A stretch of 64,000 nt of DNA, taken from a virus. The number at the start of each line of letters is the position of its first letter. Position 1 is the first letter of the stretch. The notes below the pieces were generated by a model. It searched no databases. It had not been told where the DNA came from and saw only the letters and a program-made list of their open reading frames with translations. The position numbers and the translations under genes are program-made. Positions 1-64,000 of this stretch are shown here, piece after piece. The DNA is taken from positions 1-64,000 of the IMG/VR virus record IMGVR_UViG_3300022751_000016. One strand, given 5' to 3'.

Positions 1-375
1 TGTGCGGCGATATTTTTCTAAAGATGTTACTATTAATCTGAATTCATCATCCACACTCGTAACCTCTTTAATGGAAGACCCTAATCTACTATAAATTAAT
101 TCAGGAAGTTTCTTTTTACTTTTCATTAAAGTCTTACATAGTCTGAAATCAATTATAGAACAGTTAACTGAATCTATTTTTTTTAACTCAAAACAAGTTA
201 TTAATGAAGTTAAATTAGTATCTGAATCTATAGTTCTATCCATTAATTTTTGTGCTATGAGGTTTTTAGATATCCCTCTTAACACATTTAAAACATATCT
301 CCTAGATATATGTCCATCTGCTGTTAAATTTCGCAAACTGTTTACTACTCTTGATACTATTTCTAAATTTTTCAT
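1..375 (-). CDS. crAss-like tail ring/tubular structural protein (3' end runs off the window)
   Basis: Open frame from ATG at 375 (MKNLEIVSRVVNSLRNLTADGHISRRYV...) to the window edge; promoter directly upstream; lies in the virion module. Confidence 0.55.
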   Translation of the reverse strand, partial: MKNLEIVSRVVNSLRNLTADGHISRRYVLNVLRGISKNLIAQKLMDRTIDSDTNLTSLITCFELKKIDSVNCSIIDFRLCKTLMKSKKKLPELIYSRLGSSIKEVTSVDDEFRLIVTSLEKYRRT

Positions 376-379
376 TTTA

Positions 380-430
380 CAAAAATACTTAATATTAACT
401 ATATTATAAAATTGGTTATTTTCTGTGTAA
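380..430 (-). promoter_or_regulatory. Bacteroidota-type promoter with upstream phage box
   Basis: TTACACAGAAAATAACCAATTTT-N20-TATTTTTG on the minus strand. Confidence 0.75.
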
Positions 431-432
431 TT

Positions 433-460
433 AAAAAGGGAACATTTCTGCTCCCTTCTT
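433..460 (-). terminator. Probable intrinsic terminator
   Basis: AAGGGA/TCCCTT stem followed by a T-run on the minus strand, just after the 495..1793 stop. Confidence 0.5.
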
Positions 461-494
461 CACCAAAAATAATAGGAAAAACCACTAAACCTAT

Positions 495-1793
495 TTATAA
501 ATCTATTATTAACTCAAAAGGACTACTAAGCATTCCATCATCTTCAACTAAATTTCCATTTGTAGACCTTGTTTTAAATTGTAATGCATTAGCATTTAAT
601 CTAATGATATAAATACTTTTATTTTCAACAGTGGGGGTAATTTTAAAGTTAGCGTTAACTGGGATTGTAAAACTAGTGTTCATATTATAAACTCCTGCGC
701 TTAATCTGGTAAAACTAGAAATTACCCCCCCTGTAGTATTTTTAGATGTTGCGAATGTTGGGTTACTTGAACTATTTTGTGTTATCAATCCTCTTAAAAT
801 CAGAGTATCTGCTGTGATAGAATTACTTACTATATAGGGAGAGGCTATTGTTCCAGAACCTGTTATAGTTGTTCCAGAACCTGCTGTAATCTTTGTTTCG
901 CTACCATCAGCTATTGTGTTAACCGACGATATAGTGAAATTTGGATATGTTCCTGAAATAGTAGTAGCTCCTCCTTGTGTAAGTGTTACCGTTTGGTCTG
1001 GCGCAGTGTTGTTGAATGTTGTCCCTACCAAGGACATTGCCGTTCCTGCTGAGTAAGTTGTGTTAACTGAGTTTATTGTATAAGGAGTTGCTGTTGTTCC
1101 ATTACCTGTAACACTTGTATTACTTCCTGCTGTTATCTTTGTTTCTCCTCCATCAGAGGATACTACATAGGGATTTAAAATAGTTCCCGTTCCTGTAACC
1201 ACTCCATTCAATCCTGCTATAATTTTAGTTTCGCTCCCATCGGGAATTATAGCTTCTGGCACACTTAGATTTATATCATCTACTCCTTGTGTTATTGTAA
1301 CTGAACCATCTGTAGATTTTATTTTTCTTAAGTTAAATTGAGTGTTGTCTCCTACAACTGTAGAATTTTTATACACCTCTGCTCCTGTTCCTGTATTTAA
1401 AGTAGAGTAAGTTTTTTGATTAGCTTCTATGAATGTATCTAAAGCTGTTTCGTTTACTAGAATTGTTACAGTGTCTGTCCCTTGTGTTATATTTATTAAT
1501 CCACTTCCAACTAAAGTTCTTAACTCTTTTTTGCCGAGATTTGATACACCTTTATATATTTGAGAACCTGTTCCGACATTAATTAAGTTGAAGAAGTTAG
1601 TTGTTGACTCAAACCTATCACATATGTAAGCATCAAGCTGTTTTAATACCTCGTTCAAACTCTGCCCTTTTGGAATATTAGAGCAAGGTAAATCCTCAGT
1701 AAAATTTTCTACACATTCTGACTTGATTAAGATAGGGCAAGCACAACTGACTGTCTTACAAGTTCCTTTACATTTATTTTTACAATTACACAT
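495..1793 (-). CDS. Fibre-like virion protein with Cys-rich N-terminus and DGSETKITAG repeats
   Basis: Thr/Gly/Ser-rich beta repeats, three DG(S/G)ETKI(T/I)AG...GTGT..PY units. Confidence 0.6.
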   Translation of the reverse strand: MCNCKNKCKGTCKTVSCACPILIKSECVENFTEDLPCSNIPKGQSLNEVLKQLDAYICDRFESTTNFFNLINVGTGSQIYKGVSNLGKKELRTLVGSGLINITQGTDTVTILVNETALDTFIEANQKTYSTLNTGTGAEVYKNSTVVGDNTQFNLRKIKSTDGSVTITQGVDDINLSVPEAIIPDGSETKIIAGLNGVVTGTGTILNPYVVSSDGGETKITAGSNTSVTGNGTTATPYTINSVNTTYSAGTAMSLVGTTFNNTAPDQTVTLTQGGATTISGTYPNFTISSVNTIADGSETKITAGSGTTITGSGTIASPYIVSNSITADTLILRGLITQNSSSNPTFATSKNTTGGVISSFTRLSAGVYNMNTSFTIPVNANFKITPTVENKSIYIIRLNANALQFKTRSTNGNLVEDDGMLSSPFELIIDL

Positions 1794-1802
1794 ATTTTAT
1801 TT

Positions 1803-3086
1803 TTAATTATATACTTCTATTCTTATAGAATTGTTAAATAGTTTATCATCTGAATCTGTAAATGGTACAGTACCGTTATCCTGAGTTTTTACAACAATTA
1901 TATCGTCACTATTTCTGAATATTGAATAACTGCCAGTTGGACTAGATGGTGTTATTGATAAATGAGTTTTATCTACGGGAAAAGCTCCTACTAATGTCCC
2001 CCAATACATGCCTGTAGTAATTCTAGTCCAAACAATATTTCCAATAGAATTTTCTAAAGTATTAACTATTGGATTATCTGTGTCTGTTTGATTTAAGGTT
2101 GCTGAATATACTGTATAAGGTCTTAGTTGGTCTGTTGTTGCTAAAGTGTAACTTCCTGCTAATTTTGTAGGGTTTAAGTTATACACAGCTATTCCTGTAG
2201 CTACCCTATCTGTCATTATAAACTCATTCACCGCTCCAGAACTATTGCCAAATATTGTTACAATTCCCCCTAAATTATTAATTCCCGCAGAAATATTTTG
2301 GTCTAACTGATTTATAACTAATCTAGTTGGAGTTGTTTGTAATACTTGTGTAGAGTCTCCAGACAATAAATTCATTACTTTATTAACAGAAGTATTATTT
2401 ACCCCTAATACACTATCTAGACCTTGAGTACTTCCCCCAACTACTATATCCCCTGTACCAACAATAGACTCACCATTAATTGTTTTGAAGTCAGAGGTTG
2501 TAGCTAAGGTATAATCCTCTCCTTCTTGTTTAGCTGGAAAAAATAAATTTGTATTGGCTATAGGGTCTTTTATTAGAACATTGGTAAGGTTACCACTGCT
2601 TATATCTAGTTTTTCAAAAACTAAACCTTGTGACACATTCAGTTTTATTGTGTGACTAAATTCTTCCGATACTACTGCCATAGCTAAAATAGGTTCTCCA
2701 TTATTATCCTTACTAGCTATTAATCCACCTTGAGATGTAGTTCCATCTATTATAGCCATCCCCCCTTTATCAATAACACCCTGTAAATCCTGAGAACCTC
2801 CTAAAGAATTAATCACGTAAGGTTGTTCTTCTGTACCTATTCCATTGATTTCAACATTTTCTCCTGCTTCTATTTTTGTTGCGGAAATTTCACTGATTTG
2901 TTGGTCTTTAAAGATAAGAGATGAAGTTATAGCTGCATTTATTTCAGTTTGGGTTGAGCCCGCACTTATGTCGAGATATGTAATAGCATTTGGAGTTTGG
3001 ATACAGTCTGTAGAAATATAATTATTTCCACATCCTTCTTCTACTTGCTCTATTGCTGTTCCTGTATAACAATTTTTTATATCCAT
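1803..3086 (-). CDS. Fibre-like virion protein
   Basis: N-terminal domain shared with 3086..4324; C-terminal domain resembles that of 495..1793. Confidence 0.6.
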   Translation of the reverse strand: MDIKNCYTGTAIEQVEEGCGNNYISTDCIQTPNAITYLDISAGSTQTEINAAITSSLIFKDQQISEISATKIEAGENVEINGIGTEEQPYVINSLGGSQDLQGVIDKGGMAIIDGTTSQGGLIASKDNNGEPILAMAVVSEEFSHTIKLNVSQGLVFEKLDISSGNLTNVLIKDPIANTNLFFPAKQEGEDYTLATTSDFKTINGESIVGTGDIVVGGSTQGLDSVLGVNNTSVNKVMNLLSGDSTQVLQTTPTRLVINQLDQNISAGINNLGGIVTIFGNSSGAVNEFIMTDRVATGIAVYNLNPTKLAGSYTLATTDQLRPYTVYSATLNQTDTDNPIVNTLENSIGNIVWTRITTGMYWGTLVGAFPVDKTHLSITPSSPTGSYSIFRNSDDIIVVKTQDNGTVPFTDSDDKLFNNSIRIEVYN

Positions 3087-4324
3087 TACGTAATTCTTAT
3101 TTTTACCGTTCCGTTTGTATGGTACATTTGTCCAATTAATATCCCTCCTGTAGCAGCATCTACATCATTATTATAATTTTTACTTATAGTTGGTAAATAT
3201 TCTTTTGTTATAATAGCTTTTCCAGTAGAATCCGAAGTAATTAGAGAATTTGTTTGTTTAGGTATCGTTGTTAACCCAGTATCTAGACTTCTAAAAACAA
3301 TTCCACCTACACCATCTGCTAAGATTACATTGTTAGAGAGGGCTGTATTTAATCCTATTACTCCTCCTATCACTGTATTTCCTGAACCTGTTGTGATTCC
3401 TGTATTTAGTCTAGTATTTGGTACTATTAATGTATTATTAGAACCTGTTGTGATTCCTGTATTAAATGCACTTTGTGTTCCTAATAAAATATTGCCTGTT
3501 CCAGTGCTTAAATTACCTCCCGCTTGAAATCCTAATGCGATGTTGCTACCACCTGTTGTATTTTGCTGCATTGCCGCAAAACCTAGTGCTGTATTTCTAC
3601 TAGCTGTTGTTGAAAAATAAGATGCGCCTGTTCCAATAACTGTATTATCAGTACCTGTCGTTGAAGAAGCTAATACAGATTCTCCTACGGCTACATTATT
3701 AGAACCTGTCGTGTTTTTATTCAGTGAATTTCCTCCAAACGCTGAATTACTAGAACCTGTTGTGTTAGATGCTAAAGATTCAGAACCAAAGGCTGAATTA
3801 TAACTTCCTATTGTATTTAACTTTAATACAAATTTTCCTAATCCTGAATTACTAGTTCCTGTGGTATTTACTTCAAGGGCAGAATCTCCTATAGCAGTAT
3901 TATCTGTAATATTGTTATTTCCTTTACCTACTCTAACATCATTAATTAATTTATCAACTCCTCCTAATTCTTGTAAAGGTGTATTATCAACTATACCTGA
4001 TATACTGGAAGATACAGGTAGAAGTATCGAATTAATAATATATGGTTCTTCTTCTGTACCGACTCCTGTAACTATTACATTTTCACCCGCATTGACAATT
4101 GTCTCACTTCCATTTGGTATGGGAATCTCTGAAATTTGCTGGTCTTTAAACATTAACGCTGTAACTATGGCAGAATTTATTTCAGTTTGGGTTGCTGCTG
4201 CGGGGAGTTCTAAATAACTTATTGCGTTTGGAGTTTGGATGCAATTAGTACTAATGTAACTGCCATCGCATTCATTAGGAATCTGAGCTATACTTGTACC
4301 TTTTGTGCAATTCTTTGAATTCAT
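3086..4324 (-). CDS. Fibre/adhesin-like protein with NTTG-x-N-x-A-x-G beta-helix repeats
   Basis: 14-aa repeats of the trimeric autotransporter/YadA-head type. Confidence 0.65.
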   Translation of the reverse strand: MNSKNCTKGTSIAQIPNECDGSYISTNCIQTPNAISYLELPAAATQTEINSAIVTALMFKDQQISEIPIPNGSETIVNAGENVIVTGVGTEEEPYIINSILLPVSSSISGIVDNTPLQELGGVDKLINDVRVGKGNNNITDNTAIGDSALEVNTTGTSNSGLGKFVLKLNTIGSYNSAFGSESLASNTTGSSNSAFGGNSLNKNTTGSNNVAVGESVLASSTTGTDNTVIGTGASYFSTTASRNTALGFAAMQQNTTGGSNIALGFQAGGNLSTGTGNILLGTQSAFNTGITTGSNNTLIVPNTRLNTGITTGSGNTVIGGVIGLNTALSNNVILADGVGGIVFRSLDTGLTTIPKQTNSLITSDSTGKAIITKEYLPTISKNYNNDVDAATGGILIGQMYHTNGTVKIRIT

Positions 4325-4668
4325 TCTGGACAGTTTTGTTCTTGTAAATTTTCTACTTGTTCTTGAAGTGTCTCTATTAAGTCCGCTTGTTCACTTAGTG
4401 TGTTTTGCATTTCACAAATCTTATTGTACATTTGCTCTATTACTGAACTTACTGTTTTTGGTTCTGTAAATGTAATACAAGTGTTTTCTAAATTTTCTAA
4501 GTTTATTTCTTCTTTTATCCCGTCGATTATAGAATATAAATCTTCTATCACTTCTTCCACGTCCAAACAATCATCCTCTGATAACGAAGAGTGTTCCGAT
4601 AGAGTTCCCTCATATTTTGTACATTTAGAGAAAGTTATACTCCCGCAAGTTTGTTTTATTTTTTTCAT
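4321..4668 (-). CDS. Small Cys-containing coiled-coil virion/fibre-associated protein
   Basis: ATGA-coupled to the next gene; Cys pattern resembles the N-termini of neighbouring fibres. Confidence 0.45.
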   Translation of the reverse strand: MKKIKQTCGSITFSKCTKYEGTLSEHSSLSEDDCLDVEEVIEDLYSIIDGIKEEINLENLENTCITFTEPKTVSSVIEQMYNKICEMQNTLSEQADLIETLQEQVENLQEQNCPE

Positions 4669-4670
4669 AG

Positions 4671-7454
4671 TTATATTATTTCTACTGCTTGAGATATTCT
4701 TGTAATAGATAAAATCTCTAAAGTTAAGTTCGCATCTGTAAATGATGTTACTGCTTGTAAGATATATCCATTTGGACTAGGTATAGAAGCTCCATCTGCA
4801 ATTGTAATAGCATTTAGATTTAATGTCCCCGAAGTTCTACCAGAAGGTAGAGTAAAAGGCATTACATATTGAAATCCACTTATAGGATTACTTAATATAA
4901 CATCTAATGCTCCGTTTGAACCAGAAGCTTTATTACTATAACCTATTTGAACTCTCCATATATGTACTTGACCATTAATAGGGTTTTCAATTAATCTTCC
5001 TGTTGGCGAAGTTCCTCTTCCAGAAGCAAAAAATCCTCCATAATTATTAGGTGTATTTTTAGGATAAGTTGTAGTTGGAGAACTTACTACAGTTGGAGTG
5101 GCTGCATTAATATCTAAAGTTTTTATAGTATCGGCAACAAAATTAATTGTTGATAACCCTGTATAGTTTACTTTTACTTGACCTGCTTCATTTTTTTTAG
5201 AATCAACATACGCCTTATCTACTAAACTCCTGTTGGTATATGTTGCTGATAAATCACTTTGGTAATCTATCTTTATTCCACTCTCCCAACCTGTAGACGT
5301 AGTTTTTATTATATTTCCAGATGTCGCTCCACCGTTAGCTATTAAAGAATTGTCATTTAACTGTACTCTATTTGTATATACGTTCGACGCATTTAAATTT
5401 GGTAAATATAAATGACCTAAACCATTAAAATATGTACCTGTATCGCCTCCGCTGCCATTGTAAATTTGAAAAACTCTATCTGTATCAGATGCAGAACCCC
5501 TCTGTATTGTCACAGCTCCTAATGCTGTAGTTGTGGTTATTTTTGGAGGTGATGAATTATACGCACTTTGTAAGTTTACCGCACTAGATATTGAAGATTC
5601 TACAAAACTTTTAGTAGCAACTCCGTTAGGCGTTGTTGGAGTTGGTGCTTCGGGTGTTCCTGTTAATATTGGCGAAGTTGTTAAAGCAATATTAGGTTTT
5701 GCAATGTCGATTGCTGATGATGTAACTACAATAGATTGAACATTTGCAAGTGATAGTTTTTCTACTTTTCCTAAGTCTGCTCCTGAAACAGTGTTTCTAG
5801 TTAAAAATTCGTATGTCCCTAAACTTTCAGTTGGTGAAGTGCCCAGGGTAAATGTACTTGTGGCTCTTACTGTACCTACAACCTCTAGTGCGTATCCGTT
5901 GTTTACAAGGTCGCTACCAGTACCGTTAGGATTTATCTTAATATTTCCTAAATTTCCGAAAATTTGAAAAGGAGTTCTAGCTCCCTGTCTTAAAAATAAA
6001 GACGTGTTTGTGTTTGATTGAAGAGATACAGAGGCTAAGGAACTAAATGTGCCTGAGATGAATCCTGTATTAGAAGTTAAACTCCCCTGCTTTGTTTCCG
6101 AAACCATGTTATTATGAATAACACTAGAGTCATTTGATTTTAAATCTAATTGTGATTTCACAGCCTGAACTGTTGGGTAAAGAGTATTATTTACTGTTGT
6201 AAAATCAGTTGCTTTGTTGGTTATACTTTCTTTACTATTTAATTGGGTTTGTATAGAACTAGTTGCATCATTATACAATTTTTGTAAATCACTCTGGTAA
6301 TTTTTATCAGTTGTTTCTGTTACAAGTCCTGTATTATAGTCTCCGCTTTGTGCTGTTATGTTGCCTGTTCTTCCAAATACACTAGAAACAGAATCTGTGT
6401 TATCTACTTTATCCCATATAGTTCCGTTACTAATAATCCAATCTCCTGTTTCATAGTCTTTTCCAGAATATGTGTAATTAGATTCTGATATAAAATACCA
6501 GCCTTCATTAGTTATACTGGGTGTTGGTAAAGCTGTTCCTACTAAAGTAGAGTCAGGAGAAGAAGTAATAATTATTCCATTGTACAGTCCTTTCCATTTA
6601 ACATTACCTAATAATGCATCATTCATTTGTAATAAAGGGACTTTACCATTCCCATCTAAGCTAGCAACGCCATTAATTACGCCCTTATCAGTTGTATTTA
6701 TTTTACTGTCTAAATCCGATTGTAAGTTTATTATTTCTGAAATAGGGTGTGTATGCGCCGATGGTGGGAATTCTGAAGGTATATTAATTAAATCTGAATA
6801 TTCTCCTGTAGTTGCAACTGTAGATAAATCACTAGGTTGGACTGCTGAAGCTATTTCTGATTTTTCATTTGGTGATAGTAATCCTGCATTTAAAGCTCCT
6901 GCTAAAGGTATCACAGCATCTGTTCCTGTACTACTATTAACTGTTCCACTAGTTGTAGATGGTGTGTAACTTAAATCCGTCCCGTTTAAATCTCCAATTG
7001 TTAAATATCCAACATCGTTTGTCAATTCTGAAATATTAGCTCCTGATTGTAAAGCAGAATTTATCTGAGATTGAATTGCTGCCGATAATTGTATCTGAAG
7101 TTCTGTATTTGTAGAATTTACTTCCAAACTGTTATTAGGGCTTGTTACAGGATTTACTTGCAACTTTCCATCATTTAAAGATAGGTAAACTTGATTATTT
7201 AATTGGGAGCTTACAAATGTGGATATATCAACTTTTGGGTTGGTTGTTGTTCCTGTTACACCTGTTCCTGTTACTGATAATACACTTCCTGTTGTAGTAT
7301 TGTCTGCTATAGGAACTGGTATGCCATTAAGGTCTGTTACATACAATTTAAAACTCGTAGTATTAGGAGTTAGTACAAAATATACTGAGTTAGGTACTAG
7401 AGCTGTAGATAAGGAAGTTACTCCAAAAAATTGTATGTCTTTTAATTCTGCCAT
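4671..7454 (-). CDS. Large tail fibre protein
   Basis: 927 aa, Thr/Ser-rich; fibre motifs HTHPISEIINLQ, GVASLDGNGKVP, GDWIISNG..WDKVDN. Confidence 0.7.
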   Translation of the reverse strand: MAELKDIQFFGVTSLSTALVPNSVYFVLTPNTTSFKLYVTDLNGIPVPIADNTTTGSVLSVTGTGVTGTTTNPKVDISTFVSSQLNNQVYLSLNDGKLQVNPVTSPNNSLEVNSTNTELQIQLSAAIQSQINSALQSGANISELTNDVGYLTIGDLNGTDLSYTPSTTSGTVNSSTGTDAVIPLAGALNAGLLSPNEKSEIASAVQPSDLSTVATTGEYSDLINIPSEFPPSAHTHPISEIINLQSDLDSKINTTDKGVINGVASLDGNGKVPLLQMNDALLGNVKWKGLYNGIIITSSPDSTLVGTALPTPSITNEGWYFISESNYTYSGKDYETGDWIISNGTIWDKVDNTDSVSSVFGRTGNITAQSGDYNTGLVTETTDKNYQSDLQKLYNDATSSIQTQLNSKESITNKATDFTTVNNTLYPTVQAVKSQLDLKSNDSSVIHNNMVSETKQGSLTSNTGFISGTFSSLASVSLQSNTNTSLFLRQGARTPFQIFGNLGNIKINPNGTGSDLVNNGYALEVVGTVRATSTFTLGTSPTESLGTYEFLTRNTVSGADLGKVEKLSLANVQSIVVTSSAIDIAKPNIALTTSPILTGTPEAPTPTTPNGVATKSFVESSISSAVNLQSAYNSSPPKITTTTALGAVTIQRGSASDTDRVFQIYNGSGGDTGTYFNGLGHLYLPNLNASNVYTNRVQLNDNSLIANGGATSGNIIKTTSTGWESGIKIDYQSDLSATYTNRSLVDKAYVDSKKNEAGQVKVNYTGLSTINFVADTIKTLDINAATPTVVSSPTTTYPKNTPNNYGGFFASGRGTSPTGRLIENPINGQVHIWRVQIGYSNKASGSNGALDVILSNPISGFQYVMPFTLPSGRTSGTLNLNAITIADGASIPSPNGYILQAVTSFTDANLTLEILSITRISQAVEII

Positions 7455-7474
7455 TTATTTTTATTATTTTTCAA

Positions 7475-7831
7475 TTACCACTCCTTCAAATTCCAACCAC
7501 AATCGCTTATAACTTCACAACACTTATCTTCAAAATGTTCCTCTGCTATTTTCATAACTTCTGAAATAGTTTGTTTTGGTTTTCTTTTTATACCGCAAGA
7601 TTCTTCTAATTTACCCTCTATTTTATCTTGAATAAACTCTATCATTTCACAATCGTCTGTACATAGAAGTCTGTGCATTTTATAATAGAATGACATTTTA
7701 TCTTCATTTACACCTTCTCCAATTTTAAAGTGTTTATCAAAAAAATATGCATCAGACATTTGAAGTAAATTCTTTTCTGCTTTTTCTAAATAAACCTCTC
7801 TATTTAAATATAAAATATTTTGTGCACTCAT
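7475..7831 (-). CDS. Hypothetical virion-module protein
   Basis: Tightly packed co-oriented ORF. Confidence 0.5.
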   Translation of the reverse strand: MSAQNILYLNREVYLEKAEKNLLQMSDAYFFDKHFKIGEGVNEDKMSFYYKMHRLLCTDDCEMIEFIQDKIEGKLEESCGIKRKPKQTISEVMKIAEEHFEDKCCEVISDCGWNLKEW

Positions 7832-8374
7832 TTAGATACAATTTTTACACTCAGTATACTTATTTAATATTGACCTAACTTCTTGAAAATTCCTTTGCCC
7901 TTTATAAAAATTACCCAGTTTTGAGTGGGATTCTGCCGTTCTTAGTAAAAATTCTATATCGGACATATCTTTTCTGAATTGTTTGTCGTTTTTATCATAC
8001 TCCAGTCCAACCTTAGTGTAAATTTTATCTAATTCAAGTCTAATATTATCTGTCTTTAAATAATATCTCGTTTTTTCAATATCTTCATATCCAGATTTTA
8101 CTGTAAATTGCCATATTCCGTCAGGAAGTGGCTCAAAATTTTGTTCTTCACATACTGACAGACATGACATTGCAAGATTTACACTTTGAAATATATTAAG
8201 TTTGTGTTTTTGAAAAGTGTGAGATATAGGACTTGAGGCTCCTGGAGGTGTAATTTCAATTACAGATGGTAAATTCTCTGCACCTCTCCAATTAGAATTA
8301 TCGCCCACCCAAATATGAGTAGGCTCTCCTGTAGGAATTATTGAAAAATTTATTTTTATATTTCCTATTTCCAT
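7832..8374 (-). CDS. Putative tail hub/structural protein
   Basis: Beta-rich N-terminus with LPDGIW motif, helical Cys-ended C-terminus; lies ahead of the fibre genes. Confidence 0.45.
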   Translation of the reverse strand: MEIGNIKINFSIIPTGEPTHIWVGDNSNWRGAENLPSVIEITPPGASSPISHTFQKHKLNIFQSVNLAMSCLSVCEEQNFEPLPDGIWQFTVKSGYEDIEKTRYYLKTDNIRLELDKIYTKVGLEYDKNDKQFRKDMSDIEFLLRTAESHSKLGNFYKGQRNFQEVRSILNKYTECKNCI

Positions 8375-8379
8375 TATAA

Positions 8380-8670
8380 TTAAGCTTTTATAATTCCAGC
8401 TTCTTTTAATTTTGTGATAAGTTCATCTAATTTTGCTTCAATATTATCTAATCTAGTTTCTACAATTGGTATAGCTGAGATTAAGTATGTTCTAACTGCT
8501 GCTTCGTCTGCAAAAGATGCAGGAACTGCTGTTATAGGCGTAGTTGTGCCGAGTGCTAATACATCTTCAGATGGTACTAGAGTACCTGCGTTTAAATCAG
8601 TTAATATACTTTTAAGTTTTTTAAGCTCGTTATAAAAATTGTAATCTTCTATTTTTTCTTGTGTTGTCAT
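8380..8670 (-). CDS. Small fibre-like protein (head fibre/trimerisation type)
   Basis: C-terminal KLDELITKLKEAGII resembles head-fibre C-termini. Confidence 0.4.
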   Translation of the reverse strand: MTTQEKIEDYNFYNELKKLKSILTDLNAGTLVPSEDVLALGTTTPITAVPASFADEAAVRTYLISAIPIVETRLDNIEAKLDELITKLKEAGIIKA

Positions 8671-9290
8671 TTTTTAAATATTTTTTTATATTTTAGTAAT
8701 AGTTCTGCTCTGTGTTTATATCCGTTTGCATCACCAATTGTTTTTGTTAGCTTACCTATATTTATGAGGTCACTAATTGCATCTAAATTATCTCGGTCAG
8801 CATATTTATTTAAATCGTTTTTTTTCCAAAACCATAAACTTGCTAAGAGAGCACTTGCTTCATCTAATAATAAGTCTGGATTGTTTTCAAAATCTATTCC
8901 CGTATCTTTACTTAATTCTCTATAATTACCTCTGAAAGTTATTCCTATGTACCCTCCTGCCCTGTACTTCCAACCATCTCCTGAAACTTCACTGCCATTA
9001 CCTACTCTGTTTGAATACAAGAAGTTTGCAATTTTTTGAGGATTTCCTGTAATTTCTAATACTTTTTTCTTTTCTTCTGGTGATAACCACCCATCTTTAT
9101 TTCTATCAAATCTTGACTTAAACACTTCTATTAATCTTTTAGTTGAGTAATTCATATTTTCTCTAACTAATTTTAGATTGGATTCGTGTTCTAATTGTGT
9201 CCAAAAATGTTGTAATCTTAGTGGAGTATTTATACCATACTTTTTTAAAAGCGTCGGATATTTTTTAGTTAGTGTCTCTGCTGTTGTCAT
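8667..9290 (-). CDS. Endolysin, glycoside hydrolase family 19
   Basis: LRLQHFWTQLEHES, NRVGNG..SGDGWKYRAGGYIGIT.R.NY and PDLL motifs. Confidence 0.88.
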   Translation of the reverse strand: MTTAETLTKKYPTLLKKYGINTPLRLQHFWTQLEHESNLKLVRENMNYSTKRLIEVFKSRFDRNKDGWLSPEEKKKVLEITGNPQKIANFLYSNRVGNGSEVSGDGWKYRAGGYIGITFRGNYRELSKDTGIDFENNPDLLLDEASALLASLWFWKKNDLNKYADRDNLDAISDLINIGKLTKTIGDANGYKHRAELLLKYKKIFKK

Positions 9291-9538
9291 TCCTGTTCTT
9301 TTCTATATTCCACAATCTTATTCCAAATATTAGTACCACTCATAACTCCTGTAAGCATGATAAAACTGTTGAATACATTCTCCGCAACAGGATTAATTGT
9401 AATGTTTAAAAAGAAACTTAAAGCTGTTAAAGACACTCCTAATATTATTGACATTAAAAAGGAAACAAGAAAAGTTAGACTTTGTTTAGACCAAGTCCCA
9501 TCTTTGTTTTTTAATGTGTCATTTAAAATCTTGTTCAC
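9287..9538 (-). CDS. Holin-like membrane protein
   Basis: 83 aa with two hydrophobic segments, overlapping the endolysin start. Confidence 0.55.
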   Translation of the reverse strand: MNKILNDTLKNKDGTWSKQSLTFLVSFLMSIILGVSLTALSFFLNITINPVAENVFNSFIMLTGVMSGTNIWNKIVEYRKEQE

Positions 9539-9752
9539 TATTTCTATATTTTTTTATTTCTAAATCAATAGAGTCAGCACATTTATTAATTTTCTCTACT
9601 TTTGAGTATAGTGATGTCATCTCTATTAGTTCAGCTGTAGAATGTACTTTTATTCCTTCTATCTCCTTAATTTTTTGCGTACTCTGTATGTCAGAAAAAG
9701 TTAGCGTAGCAGCTAAAACAGAGAATATAGTTCCAGTTATTAAACTTTTCAT
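9519..9752 (-). CDS. Small exported/membrane-anchored protein
   Basis: N-terminal hydrophobic segment; in the lysis cassette. Confidence 0.45.
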   Translation of the reverse strand: MKSLITGTIFSVLAATLTFSDIQSTQKIKEIEGIKVHSTAELIEMTSLYSKVEKINKCADSIDLEIKKYRNSEQDFK

Positions 9753-10081
9753 TTATTAGTTTTTATAGTTCTAATTTCTTTGTATTGGGTGTTGTATCTT
9801 TCTTCCATTTTTTCAAATTTTTCTCGCCAATAATTATTACTTTCTTCCATAGCTCTAATACGTAACTCTTCACATTCTTTGTTCTGATTCCTAGAAATCT
9901 GCAATAGAGAGTCGTTTGTACGGTTGATATTATAAATTCTAGCATCCAATCTGGTATTTTCATTCTTTAATTCCCATCTACTATAACTTATAATTGACAT
10001 CAAAAGACTAAATAAAAATATTAGTAATTTTTTTTCGGTGAGTGTTGTTAGCCATTGTACGAAGTTTATCCATATTTGCAT
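9749..10081 (-). CDS. Membrane-anchored coiled-coil protein
   Basis: N-terminal TM followed by coiled coil. Confidence 0.5.
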   Translation of the reverse strand: MQIWINFVQWLTTLTEKKLLIFLFSLLMSIISYSRWELKNENTRLDARIYNINRTNDSLLQISRNQNKECEELRIRAMEESNNYWREKFEKMEERYNTQYKEIRTIKTNK

Positions 10082-10422
10082 TTAATACCATCTTTTATTT
10101 CATATACAATCATACATATAAAAAGTACTATAATTGCATTTCGATATATTATATAATAGTTGTCAATTTCTACTTTAAAGCTTATTTCAGTGAGGGCATT
10201 TAAAATTACTACTGTAATAAAGGATAATTTAGCATATGCTTTCCATTCTTCAAAATACTCGTTAGCTCCTATCGTTGAAATAAGTAATAACAATGTATCT
10301 ATTTTTTCTATAAAGGGCTTATAAGTTTCATCATACAAGGTATAGTCTACAAAAAAGAAAAGTATCATATAAAATCCTAATAAAGTTATTGGGAATATTT
10401 CTGTGATACTTGTTAATTTCAT
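10066..10422 (-). CDS. Multi-pass membrane protein
   Basis: About four hydrophobic segments. Confidence 0.55.
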   Translation of the reverse strand: MKLTSITEIFPITLLGFYMILFFFVDYTLYDETYKPFIEKIDTLLLLISTIGANEYFEEWKAYAKLSFITVVILNALTEISFKVEIDNYYIIYRNAIIVLFICMIVYEIKDGIKCKYG

Positions 10423-10478
10423 TATTTTCTTGGTTTTGGCTTAGGTGCTCCTACTTTAGGTTTTGCTTTATTTTGCAT
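10422..10478 (-). CDS. 18-aa Lys/Pro-rich microprotein MQNKAKPKVGAPKPKPRK
   Basis: A-rich leader; its stop overlaps the next ATG as TAATG. Confidence 0.45.
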   Translation of the reverse strand: MQNKAKPKVGAPKPKPRK

Positions 10479-10491
10479 TGTTTTTATATTA

Positions 10492-10515
10492 GGGGGAGGG
10501 TATTAATTCTCCCCC
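10492..10515. terminator. GC-rich hairpin after the auxiliary capsid gene
   Basis: GGGGGAG/CTCCCCC stem; T-tract only on the plus side. Confidence 0.45.
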
Positions 10516-10522
10516 GTTTTTA

Positions 10523-12742
10523 TTAAATATTTCCGAAAGCCTGTACTGGTGATAAATTAGCAAGTACTGCCAACTTGTTTATCGCAGCTTCAATTGCTTG
10601 GTGATACCCTACTTCTACGTGCATGTGGTAAGTAATTGCCGTATCCATAGTGCTTGCGAATCCTTGTGCGTATCCATCATCTTTAACAGTTACTGCATAG
10701 TCCACGTATTGTTTTCTATTGTCAAGTACACTCTCTTCTCCTAAAACTGCTTTTGCGAAGTTGTTTCCTGGATGTCTTAAACTTCCATCAAAATAAACTC
10801 TTGCTTCAAACTCTTTCTCTCTTAAGTTTGCTCCTAAGTGGTCGCGGTCTTCTGCCCAAGATAACACTTTCACTGGGAAATTAGGATTGTATTGGTTTGT
10901 AGAAGCATTAACATCTTCAATATAACCTCCTGCTACTTTAATTCTAGTTGAAGTTTCATAGAAAGGGACTTCATCAATCAACCATTCGTCTGGGTCAAGA
11001 ATGAAAGGTTTACCTGTCAAACGAATACCCATTAAGGCATTTTCATTTGGAGTTCCCTCTACTTTAATCCAAGAAATGAAATCAAAATCTTTAGGTGCTT
11101 CTGAAGTAAATTTACCTACAAAGATTGGGTCACATTCTTCACACAAAATATCTGTTACCACTGTTGTTGAGTAAACTCTTTGGCAACCTCCAGCATCAGC
11201 TTCTACTACAAAATCAATTGCTGCTAATGTTCCCGCTAAGTTAGTTGTTGCATTTGCAATACTAATTGCTGGAAATTCTTCAGCTTCACCTGTAAATGTA
11301 AGTACTCCTGTATCTGCTGTAACTACCAAACCTGTAGCTGCTAGAATTGCTGCTGCGTGAGCTGTTACAAAGTTTGTTGCTGTAGTTGTTAAGTTTGTTG
11401 CGAAAGTAGCAAGATAGTCAGTACCTCCAACATTAATGTTCGCAGTACCTGAAGTACCAGTTAGAGTTAATGCTCTTGAAGCTGCTCCTGTAGCTCTTCC
11501 TTCTTCAATTACTAAGTTAGGATAAGATTTTTGCAATTCTTCTAATCTGCTTTCTCCACACTCTGAATCTTTCAATTGTATTGTGTAGCTTTCTACAGAC
11601 GCATAACAAGTTTCTCCATTTACCCATGCAGTTGATGTTGTAGTTCCATTAGAACATACCGCCACTACATCTCCAATCAATGTAAATGTAGCTGTACCTT
11701 TCACTGCTGTTGCTGCTACGAAAGTTGCAATTTGAGCATCTGTTAAGATATCTGTAACTACTAATGTATATAATCCCTTACCGTCAAAATTTCCTTTTCT
11801 TACTACCGTTCCTGTAACAAATCCTTCGATATCATCAACAGTTGTTGTTAAGTCTGCTCCATCATCTTCAATAGTTACAGCATAAACAATACCTGCATCT
11901 AATTCTGTATATCCCGCTCCACAATCTTCGCAACCTTTAATTAAAGATGGTAAGCTAGTTGTATAGTTAGCTAAAGATACAGTTGATGGGTGTAAAATTG
12001 TATAGGTAGAAGTTACTCCCACTCTTTCTGTGATTTCTACTCTATATAAAGGATATTGTGCTTGAACTAAAGCTAGTGCGTTAGAATCTCCTGAATCTGT
12101 TAAAGTTAAAGTTGAAAACACCCAAGCAGTTCCTGATAACGCTGGATTAGAGCTATCCACTATTTTTACATCAATATAATCTAAGATAGATACTCCTGTT
12201 GGAAGTAATTCTGCCTTAATTCTCTCTACAGCAGCTTCAACTACTTGTTGATTAGTTTGTCCTTCTACAACTCCAAAATGTATTTTAAATCTGTATTGGC
12301 AATGTTCTCCTAAAGCTCCGATTGGTTTACCTGATAAGATAATATCAATTGCTGTTGTATCTCCGTCCTCAAAAGCCATTCCTGTTTCAGGATTAATACC
12401 ATCATATCCAATTATGATATCGTCAAATTTCTGTACTGTTGTTTTTGGCGCAGAAACATAAATATCTTTAATCTGATTAGCTTTCCAAGGTAAAGAGCTG
12501 TAAGCTTTACTGTTTTGTGCAGTTCTTGTATTGGCTACTTTATGTTTTCCTAATCTAAATTCATAGATATTTTCTCTTGAGTGTCCTGCGAAATCAGCGA
12601 CTACTTTTGCTCCATTAATTGTTGGATTTTTTACATCTACAATTGCAAATTGACCTTTTGCTAGGTTTTTGCTTCCTCCTGTTGTTAATACGTTTCCGTT
12701 AATAAGGAAAAAGTCTCTGTCAAACGGTTTATGTAAACCCAT
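10523..12742 (-). CDS. crAss-like auxiliary capsid/structural protein
   Basis: 739 aa, codon bias like the MCP, Thr/Ala-rich insert; conserved position downstream of MCP in crAss-like phages. Confidence 0.6.
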   Translation of the reverse strand: MGLHKPFDRDFFLINGNVLTTGGSKNLAKGQFAIVDVKNPTINGAKVVADFAGHSRENIYEFRLGKHKVANTRTAQNSKAYSSLPWKANQIKDIYVSAPKTTVQKFDDIIIGYDGINPETGMAFEDGDTTAIDIILSGKPIGALGEHCQYRFKIHFGVVEGQTNQQVVEAAVERIKAELLPTGVSILDYIDVKIVDSSNPALSGTAWVFSTLTLTDSGDSNALALVQAQYPLYRVEITERVGVTSTYTILHPSTVSLANYTTSLPSLIKGCEDCGAGYTELDAGIVYAVTIEDDGADLTTTVDDIEGFVTGTVVRKGNFDGKGLYTLVVTDILTDAQIATFVAATAVKGTATFTLIGDVVAVCSNGTTTSTAWVNGETCYASVESYTIQLKDSECGESRLEELQKSYPNLVIEEGRATGAASRALTLTGTSGTANINVGGTDYLATFATNLTTTATNFVTAHAAAILAATGLVVTADTGVLTFTGEAEEFPAISIANATTNLAGTLAAIDFVVEADAGGCQRVYSTTVVTDILCEECDPIFVGKFTSEAPKDFDFISWIKVEGTPNENALMGIRLTGKPFILDPDEWLIDEVPFYETSTRIKVAGGYIEDVNASTNQYNPNFPVKVLSWAEDRDHLGANLREKEFEARVYFDGSLRHPGNNFAKAVLGEESVLDNRKQYVDYAVTVKDDGYAQGFASTMDTAITYHMHVEVGYHQAIEAAINKLAVLANLSPVQAFGNI

Positions 12743-12758
12743 AGTTATTCGTTTTTAT

Positions 12759-13424
12759 TTATATTTTAGTTATTGTTCTCTGTTTTTGTTGTTGGAAAAA
12801 TGGGTCTTCATTATTCAATTCAAATTCTCCCGCAGCAGATGATAGTATTCTATCTATTACTTTATCATCAAACTCTAATTTTTTATTTTCGTCAAATTGA
12901 CTTTCTGGGTCTTCTGAATCTATTAATGAAATTTGTTGTGCATATCTGTAGTATGATAATAGAATTTCATCAACTTTAAAATCTTCATAGTAGACTTTTA
13001 TAGAATCTGAATTTATGTTGAATGGTGCTTCTCTCCATAAAAAAGATGGTCTTTGAAACTCATCCATTAAAATCTCGTTCTTATTTTCTTCTTTAAACTC
13101 GTAAAGATAGACTTTTTGATTAACGCAAACTCCTTTAGAACAAGAAGCATAAGTATTTGCAAAATCGAAGTAGTTTTCTGGTAATTTAAAACTATAGTAT
13201 TCTAAGGTTTTTGTGTTAAAAGGGATTCTTTTATTCGGTACTAAAAGTTTTTGTATGTACCGTATATCATCCTCTCCTTTCCTATCTAACATAAACTCTA
13301 CATATTTGTTTTGAGCTTCGTTAAATATTATTACAAACCTACCTCGGTCTGTGGAGAGATTATCATTTACTCCGTTTTTTTCTACTTTTAATAAGTACCT
13401 TTGGTAGGCTTGTTCAACTAACAT
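12759..13424 (-). CDS. Ring/head-tail adaptor protein
   Basis: FNEAQ helix and LSYYRY motif typical of crAss ring proteins; position. Confidence 0.6.
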   Translation of the reverse strand: MLVEQAYQRYLLKVEKNGVNDNLSTDRGRFVIIFNEAQNKYVEFMLDRKGEDDIRYIQKLLVPNKRIPFNTKTLEYYSFKLPENYFDFANTYASCSKGVCVNQKVYLYEFKEENKNEILMDEFQRPSFLWREAPFNINSDSIKVYYEDFKVDEILLSYYRYAQQISLIDSEDPESQFDENKKLEFDDKVIDRILSSAAGEFELNNEDPFFQQQKQRTITKI

Positions 13425-13427
13425 TTA

Positions 13428-14387
13428 TTATTGTTTTTCTTTTTCTACTGCCTCTGCAACTTTGATTTTTAAATCTTTGTCTTTAATGACTCTGGCAGTT
13501 GCATCTTTCAAGTTACCTCCTAATACAGTTCCATTCAAATAAAGTTCTCCGTATTCTTCGGTAATTACTCTAGAGCGTCTCAACTGTGTTAATATTGCAA
13601 AAGTTTCAAATTCTTGTTTTCCTTTTGGAGTGTTGCTTTGTTTCTTAGCTTCCAAAAATCTTTTAATATTATTAGAGCCTGATTTCTTATCTTCTAGGAA
13701 CTCCATCACAATTCCTGTAATAGTTTTATCGTCTAGTTTTCTATTTGAAATTACTCCAATGTATTCTAGGATATTGAAAAGCAACTCTTTATTATTATGT
13801 AATAAAGTATAGAAGTTTCCAATTGCTTCTGCTTTTTCGTATTGTTTTTGTTCTTTAAGACTTACAGCAGCTTCTTTATTTACAATGCAATATTTTGCTT
13901 TACTCGCAAACGGTTTGCTTTTATCTTCTGGTCGAACCACATGCATATTTAAAACAGCAATATACAGTTCTAAAGCGTCTTTTTGGTCTTTTGTGTTGAA
14001 AACTTTTCCGTTGTAAATATCTCCGCCGAAATTATCCCAAAATTCATTGTTTGATTGTCGATAGTCTAATATATTTTCTCCCATAATACTTTCATATGGT
14101 TCTACTATATTACTTACAAGAGCTTCAACTTTTGTATTTATATCCTCTCTGTTCATTCCTTCATAACAAGGGGAAGTTGGATAGAATCCTGTGTCCCATA
14201 CTCTTTTATTGTCATCAAAATGACAGGGAGCTGATTCTTTTATACCCTTCATCAAGAGCTTTGATGTTTCATATTTAATAAATCCATCTGGGGCATCTAA
14301 ATCTGGCTTAGGTATTACTTGATACAAAGTATCTGATTTTATTTCAATTCCATTAATCTCTAATGAGAATCCTTTTTCTTTTGACAT
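13428..14387 (-). CDS. Conserved crAss-like capsid-module protein downstream of MCP
   Basis: Position; start moved to ATG 14387 because the TTG at 14417 lies in the promoter. Confidence 0.5.
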   Translation of the reverse strand: MSKEKGFSLEINGIEIKSDTLYQVIPKPDLDAPDGFIKYETSKLLMKGIKESAPCHFDDNKRVWDTGFYPTSPCYEGMNREDINTKVEALVSNIVEPYESIMGENILDYRQSNNEFWDNFGGDIYNGKVFNTKDQKDALELYIAVLNMHVVRPEDKSKPFASKAKYCIVNKEAAVSLKEQKQYEKAEAIGNFYTLLHNNKELLFNILEYIGVISNRKLDDKTITGIVMEFLEDKKSGSNNIKRFLEAKKQSNTPKGKQEFETFAILTQLRRSRVITEEYGELYLNGTVLGGNLKDATARVIKDKDLKIKVAEAVEKEKQ

Positions 14388-14414
14388 TCTATTGGTTTTT
14401 TGGTTTAACTTCTG

Positions 14415-14465
14415 CAAATATACACCTATAAAAATGTTCTTGCAAATTGATTACTTTTTGTGTAA
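14415..14465 (-). promoter_or_regulatory. Promoter with upstream phage box
   Basis: TTACACAAAAAGTAATCAATTTG-N20-TATATTTG. Confidence 0.75.
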
Positions 14466-15989
14466 TCAAGATTCCATTTTTATTCGTCCGCAATCATATA
14501 TTCTATGTGGCTCTATTTTATCAGGAATCTCTTCGTTTTCTTTATATCTTGTATTACTATAAAAATAATAATATTTAGGTTTTGTCTCTTCTATAATTTT
14601 AAATCCTAATTTTTGATAGTATTTATAATCCAACCATCTTTTATCTTCTTCTACTATTATATTAGCATGATTAGAACTGTAATGATTAAATAACTTGTCT
14701 ACTCTTACTTCAGTATTTAATTTTGAGGATATTGTTTTTATTATGTTGTCTTCGGCAATTAACACTTGAATCAAATCTTCATTATTGTACAAGCCTAACC
14801 TTACACTTCCTTGATAGTTTTCTAGAGAATTACGGTTTAAGAATTCTTCTGTTTGTTCTTCAGTTACTTCTTTTACTTCTAGGTTGTAATCTTCTATAAT
14901 GTGTTTATATATTCCTAAATATCCTAGAATTTTAGATTTTACTACTTCCTCTTTATTTACCCATTCATCTTCAAAAACGTGAACCAAATCGTATCCTTTC
15001 TTATTAGCATTTACTGTTTTATTCAGATGATAGTCATTATCTATAAATTTTTCAGAATGCCAGTATAATCCATCATATTCTATTGCTAATTTCTTACTTT
15101 CAACAACTATATCTAACTCCTGTCTTCCTAATATACTTCTGTTGGATTGTTGTGTTTCAAAATGTTCTGACAAGAAGTTATATAATACGTTTTCTTTTCT
15201 AGAACTATTGTTTATACATTTTGGGCAGCCTTTTCCTGATAAGTGATTGCTTACCCTTTGTTCAAAATCTCCGTGACTTCTGCAAGTTATTGTTATATTA
15301 CTTTTAGCATTTTTATAAATAGATTTAGTGTAATCAAATTTAAAATCATGTACAATATCTGCTTTATTAACGAAATCTTGTTTAGAGTAACTCTTACTTT
15401 CTGCTGTTTTTAACCTTCCACATTCAGGACACCCGTGACCTCTGGTATGGTTTATTGCCGTTTGTTTAAATATCCCATGAATTGGACAACTAATGTTTAC
15501 AAAATCTATCCTATTTTTCCAATTTAAATCAGGATAACTGTAGAAATTATTATGAACCTTGTTGAATTCCTCTACTTGTTTTTCTATTGGAATTCTACTG
15601 TTTATTTTCCCATTTTCTACGCCACACTTTTTACATCCACTTCTAAGATGGTCAGATGCTCTCTGTGAGAATTCACCATGTATAGGGCATTGTATGTATA
15701 TGACATCTGATAATCTAGTTAAAGTTGTATTTGGATAAGAGTAGAAGTTTTCGTGTTTATCTTTCACCAATTCTAAAAAATTCTCCAACCCTATTTGATT
15801 TTTCATCGACATTCTGTCAAAACCACACCTGTTACAGCCTGATTTATAGTGACTGTCTGGAGTTTGTTGAAATACTCCGTGAATTGGGCAAATTATATCT
15901 ACTTTATCTTTTGCTCTGGTATAAACAACTTTACTATAATCATAAAAACTATTATGCTTACTATTTGCCTTCTCGTAATTAAATCCCAT
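14466..15989 (-). CDS. Free-standing homing endonuclease (DUF723-type Zn repeats + PD-(D/E)xK nuclease)
   Basis: Four CxxHG...CxxC repeats, ELDI....LAIEYDGLYWHS, terminal YDCG. Confidence 0.8.
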   Translation of the reverse strand: MGFNYEKANSKHNSFYDYSKVVYTRAKDKVDIICPIHGVFQQTPDSHYKSGCNRCGFDRMSMKNQIGLENFLELVKDKHENFYSYPNTTLTRLSDVIYIQCPIHGEFSQRASDHLRSGCKKCGVENGKINSRIPIEKQVEEFNKVHNNFYSYPDLNWKNRIDFVNISCPIHGIFKQTAINHTRGHGCPECGRLKTAESKSYSKQDFVNKADIVHDFKFDYTKSIYKNAKSNITITCRSHGDFEQRVSNHLSGKGCPKCINNSSRKENVLYNFLSEHFETQQSNRSILGRQELDIVVESKKLAIEYDGLYWHSEKFIDNDYHLNKTVNANKKGYDLVHVFEDEWVNKEEVVKSKILGYLGIYKHIIEDYNLEVKEVTEEQTEEFLNRNSLENYQGSVRLGLYNNEDLIQVLIAEDNIIKTISSKLNTEVRVDKLFNHYSSNHANIIVEEDKRWLDYKYYQKLGFKIIEETKPKYYYFYSNTRYKENEEIPDKIEPHRIYDCGRIKMES

Positions 15990-16033
15990 ATTTACTTTTT
16001 TGTAAACAAAGATATTAAATTTTATTCATATTA

Positions 16034-16057
16034 CCAAGAGGATTTTACCCCTCTTGG
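16034..16057. terminator. Hairpin after MCP
   Basis: CCAAGAGG/CCTCTTGG perfect stem. Confidence 0.5.
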
Positions 16058-16079
16058 CTTTTAATTTTTATTGTTAATA

Positions 16080-17774
16080 TTAGTTATAACCTTTAGCTGC
16101 AATCTCGTCTAATTCAAGCATTACAAAGCGTGATGGGTCTGCAATCCAGACAGCGCTGTTGTTATAGCAAAAATATTCTTGCCCCATTTCTTTAAAACTT
16201 GCTACAATATCTGTTGCTGTTCTACTGTCATATCGGCCTGTTCTTCTACCCCAATAAACATATTCTCCTTCAGGTTTAACCATGTATACATTGGCTCTAG
16301 AATTTCCACCTTCAATAAGTTTTGTACCTTTTGGCATTTGTTTATTATTAGAATACTCTTGGTCTAAAGCATCCCAGATAATTACAGAGTAAGCTGTTTG
16401 GTCGTAACCATTTTCATGCATACCTGACAATCTTCTGTCTGCAAGTCCCATGTGATTCAATGAAGTATCTTCAACGATTTCAACATATCCAATTCCAGGT
16501 AAGAATACATTCGTAAAACGGATAACTTTTAAAGTCAAGTTATACAAATCTCCAGACACTGGATTACTAGGTAATACTCTATCTGCTCCAAGCAAATTAG
16601 ATACCATATTCAATTGTTCTTTTACCTCTGCGTCAAAAATTTGTAGAATGTTATTATATGCTGGAGTACCTGCTTTTAATTTCAATCTTCTTTCAATAAC
16701 TGGTAATGTAGGGTTAGCTCTAAATACGTAGTCAGCCATATCTTTAATATGTTCTTTAGTGATACCGCCTTTTCTACCGTATTTTTTAACAAAACCTCTT
16801 CTTAATTGCGGCCATAAACCTTCGTTGTAACGAGTAGTTCCATTTGCTGATTTAATCACCCCTCCTTTTTGGAACATGTGAGATGCTGCTGTCAATCTGT
16901 CTAATTCACGTAAAGTTAAAAATTCCATTACAGAACCTACTCTACCTGTTTTTTTGATTGGATTTCCTGCTTTATCTGTATCCATCATTACCATCAATTC
17001 TCCGATATTATTACTCTCAGACATAATGTCATCAATATAATCTTGAGTTGCTGCTATACCTCCTGCCAATCTCACAGAATCAGCTTTACCTGTTACGAAA
17101 GATTCAGCTCCTCTAGGACTACCTAGTTGAAATTCGCAAGTCATGTACCCTGTTGATAATGGCATTCTAACTTTTGCAAGTCTTGTTCCAAATTCAGCTA
17201 CACCATGTCCAGTTACAAAATACTGAATACCTTTTGCTAACAATTGTTTTGGATAATATGCGTCTGGGTCTTTTGTATTTAACAAAACTGTATGTTCAAA
17301 TCCATCTGATTTAGCTCTTACAGGTTCTGCTTCTGAAACTACAATTTCTTGTCCTCTATAAGCATCTGCTGTTAGGGTTGTTCCAGGAGCTAGTTCTTCG
17401 TTCAATACAATTTTGAAAGTTGTTTCGTCAATACCCGCGAATTCTTGATGAGACATATCAACCACTGTAATCATTTCGTCTACAGAATCAACTGGTAAAT
17501 CATAAGTGAATCTACCTTCCCATCCATTAACTTCTAAGATACTTTTATTAGCTAATAATTCGTTAGTAATGCTGTACTGATACTTCGTGCGTCCTTGTTG
17601 ACCAAAGAAGGTTTGAAGTTTCATGTGATTTTTTAAAGGGTCTTCTCTATACCATGTATGTAAAGATGCCCAATCTTGGTATCCTCCTCTGTTTTTTAAA
17701 TCCTGCCCTTTCATAAAACCAATTACTTGGTCTCCATTCCTTAGTAAAGGCATATTCGTAGTTTGTACGCTCAT
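16080..17774 (-). CDS. Major capsid protein (crAss-like)
   Basis: 564 aa with NEGLWPQLRRG motif and biased codons; follows portal and scaffold in crAss-like gene order. Confidence 0.8.
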   Translation of the reverse strand: MSVQTTNMPLLRNGDQVIGFMKGQDLKNRGGYQDWASLHTWYREDPLKNHMKLQTFFGQQGRTKYQYSITNELLANKSILEVNGWEGRFTYDLPVDSVDEMITVVDMSHQEFAGIDETTFKIVLNEELAPGTTLTADAYRGQEIVVSEAEPVRAKSDGFEHTVLLNTKDPDAYYPKQLLAKGIQYFVTGHGVAEFGTRLAKVRMPLSTGYMTCEFQLGSPRGAESFVTGKADSVRLAGGIAATQDYIDDIMSESNNIGELMVMMDTDKAGNPIKKTGRVGSVMEFLTLRELDRLTAASHMFQKGGVIKSANGTTRYNEGLWPQLRRGFVKKYGRKGGITKEHIKDMADYVFRANPTLPVIERRLKLKAGTPAYNNILQIFDAEVKEQLNMVSNLLGADRVLPSNPVSGDLYNLTLKVIRFTNVFLPGIGYVEIVEDTSLNHMGLADRRLSGMHENGYDQTAYSVIIWDALDQEYSNNKQMPKGTKLIEGGNSRANVYMVKPEGEYVYWGRRTGRYDSRTATDIVASFKEMGQEYFCYNNSAVWIADPSRFVMLELDEIAAKGYN

Positions 17775-17801
17775 TTTGTTATATTAATTTTATGTTTGAA
17801 T

Positions 17802-18866
17802 TTATTTTTTTGGGTAAAAATCTGCCCAGTTATCGTCTGTTTTTTCTACTTTTTCCTGCGCCGTGTTTGTCGCTTTTTTATCTACTGTGCTAATTGTAAT
17901 GAAAGTGTCTAAAGCTGTTTTGTTCTTTACTTTTGCACCTAAAAATTCTTCAAATCCTTTTGGGTCGTTTAGAAATAAATTAAGCTTGCTATAAAATTCT
18001 GGGTCTGCTTTAGCTTTAAAGTATAAACTGTCTGTTTTTGTCAGTCCTTGTTTATCTCTGATTGTTGCCGCGTCAATAAGATTTTTAGAAACTGTATCTT
18101 TTAAGCCAAATTCTTTGTAAGTTTCATTAAGATTTTTTCTGTAGACTTTAGTATCTTCTTCTAATTTCTTAACTTCTTCTTTCTTGGCTTCTAGTTTTGC
18201 ATCAACCATATTAGTGTAAGACTTATTAATCTGTTCTACACATTCTGCTGTTTCTGCATCTAATTTAAAGTCGGATTCCAATTCTTTAATTACATTGGTA
18301 ATAACTTTGTCACTCAGTCCTTGAGCTTTATATTTATGATATACAATATTTCTTTGAATATTAATATCTTCTAAATCTAATCCTTCTAGTGGGTGAACTA
18401 TTTCCGCACTATATTGTAACAGTTCTCTAACATCTCCGCCTAATTTTCTAAGCTCAATTAATTTGATGTCATTTTCGTCTAAATCTTCTGTTGAAATATA
18501 CTTTCCTTTATCTTTCTCAGCTTTTAAGTTTTTCTGTCCTTGTTTTAATTTACTAAAGACATCTTTACTTACATTTTTAAGTTCTGATAAAAGTATTTTT
18601 TCTCCGTCGATTTCTACTTGTCCGTCTTCCCAATCTCCCTCTTCAATAAAGTCTTTAATTAAATCAGAATAAAAATCGTTTCCTACAGGAGTTTCAATTT
18701 TTGTTTCTGGAATTTCTGGTTCTTTAGTTGTTGGTGGAGTTTCTTCGTCTTTCTTTTCTTCAAAAAAGATATCCGTCTCTTGTGGTGTAACTGCTGTTGT
18801 CACTTCACCTGTTGCAAACATATCCTCCAGAGTTGGAGTAATTTGCTCTTGTGTTGTTTCGCTCAT
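17802..18866 (-). CDS. Acidic helical putative scaffold protein
   Basis: Acidic low-complexity N-terminus and coiled coil; between portal and MCP. Confidence 0.55.
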   Translation of the reverse strand: MSETTQEQITPTLEDMFATGEVTTAVTPQETDIFFEEKKDEETPPTTKEPEIPETKIETPVGNDFYSDLIKDFIEEGDWEDGQVEIDGEKILLSELKNVSKDVFSKLKQGQKNLKAEKDKGKYISTEDLDENDIKLIELRKLGGDVRELLQYSAEIVHPLEGLDLEDINIQRNIVYHKYKAQGLSDKVITNVIKELESDFKLDAETAECVEQINKSYTNMVDAKLEAKKEEVKKLEEDTKVYRKNLNETYKEFGLKDTVSKNLIDAATIRDKQGLTKTDSLYFKAKADPEFYSKLNLFLNDPKGFEEFLGAKVKNKTALDTFITISTVDKKATNTAQEKVEKTDDNWADFYPKK

Positions 18867-18879
18867 TTTAATTATGGTG

Positions 18880-18930
18880 TAAAAGTAATTGGTTTATTTT
18901 TAATTCTAAAATTGGTTAGTTCTATAATAA
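18880..18930 (-). promoter_or_regulatory. Promoter with degenerate upstream phage box
   Basis: TTATTATAGAACTAACCAATTTT-N20-TACTTTTA. Confidence 0.6.
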
Positions 18931-18974
18931 TTATTATTTTTTTAAGTAATCATTACTAAATTTAGTAACCATCT

Positions 18975-21791
18975 TTAATTTTTATTGATTATCGAGTTTA
19001 TATGTGTTAATTCCTGACCTCTTTCTTTAATATCTAACTCTCTTGCTCTCATAGCTAACTCCTCAGTTTTTACTCCTAGCTTAGCTCTTTCCTGTTCGTC
19101 TTTGTTATTAATATTTATTTCTTTTAATTGTAAGTCAGCTTGTTTAAATGAATTGTTAATACCGTCTCTAGTTGCTTCTATTACGGCATCTGTTCCTTGT
19201 TGACTGAAAGCTTTCTGATTAACTCTGGATGTTGCATCGATTCTTGCTTCTTCTAACTTAGTCATATTCTTTTCATCTTCAATAGATTTTAAGAATGCAT
19301 TCTGATTAGCTTTTTCTTGCACCTGAACCTGTAATTGTTTATCCAACATATCTGATTCATGTTGTCTGGCATCTAGTGTCTCTTGTGCAATACGTTTCTC
19401 ATTTTCTTGCGCCAAAGCTTTCAATTCTATAATGGTGTCACTAGTGAAGATTTCAAATATGTCGTTTACGCTTTGAGTAATTGTATTATTATTTGCAATA
19501 ACTTGTTTTAAAGTTTCAATAATTTTTCTATCTTTACTTCCTGTAACTGCAACTACTCCTAATTTTCTAAGAGGGAAATTTGGGTCTTCTTTCATAATAT
19601 CTAGAAAGTACGTATCTCCGTCTGAGTTTGTAGCAATTGTTGTATTATCTCTATTATTGCTTTGACACCATTGCGCCACTGCTAAATGTACATCTGAAGC
19701 TTTTGCTTTTGCTTCATTCATCTCATCATAAATAGGTGCTAATTGTGCATATGAAGCTTGAGCTCCTTGTTTAACTCCTTCTGCTGTTGTATAATGATTC
19801 GGTTGTCCTAATAATTGTGGTGTAATTCCTATCTGTTCAAATGCTTCTTGTTTATATGCTCTTGCAAGTTCCATTCTATATTGAACCTGAGTACCATATG
19901 TTAAATCTTGTCTTTGAAATGAATTTATAGGCTGGTTTCCTGCTGTATTTTGTTTAGACATATCTACAGGTAATATTCCTGTATTTACCGCCGTATTCAT
20001 TAAATCTAATAAAGCTTCTTCGTGCGTACCATTATCTTTATATTCGGAGGGTAAGTAATTAATATCCATCAAGAAGAATATTCCAATTTCTCTTTCTAAG
20101 ATATCTGTTATTTGGTTCATACAAATGTTGTGAAGCACTTGATATGGAGCCATCTTAGCAGCTAAAGAGCTGGTAATTAATCCTGCGACAGGTAATTGAA
20201 AATTGTAAAAATCACTGTTGGATTTAATTTGAAAATCTAAAGGTCTGATATCTAAATATAAATCACTCTTCAATCTAGAACCTGTAGCTCTAACTTTAAT
20301 ACCTTTCCATATTTCAGGTACGTATTGATAAACTATTGTGTCTTTATATTTAATTAAGTTATTATTTTGTTTAGCTCTTACAATTTCTTCTAATGAAACA
20401 TTTCTAACTTTTTTTATTTCGTTCTCTGTTATATATCCGTCCATTAAATCGTCTGTAACAATCATTTGAACCAGTACTCCTTGCTCATTTTCATGCGTTA
20501 TAAGACCTATTCTTTTGTAAGACCTCCAATATGCTTCTGTAACTTGTAAAAGGTCTGTTCTTACGTCTATGTCACTTCTTTGTTCGCGAGCATATGAAGT
20601 TGTTAAACTAGTTATTCCTGTATTATATTCTGGCAACCAATCTTTAACAGTGTATTCTTCCCCTTCTTTGTTTTTTAAAGTCCTTTCTCCCAGAGGTACT
20701 CCTAAAGCACCTTCGTATTGTTTTAATAAATCGTGGGTGTAGTAGTTTTGAAATGGGACTATGTGGTCTTCTCCAAAACTTTTCTTAACTATATTTGAAA
20801 TAGAACTTCCTCCGCCTCCATAGTCTTCCTCTTGATTCCAATATCTTGAAACACTTTCTTGTTCATCCGCAGTCATTAGATGACCGTAAAGATTTAAAAC
20901 ATCTGAAGCACTGAAAGCATGTGTTCTACCTACAAATTCTCCGTTTTGTGGATATTTAGCGTCTACGTCTTCTGAAAAGAACACTTCTTCTGGTCTCCAA
21001 CTTTCTACAGTGTAGTGGTCAAATCCTATTCTATAATGTCTAAACCATCTTCCTGTTAAAAGCCTGTCAATGAATTCTTGTCTGTCAAGTCCATCTAAAG
21101 AGAAGCGCATTCTATCTTCATTCAAAGTGTTTTGTGCCCACTCTGTAGCTAATACTTTAAAGTTTTTAGCCATGAATATTTCTATCTCATCAGGTGTCAG
21201 AGCTTTTTTCTGCTGTTCTAATTCTTGTTGATATGCTTGATACTCTTCTTCTGTTTCAAATTCATTTCTGGCAGGGTCTATTCCTTTCATTAAAAGGAGT
21301 TTAGTTAACTCGTTCTGCCAAGTCTCTGTTGCATATTGTTGAAGTCTTTCTGTTTTTTCTCGAATAAATTCGTTTGTAGAATATTCATCCTTAGACTCCA
21401 CTCTATAGACATCCTTGAAATCCAAATAGATTCCTAAAAGTGCATTTACAACTATTCCTATAAAATCATAATGCTTGATATACGTAGGCACTCCTTGGTC
21501 TTCTCTAAGAGTTCTAATTTGTGAATCAAACCAAGGCATTTCCTGAAAATCCCCCATACCTGTTCCAGCATAGGTGAATCTTCCTTGTTGCATTTCATAA
21601 TAATCTATAAAGTGTCGGTTTTTAATCCTCTGCCTTTGTCCAATCATTTCTAAATTGTCCATAACAGCCTTCTTCCAAGCTTTATTCTTACGTTTTGTAG
21701 GAATAGACTGATTAACCCATATACCACTATTTATAGTGTTTGCACCTAGTCCGTTAAAAAACGAAAAACCTATATCATTTCCTTGTTCCAT
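18975..21791 (-). CDS. Portal protein (crAss-like)
   Basis: 938 aa with IKHYDFIG, EAYWRS and IGITPQLLG motifs and a long C-terminal coiled coil; follows terminase. Confidence 0.85.
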   Translation of the reverse strand: MEQGNDIGFSFFNGLGANTINSGIWVNQSIPTKRKNKAWKKAVMDNLEMIGQRQRIKNRHFIDYYEMQQGRFTYAGTGMGDFQEMPWFDSQIRTLREDQGVPTYIKHYDFIGIVVNALLGIYLDFKDVYRVESKDEYSTNEFIREKTERLQQYATETWQNELTKLLLMKGIDPARNEFETEEEYQAYQQELEQQKKALTPDEIEIFMAKNFKVLATEWAQNTLNEDRMRFSLDGLDRQEFIDRLLTGRWFRHYRIGFDHYTVESWRPEEVFFSEDVDAKYPQNGEFVGRTHAFSASDVLNLYGHLMTADEQESVSRYWNQEEDYGGGGSSISNIVKKSFGEDHIVPFQNYYTHDLLKQYEGALGVPLGERTLKNKEGEEYTVKDWLPEYNTGITSLTTSYAREQRSDIDVRTDLLQVTEAYWRSYKRIGLITHENEQGVLVQMIVTDDLMDGYITENEIKKVRNVSLEEIVRAKQNNNLIKYKDTIVYQYVPEIWKGIKVRATGSRLKSDLYLDIRPLDFQIKSNSDFYNFQLPVAGLITSSLAAKMAPYQVLHNICMNQITDILEREIGIFFLMDINYLPSEYKDNGTHEEALLDLMNTAVNTGILPVDMSKQNTAGNQPINSFQRQDLTYGTQVQYRMELARAYKQEAFEQIGITPQLLGQPNHYTTAEGVKQGAQASYAQLAPIYDEMNEAKAKASDVHLAVAQWCQSNNRDNTTIATNSDGDTYFLDIMKEDPNFPLRKLGVVAVTGSKDRKIIETLKQVIANNNTITQSVNDIFEIFTSDTIIELKALAQENEKRIAQETLDARQHESDMLDKQLQVQVQEKANQNAFLKSIEDEKNMTKLEEARIDATSRVNQKAFSQQGTDAVIEATRDGINNSFKQADLQLKEININNKDEQERAKLGVKTEELAMRARELDIKERGQELTHINSIINKN

Positions 21792-21810
21792 TTATTAAAT
21801 TTCAATCTTG

Positions 21811-21861
21811 CAAAGTTAAGGATATAATACTCATTGTTAAAATTGGTTATTTTCTGTGTAA
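21811..21861 (-). promoter_or_regulatory. Promoter with upstream phage box
   Basis: TTACACAGAAAATAACCAATTTT-N20-TAACTTTG; box identical to the one at 408-430. Confidence 0.75.
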
Positions 21862-21869
21862 TTAAGACA

Positions 21870-24485
21870 CTATTTTCTTCTGTAGAATCCTCTTCTTGTG
21901 GATGGGTTGGAGTAGAAGTTTCTGCCAACTTTTGGAGCTTGTTTTACTTCTTCATCGTCTTTTTTTCTAGTCATTCCTTTTGGATAAATATAATTCTTTT
22001 CTAATACGTGTAGTAAACCTACAGCTCCAATATGACCACTTATCCTATCAAAGTTTCCACTATCATTATATCCAATTATTTCTGACAGTAAATGTATATC
22101 ATCTATCGTTTGAACTCTTTTAATAACAACTTTTTCACCTAAATCATTTAGCACTTCTACAGATTCGTCTAAGTAGTTAGCGTACATTGATATTAACTTC
22201 CTTTTACTTTGTTTTGGTGTATAACCCCACTTTCTAGCGTCATTAGTAGTATAGTTTAAAACAGAATTGAAATCAATATGCTTTTCTAAATAAACTTCTT
22301 CTAACCTTAGATTTTCTAAATATGTTTGAAATACTCCTAAATCTTCATTCTCAGGTAATGATATCGCGTTATATGCCTCTAAAAGTAAATGTACTTTTTG
22401 ATTTAATTCTTTATATGTTTTAGGTCTTGCTGCATAAGAAGCTACTAAATATCTACCCATAGGGTCTCCAAATAAAGGGTACTTATATATTCCAACAGTA
22501 CAAACTGAATTTGTTGAGCTTGTAGTTTCCTGTTTATAAAAGTCAATAGATGCAACATACATGTATTTAGGTGGTTTGAAATCAGGAATATCTTCTATAA
22601 TTAAATATGGCGCATCTTGATTATCTCCTGTAAATGGAAATTCTACTAAATCTTTTGTTGAAATTTTGGAAATTATTTTTCCATTGGTATCTTTTATTAA
22701 ATCTCTTCTTCTATCCCATTTTCCAGTTGTAATTAAATATTCTCTATGTTTTACAGCTTCATCATAAACATTACTGAATGGTGATATAGTTGCGCTTAAG
22801 AATACTTCTTCTGGGTCAATAGGGTATTGTACAGTTTCTTGCTGTAGTAGTAGGTTGTCATTTTTGACAGTGTCTCTGTCTTTTTTTAAGACTTCTAAAT
22901 TATGAACCCAATCAGCTTGATGTATTAAAATGGTATCTAGAAATTCAGATTTTATTCCTAAAAACTGCCCAAATGGTCTTACTATTACTTTCAATCCTGT
23001 TTTGTAACTCATTTGGGCAGGGATAAAAGTAGCAAAAGTTCTCCTCTTAAAAGATATAGCTTCTTTTGGTATTTTATTTTCAAAAGTTTCCCAATCCATT
23101 TCTAAAAAATTTAGAGAGCTTGGATTAGCTAAAGCTGCCATTGCATCTCCTGACAATGAAGATTCTCCTCCTGTACCAACACATATAGGAACACACTTCC
23201 ACCTAGTTTTTGTTTCAAAAGAAGGTTTGGCAGCAAGGTAGGATTTCTTCCAGTCAAACTTTCCAATTTCTTCTATTAAATAACAACTTGGAGCTCCCCC
23301 CGCTGTCTTTTGTGTAGATGTAACTTTACCATTTGCTAAGTTTTTCACTAAAAATCTAGAATACTCTACTAAGTTGCTGGAAGATGTTTTTAACCCTAAC
23401 TCTACAGAACCTCCTAACCATTCCTGACTTTGAGTGTAAAGATAAAACGCTTTTGGTACGTACTTCATTGCTGTTTTTATCTTATGCGTTAAATCAATTA
23501 AATCTCCCTCTGAACCAGATGTTATTGTAGAAGAAGAGTTTGGTTTAGTTAGAGCTTTCCAATAACAATATGAAGACATTAAAGTTGATTTACCTAAACG
23601 TCTACTTCCATATAGCATTACTCCTTTATTACCTTCTTTTTCCGCTCGTTTTATATCTTCTACAAATAACCACTCATTATCTCGGAAATCGGGTGTTACA
23701 ATAGGTTCTGAGTTATCTTCCTGTGGTATAGGGGTTTTAAAAAAGTTTAAATGCCAATATAACCAAGGATGTATAAAATATCCATCTACTTCAAAACCTT
23801 TAGTTATTTTCAACCACTCATTCTGCCAAAAAGATATTACAGGTTTTTCCTGTTCCCAATAATGTTTTTTATCATTCCACTCTTTTACTTTACCTTGTTT
23901 ATCTAAATCCTTGTAAAAAGTTTTATCTGTTATTTCTTTAGATAGTTTGAGAGCCTCTGTTGCATCTCTAATATCTGAATTAACAATAGGTAACACTAGA
24001 GCCATTGGTAGAGATGCTATTTGGTCAGAATAGAATCTAAACCTTAAGTCTTCTGATTTTTGATGTATGTTTAACGTATCTAGTTTATCTTGTATTTTTA
24101 TTTTTGCGGTGAATACTTCATCTTGGAATAATATCTCATTATTCTTTAAATCTATTTCTTCCGCGCTATCATCAGATGATTCTACTAATTCATCTAGCTT
24201 ATAATCCAAATATACCTCACACTTGTTTATATGTAAGTTTATTATTTTTAAAGTAGAGTCTATAAACCTTTGTGTTTTCTGTAATTTTCTATCTGCTTCC
24301 GCACCTTTTATAAAAGCAGTTAATCTTGTAACAATAGACAATGTTAAATCATTTTCTTGTTTAAATAATTTTTGCTTTTTTATAGGGTCTTCTTCATTAT
24401 CCCATTTATTACTTTCTATTACAGCTGCATTTCTCTTGAAGTATTCTTTGTGCTGTTTTACGAACTTATCTACAAACTGACTCAT
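21870..24485 (-). CDS. terL: Terminase large subunit with N-terminal extension
   Basis: Walker A GSRRLGKST, Walker B YLIEEIG, GTGG motif, RNase H-like nuclease residues (ASIDFY, ENE, NFDRI). Confidence 0.88.
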   Translation of the reverse strand: MSQFVDKFVKQHKEYFKRNAAVIESNKWDNEEDPIKKQKLFKQENDLTLSIVTRLTAFIKGAEADRKLQKTQRFIDSTLKIINLHINKCEVYLDYKLDELVESSDDSAEEIDLKNNEILFQDEVFTAKIKIQDKLDTLNIHQKSEDLRFRFYSDQIASLPMALVLPIVNSDIRDATEALKLSKEITDKTFYKDLDKQGKVKEWNDKKHYWEQEKPVISFWQNEWLKITKGFEVDGYFIHPWLYWHLNFFKTPIPQEDNSEPIVTPDFRDNEWLFVEDIKRAEKEGNKGVMLYGSRRLGKSTLMSSYCYWKALTKPNSSSTITSGSEGDLIDLTHKIKTAMKYVPKAFYLYTQSQEWLGGSVELGLKTSSSNLVEYSRFLVKNLANGKVTSTQKTAGGAPSCYLIEEIGKFDWKKSYLAAKPSFETKTRWKCVPICVGTGGESSLSGDAMAALANPSSLNFLEMDWETFENKIPKEAISFKRRTFATFIPAQMSYKTGLKVIVRPFGQFLGIKSEFLDTILIHQADWVHNLEVLKKDRDTVKNDNLLLQQETVQYPIDPEEVFLSATISPFSNVYDEAVKHREYLITTGKWDRRRDLIKDTNGKIISKISTKDLVEFPFTGDNQDAPYLIIEDIPDFKPPKYMYVASIDFYKQETTSSTNSVCTVGIYKYPLFGDPMGRYLVASYAARPKTYKELNQKVHLLLEAYNAISLPENEDLGVFQTYLENLRLEEVYLEKHIDFNSVLNYTTNDARKWGYTPKQSKRKLISMYANYLDESVEVLNDLGEKVVIKRVQTIDDIHLLSEIIGYNDSGNFDRISGHIGAVGLLHVLEKNYIYPKGMTRKKDDEEVKQAPKVGRNFYSNPSTRRGFYRRK

Positions 24486-25651
24486 TTAAGATTTATTATT
24501 TCATTAATAGGTAATGACATTTTATAACATTCTGAATATCCGTTAAATAGTATACCTACTTTGTGTTTGTACTTTTTATATTTTTTATGTAATTTTTCCT
24601 CTAAATCCCATATTGTTGATGCATCGGAGCTGTATAGATATAATTCTTCATAATCATAAGGCATATTATTTTTATTAAATCTTTCAGATAATTCTCTAAA
24701 TGTCTTACCTATTTTGTAAAATGTTTCTTCATCTTTGTTACACTTTATAAGATATAGATGAGTTGTTCTTCCTTTAGCTAAATACACATATCCATCTTTT
24801 GTATGATGATGTTTTCCACTGTATTTGGAATCTTCCATTCTGCACTTAGGGCATGTAAAACCATTTAGATAATTATTTGGTAGGGTTTTAAATTTAGAAT
24901 CATGCTTTTTACATCTTATTTCTAATTCTTTTCTACAACCTTCATATATAGTGTCTGTATAATCATGTAAATCTCCATAAACTTCCACAGATTCTTCAAT
25001 AAATTGTTCAGTCGTTTTCTTTCTTAAAAGGCTATAATTCTCTTCTGCACATTTTGGACATTTCTGTCCGCCTAATCTATTTGTTACGCGTATAGTAAAT
25101 TCATGGTCATGTACAGTACACGTTAAATCTACTTTACCTCTGGAATTAATATCTTTAACTTTAGAGTGGTCTGTTATATCTCCAAACAATTTGACAGATT
25201 CCTCTATAAACAAATCTACATTATTGTATTTAGACTTTAATCTGCATTTAGGACATGCTTGTCCATGTAGTAAATCAAATGGGCGTTTCAAAAATGACCC
25301 GTGTAATTTACATATTAGCTCAACCTCTGTTGTATTGTTTTTATACTCTACTTTAGACGTATCATATAAGTCTCCGTACATCTCTACCAACTCTTCTGAA
25401 AACTTTTCTTTTCCTTTAGAATTTAATTTTGACATTTTATCTTTCTCACAACAATAGGGTACACAACCTTTCTTATGATTCTTTGGAATTATATTAAAAT
25501 ACTTATCATGTTTTTTGCAATATATTTCTACAGGTGTTAAGTTACCAACATAAATCACTCTATCATAACCATAAGCATCTCCATGTTTTTCTTGGAACTG
25601 TTCTATGACTTTTTCTCTAGTTAGTTTATTATGCGCTGTTCTTTTATTCAT
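24482..25651 (-). CDS. Homing endonuclease (DUF723-type Zn repeats + GIY-YIG/T5orf172-like domain)
   Basis: CxxH...CPKC repeats; LYLIK...FYKIGKT...LEEKLH...GYSEC. Confidence 0.78.
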   Translation of the reverse strand: MNKRTAHNKLTREKVIEQFQEKHGDAYGYDRVIYVGNLTPVEIYCKKHDKYFNIIPKNHKKGCVPYCCEKDKMSKLNSKGKEKFSEELVEMYGDLYDTSKVEYKNNTTEVELICKLHGSFLKRPFDLLHGQACPKCRLKSKYNNVDLFIEESVKLFGDITDHSKVKDINSRGKVDLTCTVHDHEFTIRVTNRLGGQKCPKCAEENYSLLRKKTTEQFIEESVEVYGDLHDYTDTIYEGCRKELEIRCKKHDSKFKTLPNNYLNGFTCPKCRMEDSKYSGKHHHTKDGYVYLAKGRTTHLYLIKCNKDEETFYKIGKTFRELSERFNKNNMPYDYEELYLYSSDASTIWDLEEKLHKKYKKYKHKVGILFNGYSECYKMSLPINEIINLK

Positions 25652-25693
25652 ATTTTAAACAATAAAACCTCCACACTAGGTAGAGGTTGGTTT

Positions 25694-26158
25694 TTAAAGG
25701 TTTTCTAAATCCTTGATATTTTTAAAGGCTTTCACCACTTCTTGTATTGCTGACGGTGGAATTCTGTCTTTATAGTGCTTTATTAAGTCTGGATTTATTT
25801 CTTTTGCTGTTCCTTTTTCTATGATGAACATTAACTTATTTTTACTGTTTTTTAACTGTTCTAATTCTTTTTCCGCCGATTCTGGAATTTCAATTAAACC
25901 TTTAACTAATTCATAAGCTGTCAAAACTCTTTCTTTTAGATTATTTAAGTCTGTTGCGTAGAGCATTGGAACTGTTTTTGTATCTAGAACAAACTGTGTT
26001 GCTTTTTCTAAGTTGTCTGGAGCGTCAATAATTTCTTTAACTCTTTCTTTAATTGATGCTGTTACTTCTTCATTGTTTTTTTCGAAGAAAGTATTGTATT
26101 CTTTCCATTCCTTAAATAAAATCTCGAATTGAGATAGTAGTGTTTTTTGTATGTCCAT
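25694..26158 (-). CDS. Hypothetical protein
   Basis: Co-oriented, tightly packed ORF. Confidence 0.55.
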   Translation of the reverse strand: MDIQKTLLSQFEILFKEWKEYNTFFEKNNEEVTASIKERVKEIIDAPDNLEKATQFVLDTKTVPMLYATDLNNLKERVLTAYELVKGLIEIPESAEKELEQLKNSKNKLMFIIEKGTAKEINPDLIKHYKDRIPPSAIQEVVKAFKNIKDLENL

Positions 26159-26407
26159 TTATTTATTGTTTATCCACTCATTAAATTCTTCTTGTGACGC
26201 TGGCTCTTCTTGTTTTATTTTTGAGCTATTCACTTTTTCTTGCGCGATGTAAATTTCTTCATCTGTTGCTGTCAATAAACTTTTTCCGTTTAATGCTTTA
26301 GGTCTTAGAAATGAATATAGAATTTCTCCCATAGTGCAATCTGGATTGTTTTCAGCCATGCTAAATAGTTCTGTTATTATAGCTGCTTTGTAAGTTGGTT
26401 TTTCCAT
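26159..26407 (-). CDS. Hypothetical protein
   Basis: Co-oriented ORF. Confidence 0.5.
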   Translation of the reverse strand: MEKPTYKAAIITELFSMAENNPDCTMGEILYSFLRPKALNGKSLLTATDEEIYIAQEKVNSSKIKQEEPASQEEFNEWINNK

Positions 26408-26414
26408 TTTTATT

Positions 26415-26744
26415 CTATTGTACTACAGTACCTTTTAATATTAATTGTGTATTTTTTTGTTCGCCGTTTTCTTTAAAACTTATTTTTACTGTTTTTGTAA
26501 ACACTCCCAATGATTTTGCGTCATATTTTACAGTTCCTTTGCTGTTGTTTTCATCTACTTTTTCAGTTGCTGTAACTGTACATCCGCAAGTTTTTACTAA
26601 TGTTAAATCTTCTATTTTATTTCCTGTGAATATTAGTTCTGTTGTTGTATCCGTATTTCTTTTTATTGTGCCAAAAAATAATTCCGCTTGACCATTATTA
26701 TTCTTTGATAATTTGGCTTTATCGTTTAAACTTTTTAATTCCAT
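26415..26744 (-). CDS. DUF1573-like Ig-fold protein
   Basis: TCGCT motif, GVFTKTVKI and LILKGTV strands. Confidence 0.7.
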   Translation of the reverse strand: MELKSLNDKAKLSKNNNGQAELFFGTIKRNTDTTTELIFTGNKIEDLTLVKTCGCTVTATEKVDENNSKGTVKYDAKSLGVFTKTVKISFKENGEQKNTQLILKGTVVQ

Positions 26745-26745
26745 T

Positions 26746-27042
26746 TTATTCCCATTTTTTTAGCGGGCAATCTTCACCCTCTTCTTTTGTTATTAAACTT
26801 TTCCAATACACATCACAAAGACATATTGTACATTCTCCTAAGTCCTCGCTTTTAGACATTGTAATGAATGAAAATAGATTAGAAAACACTTTATATACTT
26901 TTAATTTTATTGTTGATTTATTTGTGTTTTTTGAATTGTGTGGGCAACTGAAACAAACTTTTCTTCTTCTTAATACCCAAGAGGAATAATCTGTTCTGAA
27001 TCTACTCTTTATTATATTAAGTATTGTTTTGCATATTTTCAT
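26746..27042 (-). CDS. Cys-rich Zn-binding protein
   Basis: RRKVCFSCP...CTICLC...CPLKKW. Confidence 0.6.
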   Translation of the reverse strand: MKICKTILNIIKSRFRTDYSSWVLRRRKVCFSCPHNSKNTNKSTIKLKVYKVFSNLFSFITMSKSEDLGECTICLCDVYWKSLITKEEGEDCPLKKWE

Positions 27043-27403
27043 ATTCTTCTAATTCTAATTGTGAATGTTTTAAATAGGAAAGAAACATACAGTCTTTATT
27101 AAATACATTTGTTATATAATCATATTCTATTGACATTGCCATTTTCTGTACTCTTTCATATCTTCTAATGTGATTGTCAGGTAGTTTTTTTTCTTTTGAA
27201 AATGTTGCCGACTTTCTTGCTCCTTCTAAACTTGTAAATATATATCCTACGTAGGGTAATTCAAATGCAGGGACACTATCTTCTTTAACTTTAATTTCCA
27301 TGTATTCTATTAAGCACCTCAGAAAATCATCCATTTCTTCTGGAGATATTCTTGTTCTGCTTTCACAAGCTTTATTAATTAAATCTTTTCTATACTTTAT
27401 CAT
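27017..27403 (-). CDS. HU/IHF-like DNA-binding protein
   Basis: KDLINK...ISPEE...FELPYVGYIF resembles the HU/IHF N-terminal fold; such genes are typical of crAss-like phages. Confidence 0.55.
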   Translation of the reverse strand: MIKYRKDLINKACESRTRISPEEMDDFLRCLIEYMEIKVKEDSVPAFELPYVGYIFTSLEGARKSATFSKEKKLPDNHIRRYERVQKMAMSIEYDYITNVFNKDCMFLSYLKHSQLELEEYENMQNNT

Positions 27404-27794
27404 CTTTTTCGCAGAATATTGTGTAGAATATTGCTTTCTTATCTTTAGCTAAAAATCTGTTTTTTAATTCCAAAAGTCTTTTATTAACTATTTTCTCTCT
27501 ATAATTTGTGGGATGTTTTTCTAAAAATCCTTTTGTTGTTAGAATGAAGTTTATTTGGTCTAAATGTTTTTCATTCATTTTATTCTCCAGAAGTATTGCC
27601 TTTTTTGTATTTGCATTATACCCAGACTTTAAATATGTTCTTAAAACTACACCTTGTTTATTTGTCAATATTTCTCCAAGTTCTACAATAGAATATATGT
27701 GAATAACTAGATTTAACAGTTCTAAATCATTTGTATATTTGAATTTTGAAAAAAAATGTTTATGAGTTTCAGATGTAAACTTATCTACTGCCAT
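27390..27794 (-). CDS. Putative winged-helix DNA-binding protein
   Basis: Basic; LTNKQ...LDQINFILTTKGFL pattern. Confidence 0.4.
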   Translation of the reverse strand: MAVDKFTSETHKHFFSKFKYTNDLELLNLVIHIYSIVELGEILTNKQGVVLRTYLKSGYNANTKKAILLENKMNEKHLDQINFILTTKGFLEKHPTNYREKIVNKRLLELKNRFLAKDKKAIFYTIFCEKDDKV

Positions 27795-28093
27795 AATAAT
27801 TCTGTGTGTTTTTTAAAAAGCTCTGTAGCAACTGTAAAACTCATTCCTGAATAGTGGAAATTATACTCTTTAGTTACTGGGTCTACAAATTCTAAATTTT
27901 CTGGTGGTTCTCCATTAAATCTTATGTGTACGGAGTGTGTGTATTTTTGTATGTATGGAACTGTATACACTACATCTTTATAATTATACTCATTATATCT
28001 GAATGGTTCTTCTATTGTTTTCTCCGCGCCTTGGCTTAATAAAAACTCGTCAATGTACCTTATAAATAATTTATGTAGTCTATTAAGTTTCAT
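27785..28093 (-). CDS. Hypothetical protein
   Basis: First ORF after the leftward promoter. Confidence 0.55.
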   Translation of the reverse strand: MKLNRLHKLFIRYIDEFLLSQGAEKTIEEPFRYNEYNYKDVVYTVPYIQKYTHSVHIRFNGEPPENLEFVDPVTKEYNFHYSGMSFTVATELFKKHTELLWQ

Positions 28094-28100
28094 ATGGGTA

Positions 28101-28191
28101 CAAATATATGCAATTAAAACTTAACTTCCAAATTTATTATGTTAAATTTATCTTAATTGTTTGTTTTCTATTTTTATTATTCGTATATTTG
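28101..28191. promoter_or_regulatory. Divergent Bacteroidota sigma70-type promoter pair at the strand switch
   Basis: Minus TTTG(28132-28129)-N20-TATATTTG(28108-28101); plus TTTG(28160)-N20-TATATTTG(28184-28191). Confidence 0.7.
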
Positions 28192-28215
28192 CCTTATTTT
28201 AACTATTCAAATACA

Positions 28216-28473
28216 ATGAACAACAATAGACTCGGCTTTGACGAATTTTCAGAAACTCTTTTGGAACTAACATCTTCACACGTTTTAGACAATTTTTATA
28301 TTGAAACTTATGCAGATTTTTGCAATAGTTTAATATTTGACTTTTGGAAAGAATACTATTATTCAGAGATAGATTTATCTATTCGACATTTTGCTTCTAT
28401 AATGGAAATATTCTTTATTAACTTGTTTCAGCATTCTCCATCTTCTTCACGAGTTACAGAAATTAAGTTATAG
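28216..28473 (+). CDS. Hypothetical protein
   Basis: ATG at 28216 lies downstream of the promoter; the track start at 28108 overlaps the promoters. Confidence 0.5.
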   Translation: MNNNRLGFDEFSETLLELTSSHVLDNFYIETYADFCNSLIFDFWKEYYYSEIDLSIRHFASIMEIFFINLFQHSPSSSRVTEIKL

Positions 28474-28486
28474 GAAAAAATAATGA

Positions 28487-28537
28487 TTACAGAAAAAGTA
28501 ATTAATTTGGTGGATTGAATTTAAAGTTGTATATTTG
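28487..28537 (+). promoter_or_regulatory. Promoter with upstream phage box driving a non-coding region
   Basis: TTACAGAAAAAGTAATTAATTTG-N20-TATATTTG. Confidence 0.65.
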
Positions 28538-28550
28538 CTTTATAATTATT

Positions 28551-28633
28551 GGAAGTTGCTCCCAAACAACTACTTTAGCGGATGATTATTCCGTATAGGT
28601 GCACGAATGAGAAATCAGAGTATGTTGTCTTCC
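28551..28633 (+). ncRNA. Putative structured small RNA
   Basis: GGAAG/CTTCC, CAAC/GTTG and TACTTT/AGAGTA nested stems plus a CGGA/TCCG hairpin, directly downstream of a promoter. Confidence 0.5.
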
Positions 28634-28868
28634 TTTTACAGTAAATCGTTTTGGACGTTAGATTGGGGTTTCTGAGAACGTTATTCTCTTTGTGAAGCAT
28701 TTAGTCGTTACTTTTAAATTAACTTAAAAAATACATTATGAGAAATGATATAATTTTTTGCTCAGATTACGATGGAATTTAGAAATATATTAAATAATTT
28801 AAGAGTTTATAACTATACTTAAAACTAATAATTATGGGAGGAGATTCCTAAAAATACCTTAAAATAAA

Positions 28869-28900
28869 TTTGCATATATCGTTTTAATACTTTATCTTTG
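28869..28900 (+). promoter_or_regulatory. Bacteroidota-type promoter
   Basis: TTTG-N20-TATCTTTG. Confidence 0.7.
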
Positions 28901-28922
28901 CAACTTAGAATTACATACAGGC

Positions 28923-29030
28923 GCTTATTTAGTTGTGGAAAGCTATAAAGCATTAAAATATAAAGTTACCGCTTTTAATTTATTAACCCTTCTTTCCACT
29001 TTAGAGGGTTTTTATTTTTTAGGCGGTTTT
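28923..29030 (+). promoter_or_regulatory. Two-hairpin leader with complementary loops
   Basis: GTGGAAAG (28935-28942) complementary to CTTTCCAC (28992-28999). Confidence 0.5.
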
Positions 29031-29040
29031 ACTTTTTATA

Positions 29041-29943
29041 ATGGATTCAAAAATAGCAAGACTTAATTCAAGATTATACTTCGACCTTTTCTCTCGTGAG
29101 GAAGTGGACGGAGATAGGCTTGTTTCTGTTTTTTCTATTTTAAAGACTTCTAGGACATCAGATAAATATTATGCTTATACTTCTAGAAATAATAAATTTA
29201 TTGGTGGATTTTCTCTTTTACGCGCAAAAACAAATCTAACTTTACACACTATTAAAACTTATGTTCCTGTCTTAATTGACATGGGACTTATTACTGTTTT
29301 AGATAATGGTGATGTTTATGTTATGGGTGGAGAAAAAATTAAAACTTTATACAGTTCAAATAAATTAGTTCCTGTCATTATTGGTAAGAACTTACATGAT
29401 ACAGCAGTTAATTCTTTATCTATTCGGGCTCATTCTGCACAATTACAGCAGGAAAGACAAATATTAAAAAAACAAAATCGAAGTGAATTACTAAAGCAAC
29501 TTTCCAATCCTACAAATAATAAACTTTACAAAAAGGCTAAACGTCTCGCGAAAAGATTATCTGGAGAAGAAATTACTATTATCGATGAAGTGATTTTATC
29601 AAATCAAGGTTACGCAGTTTTAAAAAGAGGTGTGGAAAATAATAAATCTATGGGTTGTTATTGGAAACAAAAATTAATTAAAAAAGGTTTAATTGAATCT
29701 AAAAGACGTTTTAAGAAATTAAAAGCAATGTCTTATGGAGAATATTTAACATATATCAGTTTTTATCCTGATAATAAAACAGTTTATAGAAATGGATTCT
29801 TATGTATGGAGGAAATCGCCGAATTAAAGAACATTGATTTAACAGTTAAAAAACCTATAATTAAAGATGAATTAATTAAAAAAGAGGTAAAAGGATTAAA
29901 GCATTTAGAGTTTGACATGATTGCATGGTGGCAGAATAATTAG
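29041..29943 (+). CDS. Putative HTH replication/DNA-binding protein (RepL-like)
   Basis: Very basic; two wHTH-like segments (LRAKTNLTLHTIKTYVPVLIDMGLI; WKQKLIKKGLI). Confidence 0.4.
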   Translation: MDSKIARLNSRLYFDLFSREEVDGDRLVSVFSILKTSRTSDKYYAYTSRNNKFIGGFSLLRAKTNLTLHTIKTYVPVLIDMGLITVLDNGDVYVMGGEKIKTLYSSNKLVPVIIGKNLHDTAVNSLSIRAHSAQLQQERQILKKQNRSELLKQLSNPTNNKLYKKAKRLAKRLSGEEITIIDEVILSNQGYAVLKRGVENNKSMGCYWKQKLIKKGLIESKRRFKKLKAMSYGEYLTYISFYPDNKTVYRNGFLCMEEIAELKNIDLTVKKPIIKDELIKKEVKGLKHLEFDMIAWWQNN

Positions 29944-29997
29944 TATGTTGCTTTAGATGGTCTAGTGAATTTACAGTATTAAATAAATAATAAAATT

Positions 29998-30738
29998 ATG
30001 AAGTACATGGGAAGTAAGAGTAGAATATCTAAGTCGATAATACCTATCTTATTAGAATATTTAGAAGATGGTATGATATTTATAGATACTTGTGTTGGAG
30101 GAGCTAATATAATAGATAAAATTCCAAAAAATATAAAGTGTTATGGAAACGATAATAATAAATACTTAATAGCTCTATATAACGGAATTAAAACTAGAAA
30201 AGACTACCCCTTAGAAATACCAAAAGATTTATACAGTAGAGCTAGAGATGAGTATAATAATGGAACAAATATAGAATTTGATGACTTTTTAATTGGTTGG
30301 ATAGGATATATGGCTTCAGCTAATGGTAGATTTTTTGAGGGTGGTTATAGTGGCATATCTAATACAAAAGTAGGTACAAGTAGGAATTACGTAGATGAAA
30401 GTATTAGAGGTTTTCTGAAACAAGTTCCAGATTTAAATGAAATAACCTTTACTAATAAAAATATATTAGATATTAAACCAAAAATTAAGTCATTACTGTA
30501 TTGTGATATTCCATATAAAGATACAAAGCAGTATGCAACATCTAAAGACTTTAATTATGAGCTATTCTATCAATGGTGCAGAGACAGAAGTAAAGAGGGA
30601 CATATTGTATTTATATCAGAGTATTCAATGCCAAATGATTTTAAATGTATTTGGCAACAAGAGGTTAAAAGTAGTTTATCAGCAAATGGAGTGTCGGGAG
30701 GAAATAAAGTGTCTATAGAAAAACTTTTTACTTTTTAA
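29998..30738 (+). CDS. DNA adenine methyltransferase (D12/Dam-like)
   Basis: MKYMGSK, DTCVGGA, catalytic YCDIPY, ISEY motifs. Confidence 0.85.
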   Translation: MKYMGSKSRISKSIIPILLEYLEDGMIFIDTCVGGANIIDKIPKNIKCYGNDNNKYLIALYNGIKTRKDYPLEIPKDLYSRARDEYNNGTNIEFDDFLIGWIGYMASANGRFFEGGYSGISNTKVGTSRNYVDESIRGFLKQVPDLNEITFTNKNILDIKPKIKSLLYCDIPYKDTKQYATSKDFNYELFYQWCRDRSKEGHIVFISEYSMPNDFKCIWQQEVKSSLSANGVSGGNKVSIEKLFTF

Positions 30739-30789
30739 ATTAGGTTATTATATAAATTAATTGTATATTTGTACTTTAAACATTAAGAC

Positions 30790-30999
30790 GTGAAACGATA
30801 CTATACATTAGGACTAAACATATTCTACGAAATAGACTCAGAAAACAATATATTCTCATATACATTTAAAGATGGTAATTTAAAAACTAGATTTTCTGTT
30901 TCTGATAATACTCTTCTTTTGGCAGAAGAAGTTAAAGAGTGGCAATATACAAAACAATTAGACAGGAGGATTTTATTCTTCGGTAAAAAATTTAGATAA
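30790..30999 (+). CDS. Hypothetical protein
   Basis: ORF downstream of a TATATTTG box. Confidence 0.45.
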   Translation: MKRYYTLGLNIFYEIDSENNIFSYTFKDGNLKTRFSVSDNTLLLAEEVKEWQYTKQLDRRILFFGKKFR

Positions 31000-31000
31000 A

Positions 31001-31477
31001 ATGAAAATAAATTACAAAAAAGACGGAGTAGAATTAGATGGTGATTTTTTATCATTAGTAGAAATTACAGAAAAGTGTAATGAAATAAAGTTAAAAGAAA
31101 ACAAATTAGTTTTACTTAAAATACATTGGGGAGGTAAACATGGAGATGTACTTGAACAAATTATACTTCCTTCTGATAACGCTACACAATTGAAAGATTA
31201 CTTAATAGGAAGAGAAGTTTATTTTGGAGAAATTTGGGGTAAACACTCAGAGGTTTATGGTGAAATGGAAGAAAAAGATTTTGAAATAGTTAAGGACAAA
31301 AGCAAAATTAAAAGTTTTTTGAATAACTTTCCTAGCGGACACGATTACGACCATAGTTTTATTTACACTTTTATTGAAGGCGCGGAAGAAAAGTTAGAGT
31401 ATAGTTCAGATAGTTTAGACGAAGATGATGCTACACAAGAAGAGTTAGATTGGTTACGAACTTTATTGAAATATTAA
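31001..31477 (+). CDS. Hypothetical protein
   Basis: Packed ORF. Confidence 0.55.
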   Translation: MKINYKKDGVELDGDFLSLVEITEKCNEIKLKENKLVLLKIHWGGKHGDVLEQIILPSDNATQLKDYLIGREVYFGEIWGKHSEVYGEMEEKDFEIVKDKSKIKSFLNNFPSGHDYDHSFIYTFIEGAEEKLEYSSDSLDEDDATQEELDWLRTLLKY

Positions 31478-31478
31478 A

Positions 31479-31676
31479 ATGAACTTTTACTACGACCCAA
31501 TACTAGGACTACAGTATGATTATTTAGGTCACTATATTATTATGGATATTGAAGAGCTACCTAAAGATATTGATTTTTCATTATTATTTGAGATAATGTC
31601 AGAACAAGGTATTTCTATTGTAGAATCTCTGCCAAGTTATGAAAACTATTGTAAAATAACAAATTATCAACTATGA
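31479..31676 (+). CDS. Hypothetical protein
   Basis: Packed ORF. Confidence 0.5.
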   Translation: MNFYYDPILGLQYDYLGHYIIMDIEELPKDIDFSLLFEIMSEQGISIVESLPSYENYCKITNYQL

Positions 31677-31945
31677 AGCTAAAACTTACACAAAGAACAG
31701 TAACCGAAAAAGAAACTGACATTGACTTACCAATATACTTTAATTATCAACTTGAAAGTTTAGATGAGGAGTGGGTTATGTGGGATGGAAGTGTAAAAAC
31801 TATTGTTACAAAGCATTGGTTTGGATATACAGTACAAAAGTATGAGTGCACATTTCCTATAGAAGAATACCAACTTAATAGTAGATGCTCAATGGAAAAT
31901 TTTTACATAGAAATGCAAAGTGCTTTAGAGTATTTTAAGAAGTAG
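31673..31945 (+). CDS. Hypothetical protein
   Basis: ATGA-coupled ORF. Confidence 0.5.
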   Translation: MKLKLTQRTVTEKETDIDLPIYFNYQLESLDEEWVMWDGSVKTIVTKHWFGYTVQKYECTFPIEEYQLNSRCSMENFYIEMQSALEYFKK

Positions 31946-32167
31946 ATAACATATTAAACAATTCACCGCAAAAACAGTTAAAATATTAGACAATGAAAGA
32001 GAAAATAGAACAATTGATAGCAGAACATAAACTACACAGAGAAGAGGTGTTACAAGAGCTAAATTTAACTTACGGTAAGGATGAAAGATTACTTGAAGAA
32101 TATGCAATGAGAAACTTATTCATCAATCAGTTGGAAGAACTTTTGTAATTTTTTATTTGCTCGAAAA

Positions 32168-32410
32168 ATGAAAGAAATAAGTCTAGAAACAGTTAGAAAA
32201 GCTAATCAAAAGATGATTGATAATGGTAAGATTGAAAAATACGATAAAGTTAAATCTTTAGTTGATATTCAGGAAGAATATATTAAATTTCTAGAACGTG
32301 AAATTGGAAGTGTTTCAAGTATAGCTTCTACACATGGATGGATTTGTAATAAAGAAATTTTTGACGAGGGTTGTAAGTTAAGAGAAAAAATAAAAGAATT
32401 AAACAGATGA
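32168..32410 (+). CDS. Hypothetical protein
   Basis: Packed ORF. Confidence 0.5.
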   Translation: MKEISLETVRKANQKMIDNGKIEKYDKVKSLVDIQEEYIKFLEREIGSVSSIASTHGWICNKEIFDEGCKLREKIKELNR

Positions 32411-32518
32411 ATACGAATTTATATTATTTAATAGATTCTGATGAGAATTTAACGGATGCAGAAAAGAGAGAAATATATTTTGAAAATCTCCAAATTCTTG
32501 AAGAGTTGAGAGAACTAG

Positions 32519-32893
32519 ATGAAAATTAAAGAAGATAAGGTAATTATTAAACAGTTTAAATGCGGTTCTAGTGATTTTTGGGTAAATGACGCTCACTATA
32601 ATTTAAACGCCTCAGAAGAGCTTATTTGGAGTGCTGGTGAATCAGATAAGCCTGAACTTAGAGAAGCACTTCTAAACTTCATTAAAAGAAATAAGAAGAA
32701 ACACTCACCTAGACCGAATAACATCTTCGAAGTCGAGGAAAAGATTTACAGCACAGTAAATTACGGTAAGTTTAAAGGTTTAAGTACACAAATGATAGTT
32801 GCTGAGGATAAACGCTACGCTAAATGGATTTATCAAAATTCTGCTGATAAAAAAGTTAAAGAAGAATTAAAAGAATTGTTAAAAATAAAGTAA
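32519..32893 (+). CDS. Protein with exodeoxyribonuclease X-like C-terminal (DUF3820-like) motif
   Basis: VNYGKFKG...D.RYAKWI. Confidence 0.55.
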   Translation: MKIKEDKVIIKQFKCGSSDFWVNDAHYNLNASEELIWSAGESDKPELREALLNFIKRNKKKHSPRPNNIFEVEEKIYSTVNYGKFKGLSTQMIVAEDKRYAKWIYQNSADKKVKEELKELLKIK

Positions 32894-33055
32894 TCATGAA
32901 AGAAAATATAAAATTTTACTTAACACAATATAAATTCGGCAGAAAATTATATGGAGGAACTTATTATTTAATTTATAATTGGCTTCCTATGAGTATATTT
33001 TGGTCTGACAGATTGATTACGAGTTGTGGAGGAAGAGCATTAGAAACAGAAGTTT

Positions 33056-33427
33056 ATGAGCAGAAGTAATCTTCATAAGGATAAGGGTAAATTCAATAAC
33101 GGCTTACTAGAAGAAATACCTACAAAACTACTAAACTTTTTCACAAGACATAATAATGATTGGGGTGAATTTAGAAAAGCTAAGAAAGATTTACAAAATA
33201 AAATCGCGGAAAAAGAAATGAACAAAGAAGTAGAAACAGTTTTAACAGATAAAAAACTAATAGAGCTTTACAATCTAGGCTGGTTGGATTATATGGACGG
33301 TAAACTAGACATAAGCATGGCTTTAGTAAAACCATATTACATAGGAGCTAATCACGCTGAATTAGGAGACTTTCCAGAAGGATTTGATAGTTTTACAGAT
33401 GAGGAAATTTTAAGGATGGTTAAATGA
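33056..33427 (+). CDS. Hypothetical protein
   Basis: Packed ORF. Confidence 0.5.
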   Translation: MSRSNLHKDKGKFNNGLLEEIPTKLLNFFTRHNNDWGEFRKAKKDLQNKIAEKEMNKEVETVLTDKKLIELYNLGWLDYMDGKLDISMALVKPYYIGANHAELGDFPEGFDSFTDEEILRMVK

Positions 33428-33615
33428 TAAATTTTAAACTTTTGCCGCAAGAAGAAATTAAAAGAGTAAAATATTTAGAGAAAATAAAATCAAAATACGG
33501 TTCTTACGGATTAATAACTTATTCATTCAAAGATACAGGAATAGGATGTGTAGTTAAAATTAAAAGTTCACATATTAAGAAGTGGAAAGACATTACAGAT
33601 TATGGGAGCTGGTAA
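33424..33615 (+). CDS. Hypothetical protein
   Basis: TGIG...DITDYGSW small phage protein pattern. Confidence 0.5.
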   Translation: MINFKLLPQEEIKRVKYLEKIKSKYGSYGLITYSFKDTGIGCVVKIKSSHIKKWKDITDYGSW

Positions 33616-33624
33616 AAAAATAAA

Positions 33625-33656
33625 TTTGTTAGTTAAATATAAAAGTTGTATCTTTA
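33625..33656 (+). promoter_or_regulatory. Bacteroidota-type promoter
   Basis: TTTG-N20-TATCTTTA, 4 nt before the ATG. Confidence 0.6.
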
Positions 33657-33660
33657 CGGC

Positions 33661-34041
33661 ATGATAAAAAAATATTCTAAAAAAGGGTTAGAGAAACGTA
33701 AATCTGAACGAGAGTGTTTATCAGAATTCTTTAAAAAACATATTGAAATTGCAAAAAATAAGTGCTGCACTAATTGTGGAGAAAAGCTTAAAGGAGATGT
33801 TTCTGAAGTTGCCCACAGGCTACCCAAAAACTTATTTAAATCAGTTATGTGCGATGATAATAACGTAACCTATCTTTGCTCTTGGAAAAGTAGTAACAAC
33901 TGCCACGGATTATATGACGGAAGTAATGAACAACTACAATCTTTGAATATTTTTTCAGTGGAAAAAGAAATAATAAAAGAACTTTTAGAAAAAGTAACAG
34001 AAAAATTTAATTATAAAACAACAGACAGATGGCTTCTATAG
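33661..34041 (+). CDS. HNH/NinG-like Zn endonuclease
   Basis: CTNCG...VAHRLPK...NV.YLC...CH; next to recA. Confidence 0.65.
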   Translation: MIKKYSKKGLEKRKSERECLSEFFKKHIEIAKNKCCTNCGEKLKGDVSEVAHRLPKNLFKSVMCDDNNVTYLCSWKSSNNCHGLYDGSNEQLQSLNIFSVEKEIIKELLEKVTEKFNYKTTDRWLL

Positions 34042-35003
34042 AAGATACGCTTAAAAAATTAAATAAAGATAAAAAAGAAGAAGATAAAGTATCCATACTA
34101 GGGGATAATAAGATAGTTAGAACTACTACTTCAACAGGAAGCCCGTATTTAGATTATATAACAGGTGGTGGTTTTATGAATGGCGGGTATAATACAATCG
34201 TTGCTTCTGGTGGTGTAGGTAAAAGCTCAATTTCTTTATTAGCTTGTAAAGATACTATTGAGAGAAGAGGAAAAATAGCAGTTTATTTTGATGGTGAAAG
34301 AACTTTGAATGAAAGTTATTTCGAAAGAATGGGTATCCCCAAAGATAAATTTGTTCACAGAGTAGGGAGAAATTTAGAAAATATGTTGGATGAAGCAGAG
34401 TTATTTGCTCAATCAGAAGATGTTGGTATTATTATTATGGACTCTATTCCTATTTTTACAGCTGCTGCTATTGAAGCCAAGTCAGCAATTGAAAATTCTA
34501 TAGGAAATGCTGCAAAACGATATACGGGACGTATGCCAATTATAGAAGGGTATGCTTCATCAAGGGATATTTGCATTATTGGTCTAACAAGTTATAAATT
34601 AAACCCAGGAGCTATGGGAGACCCTAGAGTGCTTCCTGCCGGTGAGTGGCAGAAAACAATGTCTAATACTACTTTAGATATGACTAAAAAAGAACTAATA
34701 AAAGATAAAGATAAAAATGTAATTGGTCACTCTATTGAAGTCCGCGTTAAAAAATCTAAAAACAGTGCATATGATGGTTCAGAAGCCTATAAAATAAACT
34801 TCTATAATGATGGAGGATTTAATCAAATAGATGAATTTGCAAGAGTATTCATAGAAACAGAAATAGTAAAGCAAGGGGGCGCATGGATTAAGTTTCCTAA
34901 TGTAAACGCAGAAGAAGTAACTATACAAGGAGTAGATAAATTTATTGACCACCTAAAAGCGAACACAGAAGATTTTGAATTTCTTAAACAACAATTAGTA
35001 TGA
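34029..35003 (+). CDS. recA: RecA/UvsX-family recombinase
   Basis: STGS.YLD..GGG, Walker A SGGVGKSS, YFDGE, IIMDSI, GGAW. Confidence 0.88.
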   Translation: MASIEDTLKKLNKDKKEEDKVSILGDNKIVRTTTSTGSPYLDYITGGGFMNGGYNTIVASGGVGKSSISLLACKDTIERRGKIAVYFDGERTLNESYFERMGIPKDKFVHRVGRNLENMLDEAELFAQSEDVGIIIMDSIPIFTAAAIEAKSAIENSIGNAAKRYTGRMPIIEGYASSRDICIIGLTSYKLNPGAMGDPRVLPAGEWQKTMSNTTLDMTKKELIKDKDKNVIGHSIEVRVKKSKNSAYDGSEAYKINFYNDGGFNQIDEFARVFIETEIVKQGGAWIKFPNVNAEEVTIQGVDKFIDHLKANTEDFEFLKQQLV

Positions 35004-35428
35004 GACCATTAGAAGATATACTCACAGAATATGAAGAATTGAGAGGTTCTTTTAGAAACACTACTAAAAGTGGAAGCTTAACAAAGGACAGTCTTATTGA
35101 ATTTCAAGGAAGATTTATAGATTTGAAGGCAGATTTGAAGTATTGGAAAGTAAAATACACTCACGAATGGACTCGTCGCGACGATAAAGCAGCTACAGCG
35201 ATTAAATTTAGGATTGCTGTTGCTATGACAAGAGGGGAATATCCAACTGGAGATGAAGAAGTTAAATTACCTACGATTACAAATGCAGAAAAGTTAGCAA
35301 GTGGTAGTAAAGAATATAGAGAATTTGTTGAACAACGCGGTTTTTATAAAGAGTCTCTGACAAATTTAAGTGATACTAGGGAAGATATCAATAGTTATAT
35401 AAACGAAATTAAGGACAGATTAAAATAA
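35000..35428 (+). CDS. Helical protein, possible UvsY-like recombination mediator
   Basis: 142 aa, coupled to recA; function inferred from size and position only. Confidence 0.3.
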   Translation: MRPLEDILTEYEELRGSFRNTTKSGSLTKDSLIEFQGRFIDLKADLKYWKVKYTHEWTRRDDKAATAIKFRIAVAMTRGEYPTGDEEVKLPTITNAEKLASGSKEYREFVEQRGFYKESLTNLSDTREDINSYINEIKDRLK

Positions 35429-35434
35429 ATAATT

Positions 35435-35680
35435 ATGTGGCAAAAGTGTCCAGTATGTAACGGAACAGGAGAGTGTAATATCATTCATCCACCCTCATGT
35501 AAGACTTGTGATGGAAAAGGTATTATAAGCTCATTGACAGGAAAACCTCCGACAGGTTTAGGAAGCAAAGATTATCAAAATTTGGATGTAGTTGAAAAAT
35601 GTAAACACGAATCTATTGAAGAAATTCAAGGAGGACAGATAGAAAGATGCAGAACTTGCGGTAAAACTTGGGGAGGATAG
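35435..35680 (+). CDS. DnaJ-type zinc finger protein
   Basis: CPVCNGTG, CKTCDGKG, CRTCG. Confidence 0.6.
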   Translation: MWQKCPVCNGTGECNIIHPPSCKTCDGKGIISSLTGKPPTGLGSKDYQNLDVVEKCKHESIEEIQGGQIERCRTCGKTWGG

Positions 35681-35792
35681 TGTATGATAACAGATAAAAT
35701 AGAGATAGAATTCAAAGGTATCTTAGAAGATAAGAATATAAAGATGAATATAGAAAACTCATCCTTCTTTTTGAAAAACTTAATAAGGCATA

Positions 35793-36227
35793 ATGGCAAT
35801 AAAAAAGACAGTTAAATCCAGAGTAGAAAAACTAAGAAATCATTTTACGTTAAGTGAAGCAGGATTTTGGAGCTTAATACGCTCTAATTTAAGAAATGCA
35901 AGTAGATGGTGGAAACCTATCGCTGAATGTAAAAAATTATCTAGGCGAGCTTATAAAGGTAAGAATAAATCTCAAAAATGGGAATATAAATGTAGTCATT
36001 GTCAAGAATGGTTTATGGAAAAAGAGATAGCTGTAGACCATAAGATTGAAGCAGGTTCTTTAACTTGTGGAGATGATTTAAAAGGATTTGTAGAAAGATT
36101 GTTCTGTGAAATTGAGGGTTTTCAGGTACTTTGTAATAAAAGAATAGACGGAAAAGAAAGTTGTCATAAGAAAAAGACAGACGAATATATGCAAAGTAAA
36201 AAATCCGCCAAAAAAGATTTAAAATAA
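35793..36227 (+). CDS. HNH endonuclease
   Basis: CSHC...VDH...QVLC...CH.KKT. Confidence 0.75.
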   Translation: MAIKKTVKSRVEKLRNHFTLSEAGFWSLIRSNLRNASRWWKPIAECKKLSRRAYKGKNKSQKWEYKCSHCQEWFMEKEIAVDHKIEAGSLTCGDDLKGFVERLFCEIEGFQVLCNKRIDGKESCHKKKTDEYMQSKKSAKKDLK

Positions 36228-36286
36228 TAGGAATATTCAAAATAAATCCATATCTTTACAATTCAATATACTAAATCAGAATAAAT

Positions 36287-36970
36287 ATGATTAACTCACC
36301 TAAGAAAGAGAACAAGGAAAAAAGAGTATTAAAAACAGAGCCTAAACTTAAGGTAGATTTAAACGAAGAACAAAAAGAGTTTGTAAAATTATTTTATGAA
36401 TTTGATGTTTGTTTTTTACATGGAGATTTTGGTTCTGGTAAATCTTTGGCAGCAGTCCACACAGCATTGTCGGCATTCAGAAAGAAACAGTTTAATAACA
36501 TATGGATTACCAGACCTATGCTAAAAAATTCTCTAGCTGCCCTTCCTGGAACACTTGAAGAAAAAATGTCACCTTATACTTTTCCAATTACACAAAATAT
36601 GGAAGTATGTCAAGGTAAAGAAATGACAGATAAAATGTTAAAAGAAGGTATGGTTAAAATAATGCCTATTGAAGTTGCAAAAGGATGCTCTTTTATTGAC
36701 TCAGTAGTTATAATTGATGAATATGAAGATATGACTTATGCAGATTTTAGAACAATTTTAACTAGATTATCTAAGGGAAGTAAAATGATTTTCTGCGGTT
36801 CAAAAGAGCAAATTGATAAGCAGATAGGTAAAAATAGTTGTATTTATGACACTATGAGACTAGAAAACTCTGGATTAGTAGGCTATAAAACATTAACAGC
36901 AAATCACAGAAATCCTATTTTGACAAATATTATAGATTTTTTAGAAAAAGATTTGCACAACTCAAAATAA
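36287..36970 (+). CDS. phoH: PhoH-family ATPase
   Basis: GDFGSGKS, ITRP, LPGTLEEKM.PY, IIDE, LTRL, HRNP motifs. Confidence 0.9.
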   Translation: MINSPKKENKEKRVLKTEPKLKVDLNEEQKEFVKLFYEFDVCFLHGDFGSGKSLAAVHTALSAFRKKQFNNIWITRPMLKNSLAALPGTLEEKMSPYTFPITQNMEVCQGKEMTDKMLKEGMVKIMPIEVAKGCSFIDSVVIIDEYEDMTYADFRTILTRLSKGSKMIFCGSKEQIDKQIGKNSCIYDTMRLENSGLVGYKTLTANHRNPILTNIIDFLEKDLHNSK

Positions 36971-36983
36971 ATTATTATATTTG
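36952..36983 (+). promoter_or_regulatory. Bacteroidota-type promoter driving the structured RNA region
   Basis: TTTG-N20-TATATTTG. Confidence 0.7.
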
Positions 36984-36986
36984 CAT

Positions 36987-37103
36987 AAGAAAGATAGGTA
37001 AAAACACTTTTCGGCTTTTTGGTAATACGTGTGCTGTATTCTGGTAACAGGATTAAACCTTATAACAACGTGTGATGTGGATGAGTGACCACAAATCTTT
37101 CTT
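36987..37103 (+). ncRNA. Putative multibranch small RNA
   Basis: Closing stem AAGAAAGAT/ATCTTTCTT at the predicted TSS; inner AGGT/ACCT and GTGG/CCAC stems; T-run after. Confidence 0.5.
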
Positions 37104-37130
37104 TTTTAACTTTTTCGCGCAAAAATAACA

Positions 37131-37337
37131 GTCATTTGAACTTAACACTAGGATAATGACAAGCGATTGGACAAAGTTAAGTGTCACGAATTGCCCTGTA
37201 ACAGCTAAATGTTGCCAGTTAGAGTAGGTCTGAGACTATTATGTGAAGCTCTAACATTTTTTATCGGTATCATCCCCTGTGATAGTATCTAAGGGCTAGT
37301 AGGAGTTGCATGTTAATACCGAGTGTGTAATCCTACT
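37131..37337 (+). ncRNA. Putative structured RNA(s) with two H-type pseudoknots
   Basis: GTCATT/AATGAC crossing ACTTAAC/GTTAAGT; GTTAGAGT/GCTCTAAC hairpin; TCGGTAT/ATACCGA crossing AGTAGGA/TCCTACT. Confidence 0.5.
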
Positions 37338-37365
37338 TATTTTTATAAAATGTAATATCAAATAG

Positions 37366-38148
37366 ATGAAAACACAAGGACAAGGTTTTAACTATAAAGT
37401 AAACGGCGAAAATAAAACTAAAGAAGAGATTGATAATATGGACTTAAGTAATATGAATTGTACAGTTGATGGTTTATCTGTTCTATATTCTTTTCCCGAC
37501 CAAAATTATATTAGGCATTTTGTAGAAATTAAGGAGAAAATAAAACTACAAGAACTAAGAGATTATTTGATAACAGATAATATTATTTGTACAGACCTGA
37601 GCACAATATATGGTATAATGTCCGCAGAAACAGAAGATGAGTTAAAAGATATTCTTAAGAAGTTACCAGAGACAAATACGCGGCTAGAAAAAGAGATAAT
37701 CAGAACAAAAACTGAAGAAATTCTAGATGAAGTTGAAAAATACCAACAAGAAGTTAACGGAGGTATTTTAAAAGGAGAAGAGTTTCCATACGATTTTACA
37801 AATTTAAACTTTAATGTAATTACAAGTAGTAATATAGAAGAAAATGAGACAATAGAATATTTCCAAGGAATAAAAGAAACAGAAGGTAAATTAGACTATT
37901 CAGAAATAAATTTCAGGTTATTAGATTTAATGGCTAAAAGATTTATGGATAACAAGGTTAAATATCCTAAAGGTAACTCTAAAAAAGTATTAGATAAAAA
38001 TGAAATTCTTTGGGCGGCATTCAGACACATTAGAAAGATGATTCAACCTATTGAAAATGACCCAGAAACTTATGAAGACCATCTTTCTGCTGTTTTAACT
38101 AACATGAGTATTATTTTAGACCAATTAGATTTGGATAAGTCAAAATAA
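37366..38148 (+). CDS. Protein with C-terminal dATP/dGTP diphosphohydrolase-like domain
   Basis: GKLDYS...KY.KGN...AAFRH...HL.AV..N. Confidence 0.65.
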   Translation: MKTQGQGFNYKVNGENKTKEEIDNMDLSNMNCTVDGLSVLYSFPDQNYIRHFVEIKEKIKLQELRDYLITDNIICTDLSTIYGIMSAETEDELKDILKKLPETNTRLEKEIIRTKTEEILDEVEKYQQEVNGGILKGEEFPYDFTNLNFNVITSSNIEENETIEYFQGIKETEGKLDYSEINFRLLDLMAKRFMDNKVKYPKGNSKKVLDKNEILWAAFRHIRKMIQPIENDPETYEDHLSAVLTNMSIILDQLDLDKSK

Positions 38149-38161
38149 AGTTGTATATTTG
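38130..38161 (+). promoter_or_regulatory. Bacteroidota-type promoter
   Basis: TTTG-N20-TATATTTG. Confidence 0.7.
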
Positions 38162-38180
38162 TAGAAGATAAATAAGACGT

Positions 38181-38639
38181 ATGAAGAGAATCAGATTGAG
38201 TTTGACAGGAGTTGGGGAGGTTTTAAAAGAATCCGCGGAAAAGAAATTAGAAAAAGAAAGTTCAATTCCTAGATGTGATTCAGGACATACAAGAGAATTC
38301 TACGAAGACTTAAATATTCCAGAAAATAAAATTCCAAAAGAACTTATAGAAAGAGAGAAAAATCAAGATGTAGAGTTAGAAGACGATGATTTTGAAATGG
38401 TAACTTCTGACATTATAGTTTATGAAGACCAAATAAAGTTTATGGTTACAGATGATGAATTTACAACTATATTTTTAAATGACGGACTTAATTTAACAGT
38501 GTTAGAAACATCAGAAGAAATCGATTACTATATTGATTTTATGGAAAGGACATGGTTTGATAAATTAAAAGACTCTATTTCCTTCTTTATTCGCCGAATA
38601 AAAAATAAATTAACAAATAAAAATGGAAAACAAAATTAA
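38181..38639 (+). CDS. Hypothetical acidic protein
   Basis: ORF after a promoter. Confidence 0.55.
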   Translation: MKRIRLSLTGVGEVLKESAEKKLEKESSIPRCDSGHTREFYEDLNIPENKIPKELIEREKNQDVELEDDDFEMVTSDIIVYEDQIKFMVTDDEFTTIFLNDGLNLTVLETSEEIDYYIDFMERTWFDKLKDSISFFIRRIKNKLTNKNGKQN

Positions 38640-38916
38640 GAGATTTTTAGAATTAAGTAAAGAGTTTACTGTAAAATCACATGAAGTATATGAAGGATTT
38701 GAAGAGACTTACGGAAATATAACAATAAATGGCGGAATTTGTTACACTAGTGTAGGATGTACTACAACAAATGGATATCAGACTCCAACAAAACTAGAAC
38801 AGTTTACAAAATCTCAACAAGAGAAGATTGAAAAAGCGCAAAGATACGAAGAATACTTAAAGTTGCAATCTGATTTATTAGAGTATTACACAGCAAAAGA
38901 AAAATTAAACAATTAA
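38623..38916 (+). CDS. Hypothetical protein
   Basis: Packed ORF. Confidence 0.5.
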   Translation: MENKIKRFLELSKEFTVKSHEVYEGFEETYGNITINGGICYTSVGCTTTNGYQTPTKLEQFTKSQQEKIEKAQRYEEYLKLQSDLLEYYTAKEKLNN

Positions 38917-38936
38917 ATATAAACAAGGAAAGCAAA

Positions 38937-39659
38937 ATGGCAACAAAGTATTTACAGATTAACTACCAAGACGGAAATATTTTTCAGTTCTCAAAGACTG
39001 AACAAGAAGGGTATGAACCGCACACAAACACAAAAGGAACAATTTCATACAGAAAGATTTATAATAAAGGTCTTTATGGAACATTAAAAGGAGTGACAAT
39101 TAGAGAAAGTGATTTTGGAAAAGAGATTTCAATTGCAGTTGTAGATAATGTAGGGGACAATGTTTACCTTAATTTACCTCTTTTTGATGCTAAGAAAAAT
39201 TTAGCAAGTTATGCAGAATCATTTATCACAGTACTTCCTCAATTAAAATTAGGAAACCCTTATAGATTTTATGCTTATAATATTAAAGAAGAAGGTCAAA
39301 AATATTCTAAAGTTGGTATTTCAGTAGCTCACGCAGATATTCAAGCAGAAACCGCAGATAAAGAAAATAAAATTACCAAGTTATCTTACACTTATACAAA
39401 AGATGGTAAAGAAGTAAAAGGAGACGTACCAGCAATTTTGTGGGAAGAAGATTATACAGGAGCAAGAACTATGAATGCAACAGCTAAAAATAAATATCTT
39501 TATGATGTTTTGATGGCAAATGTAGGAGAATCAACTCAACAACCAACTGCTAGTGTAGGCGCACCACGACCTAAAACCACTACAAAAACAGCTTCAGAAG
39601 CTTTTGAGCCAGCAACTAATTTAAATCAGAAAGAACCTACGGATTTACCCTTTGCTTAA
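38937..39659 (+). CDS. Single-stranded DNA-binding protein
   Basis: Beta-rich core, flexible Pro/Thr tail ending in DLPFA. Confidence 0.65.
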   Translation: MATKYLQINYQDGNIFQFSKTEQEGYEPHTNTKGTISYRKIYNKGLYGTLKGVTIRESDFGKEISIAVVDNVGDNVYLNLPLFDAKKNLASYAESFITVLPQLKLGNPYRFYAYNIKEEGQKYSKVGISVAHADIQAETADKENKITKLSYTYTKDGKEVKGDVPAILWEEDYTGARTMNATAKNKYLYDVLMANVGESTQQPTASVGAPRPKTTTKTASEAFEPATNLNQKEPTDLPFA

Positions 39660-39668
39660 GTATTGATT

Positions 39669-40562
39669 ATGAGGAAGTTACAACAGACAAGAATACACAA
39701 TCCACCCGAAGTATTAGGTAATTGTTTTCCTACCGTTATAGCTTGCTTCTTAGATTTAGATTCTCCTGATGATGTTATTCAAATTCAGGAGAAATACCAA
39801 GAAAAGGACTGGAATATTCAGTTATTTAATTGGTTAAAAGAAAGAGGCTGGGTTTGGAAAACTATTTCAGGTCATTTATATGACGATTCTTTTTACACAG
39901 TTACAGGTAAAGTAAGTAGAAATGGAGCAAGTCATATTTGTATTTATAGAAATGGAGAGTTATACCACGACCCAAATCCTTGTAATTCAGGTTTAATAAG
40001 TGAAGATGTTTTTGAAACTTTTACTAAAGAGTCTAAAATTTGCTTTAAATGTAATAAGATGAAGTTGCTTACAGACTATTATAAGCATAAACAAATGGGT
40101 GATGGTTTATTAGGTAAATGCAAATCTTGCACAAAAGAAGATACTAAAGCAAGAACTGCAATCAATACGTCAACACCAGAGGGTTTAGAAAAAGAAAGAG
40201 AGCGTCATAGAGATAAATATCACAGATTAGGTTATAAGGATGTTCATAAACCTACAGCCGAAGTAAGATACGAAAACACTGTGAGGCATAGATTAAAATA
40301 CCCTGAAAAACACAAGGCTAAAAATGCAACACAGACTTTAACTAGAACAGAAGGAAATCATTTACATCATTGGAGTTACAATCAACAGCATTGGAAAGAT
40401 TGTATTGAAATGGACGTTATTAATCACGCTAAATTACATAGGTTTATAGTGTATGATAATGATACATTTTATTACAACGATTTAGATGGAATACCTTTAG
40501 ATACGAAAGAAAAACACGAAAATTACATTAAACAACTAGGAATAGAAATTTATAAACAGTAA
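39669..40562 (+). CDS. Fusion: papain/C39-like peptidase domain + HNH endonuclease domain
   Basis: Q...GNCF...SHICI...HDP, then CFKC...CKSC...HHWSY...H.KLH. Confidence 0.6.
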   Translation: MRKLQQTRIHNPPEVLGNCFPTVIACFLDLDSPDDVIQIQEKYQEKDWNIQLFNWLKERGWVWKTISGHLYDDSFYTVTGKVSRNGASHICIYRNGELYHDPNPCNSGLISEDVFETFTKESKICFKCNKMKLLTDYYKHKQMGDGLLGKCKSCTKEDTKARTAINTSTPEGLEKERERHRDKYHRLGYKDVHKPTAEVRYENTVRHRLKYPEKHKAKNATQTLTRTEGNHLHHWSYNQQHWKDCIEMDVINHAKLHRFIVYDNDTFYYNDLDGIPLDTKEKHENYIKQLGIEIYKQ

Positions 40563-40728
40563 AAACAATGTACCAAATAACAGAACAAGGACTTAGAGAA
40601 TTAGAAACTTACATTCAAGAAATTCCATTTAAATATGCAAACACTATACTGAAATTACTAGGAAATAGTGTTAGTAAGTTAGACGAACCCAAAACCAAAA
40701 CAGAAGAAAACCCAAAGAAATAAAGTCC

Positions 40729-41064
40729 ATGACAGAACAAAAAACAAACATAACAGAATACAGCTACCCAACAGAAACTAAAGTGGAAATTTTAGGAAGT
40801 GTATTACTAGCCTTACTAAATCTACTTAACGATGTACACACCAATGAAGGACGGATGGTATTATTAGCAGACTTACCAAATGAAAATGGAGAATTAGTAG
40901 AAGCCTCGCCAATTGAATTTTTTCAACAACAACCTAGAAGAGCTCTTACAGATTTAGGCGCGAGTGCTTTAGATTTAAAACTGTTCTTAGAAGAAGTACA
41001 CTTAAGAAATATTGAAAATAATATAGCTATAAAGAATGAAGAAATCGGGTCATTCAAAATTTAA
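40729..41064 (+). CDS. Hypothetical protein
   Basis: Packed ORF. Confidence 0.5.
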   Translation: MTEQKTNITEYSYPTETKVEILGSVLLALLNLLNDVHTNEGRMVLLADLPNENGELVEASPIEFFQQQPRRALTDLGASALDLKLFLEEVHLRNIENNIAIKNEEIGSFKI

Positions 41065-41287
41065 TTATCATACTACGTGGGCACAGGAAGTGAAGAATGA
41101 GCTTGGAGCTTCCTATGTCTCGTGGGAAAATAATAAAGGAAAGTACAGTCTAATTATAGGACTAGAAACCACAGACGGCGAAAAAAGAAAACTAAATATT
41201 CCTATTAATGGTACACCAATGGATACAACTCCTGAACATTATATGGAACTTATTAAAAAATTAAAGAATGCAGACAGAGAGATATAG
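41036..41287 (+). CDS. Hypothetical protein
   Basis: Packed ORF. Confidence 0.45.
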   Translation: MKKSGHSKFNYHTTWAQEVKNELGASYVSWENNKGKYSLIIGLETTDGEKRKLNIPINGTPMDTTPEHYMELIKKLKNADREI

Positions 41288-41446
41288 AATGTTATATGAG
41301 GCTTTATTAGAAGATGGAGATTTATTAACTTTATTTCCAGAGCTAAAAAGAAAAGACAGAGAAAATAATTGGGAGACAGATAAAAATAAATTCATTAAAC
41401 TACAAGAAGAGCAAGAAAAAGCTTTAAATATAAACGTTGAAGACTA

Positions 41447-42940
41447 ATGGGAGTTATTTTAAATAATAAGAAGATTATTGAGGGTGTTAATATTGTTGCT
41501 AACGCTGTTAAATATACTATGGGTGCAGAAGGAGGTCTTGCAATAATTGACAATATGCAACATGTTACAATAAGTAAAGATGGCGTGACGGTGTGCAAAG
41601 AAATACACTTAGAAGATGTAGTTGAAAATATGGGAGCTTCTCTTATGAAAGAGGCAGCTTTAAAAACTCTAAAAGAAGCAGGTGATGGTACTTCAACTAC
41701 TTGTGTATTGGCACAAGCCTTAATAAATAAGGGTAAGCAGCTTATTGAAAGCGGAGTTTCCCATGTTGAAATTAGAGAAGGAATTTTACAAGCTAAAAAT
41801 GATGTAATTGACCGACTAAATTCACATTCTAGGAGAACAAATAAGAAAGATGTTTATAGGGTTGCTAAAGTAGCTGCCAATGGAGACGAAGAAATTGCAA
41901 AACTTATAAAAAAAGCTTATGAATCTATCAGTTTAGACGGAATGATTGAGGTAATTAGCACAGCAAATAAGGAAACTACCTTGGAAGTTAATGAAGGTCT
42001 AAAGATAGATAAAGGTTATTTTTCAGACCACTTTATAACCGACACAGTTAAAAAAACGGCAGTACTTACAAATGTTAAAATTTTAGCTATTGATGGTAGT
42101 ATTCCAGAAGATTTTGTCAAGTTGTTAATGCCTGCAATTAAAGAATGTGAAAAAGATAATAGCAGTTTATTTATTATCTGTGATGAAATACATAATACCG
42201 CAGCAGGCTCTTTAATTAGAAATAAACTAAATAATACTCTAGCTTCATGTGTAATTAAAAATCCACTCTACGGAAAAGGAAAATTAGAATTATTACAAGA
42301 TGTAGAAGCTTATACTGGAGCTAAAATGTTAAAACTAGGAGTTAGCGAAGATTATACATTAGGGACTGCTGAAAGAATTGTTATAAATGAAAACGAGACG
42401 CTTATACAAAAAAATGAATCATCAGAATTTTTAGATGAGTATATAAAGTCTGTTAAATTACAGGAAAATAGTGAAAAAAGACTCTCTAATCTATCATCTA
42501 ATTTAGCTACACTTTTTATAGGTGGGGATAGCCCTTCAGAGATGTCTGAGAAGTATGACAGAGCAGAAGATTCAGTTTTAGCAGTTAAGTCTGCACTTAG
42601 TTCAGGAATTGTTGCAGGAGGAGGAAGTACTTTCGAATATATTTCAAAAGAGTTATCTTCAAATAATGTGGGGTACAGTATACTGTTAGACAGTATTAGA
42701 GCTCCATATAAACAAATTCTTAAAAATGCTGGAATAAAAGCTTCATTTTTTAAAACTATTCCTAAAATAAAAAAATATGGAGAAGTTTACAATGTAAAAA
42801 CTAGAAAAGTAGAAGAAATGGAATTAAATGGTATTCTTGATTCTACAAAGGTATTAAAAACAGCCTTGGAAAGTGCAGTATCAATAGCAATATTAATATT
42901 ATCTACAAAAATATCTATAACAACAGAAAAAAGCAAATGA
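41447..42940 (+). CDS. groEL: Group I chaperonin GroEL
   Basis: TMGAEG, ISKDGVTV, AGDGTSTT, EKYDRAED, GIVAGGG, GILDSTKV. Confidence 0.92.
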   Translation: MGVILNNKKIIEGVNIVANAVKYTMGAEGGLAIIDNMQHVTISKDGVTVCKEIHLEDVVENMGASLMKEAALKTLKEAGDGTSTTCVLAQALINKGKQLIESGVSHVEIREGILQAKNDVIDRLNSHSRRTNKKDVYRVAKVAANGDEEIAKLIKKAYESISLDGMIEVISTANKETTLEVNEGLKIDKGYFSDHFITDTVKKTAVLTNVKILAIDGSIPEDFVKLLMPAIKECEKDNSSLFIICDEIHNTAAGSLIRNKLNNTLASCVIKNPLYGKGKLELLQDVEAYTGAKMLKLGVSEDYTLGTAERIVINENETLIQKNESSEFLDEYIKSVKLQENSEKRLSNLSSNLATLFIGGDSPSEMSEKYDRAEDSVLAVKSALSSGIVAGGGSTFEYISKELSSNNVGYSILLDSIRAPYKQILKNAGIKASFFKTIPKIKKYGEVYNVKTRKVEEMELNGILDSTKVLKTALESAVSIAILILSTKISITTEKSK

Positions 42941-43200
42941 AATTAGAATTTTTAGGAAATGAAATAGTGTTTGAACCTATTGAAAGCGTAAGCAGCGGCT
43001 TTGTTACAGGTGAAGAAAAGTTAAAACAAGGTAAAATACTTTACGTAGGTAAATCATCTAAATTAGGGTATAATGAGGGTGACTCAATAGTTTATGAAGA
43101 TGGACTTATGATTACAAAAAAGAATATTTTAGGGACGGATTACAGTATTATTTCGGAATTAGGTATAACTTGTAGAATTATTGAAGATGAAACAACATAA
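42937..43200 (+). CDS. groES: Co-chaperonin GroES-like protein
   Basis: 87 aa, LGNEIVFEP..SSGF..GKILYVG..GDSIVY; ATGA-coupled to groEL. Confidence 0.7.
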   Translation: MKLEFLGNEIVFEPIESVSSGFVTGEEKLKQGKILYVGKSSKLGYNEGDSIVYEDGLMITKKNILGTDYSIISELGITCRIIEDETT

Positions 43201-43900
43201 AATTTGGATTGCATTAGCTATTTGCGTAATGTTTGTGTATTTTTTAAGAACTTGCTCAAATAATAGCTTGCAAAGAACGGTGGGAAAGAATGAAGTACTA
43301 AAAGAAGCTGTTGAAAAAGTAAAAGACGGTACAGAAGTTAATGAGCTTAAACGGTTGCGAGAAAGAGATTCTATTATTAAGGAAAACTCGGCTAAAGAAA
43401 AGCAAATAAAACAGTTGAGGGATAAGATATCTGAGAGTGATTTTAAAATTGCAGACTTAAAAGTGCAAATAAGCAAAGATAAGCTTAAGATTAAGGATAT
43501 GAATTTATCTAGAATTGCAGATACTCTTAACTCTTTTTATGGTGGAAAAAACGCTATAGCAAATCAATCAGATATTTCAATTAAATCAGTTCTGCCTAAT
43601 CAAATAGTGGAAACTTATGTTGAAAATGAATTTAACAAGAATGTTGTCGCAGAAAAAGATAAACAGATAGTTGTTTTTGACAGTATTGTAGGAGCTAAAG
43701 ATAAGATTATTTACAGTAAAAGTATTCTCTTAGTTTCGGCGGAAAAAAGCGTAGAAGAACATAAAGAAGTGATTAAAGTACAAGAAGAATTTAGTCAAGG
43801 TATTGTAAAAGAAAATAGGAAAATTAAGACTAAGAGTGTTTTCAGTCAAATACTGGCAGTGGGAGTTGGAGCAATTGCAGGATTTTTAATAGCAAAGTAG
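43187..43900 (+). CDS. Spanin-like protein
   Basis: N-terminal hydrophobic segment ending LRTC, coiled coil, C-terminal TM. Confidence 0.55.
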   Translation: MKQHKIWIALAICVMFVYFLRTCSNNSLQRTVGKNEVLKEAVEKVKDGTEVNELKRLRERDSIIKENSAKEKQIKQLRDKISESDFKIADLKVQISKDKLKIKDMNLSRIADTLNSFYGGKNAIANQSDISIKSVLPNQIVETYVENEFNKNVVAEKDKQIVVFDSIVGAKDKIIYSKSILLVSAEKSVEEHKEVIKVQEEFSQGIVKENRKIKTKSVFSQILAVGVGAIAGFLIAK

Positions 43901-43923
43901 TATTATAATTATTTATTTTTTAG

Positions 43924-43952
43924 AGGAGGAGATGTAAATTTCCTCCTTTTTT
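43924..43952 (+). terminator. Intrinsic terminator
   Basis: AGGAGGA/TCCTCCT stem followed by a T-run. Confidence 0.75.
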
Positions 43953-43953
43953 A

Positions 43954-43985
43954 TTTGGTAGTTATTTAAAAAAGAGTTATATTTG
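43954..43985 (+). promoter_or_regulatory. Bacteroidota-type promoter
   Basis: TTTG-N20-TATATTTG. Confidence 0.7.
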
Positions 43986-44004
43986 TAGTGTAAAATAATA
44001 GACT

Positions 44005-46032
44005 ATGTTAGTACGATTAGAAAGTGTCAAAAATTCCGAGCAGGTTTTAGTAATTGACGAAATAGGTAGATTTTTAGGTGAAATTAATGAAGTTGAATTC
44101 TTTTTAGATTGTATATTAGATGATGAGGACATTTTAGAAGAGGATGATTATGTTTATTATAAAGTTGATAAGGAATGTTTAAATAAATTGTTATAATGGA
44201 AAAAGAATTTATACCATATGAAGAGGCATTAGCTTTAAAAGAATTAGGATTTGATGAACCTTGTTTTGGATTTTACTTCCCAAATACTACATTAATTCAA
44301 ATACATACAACAGGTTTTCCTAATGATAAAAAAGATTGTGTTCTAGCACCAACATTTTTTCAAACCTTTAGGTGGTTTAGAGAGAAGTATAGTTTAGATG
44401 GGTGGGTTGTGCCTTATCATTCATTAAAAGGTAAAAAATACTCTTATATAATTGAAGGTTCGGATTTTTACTTAGAGTACGACACTGAAGAATTAGACTT
44501 TGATACTTACGAAGAAGCAGAATTAGAATGTCTTAAAAAATTAATAGAAATCGCCAAAAAAGACGATAATTAAAAATATCGCGTTAAAAAACGATAGAAT
44601 GAAAAAGTTATGATAAGGTATATTTATAATAAAGAAAAACAAACAGTTGAACTTTTATCAGGAGGTTCTTTTGAAGAATTAGAAGATTTGATTAATAAGT
44701 TTAAAGACTGTTCTTTTATTATTTCGCGCGAAAAAGCTGAGAATAAAGGTGTATTAGTCGGAGGAGTCTATAAAACAGTAATATCAGGGATAGAACATAA
44801 TTAGCGTAGTATGACAACAGAGAGATTTAAAGAACTAGAAGACAGAAATAAAGATAATCCAATGCAATTATGTTTTGAAATCTTTAACGAAGAGAAATCC
44901 AGAATACCATTATCTCAGTTTGAACAGATGTTTACAGCTTGGTTACATTTATTTAAAGGCGGAGATATATATTCAGCAATAGAGTATTTTAAAAATAATA
45001 AAGTGAAATGATACAGTACTTAATAGAAGGTGACAAATACATTTTACACTATCAAGAATTGAAAGAGAAGTATATATTGCATATCGCGATGTCAGATGAA
45101 GAGTTTATGAAAAATTTACCATCAGCTCTACATTTAGCGTGTGTTATCTGTTTCTTGAAAGAGATTCCAACATATATTTGTTTGAGTGATAAGGGCGTTA
45201 TACATGAGTTAACACACTTAATTCAACACGGAACGGATGAGTTAATAGTTTTGAAAGATATTAGAAAAGTGTTTAAACAACAATTGAAATTAGCATGAAA
45301 ATAACAAAAACCAAAGAGATAATTACAGAAGAAGTTCAAATTAAGACAGGAACTTACTACTTCGAAGATGAAAATATAATAGCTTACAAATTTGTACTGC
45401 ATGAGCCAGAAGAAGATTATTCAGAATATGAGTTGGAAACCCTTCAAAGTTATGCTAATTTAAATAGTATTAAAATAAAAGAAGACGGAGCTTGGGATGA
45501 GAATGATTTACCTTATGTATTTAAACAATTTATTTTAGGTATTTCTGGAAAAGAGATTTTAAAAGAAGATTACTATAAGGAAAGACAACAGATATTAGAA
45601 AAGTTATGCAAGTAGGAGATAAAACAACAATGTATTTTGATTGCTTCGGAGTTACAAGTGAAGAAGATGTAATTGTAAGGAGTGTGGATAGAAATGGAAT
45701 AACTCTTCAAGACCAATATTTCAATGGAGAAGAGAATGAAGAATATTATTTGTTTTCTGTTGACACTGGAAAATGTTTAAACGAACCTAGGGCTGGATTC
45801 GGCGGGAAAAGAAGATTAAAAAAGTGAGATGAAAATAACAGAAAGAAGAATAGTGATTCAGAATTGGTATGAAACTGAATTATCTAAAACAGGTTGGGAC
45901 ACTTACGGCTGGATGTTTAAAGATGACTATCAAGGACTTCTTTTAGGTTGGAAAATTGTAGAAATACTTCAATCTGATAAATATGGAAATCTTGTTACAG
46001 GTATCGCCGAAAAAGAAACTAAGATAAAATGA
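44005..46032 (+). other. Run of small hypothetical ORFs (44005-44196, 44196-44573, 44610-44804, 44811-45011, 45008-45298, 45295-45615, 45606-45827, 45829-46032)
   Basis: Co-oriented ORFs with overlapping or abutting start/stop codons. Confidence 0.55.
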
Positions 46033-46541
46033 AATACGAAAAATTAGTAAGACTAGAAAATAATCTAAACTCAATAGAAGAGGTTTGTACTATATCTCAC
46101 CTACAAGATGTAAACACAGATTTAATTTTATCTTTGTGCGGTAAGAAAATAGGTTCGGGAGTTTATAGAGCAGTCTATGAATACAATTTTGACGATAGTT
46201 ATGTAATTAAAATAGAACCTAATAACACCGAATGCAATATAACTGAATACATGCTTTGGGATGAAATTAGAGGTTTGTGTGGAGATTTGGAATGGGTTAA
46301 AGATTGGTTCGCTCCCGTTTTATGGATGTCCCCAAATGGTAAAATCCTAGTTATGAAAAAGACGGAAGAAAAACCTAATAAGGAAAGACCTAAAGAAATT
46401 CCAGCATTTTTAACAGATTTAAAAAGAGATAATTTCGGTTGGATTGGTAACAAATTTGTTTGTCATGATTATGGATTTATTCATAAGTTTATAAAGTACG
46501 AAAATAAAATGCAAAAAATTAAAAAAGATTGCTGGTGGTAA
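46029..46541 (+). CDS. Minimal Ser/Thr protein kinase-like protein
   Basis: IGSGVYRAVY, VIKI, E helix, DLKRDN, HDYG. Confidence 0.72.
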   Translation: MKYEKLVRLENNLNSIEEVCTISHLQDVNTDLILSLCGKKIGSGVYRAVYEYNFDDSYVIKIEPNNTECNITEYMLWDEIRGLCGDLEWVKDWFAPVLWMSPNGKILVMKKTEEKPNKERPKEIPAFLTDLKRDNFGWIGNKFVCHDYGFIHKFIKYENKMQKIKKDCWW

Positions 46542-46736
46542 ATAAAGAAGTTGTAAAAAAAGCAGATATTAACTATCCTATGGAAGGAATCAATCACATA
46601 TTTAAGACCAATGAACAAAATAAGACAGGGATTAAAAAGTTTGGTAGGTTTAGATATATTAGTAATAAAGTCGAATCTGCAAAATAAACCTGACCACTTT
46701 ATTAAATAAAAGTAACTTTATCATAAAGCAAAAAAT

Positions 46737-47291
46737 ATGGCACTAGAAAGAACAGTTAAAATGAAAAACGTACAAGTTAAAGAAGAAAGTAAAAGACCTA
46801 AAACAGATTTCGAACCACCAAAAGGAGTCCGAAAAGAAGTTGACTATGATAGTAAAGCAGATACTCTTCTACACATTAAAAGAGTAGCACAACTATTAAC
46901 TGAAGCATCGGTTGAATTAATTAGACGTGCAAATATTCACGATAATTCAAAACTTGAGAGCCCTGAAAAAGAATTGTTTGATGAATTTACTCCTAAATTG
47001 AAAGATTGTACATTTGGCTCTGACGAATATAAAGGTTTTTTAAAAGGTTTAAGGGTTGCACTTGTCCATCACTACGAAAATAACAGTCATCATCCAGAAC
47101 ATTATGAAAATGGAGTAAACGGTTTTGACCTATTTGATTTAGTTGAAATGTTTTTTGATTGGAAAGCCGCAACAGAAAGGATGAAAGATGGAGATATTTA
47201 TAAATCAATTGCAATAAATAAAGAACGTTTTGATTTATCTGAACAAGTGGCAGATATTTTCACAAACACATCTAAAAGACTAAACTATTAA
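46737..47291 (+). CDS. DUF5662-like HD-type protein
   Basis: HIKRV...HDNSK...HHYENNSHHPEHY...DW.AA. Confidence 0.7.
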   Translation: MALERTVKMKNVQVKEESKRPKTDFEPPKGVRKEVDYDSKADTLLHIKRVAQLLTEASVELIRRANIHDNSKLESPEKELFDEFTPKLKDCTFGSDEYKGFLKGLRVALVHHYENNSHHPEHYENGVNGFDLFDLVEMFFDWKAATERMKDGDIYKSIAINKERFDLSEQVADIFTNTSKRLNY

Positions 47292-47293
47292 TT

Positions 47294-47509
47294 ATGTGGA
47301 AAGAAATATTAGCACTTATTTTGGGGTTTGCAACTTTAGGTTTAGTGTTTACTTATGCGGAGAATTCTGCCGCCGAACAAAAGATTAAAAACATAGATAA
47401 ATTATATCGACTAAAAATGGATTTAGAAAATGTAAAGTCAATGCAAGAAACAGATAGTCTGATAAAAGATACTGAACGATTAATTGATTTAATGAATAAT
47501 ATAAAATAA
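47294..47509 (+). CDS. Small membrane-anchored protein
   Basis: N-terminal TM. Confidence 0.5.
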   Translation: MWKEILALILGFATLGLVFTYAENSAAEQKIKNIDKLYRLKMDLENVKSMQETDSLIKDTERLIDLMNNIK

Positions 47510-47510
47510 A

Positions 47511-47960
47511 GTGGAGGACATAGACGGAATTCACCATATAAATATCTATTCCAAGGGTAAGACAGAGATAGGTAGATGGTTAAGTAACTTCGCTTATTCT
47601 CCTGTGCAAACTGAGCATGGTTGGTTTGATTCTTTAGAAGGTTATTGGTATTGGCACACTACTTTAAATGACAGGCTTAGAGAAGTTCATGGATTCGCTG
47701 CCAAAAAGCTCGGAAAAGAAAGCGAAAAATTAATAGAAATACTAGATGAGGTATTCAAAGAAAAAATCTGTAGAGCTTTAGATGCTAAATTAAAAACTCG
47801 TTCTAAGTGGGTGTCAGAACAATGTAGCTTACCGTTGAAACATTATTATGAGTATGGAAGTGGGGAGTCCGCCAAAAGAGTTGAAAAACAAGAGTATAAT
47901 TGGATAACAGAGCACATACAAAATAGAGTAAATCAATTAAGAGAATATTATAAATTATGA
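47511..47960 (+). CDS. NADAR-like protein
   Basis: LSNFAYSP, F.SLEGYW, AAKKLGK motifs. Confidence 0.6.
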   Translation: MEDIDGIHHINIYSKGKTEIGRWLSNFAYSPVQTEHGWFDSLEGYWYWHTTLNDRLREVHGFAAKKLGKESEKLIEILDEVFKEKICRALDAKLKTRSKWVSEQCSLPLKHYYEYGSGESAKRVEKQEYNWITEHIQNRVNQLREYYKL

Positions 47961-49298
47961 AATATAAATTAAAATATCTAATACCTTTTATTCCTATTAT
48001 TGGATTTGTAGTAGTACTGTGTGGGAACACTAACAGTTGGTTTAACAAAGATGAGTACGGTAATTTTGAATCTATTTTAGATGACCCTTATATATTTCTT
48101 TATAGCGCTTTTTGGCAAGGGGGGACTACAGCCTTAATTATAACAAAATGTTTAGGAATATGGTAGAACAAGTTAGAAATAGGAGACAGTTGTTTTTAGG
48201 TAAAAAAGTTTGGCATAAAGATGTCTATAACGGCAAAGAACAACTAGAAGTAGTTGGAATAAGATATAATGAAATAGAATTAAAAGGAGACTATTCTGGA
48301 GTAGGGCTAGATAACAGTTCGTGTTGGCTACCTTTAGATGGAGTCCTTGTAGATTCATTGGAAAATAAAGGTGCGGATTTATGACAGAAAATCAAAAACA
48401 ATTAAAAATAGCTTTTGTTAAATCCAATTACGGCGAGACAAAAGGATATAAAGTAATGGAAACGTGGAGTGGCTCTGGAGAGTATAAAGATGAAAATAAT
48501 CTAATAGATAACGTAGAGTTTGAAGCTGAATTACATTACTGCGGATTTTCAAGAGGAAGAAGTAGTTTAAACATAGCTTTGGCAGACCATAGAAAAAGAA
48601 TTATCTACTATTCAGGAATGAGTTTATTAGACGAAGCTTTAAAAGGCGGAATTGTTCAGGGAGATAAAATTACAGGAACATTCTGTTTTAAGAAACAGGG
48701 AACATCAATATTATTACAACAGATATGAGCATATTAAGTGGGTCAGGAATTAAAGAAAAAGAAACAGTAGGTCAAGAGTTCATTGAATGGGCTGAAAAAT
48801 ATTGGTTATTAGATAAGTTGGTAAAAATAGAAACACCTGATGAATTTGCAGGAGAAAAATGCGATTACGATTATATGCGTAATATTTTCATTGAAAAGAT
48901 AAACAAGATTATTAAAGATAGGTTATAAAATAGATATGACAGTGGAAGATTCAGCAGGGATGACGAATACATAATTGAAGAAGTAAAATCGCGGGTAAAA
49001 AATAATTAAACAAAAATAGAAAAAAATGACATTAGAACAAATCAAAAACAGACAAGAGAGAATTAATGACCAATTATTTGGATTATTAAAAAACACGGAA
49101 AGTGTAGTTTTAACAATTATAGGAGATATCCCTTCAGAAGAGCAAGATTTAAAGTCAGAAACACCCTCAGGACTACTACAAGAAATAAGCGCGTATCAAA
49201 ATAGGACAGAATATTTAATAGAGCAGATTAATCGTTATAATGAGCTTTTAACAAGCCGCACTTATACTCCAGTGGAAGCTGTTTGTCAAGCGAGATAA
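47957..49298 (+). other. Run of small hypothetical ORFs (47957-48166, about 48160-48384, 48381-48728, 48725-48928, 49026-49298)
   Basis: Coupled co-oriented ORFs. Confidence 0.5.
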
Positions 49299-49308
49299 TA
49301 AAGACACT

Positions 49309-49337
49309 TCCCTTCAGCCTTAAAAAAGTTGGAGGGA
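49309..49337 (+). terminator. Hairpin/terminator
   Basis: TCCCTTCAGC/GTTGGAGGGA stem after a stop codon. Confidence 0.5.
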
Positions 49338-49644
49338 TTTAAATAATAAAAACTATGAAAATAAAATACCCAACATTAACTGAGATTAAATATGAAGATT
49401 TATCACAAGAACAGTTGATAGGGTTAAATAATTTATTAAAAATACAGCCGACTACTTCAAAAAGTACAATTATATACATTCCTAAAAATAGGTATTTAAT
49501 ATATTAGACGTTTTAAGGCAATATTTTTATATAAGTTATAACATTATACCAGAAAACTACAAACGTTTCTTAAAATGCCTAAAAAATAGTAAATTTTAAA
49601 TCATTGAATATATTTATAAACATAATTCGGCGGGAAAAGAAAAG

Positions 49645-49695
49645 TTACACAGAAAATAACCAATTTGCACATAAAACATATAATCACTATATTTA
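49645..49695 (+). promoter_or_regulatory. Promoter with upstream phage box
   Basis: TTACACAGAAAATAACCAATTTG-N20-TATATTTA. Confidence 0.75.
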
Positions 49696-49698
49696 CAC

Positions 49699-49806
49699 TG
49701 TAGATTGAAAGTACGAACTCAGCCTACATAGAAAGCATTTAAAAAATAATTTGGAGAAAGTCTCTACATCTACTGTTCGTACCAGTGGTTGTTTAGACTT
49801 TTTCTG
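49699..49806 (+). promoter_or_regulatory. Two-hairpin leader with complementary loops
   Basis: GTACGAAC (49711-49718) complementary to GTTCGTAC (49775-49782). Confidence 0.55.
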
Positions 49807-49823
49807 TTTTATATAAAATTATT

Positions 49824-50921
49824 ATGGCACAAATATTAAAAATTCAGGATTTAATAGGTACAACTTACAATAGATTTACTATATTAGAAGAAGGTGCAAG
49901 GCATGTTGAGCCTAACGGTAAAAGACAAAGAGTTATGATATGCGAGTGCTCTTGTGGAACTATTAAAAACATAATGTTAAAAGAGTTAAGAAAAGGCACT
50001 ACTAAATCTTGTGGCTGCCTAGCCGAAGAAATTAAAATAAATATTCAAGAAGGGGATATATTTACTCATTGGACAGTTTTAAATGAAACGGAAGGTTACT
50101 TTAGCAAAAATGGAGAGAAATCAGATAGAGCCTTTAACTGCATTTGTGTTTGTGGTAAAAAGAAGAGTGTAAATAGAAACTCTTTAACTACAGGTCAATC
50201 TAAAAGTTGTGGCTGCCAAGGAAGAGTTAAAAAAGAGAAAGAAGTAAAAATAAAAGCAATACCTGAAAATACAGATTTAGAGATATGGAAAGAGTCCTTT
50301 ACATTTCCAGATTATTATATAAGTAATTTAGGTAAAGCTTACTCCTATAAATCACAAGTTTATCTTAAAGACGCTGAATCGTTTAAAATACAAGATACTG
50401 ATGTATCAAAAATAAAAGAGCTATATAGAACTTTCTATGGTGCATATAATGAAAAATATACCAGTTTGTTTTATGAAGGAGAACCTTGCGCGGAAAACAT
50501 AAGAACAAGAGAGGCAAATACAGAAAGAGCTATTAAGCTAAAAGGGGTTTACAGCAGTATGTATAGTAGATGTTATAGAGTGGAAAATAAATCATACCCA
50601 ACTTACGGAGCTAAAGGAGTAAAAATTGAAGAGTCATTCGACACATTTAATAAATTTTTTGATTGGGCTATAAACAACGGGTATAAGGAAGGATTGGAAA
50701 TAGACAGGATAGAATCAGATAAAGGATATTGTTCTTCTAATTGTAGATTTATTACTAAAGAGGAAAATAATCTTAGAGGTAAGTTTATAAATTTGACCTT
50801 AGCTGATGTAAAATGGATTAGGTCTGATGAATTTACTTATGAGAAGGCACTTGATAAATTTACTTGTTCTAGAAAGGTGATATCGAATATTAGAAATTAT
50901 ATAACTTTTAAAGATATTTGA
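49824..50921 (+). CDS. HNH-type homing endonuclease with tandem CxCG/KSCGC domains and NUMOD4-like segment
   Basis: CSCG..KSCGC twice; EIWK..YYISNLG; RCY..YGAKG..IDRI..NCRF. Confidence 0.8.
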   Translation: MAQILKIQDLIGTTYNRFTILEEGARHVEPNGKRQRVMICECSCGTIKNIMLKELRKGTTKSCGCLAEEIKINIQEGDIFTHWTVLNETEGYFSKNGEKSDRAFNCICVCGKKKSVNRNSLTTGQSKSCGCQGRVKKEKEVKIKAIPENTDLEIWKESFTFPDYYISNLGKAYSYKSQVYLKDAESFKIQDTDVSKIKELYRTFYGAYNEKYTSLFYEGEPCAENIRTREANTERAIKLKGVYSSMYSRCYRVENKSYPTYGAKGVKIEESFDTFNKFFDWAINNGYKEGLEIDRIESDKGYCSSNCRFITKEENNLRGKFINLTLADVKWIRSDEFTYEKALDKFTCSRKVISNIRNYITFKDI

Positions 50922-51596
50922 AAATGTTATGAACGTCCTCGGGTGTGAGATGTCCATATATCAAGCCCCTATCAAAGTTACCCCTCTTTTTGTCCCATAC
51001 CCGCCTATTGTTTCAATCTTCTAAAATCTATTCTTAGAGGGCTTGAAAATGTTTTTCACTTTTGAGTTTTATTTTAGTTCTTTGTATAGTTGCTTATGTT
51101 GTTATCTAAGTATTTTTAACCGTTTCTTTTCTCTTTTAATTTCTTTTTGCGGGCGAATTGTGTAGAGTATTTAAATATATTCTCTATATAATATGATTGC
51201 GTGCGCACGTGATACATAAAAAATAATTAATATCCTATTTTTATTTTAATTATTTTGGTTATACATTTGTAAGGTCGAAAGAGGATAACAATCCAATAGA
51301 CAAACAAAGTTCTTATACACTTTCTTTTTTAATATGCAAGTAAAATTTAATTTATTTTTGCATTGAAGTAAAAAAGTTTATAGTATCTTTACACTATCGG
51401 AAACGAAGCAAGTTAATTGACATATTGAATAATAGTTTAATCCAGCCTAATAAAGGATTATAGCTTTTAACGCAGCTATTACAGCAAAGTCCCATTTAGT
51501 AATGGTTTGGTGCAACTCCATAAATACTAAATCCCTTGCAAATTTATGTTTGTAGCATCGAAGCAACAAGGGAACTAATTTAAAAACTTATTTATT

Positions 51597-53593
51597 ATGT
51601 TAAACATACATTTAAAAATCGAGGCTAAAATAACTTGTTTTATCACATTGGCACAATTATCCGAGTTAACAAATAAAAAACAATCTGAAACATTAAAAAG
51701 TTTATATGTTACATTTAGCAAAGATTGTTTTCTATTACCTTATAAAGTACAAAAGCTATCTAAACGAGCAAGACGAAATTTAATTTAAAAATATATCTTA
51801 TGAAACTACCTAAACAAATAAGGCTTAACTATTGGTGGATTAATAGAAAGCCTATTTTATTACTTTCTTTTGGCTTTTTAGTCTTCTTTTTGGCGGCAAA
51901 TGTGTTACTTAATCTTATTGAATATCTTACTAATCTTTTAAATTAACTTATTATGAAAGCGCAAATAAAACTAATAAACAATAGTGGTTGTAGTCCTATC
52001 GAAGTATTTAATTCTGTAAAGGACTTAAAGACTTATTTAAACGAGTGCCTTTATTATGCCACTGAATTATATTTAAATATTGAATGTAATTACACGGATA
52101 ATTGGGAATATTCTAAAATTACAGACTTAAGAAGCTTATTAAGTGAAGCTAAATTTTATGATAGTGTTTTATGTGTTAATGTAGAATATTAGTAACAACC
52201 TTATAAAAACTAAATTATTATGAACTATCTACAAATGTTATCCGATAAAATAAATTCTTATAAAAGTTATAACCAAGCGGTAAAAACTAGAGTTTTAAAG
52301 CAATTAGAGAATAGAACGGAATTGACTGAACAGCAGTATAAAACTGTTATTAAAAACGTTCCTAAAGTAATGAAAGCAAATAAATTGTTTCTTACTAAGT
52401 ACAATAACGAGTATAAAAAGGTTTTAGGCGTTTCAGTTCATAGATATGCACCTGAATTAAACACTTTACAATACATTAGTGGAACAATTATAAAAGTTCC
52501 ACAACAAACAACGGTCGAGGACGCAATAAAATATTTAATTAATAACGGTAAAATTTAAACAATATGAAAACAATTGATACAACAACATTAACAAGTTTAG
52601 AACGTTCCATTTATGGAACTAACTTAATAAATAAATTAACAATTCAAAACCTTAGAAAAGTTTTACCACAATTAGAAACGTATAAAGGTAAAAAGATATG
52701 TTTGGCAAGTGGTAAGGCTGCAAAAAATTTCACAATAGAATTACTTAGTTACTCAGATAAGGAAGCAGGACAACATTTAAGAACGTTTATTAAATTTGAA
52801 CAATTTGCAAGGACTGAAAAGATAATCTTGTTTCAAGATGTTACGGTAAAAGATAAAAATTATCAGGGTGGCGGTTATGGTGTATCTTATTATCAAAATG
52901 AAATTGATTTAGGTTATTTAATTAACGGTGTACTAACTGAAATTACAACTATGTACGATATAGAACTTTCTTATAAGTTAGGAGTTGAATTTTGCGCAAA
53001 AAAAGTAAAAGAAACGAAAGACAAAATAGAACAGTTAAAAAATGAAGTTTCAAAGTTAGAACATTCTATATATCAATTTAAAGGCAGTTATTAAATTGCA
53101 TATTGCAATATACGATTTGGCGGGATAAAAAACTATAAAAGAAAAGTTTATGAAAACAGATTTAAACGGTTTACAACTAACTGTACTAAAACAGTATAGA
53201 CAACAATCAACTAATTTTAACGAGTCTTTAAATAGATATTATGACTTGTTTAAAGTTCAGTATTCAAATGGAAAAATAGGGTTACTTTGTCAAACAGAAA
53301 TAAATTATTAAATTATGAGAACTTTATATAATTATTCGAATTACGGTAATGATTTAAAATTAACTTATTCTGATGCTCAAAGCGTTGCATTATCGGGAGA
53401 TATGGAAAACAACGTTATTGAATTAATGGAAAAGAAATACGTTAAAAGACAATTAGATTTAATAAACCCCAAACAACTTGCAAAGGAATTAAATGACTAT
53501 GGAGCTTGGGACGATGACGAACTAAAAAACCACAAAGAAAACTTAAAAAGGTGGGTTTGGTTGTCGGGTTGTGATATTGTAGAAAATAAATAA
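51597..53593 (+). other. Early-type small ORFs (51597-51788, 51953-52192, 52220-52558, 52564-53094, 53315-53593)
   Basis: Co-oriented ORFs with A-rich leaders. Confidence 0.5.
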
Positions 53594-53749
53594 CAGTAAA
53601 GCCATGTTTAAGAGAATAGTAATGTATCAGGGCGAAGACTTTAATTATTTTGAAGCGGTTTTTGCGTGGGGTTCAATCTTTGCTTTTACTATGGAGCAAT
53701 TAATAATAGAACTACAAGAAAATAGAATAAGTTTAAATTAATAATTAAT

Positions 53750-53816
53750 GCCCTCGTTTGAGATAACAACCTTTAAAATAATACGAGGTTAAAAGGTTCA
53801 ATTCCTTTTGGGGGCG
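53750..53816 (+). ncRNA. tRNA-like element (intact acceptor and T arms, aberrant D and anticodon arms)
   Basis: GCCCTCG/TGGGGGC acceptor stem; AAAGG-TTCAATT-CCTTT T arm. Confidence 0.5.
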
Positions 53817-53836
53817 CAAACAATAAATAAAAAGTT

Positions 53837-54275
53837 ATGGTACTAAGTAACGAGAATATAACAATAGGTACACTTACAGTCTTAAAACATTTAGGTATTA
53901 CAACCTATGAACAGTTAAAAGAGTTTAAGCCACCAAAGATAAACGAAATTATTTATTATAATCCTTTGGCGAGGGTTGAAAGAAGATATACAAAAAGAGT
54001 AGATAACGAAATAAAGGAACTTTTAAATTTATAATATTATGGAAGTATTTAATGTATTGGTTAAAGGGGTTGAGGTTAAAGATATAAACGATTGTAAAGC
54101 CTTTTTAAGTGAAGATAGTGCCACTAAATGGATAGAAAAAGTTTGTAAGTTCCAAAAATGGACTATTAAAAGCCGTTTGGGTTGGAATGATGATAATACT
54201 TTGGATGATAGACGAGTTGAGGATATGAAAGGAAATAGTTATTATTTTGTAATATATCGGCAGATTTTAGAATAA
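53837..54275 (+). other. Two small hypothetical ORFs (53837-54034, 54039-54275)
   Basis: Co-oriented ORFs. Confidence 0.5.
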
Positions 54276-54395
54276 TTTCGCCGAAAAAAGAGTATCAATA
54301 AGAAAAAATAAGTTAATAAACAAATAAAATATAAAGAAATTTAATTATATCTTTACAGTATCAAACAACAAGCGAAAGCGCAAAACTTTATCATT

Positions 54396-54821
54396 ATGAA
54401 ACTATCAGATTTAAGAACAGTAAAAGAATTAGCAGACAATTTAAACATAGACTTTAAAGAGTTAGCCGAAGGATTTATTTATAATAGTTCAGATTTTGAA
54501 ATTGATAATTATCGTTTTATATCTTCTAATGATATAGACGAGATACAACAAAATGAACTTAAAAACGACTTATATATCTTAGGTTGTTTTAATGCAGATT
54601 TTTTAGCAGACTATACAGACCTATCTTATAAAGCTATTAAAGCCTTACAAAAAGCCGAAGCATACGAGGAACTGGGGGAAATTATTGTTGATGATATTGA
54701 AGCAATTCAAGAAGGGTATAAGGGTGCGGACGGTTACGGACATCATTTTAATCATTATGATGGCAACGAGTGGGAATTTACTGTTGATGGTATAGATTAC
54801 TACTATTTTAGAACTAACTAA
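54396..54821 (+). CDS. Acidic early protein
   Basis: About 22% Asp/Glu; DGYGHHFNHYDG motif; own -7 box at 54348-54355. Confidence 0.55.
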   Translation: MKLSDLRTVKELADNLNIDFKELAEGFIYNSSDFEIDNYRFISSNDIDEIQQNELKNDLYILGCFNADFLADYTDLSYKAIKALQKAEAYEELGEIIVDDIEAIQEGYKGADGYGHHFNHYDGNEWEFTVDGIDYYYFRTN

Positions 54822-54861
54822 TTTCGGCAAAAAAGTATTAAAACTATAAAGCGACAAGCGC

Positions 54862-56099
54862 ATGGGAACATTAACAGTTTATAGAGAATGGAACAGTTCT
54901 TACAATCAAACAACGATTTTAAGAGACGAAAACAACAAGGTAAAGGCTATCATAACCAGCAGCATAAAACAGCCTAAAATGAACCAAAAGATAGTAGTAA
55001 TCAACCGTAAAGAGTTTCTATTGAATTGGGAACTTGTGGCGGGAAAACAAATAAAACAGAAAGAAAATGAACACAGCAAAAGAAGTGATAGCGCAAAACA
55101 ACAAGATTATAGCAAAGTTTATGGGTGCAAAAGAAGGTAAGGGAGTAGGTAAAAGAAAAGCCTTAACAGGTGTACCAATTCCTTTATATCTCGATGAGAA
55201 AATATTAACTGATAAAAGCACTTGTTTTATTGACGAACTAAGGTATCATTCTGATTGGAATTGGTTAATGGAAGTAGTAGAGAAGATAGAGAGTCTAAAC
55301 ACGTCTTTTAGTATAGATGGTAATAAATGCTACTGCATAAACGATAGCTTCTGTAATGCTCAAAAAGAACCTACAAAAATAGAATCAGTTTATAAAGTGT
55401 GCATAGCCTTTATTAATTGGTACAACGAACCCCAACTAAAAATCGGCAAAAGAAAATTTAACAAAGATAACTAACAACAGATAAAAAGAAACAGTTATGA
55501 TACAAGTAAATAAAAATAAAGGTTTTCATCTAAAATTTAATAATGGATTAACAATATCTGTACAAATAGGTAACAGTAACTATTGTAATAACAGAAATAA
55601 CTACGATGTTGACGAAATGAAACAACCTATTACGACCTGCTTAAATGCTGAAATAGCTATATGGGACGAAAGTAACAAATGGTTTACGTTTGAAGGCGAC
55701 CAAGTAAAAGGGTGGGTTGAAGCCGATGAGGTAGGGATATGGATTGACAAGGTAAGACGAGCAAAAAATATTAAATCTATAAAGAGAATTAAAAGAAATT
55801 TGGTAGAATAGAATAAAAGAACTATATTTGCCCTCAATTCAATGTTTAACGAAATAAAAGCCTTCTAAATGGGATTTATAGCAAAGAAAATAGATACAAA
55901 TAACATCTATTACAGCAAAGGAGCTAACAAAATAGCTGATTTAATAGGTTGTCACTACTCAACTATAACAAAACACTTTCAAAATAGCAGTTCAGATAAG
56001 GTTATTAAGGGGTATATAGTGAGTAAAACAATAGATTTAACCAATAAAGATAGAGGAAGTAGCACAAAATCAATATTTAACGCTATAAATAGCTTCTAA
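54862..56099 (+). other. Small ORFs (54862-55140, 55067-55474, 55497-55811, 55869-56099 HTH-like)
   Basis: 55067 carries YHSDWNWLMEVVEKIE; 55869 has an HTH-like IADLIGCHYSTI. Confidence 0.5.
55799..55830 (+). promoter_or_regulatory. Bacteroidota-type promoter
   Basis: TTTG-N20-TATATTTG. Confidence 0.65.
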
Positions 56100-56518
56100 T
56101 TCGCGCAAAAAGAAATTAAAAACAGTAAAATACTATGGAAAATAACCTAAAACATAACGATATAGTAGATATATCAATAATAATATGTGATAAACTAATA
56201 GACTTAGGATTAATAGATATTGAAGACGATGATACACAAGATGAAATCACATATATACTAGCGGAATCATTAAAGGTAAAACTAGAATACTAAACAAACC
56301 CAATGAGAATGGGACTTCATTAGACTAAAAATATAATTAGCCTACACTAAACTAATTTTTAGACAAGCCTAAAAAGGTGAGGACAACCCACCCCAAACAA
56401 ATTCCACTAACAAAAAACAATTAAAAACACCCCAATATAAGCAAAAATTACCTTATCACTTGACTATGGTAGTGTTGAATATGGTTATTTTGTATGGTTG
56501 GGCTTAAAAGAAAACGTT

Positions 56519-59500
56519 ATGAAAACTAAAGAAGAAATATTAAAAGATAGGTATGAGATAAACGGGTTTGTATTTAGCGCAGAAACGCCAAAAGAAACAG
56601 CCAATAAACTTATCGAGCTTATTAGTTCAAAAGAAAGAGTTATTTTAGATTATGGAAATATTGAGACTAAAGTATCTTGGAATGAAATTTATGATATAAC
56701 TGGTTATGTTAGTTATTCTAAAGGATTTTATGATTTAAAGTATCCTATATTGGTTTATAATAAACGTTCTTATGGTGGAGGTAGTATATTAACACATTGT
56801 ATTTTGTCTATTAAGAGTAGTAGAGGTAAGAGAGTTTTATTTAGTGTTTAACCGTTTTTTCTATTTCTTTTCGCGGCGAATCTATTAAACAATAATAAAA
56901 CCCACTACAATTAAATTTAAGAGTATTAATAAGGCTTTTAAGCCATTAAAAATAAAATTATGACAACTATATCCATTCCAAAAGAAAAAATGCTTGAATT
57001 GATTAAAAACGATACTTGTGGTTTTTATGATTATACTAATTATAATAGCCTCGACATAGATATTGTTTTTGACAGCACTACAACATTAAAAGAGTATGAT
57101 GGGGCAAGCAGATTAAACTTAACTTTTAAAGACTTATCTTCTTTACTGTTTGATAGAGTTGTTAAGGTTAGTGATGAGTTATTAATCACTGTTTCTTAAT
57201 TCTTTTTCCCGCCGACCTTTATTACATTAACAAATAACCAACACAATCAAATTTAAGCTTAGTTTTAACCCTTTTAAACAACTACTATGATAACAAATAT
57301 ATCTAAGGTTCAAAATGAACTTAACGCCCTTAAAGAGCAAGTAATTGGCATATACAAACATTCTACTATTGGGGTGTTTGAATTAGTACTAAGTATTGAC
57401 AAGCAAACAGAAACTATTGAAACTTGTTTTATTAGCCAATTTGGAGCAATACAAAGAGGTTTTTCAATTCCTTATCAACAAGGTAAGTTATTTTTATTCC
57501 CCGATAATCGTAATATGAATGATATGTTAAACAGTCCTTTTGAATGGGATGCTTTTATGAAACAGTTTTAATCTGTTTTTAACTCTTTTTTCGCGGATTT
57601 AATAAATAACAAACAAAAATAATAGTCATGGAAGTATCAAAGAAAAAATCATTTAAAATACAGTTATTTAAAGGTTGCCCATTATATGGTATTCTTAAAT
57701 TTGATAAAGAGACTAAAAGTTACTTAAAGTATTATGATGAGAAAGGAGAAATAACAGTTGATTTAGATAACTATAATAGTTTAATTATCAATTCTATTAT
57801 TAAACAAGCAGAGATTATTTGTCAAATGAAATATGGTATATTATGGAGCTATTAAGAGATTTTTTATTATGGTTGTTCTTATTTATGTATTTTCATTTAG
57901 TCAGGTTTTTTGAATTACGTGAAAACACAAATGTGATAAATTTGAAAGACTACTTTAAGTATGGCGGTGGGATTGTGTATATGATTATTACAACTCAAAT
58001 TATAATACTTCTATGTTTTTGGGTTTTAAAGTTCTTTTCTTAATCTCTTTTTCGCCCGAAATATTAACAATAAAATTAAAAAATATGGATTATTTTATTA
58101 CAGCTTGCATTGCATTTCTTATTGGACTATTTTTAAATACACGATTATTTAAAACTAAAAAACCTTTAAAAACATACGACCTAAAGAAAAAATATAAATT
58201 TGCTAAGAAGTTTGATTATTTTGTAATTAAAGAATATAATAACAAATTTGAGTTAGTATATTATAATAAACCTTACAGCGAAGATTTTGCAGAATAAATA
58301 CAAATGATATGGAACACTTATTAAATGCTTTACACGCTCTTACGTTGCTAGAAATGGAGAGAGATTTAACAAATGAAGAGACAAGATTTTATCTCTATTG
58401 TTACAATACATTAACTGAAAATAATATTAACATTCCTTTTGGAGTAGAAGTTTAACTGTTATGGAAATAATCACAAGTAAATTAGGCGAACAAGGTATTT
58501 TTGTATCAGGAAATAAGTATAACTATATAGAATGGGCTGAGTACAAAGGAAAAACCTTTAGGGTGGGTACAAAAGTAGATTGGTGTGACCCCGATGATAA
58601 CAATAGACGATATAGAGGTAAAATAAGGTGGCTTATCTTACTTGGTAATGGTAATGTAGAAATAGATTTTAATGATAAATTAGGTAGGGTTAGTTTAAAA
58701 GATTTAGACTTATGAAAATTAATCACGTCATGAAAAAACTACACTACAGAATAGAAATAAGAGATTGTAACGGCAAACCTTATAAAACAGATAAAGGAAG
58801 TAAAATACTAAGTTTTGATTTTACAGGTGAGGAAGAGGATGAAACTATTATTCATTTAATTTGTCAAAGAACTTTTGAAGATTATAAAGCAGTTTGTAAA
58901 GAGAATAGTCAGATTAATATAGAAGTTACTTATTTTAATGATATTAGTAAAACTTTCTGTTGTTTATATTCTTTTTACGGCGGCGAAAATAAATTTATAA
59001 AACACGATTAATTATGAAAACACTAATAAATTGCACGAAAATACAAAGTAGTAAAAACTTTGAAAATAAAGTATTGAAACTCTTTCCTAAAGACAGCTTA
59101 GACATTTATTTAGACCAAGTTTCAATGGAGAGAAATAGAGGCTTAGGTGGAGCTTATTTAAATAAGGTAGTATTTGTTATTAATGGAGAGTTTCTAACGC
59201 TTAAAATGGCTCACAATGACTCTCAGGGGTGGGATGAGTATGGAGACTGGGAAGAATACGATAGAAAATATCAAAGTTGGGCTAAATCTACTGTTTTATC
59301 TCTTTTAGCCGAAAATAAAGAAACTATTAACGACTTCTTTTTTGAAGCTAGTATTTAAACTATGATAAATTTGAACATAACAATAGGAGGCAATCTTTGC
59401 ATAGAGCTGAACAAAGGCGCGAAAGAAGAATTAAAAGAACTGATAGAAAATGGTAGAGACGAAAGAGATTTATTAACAACTCTATTGGATGATAGCGGTT

Positions 59501-60324
59501 ACATCGGCAATGACTGGTATTCACTTTATGATGTTGGTTTAACAGAGGCTCCAATAGTTGCTTATGGAAGTTGGAGTGAAGATGATGGAGAAAGTATGGA
59601 TTACGAGCAGATGTGGATTTATAATGATTATAATATTTCTTCTTATGCCGAAATCCTATTGAAAAAAGGAAAAGTAATATTTAAAAAGGTCTAATTATGA
59701 GTTATTTAATGGGATTACCTACAAAAAGACAAGCTGAAATTATACATATATTTCTAGGTGGAAGAAATGTAGAAAAAGATAGATTAACTAGAGATAAGAA
59801 TAGAAAAAAGCGTAAAAGTAAATGCAAATAATTACAGATTTCGGGCGAAAAAATATAAAGCCAAAGAAGACCTTTTACTACAGAGAAGAAAGATTTGCAA
59901 TATGCGAAGTACCAACTAAATTAAATGATATGACTTCACCAACAGTATTAAGAAGATTAGTTCATTTTAGTAGTGGTAAGGTTATTCCAATTCAGTTTCT
60001 AAGTGAAAAGACAGCTTTAAATTGTGTTCAAACGGCAGAAAAAAGATTAGATAAGATATTTAAGACAGTTGGTGAAGAGTATTTTTACAGTGAATTAAGT
60101 AAACAAGAAAAATTAAATTAATAATTATGATAAGATATAAAATAACACAGATTTTCAGTATGTTCCTAGTATTAACAATATTTTGTACTATGATAGTAGG
60201 CATAGCTTGGGTATTTGATAGTGCGCCTAATAACTTATACACTGTTTGGGAATTTTTAGGGAGTTGCTTAGCAGTTTCTTTTCTTTTTCACCTTTTATTC
60301 GGCGCGAAAATAACTTTTAAATAG
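56519..60324 (+). other. Run of small early-type ORFs (56519-56851, 56960-57199, 57287-57571, 57628-57855, about 57843-58043, about 58085-58297, 58461-58715, 58712-59011, 59014-59358, 59362-59694, 59822-60121, 60127-60324)
   Basis: Co-oriented ORFs with A-rich leaders. Confidence 0.5.
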
Positions 60325-60331
60325 TGTAATT

Positions 60332-60742
60332 ATGCCAACAAAACAAGAAACAATAGACAGTATCACACCTACAAGCCAATATTTAGGTAAGTACGTAAGA
60401 GAATTAATTACAGGTATATCGAGTGCAGAAACTAAAATGTGTCCTGAATACTTTAAGAAGGGCGATGTCATACTTTTGAAGTGTAGAGTCAAACCTAGGC
60501 CAGGAGTGATAATTAAAGTGACAGCAACTTTCGTGATTTGTATTCCATTAACAAGTACAGAAAACGAACATTGTATGTCAGAGTCAAAGAGTAGATTTTT
60601 CAGAACAGGCTGCTTTTGTAATTCTTATGAAATAGTTCCATTAGAAATGGCACAACAACACTTTCTAGGAGTTTATGACTCACCTAAATTATTAAATAAC
60701 GCAATTAAAGAACTAAGACAATTTATTAGTAAACATATTTAG
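60332..60742 (+). CDS. MazF/PemK-like endoribonuclease-fold protein
   Basis: KGDVIL....KPRPGVII...VICIPLTS matches the PemK core. Confidence 0.6.
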   Translation: MPTKQETIDSITPTSQYLGKYVRELITGISSAETKMCPEYFKKGDVILLKCRVKPRPGVIIKVTATFVICIPLTSTENEHCMSESKSRFFRTGCFCNSYEIVPLEMAQQHFLGVYDSPKLLNNAIKELRQFISKHI

Positions 60743-60745
60743 ATT

Positions 60746-63700
60746 ATGATAGATTTAAACATTTGCAAGAAAGGTGATATTTTAATATCAAAACACGGAG
60801 AAAAGTTAACTTACGTAAGAAAATTAAATCCTGAAATTGATTATTATGACCATGAAGTTTCATATAATAGTGAGCTGTTAGGAAATGGAACACGAACTAA
60901 TGATGGATTTGTAATGAGAAATGAAAAGTCAAGATTAGAGAGTGACCACGACATAGTAGAAATAATTCATATTTAATGAACAATAAACAACTAAAATGCA
61001 CAATTAATTTTCATCTAAAAATACTGCTAACATACCAACAAAGTTATAAAAAGACAGATGATATTTATATAGAAGCTTACAACTATTTAAAACAACATGA
61101 GCTTAACGACTCACAAAAAGAAATATTATATGAAAGATATATTGAAGATAGCAAGACAAGAGTATCCTAAAGGAACATTATTTTATTCGGCTACAGGCAA
61201 CTTAAAGTCCCCACTTAGAGTAAGTTCTTTACAGATTAGCGAAGTTTACAAAGGAACCATAATTAACACTGAGGGAGGAATTATCTATGATAATGGAACT
61301 TACGCAAAGAAAGTATAACATGGGAGGAGTAATATTACATTTGGCTATTGTAGCTGTTATGGGTTGGTTATTATATAACACTGAAACTTAGAAACTATGG
61401 GAAATCCGAAACTTTACGGGCAATATCAAGGAGATAGACATTTTATAGAAGTTACTCCAGAGAACGAAGATAAAATATTTTTAAAAACTAAAAATAAGAT
61501 GTCACATTTGACACCCAAAAAGAAAAAACGTAAAAAATGAAAACAAGAGATAGAGCTTTAACTTGGTATAACAGCATGGGCAGAACAAAAAGAGAAGAGC
61601 TGTCTATAGATTATTACGGTTCTACATTACTAGATGATGTTGAGATAATAGAGATGTATTTTGAAGAAGTACCACATAAAAATTTAGAAGAAACAGTTGC
61701 TTTTCTTAAACTTTTTGCCGAGAAATTTGTAGCTAATACAGACACAGCTTATAAGGATAGAGAAATTAGAGAGTGGATTAATGAAAATTTAATTAGTTAA
61801 TTATGGAACAGTTTAAAAGAGCAAAGGTAATAATGTTACCAACAGAATCCTTTATACCAGGATCATTAATACAGCACTCAGATAATAAAAAATTACAATT
61901 AATTACAAATTCTAATTTTGATGAAGAAGATGCTAAACATTTAATTACAACTAAATGGAATACAGCTTTCAATATTTATATTATTTCAGATGATAAAATA
62001 AAAGAAGGTGATTATTTTATTAATGATGATGTTATTTTAAAATGTACTGGATTTAATCAACATTATATATTATCAGAAGATAAGTATGGATTAACATATT
62101 CACCAGCAGATTCTAATAAAATTATGGCTACAACAGATACTTCATTAGGATATTGGAAAGAAATAATGACTAAGGCAGGAGGAGATGAAGATACATTCTT
62201 CTCTTTACCTCAGCCTTCTCAACAATTCATTACTAAATATATTGAAGAATATAATAAAGGTAATATAATTACTGATGTGTTAGTTGAGTATGATATTACT
62301 TGGGTAGCTAATCATAATAATGGTTATCACTCTAAATCTTTAAAAATTAATCCTAAAGATAATACTATTAACATTAAATTAGAAGAAAAACATACTTACA
62401 CTAAAGAACAGCTAATCAAAGCTATGATTTGGGCGGAAAATAATGGAAAACATTATGTAGGTACAGATAAAGAAGGACAATTAGAACAGTTTAATGAGTA
62501 CATAAATAAACTTTAACTATGGAAGGTTTTGTAGTTTTGTTTATCTTAGCAATGTTTTTCTTAGGTCTTTTTCTCCCGCAAAATTCAATCACTGATGAGG
62601 AAGTCGCCGCAAACAAAAAAGAATTAGATAAGCTAGAAAATACTTTAAAAAGTGTTGATAATCTATATAAAGAGTGGGATATTTTAACTGAAAAAAGAAA
62701 AATAGCTTTAAAAGAATATAAAGGTGATTGGAGCGATTATAACAATATCAATGAAGAAATAGATTCGATAAAACTTAGAATAAAATGGTTACTAAAATAA
62801 AACTGATGAATGAAATACTAAAACACATAGGACAACCTAGATATGCTATAATAGATGCAGGATTATTTGGAGTTAGAATAGTTTCAGGAATAGTAGTAGG
62901 ATTTAGATTTACAGAAGAAGAACCTATTTATGAAATTGCTTTTGGAAGAGATAAGTGGTGGTCTAGTATAATTACAGACAACACTGATGATATTATTTCA
63001 CATTTGAAATTAGGTAGCTTAGAAAGAATTAAAGAATCTCATAAGCTTTCTATTAAGTATGAAAGTAATGAGGATTATATTAACTATTTGGCGGGAAATA
63101 AAAAATAAAAGTTATGAAAATATTAGAATTAGACGGATATAAATATTCAAGAAAAGAGTTTGAAGGTTACAAGTTTAGAAGTATTTTTAAATTTAGAGTT
63201 AATAATGATTGGAGAGATGACAGTAATTTAAATATATACACAGATAATCCAAACAGAGAAAAAGTTACTAGAGTGATAACTTCAAAAGCAACAGATAAAG
63301 TCATTGAAGTTCTTTTAGAACATTGGACTACAAAAGAACAAGATGATTTAATTGCTCAGTTTATTGAAGAAACATTAAAAGATATTTAATTATGAAAAAC
63401 ACAGATGAAATAATATTTGGAGCAATAATTGTAATTATATTAATATTGATTTATGCTTACTGTGAATATCTTGAACGTAAATATGATTTATTAGAAGAAA
63501 AATGCGAAGATGGAAAAACTCATGACTGGAAATTTGAAAATAATAGTACTGGTAATACAGGCGATTTAGGCTTTGGAATTAAAGGTTTTTGGAATATTGA
63601 CACATATTATTGCACCCACTGTTATAAACGAAAAAGAATTGAAAAATAAATAATCATGCTAAAACTCCTAAAAATAAACAAAAACTTAGAAGCTCAAGTA

Positions 63701-63895
63701 ATTGATTTAGAGTTTTCTGATAATCAAAGTGCTACACTTTATAAGTTTGGCAAGGACTGGATTTCAAATACTAGTGAATTAATTACTAAAGAATCTTTAA
63801 GACCTATTAAAGAACAGTTGGTTAAATATGGAGTGGAGGCTGACTTAGATGAATTTATTAATCAGTCTTTTATCGCGTATTTTGAGGATGTCTAA
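60746..63895 (+). other. Run of small/medium hypothetical ORFs (60746-60976, 60976-61170, about 61130-61318, 61537-61800, 61803-62516, 62519-62800, about 62806-63108, 63114-63389, 63392-63649, 63656-63895)
   Basis: Co-oriented, tightly packed ORFs. Confidence 0.5.
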
Positions 63896-64000
63896 CGGTC
63901 TTCGGCTTGCTCGTCGTTGTGGCGAGTGAGAAACAATATTAACAAATAATCAAAAAACTTTAAATTATGCCTAAAAATTCAAACACAGACTCGAAGCCAC
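63890..64000 (+). mobile_element. attC-like hairpin element (truncated by the window end)
   Basis: GTCTAAC (RYYYAAC) overlaps a stop codon; GTGGCGAGT (63919-63927) pairs with ACTCG-AA-GCCAC (63989-64000). Confidence 0.45.

Follow-up and report, generated by a model that had tools for sequence, protein, structure and literature searches.

The uncultivated 142-kb phage of IMG/VR record IMGVR_UViG_3300022751_000016 leaves 395 nt between two protein genes (36971-37365) without a single ORF of 60 aa or more, and the question raised by this gap is what, if not protein, it encodes. The record is 142,450 bp long, looks complete and has a G+C content of ~30%; the window analysed here is its first 64 kb (64,000 nucleotides). 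Structural genes occupy the minus strand as far as ~28 kb, whereas the early genes are on the plus strand. Among public runs, the best match for the phage DNA is a leaf-litter metagenome, and no RNA run is listed as containing it.

A preliminary description, made from the sequence, read the gap as one promoter-driven array of four folded RNAs, set apart mostly by T-runs and including two H-type pseudoknots. The ORF-free gap (its longest frames are 44 aa, on the reverse strand, and 27 aa), the T-runs seen on reading the sequence and all four folded units lie where that description had put them. The cassette of structured RNAs behind a promoter is real, but it comprises three RNAs rather than four, and these do not form one co-evolved array: they are independent, separately inherited genes, found alone or reordered elsewhere. 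The gap is accordingly predicted to hold three separate genes for compact pseudoknotted small RNAs, U1, U2/3 and U4, laid out as follows.

36287-36970: PhoH-like gene, 5' neighbour of the gap
36952-36983, plus strand: Bacteroidetes-type promoter, with -33 TTTG at 36952-55, a 20-nt spacer and -7 TATATTTG at 36976-83
36987-37103, plus strand: U1, predicted small RNA of 117 nt, 14 homologues
37104-37128, plus strand: U-run followed by the T-run/GC-core/A-run motif TTTTTCGCGCAAAAA (37111-25), marking the end of the U1 gene
~37125-37260, plus strand: U2/3, predicted small RNA of ~135 nt, homologues in L050, L069 and pT24
37262-37345, plus strand: U4, predicted small RNA of ~84 nt, homologues in L073, L087 and L120 and a variant in L003
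37366-38148: gene with a dATP/dGTP-diphosphohydrolase N-terminal domain (dGTP_diPhyd_N), 3' neighbour of the gap

The L-numbers denote the loci of other phages and contigs that were compared, L001 being Cellulophaga phage Calle and L004 Tenacibaculum phage pT24. In the product of the downstream gene the dGTP_diPhyd_N domain occupies residues 169-255, and the N-terminal half is uncharacterised. A PurZ-type adenylosuccinate synthetase, sought because of this neighbour, is absent from the genome, so that the neighbourhood is not a Z-genome cluster.

Transcription signals and searches against known families

The promoter reported ahead of the array is borne out and is of the Bacteroidetes type, identified by the Bacteroidetes sigma-A consensus (-33 TTTG, -7 TAnnTTTG). 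Its -7 box ends 3 nt ahead of the first RNA stem, and the motif TTG-N18-22-TAnnTTTG is enriched in the genome, with 40 plus-strand copies against 11 in shuffles; a near-identical copy of the promoter lies at 38131-61. The same box precedes U1 in other phages, 3-4 nt away in L071 and L073 and 10 nt away in L067. A sigma-70 promoter scan did no better than shuffles. The units that follow U1 have no promoter of their own and would thus depend on read-through past the U1 U-run.

The motif behind U1, a T-run, a G+C core of 4-7 nt and an A-run, is present in 12 genome copies compared with 0.9 in shuffles. Apart from that at 37111-25, copies in the window lie at 29216-30, 52990-53004, 58972-89, 59303-15 and 62568-83, and six more lie beyond it. 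The motif is kept behind U1 in L003 and L076 and closes the last module in L068, L073, L087 and L088. Since it is near-palindromic, a dimeric protein may recognise it as a DNA site, or else it may be an unusual terminator.

Searches with the models of Rfam 15 gave no match in the window at the gathering score, and even at E<=10 the region 36800-37500 matched no family, tRNA, tmRNA, ribozymes and riboswitches included. ARAGORN likewise found no tRNA or tmRNA in the window, in agreement with the earlier statement that none of the units is either. At 12 homologue loci, Rfam matches at E<=0.1 were confined to tRNA-type models and to reverse-strand 'Plastid-ycf2' matches on the same tRNA genes. Tandem Repeats Finder returned no rows in the gap, where direct repeats reach only 10-11 nt, and no ToxN-family gene was found among the eight neighbouring ORFs scanned. 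A single large RNA (RNase P, tmRNA or a GOLLD-like RNA) was rejected because the modules occur apart. Minimum free energies of folding are unremarkable (z-scores of -1.2, -1.4 and +0.8) and uninformative, since pseudoknots are not modelled; the structural support therefore comes from comparison and not from thermodynamics. Homologues for this comparison were sought in part by 15-mer and 18-mer scans of viral contigs, whose matches were mostly due to chance and were filtered.

Folds of the three modules

Comparison with related phages shows the proposed pairings to be conserved, with strong covariation in U1 and U2/3. The helices of U1 are these.

36987-95/37095-103, plus strand: closing stem P1, 9 bp
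37005-08/37084-87: candidate helix epsilon, letters never vary
37012-15/37033-36: helix alpha
37021-23/37057-59: helix gamma
37025-30/37068-73: helix beta
37039-43/37048-52: P4, capped by a GNRA loop (GUAA or GUGA)
37077-80/37089-92: candidate helix delta, letters never vary

When the sequence was compared by BLAST with cultured phages, only the non-coding U1 segment gave a match, to Cellulophaga phage Calle at 83.5% identity, where the copy is unannotated; the flanking genes found nothing among cultured phages. Further copies, in seven contigs of IMG/VR and six from metagenomes, came from pattern scans and BLAST. An alignment of 14 sequences was tested with crossing helices allowed, against 500 shuffles and against controls in which the partner strand was slid. 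Of the cells in the proposed helices, 95.8% are paired, compared with 27-47% with slid partners, compensatory changes on both sides occur at 13 pairs, and none of the 500 shuffles reaches any of the observed measures. P1 is present in all 14 homologues with differing letters, for example GGAUCUU/AAGAUCU in Calle and AAAUUAAAC/GUUUAAUUU in L068, and frequent G-U pairs fix the plus strand as that of the RNA. Because alpha, beta and gamma each cross the others, the core of U1 is a multiple pseudoknot. Thus the boundaries and the 9-bp closing stem of the first unit (36987-37103) stand as first described, whereas its interior is a pseudoknot rather than a plain multibranch fold. Helices delta and epsilon are invariant candidate pairings.

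Some 70 columns of the 14-sequence alignment are invariant. Conservation of the unpaired nucleotides is very high and includes the invariant blocks AUGUGGAU (37075-82) and AGUGACCACAA (37084-94), a pattern that would fit catalysis or ligand binding by the core no less well than recognition by a protein. A covariance model of the RNA (R1) finds exactly one copy in this phage, in Calle and in each of five further records, and none in the complete 141-kb sister phage or in pT24; U1 is thus dispensable, being missing from a sister phage that is 83% identical. The exact 19-nt core of U1 has no true copy among 185,579 bacterial species genomes. All five matches to the core in bacterial genomes, and 8 of the 15 in metagenomes, are due to chance, the rest of the RNA being missing.

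The second and third units of the preliminary description form a single RNA, U2/3.

37131-36/37155-60: stem S-A, crossing S-B
37141-46/37176-81: stem S-B, extended in this phage to 37137-46/37176-86
37146-53: conserved loop CACUAGGA
37198-203/37210-15: hairpin H
37218-24/37249-55: 7-bp stem of the 3' domain D, with conserved UAGG...GUGAAG
L050:2994-3126, L069:899-1050 and pT24 L004:2938-3062: U2/3 homologues, each exactly between two tRNA genes

The homologue in L050 aligns to 37137-37262 at 82.5% identity and that in pT24 to 37194-37259, and metagenome contigs span 37121-37260 as a single block. BLAST of the L069 copy, and of the L059 scaffold described below, against cultured phages gave nothing beyond Calle. 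Covariation was assessed in four sequences, those of this phage, L050, L069 and pT24. In each of S-A and S-B, strands from the same lineage pair at 24 of 24 positions, compared with only 57-60% when strands are swapped between lineages. The letters of S-A in the four lineages are GUCAUU/AAUGAC, UUUGUC/GGCAAA, GUUAUU/AAUAAC and UAAAUC/GAUUUA, and those of S-B are CUUAAC/GUUAAG, CUUAGC/GCUAAG, ACUAGC/GCUAGU and CUAUAA/UUAUAG; the order of strands, S-A 5', S-B 5', S-A 3', S-B 3', is that of an H-type pseudoknot in all four. The crossing of 37131-36/37155-60 with 37137-46/37176-86 that had been proposed is therefore upheld by covariation, with its extension a feature of this phage. The 3-bp UGA/UCA extension of S-B is not kept in pT24, and as only a 6-7-bp S-B is common to the four lineages, the extension becomes a 3-nt loop 1. 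A loop 1 of 3 nt is the length needed to cross a stem of the size of S-B.

Hairpin H also covaries, as does stem D (28 of 28 paired), so that all four U2/3 helices are fully paired. The hairpin at 37218-55, which had been taken for a separate unit, thus has a real stem but is the 3' domain of U2/3. Besides the loop CACUAGGA, the conserved stretches are CCCU, CCAG and the UAGG/GUGAAG internal loop; readings of this loop as a K-turn or a loop E were judged by eye and the consensus does not fit either. A comparable layout is seen elsewhere in the window, where another Bacteroidetes-type promoter (TTG at 28507, TATATTTG at 28530-37) heads an ORF-free stretch (28507-28710). The second fold of this stretch, at ~28654-28709, repeats the arrangement of unit 3, with a stem, UGGGG, a variable hairpin, GUGAAGC and the stem again, and may be another member of the D-domain motif.

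U4 combines a long hairpin with a helix between its loop and an upstream strand.

37264-70/37316-22: S1, pairing the 5' strand with the loop of hairpin S2
37275-78/37292-95: small hairpin
37298-304/37331-37 and 37306-11/37325-30: long hairpin S2
37338-45: U-run, terminator-like

The letters of S2 differ yet pair in five lineages, the outer stem being AGUAGGA/UCCUACU here, AGCAGGA/UCCUGCU in L073, GCAUCC/GGAUGC in L120, AAGAGAGG/UCUUCUCUU in L087 (the same as L098 and L132) and GGUAAGAG/CUCUUUACC in L003. S1 is conserved as UCGGUAU in the upstream strand and (A)UACCGA in the hairpin loop, and L120, with UCGGUUU and AAACCGA, provides one compensatory change from A-U to U-A. Covariation of S1 in four sequences was equalled in 129 of 500 shuffles and is not significant alone; a 7-nt complement to the loop such as S1 arises by chance in 3% of shuffles of a single sequence. 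The S1 pseudoknot is probably real. For the pseudoknot described earlier as 37264-70/37316-22 crossing 37298-311/37325-37, then, the hairpin is confirmed by covariation, while S1 has conservation and a single compensatory change.

S2 is a 13-bp stem with a 13-nt loop, followed by UAUUUUUAU, and stands 20 nt ahead of the ATG of the downstream gene. With its U-run it looks like the terminator of the cassette; a scan for consensus terminators did not list it because the scan limited loops to 8 nt. In L073, U4 directly follows U1, and the L003 variant heads its cassette. Pattern matches to the fourth unit in L079 and L081 are due to chance and lie inside a coding region.

Modules in tRNA arrays and in the phoH slot

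ARAGORN finds no tRNA gene in the whole 142-kb genome, yet homologues of its small RNAs sit in large tRNA arrays of other Bacteroidota phages. The order is tRNA-Val, U2/3, tRNA-Arg(TCT), U1 in L050 and tRNA-Gln, U2/3, tRNA-Met, U1 in L069; in Calle, U1 begins 2 nt after tRNA-Arg(TCT), and in pT24 the interval from tRNA-Pro to tRNA-Ile(TAT) is taken up by U2/3. The spacing between module and tRNA is only 0-7 nt. In soil, bovine and wastewater metagenomes the modules occur one at a time on the contigs, and in one metagenome contig the T-arm and acceptor 3' end of a tRNA come directly before U1. Contigs of four metagenomes define the module boundaries, with breaks at 37105/37121, 37260/37262 and 37342; U4, like U2/3, is spanned as a single block (37262-37342).

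The slot after phoH is also variable. In relatives whose phoH is 83% identical, it holds only U4 in L087 and an unrelated module in L088, each with the same leader on one side and an identical T-run/CGCG/A-run motif downstream. From their distribution, the modules appear to be three independent, mobile and dispensable RNA genes.

Modules can also be nested. In L059-L063, U1 lies within a larger stem-closed scaffold RNA of ~208 nt (L059:2073-2280, and likewise in L060-L063), closed by AGAUACCU/AGGUAUCU and sharing the AGAGUAG...GUGAAGCU motif of domain D. Here U1 replaces the small apical hairpin of a domain resembling unit 3, a natural domain insertion between modules, and a tRNA-like element stands behind the scaffold. 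Such elements lie right behind modules at L001:2612-2690, L050:3317-3395, L059:2287-2360 and, on the reverse strand, at L120 ~4232-4306. Their acceptor stem and T-arm are well formed, but the D or anticodon arm is unusual or lacking and the loops have CAU or UAU; they are called neither by ARAGORN nor by Rfam (E<=0.1).

Possible roles of the RNAs

The modules are probably stable, trans-acting accessory small RNAs. In this phage they would be made from the host-type promoter at 36952-83, with ends set by the transcription start, the U-runs and the terminator-like hairpin of U4. In phages with tRNA arrays they would be freed by the cuts that RNase P and the 3' tRNA-processing enzymes make at the neighbouring tRNAs. 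That two unrelated routes should lead to the same closing-stem termini is the main argument for free, stable, trans-acting RNAs and against gene leaders. Their occurrence in tRNA arrays and the hot-spot character of the slot suggest, as a leading if speculative guess, that the modules bind a host or phage protein of the tRNA, translation or defence sphere and serve as decoys or modulators, behaving as accessory genes that are exchanged within a variable slot. Protein anti-defence genes show such a pattern of exchange, and an RNA-only version, if true, would be new biology. A more novel reading, that the phoH slot and the tRNA arrays are hot spots for interchangeable RNA-only accessory genes and that at least one module is of a new functional class, either a counter-defence RNA (a decoy for a host nuclease that targets tRNA or senses RNA, or a sponge for an immune signal) or a new self-cleaving ribozyme, is speculative and rather unlikely.

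A role purely in trans has to accommodate the observation that, in phages of the type seen in the window, one and the same gene family always directly follows the cassette (the window itself, L003, L073, L076, L087 and L088), which leaves room for a role of U4 in cis. Since U4 ends in a 13-bp hairpin and a U-run so close to the ATG, the cassette, or at least U4, could be a leader or attenuator that controls read-through into the dGTP_diPhyd_N-domain gene, for example as a terminator tuned by the loop pseudoknot. Such a function is unlikely, however, as an explanation of the modules: in Calle, L050, L069 and pT24, U1 and U2/3 are found between tRNA genes with no downstream ORF, in L120 U4 precedes a tRNA-like element and not a dGTP_diPhyd_N gene, 271 other letters separate U4 from the gene in one metagenome contig, and both the order and the content of the slot vary, the module of L088 being unrelated.

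Small ribozymes are common in phage DNA, and the compact multi-pseudoknot core of U1 comes with ~70 invariant columns, a level of conservation typical of catalytic RNAs. One or more modules, U1 first among them, might therefore belong to a new class of self-cleaving ribozyme, cutting the transcript of the cassette or of the tRNA array into pieces. We regard this as quite unlikely, given that no Rfam ribozyme model matches at E<=10, that the flanking tRNAs in the arrays already supply the cuts and that the alignment names no candidate cleavage site.

The pseudoknotted fold, invariant junction nucleotides and closing stem are also features of riboswitch aptamers, so that one or more modules could act as free aptamers, binding a small molecule such as a nucleotide-derived signal as a sensor or a sponge. 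There is, however, no expression platform and no match to an Rfam aptamer, the modules occur between tRNAs, and the neighbouring genes suggest no ligand because they vary; this reading too is quite unlikely.

The preliminary description had also pointed to type III antitoxins and their phage mimics. ToxI, CptI and TenpI have a role in phage-host conflict, as does pseudo-ToxI, a known phage mimic of ToxI, and the modules resemble all of these in being short pseudoknotted RNAs. A mimic that neutralises a ToxN-type nuclease of the host is nevertheless most improbable. In ToxI, CptI and TenpI a single unit of 34-45 nt is repeated in tandem, and a ToxN-family nuclease is either their neighbour or their target. 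The gap, by contrast, shows no tandem direct repeats, whatever the period, and lacks an adjacent ToxN-type gene; its three modules are mutually unrelated and their homologues lie in tRNA arrays. Finally, a decayed tRNA array or a functionless, structure-free spacer, which might be imagined for a phage without tRNA genes whose relatives carry the modules in tRNA arrays, is hardly tenable in view of the 82-95% identity across phages whose flanks no longer align, the abundant compensatory changes and the lack of tRNA features with ARAGORN and Rfam.

For fifty years it has been known that tRNA regions of phages also encode additional small RNAs; those of the T4 tRNA region are RNA C and RNA D, its stable RNAs of species 1 and 2. 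Both are small, are not tRNAs, lie among the phage tRNA genes on the same transcripts and have an unknown role (PMC3014915). These are the nearest described systems, with GOLLD and ROOL next. Homologues of U1 and U2/3 in Calle, pT24, L050 and L069 similarly abut tRNAs inside clusters, whereas the RNAs of the window stand alone behind a promoter in a phage without tRNAs, the host phylum differs and pseudoknot folds are here shown by covariation; the likeness is one of position. GOLLD and ROOL are phage- or prophage-borne, often beside tRNA genes, and are single RNAs of roughly 500-800 nt, unlike the three independent modules of 84-135 nt described here, which the GOLLD and ROOL models do not match. 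Both are structured non-coding RNAs of unknown function (PMC12286853).

The Y-RNA-like YrlA is similar in its long 5'/3' closing stem, in being phage-borne in some cases and in its association with tRNA, and is a protein-binding scaffold. YrlA carries a tRNA-like domain with T and D arms and sits beside rsr, whereas the modules show no T-loop by eye and no Rfam match, and no Ro gene is present among the eight neighbouring ORFs.

The three families are absent from Rfam 15, a statement that concerns Rfam and not the catalogue of 10,006 viral candidate RNAs (PMC10690425). The novelty lies in uncatalogued families with well-supported pseudoknots that are free-standing in a tRNA-less phage. At the least, they provide three families for RNA catalogues and an account of 'empty' gaps in the genomes of Bacteroidota phages. 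Two carriers are culturable, Cellulophaga phage Calle for U1 and Tenacibaculum phage pT24 for U2/3, and these, together with clean module boundaries and a pair of sister phages that differ in the presence of a module, make the role of the RNAs directly testable.

The tRNA regions of both carriers have features of their own. In the GenBank entry of Calle (MT732432.1, Calle_1), the annotated tRNAs are ~52 nt off the positions given by ARAGORN and Rfam; tRNA-Arg, for example, is annotated at locus 2364-2434 and found at 2416-2487. The pT24 array begins with a tRNA with a CTA anticodon (amber suppressor-type) and includes two 80-nt copies of tRNA-Ile(TAT) with an extended anticodon arm, the positions in question being L004:2187-2261, 2699-2778 and 3066-3145. 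Its long unannotated spacers (e.g. 2262-2698) may hold more RNA modules.
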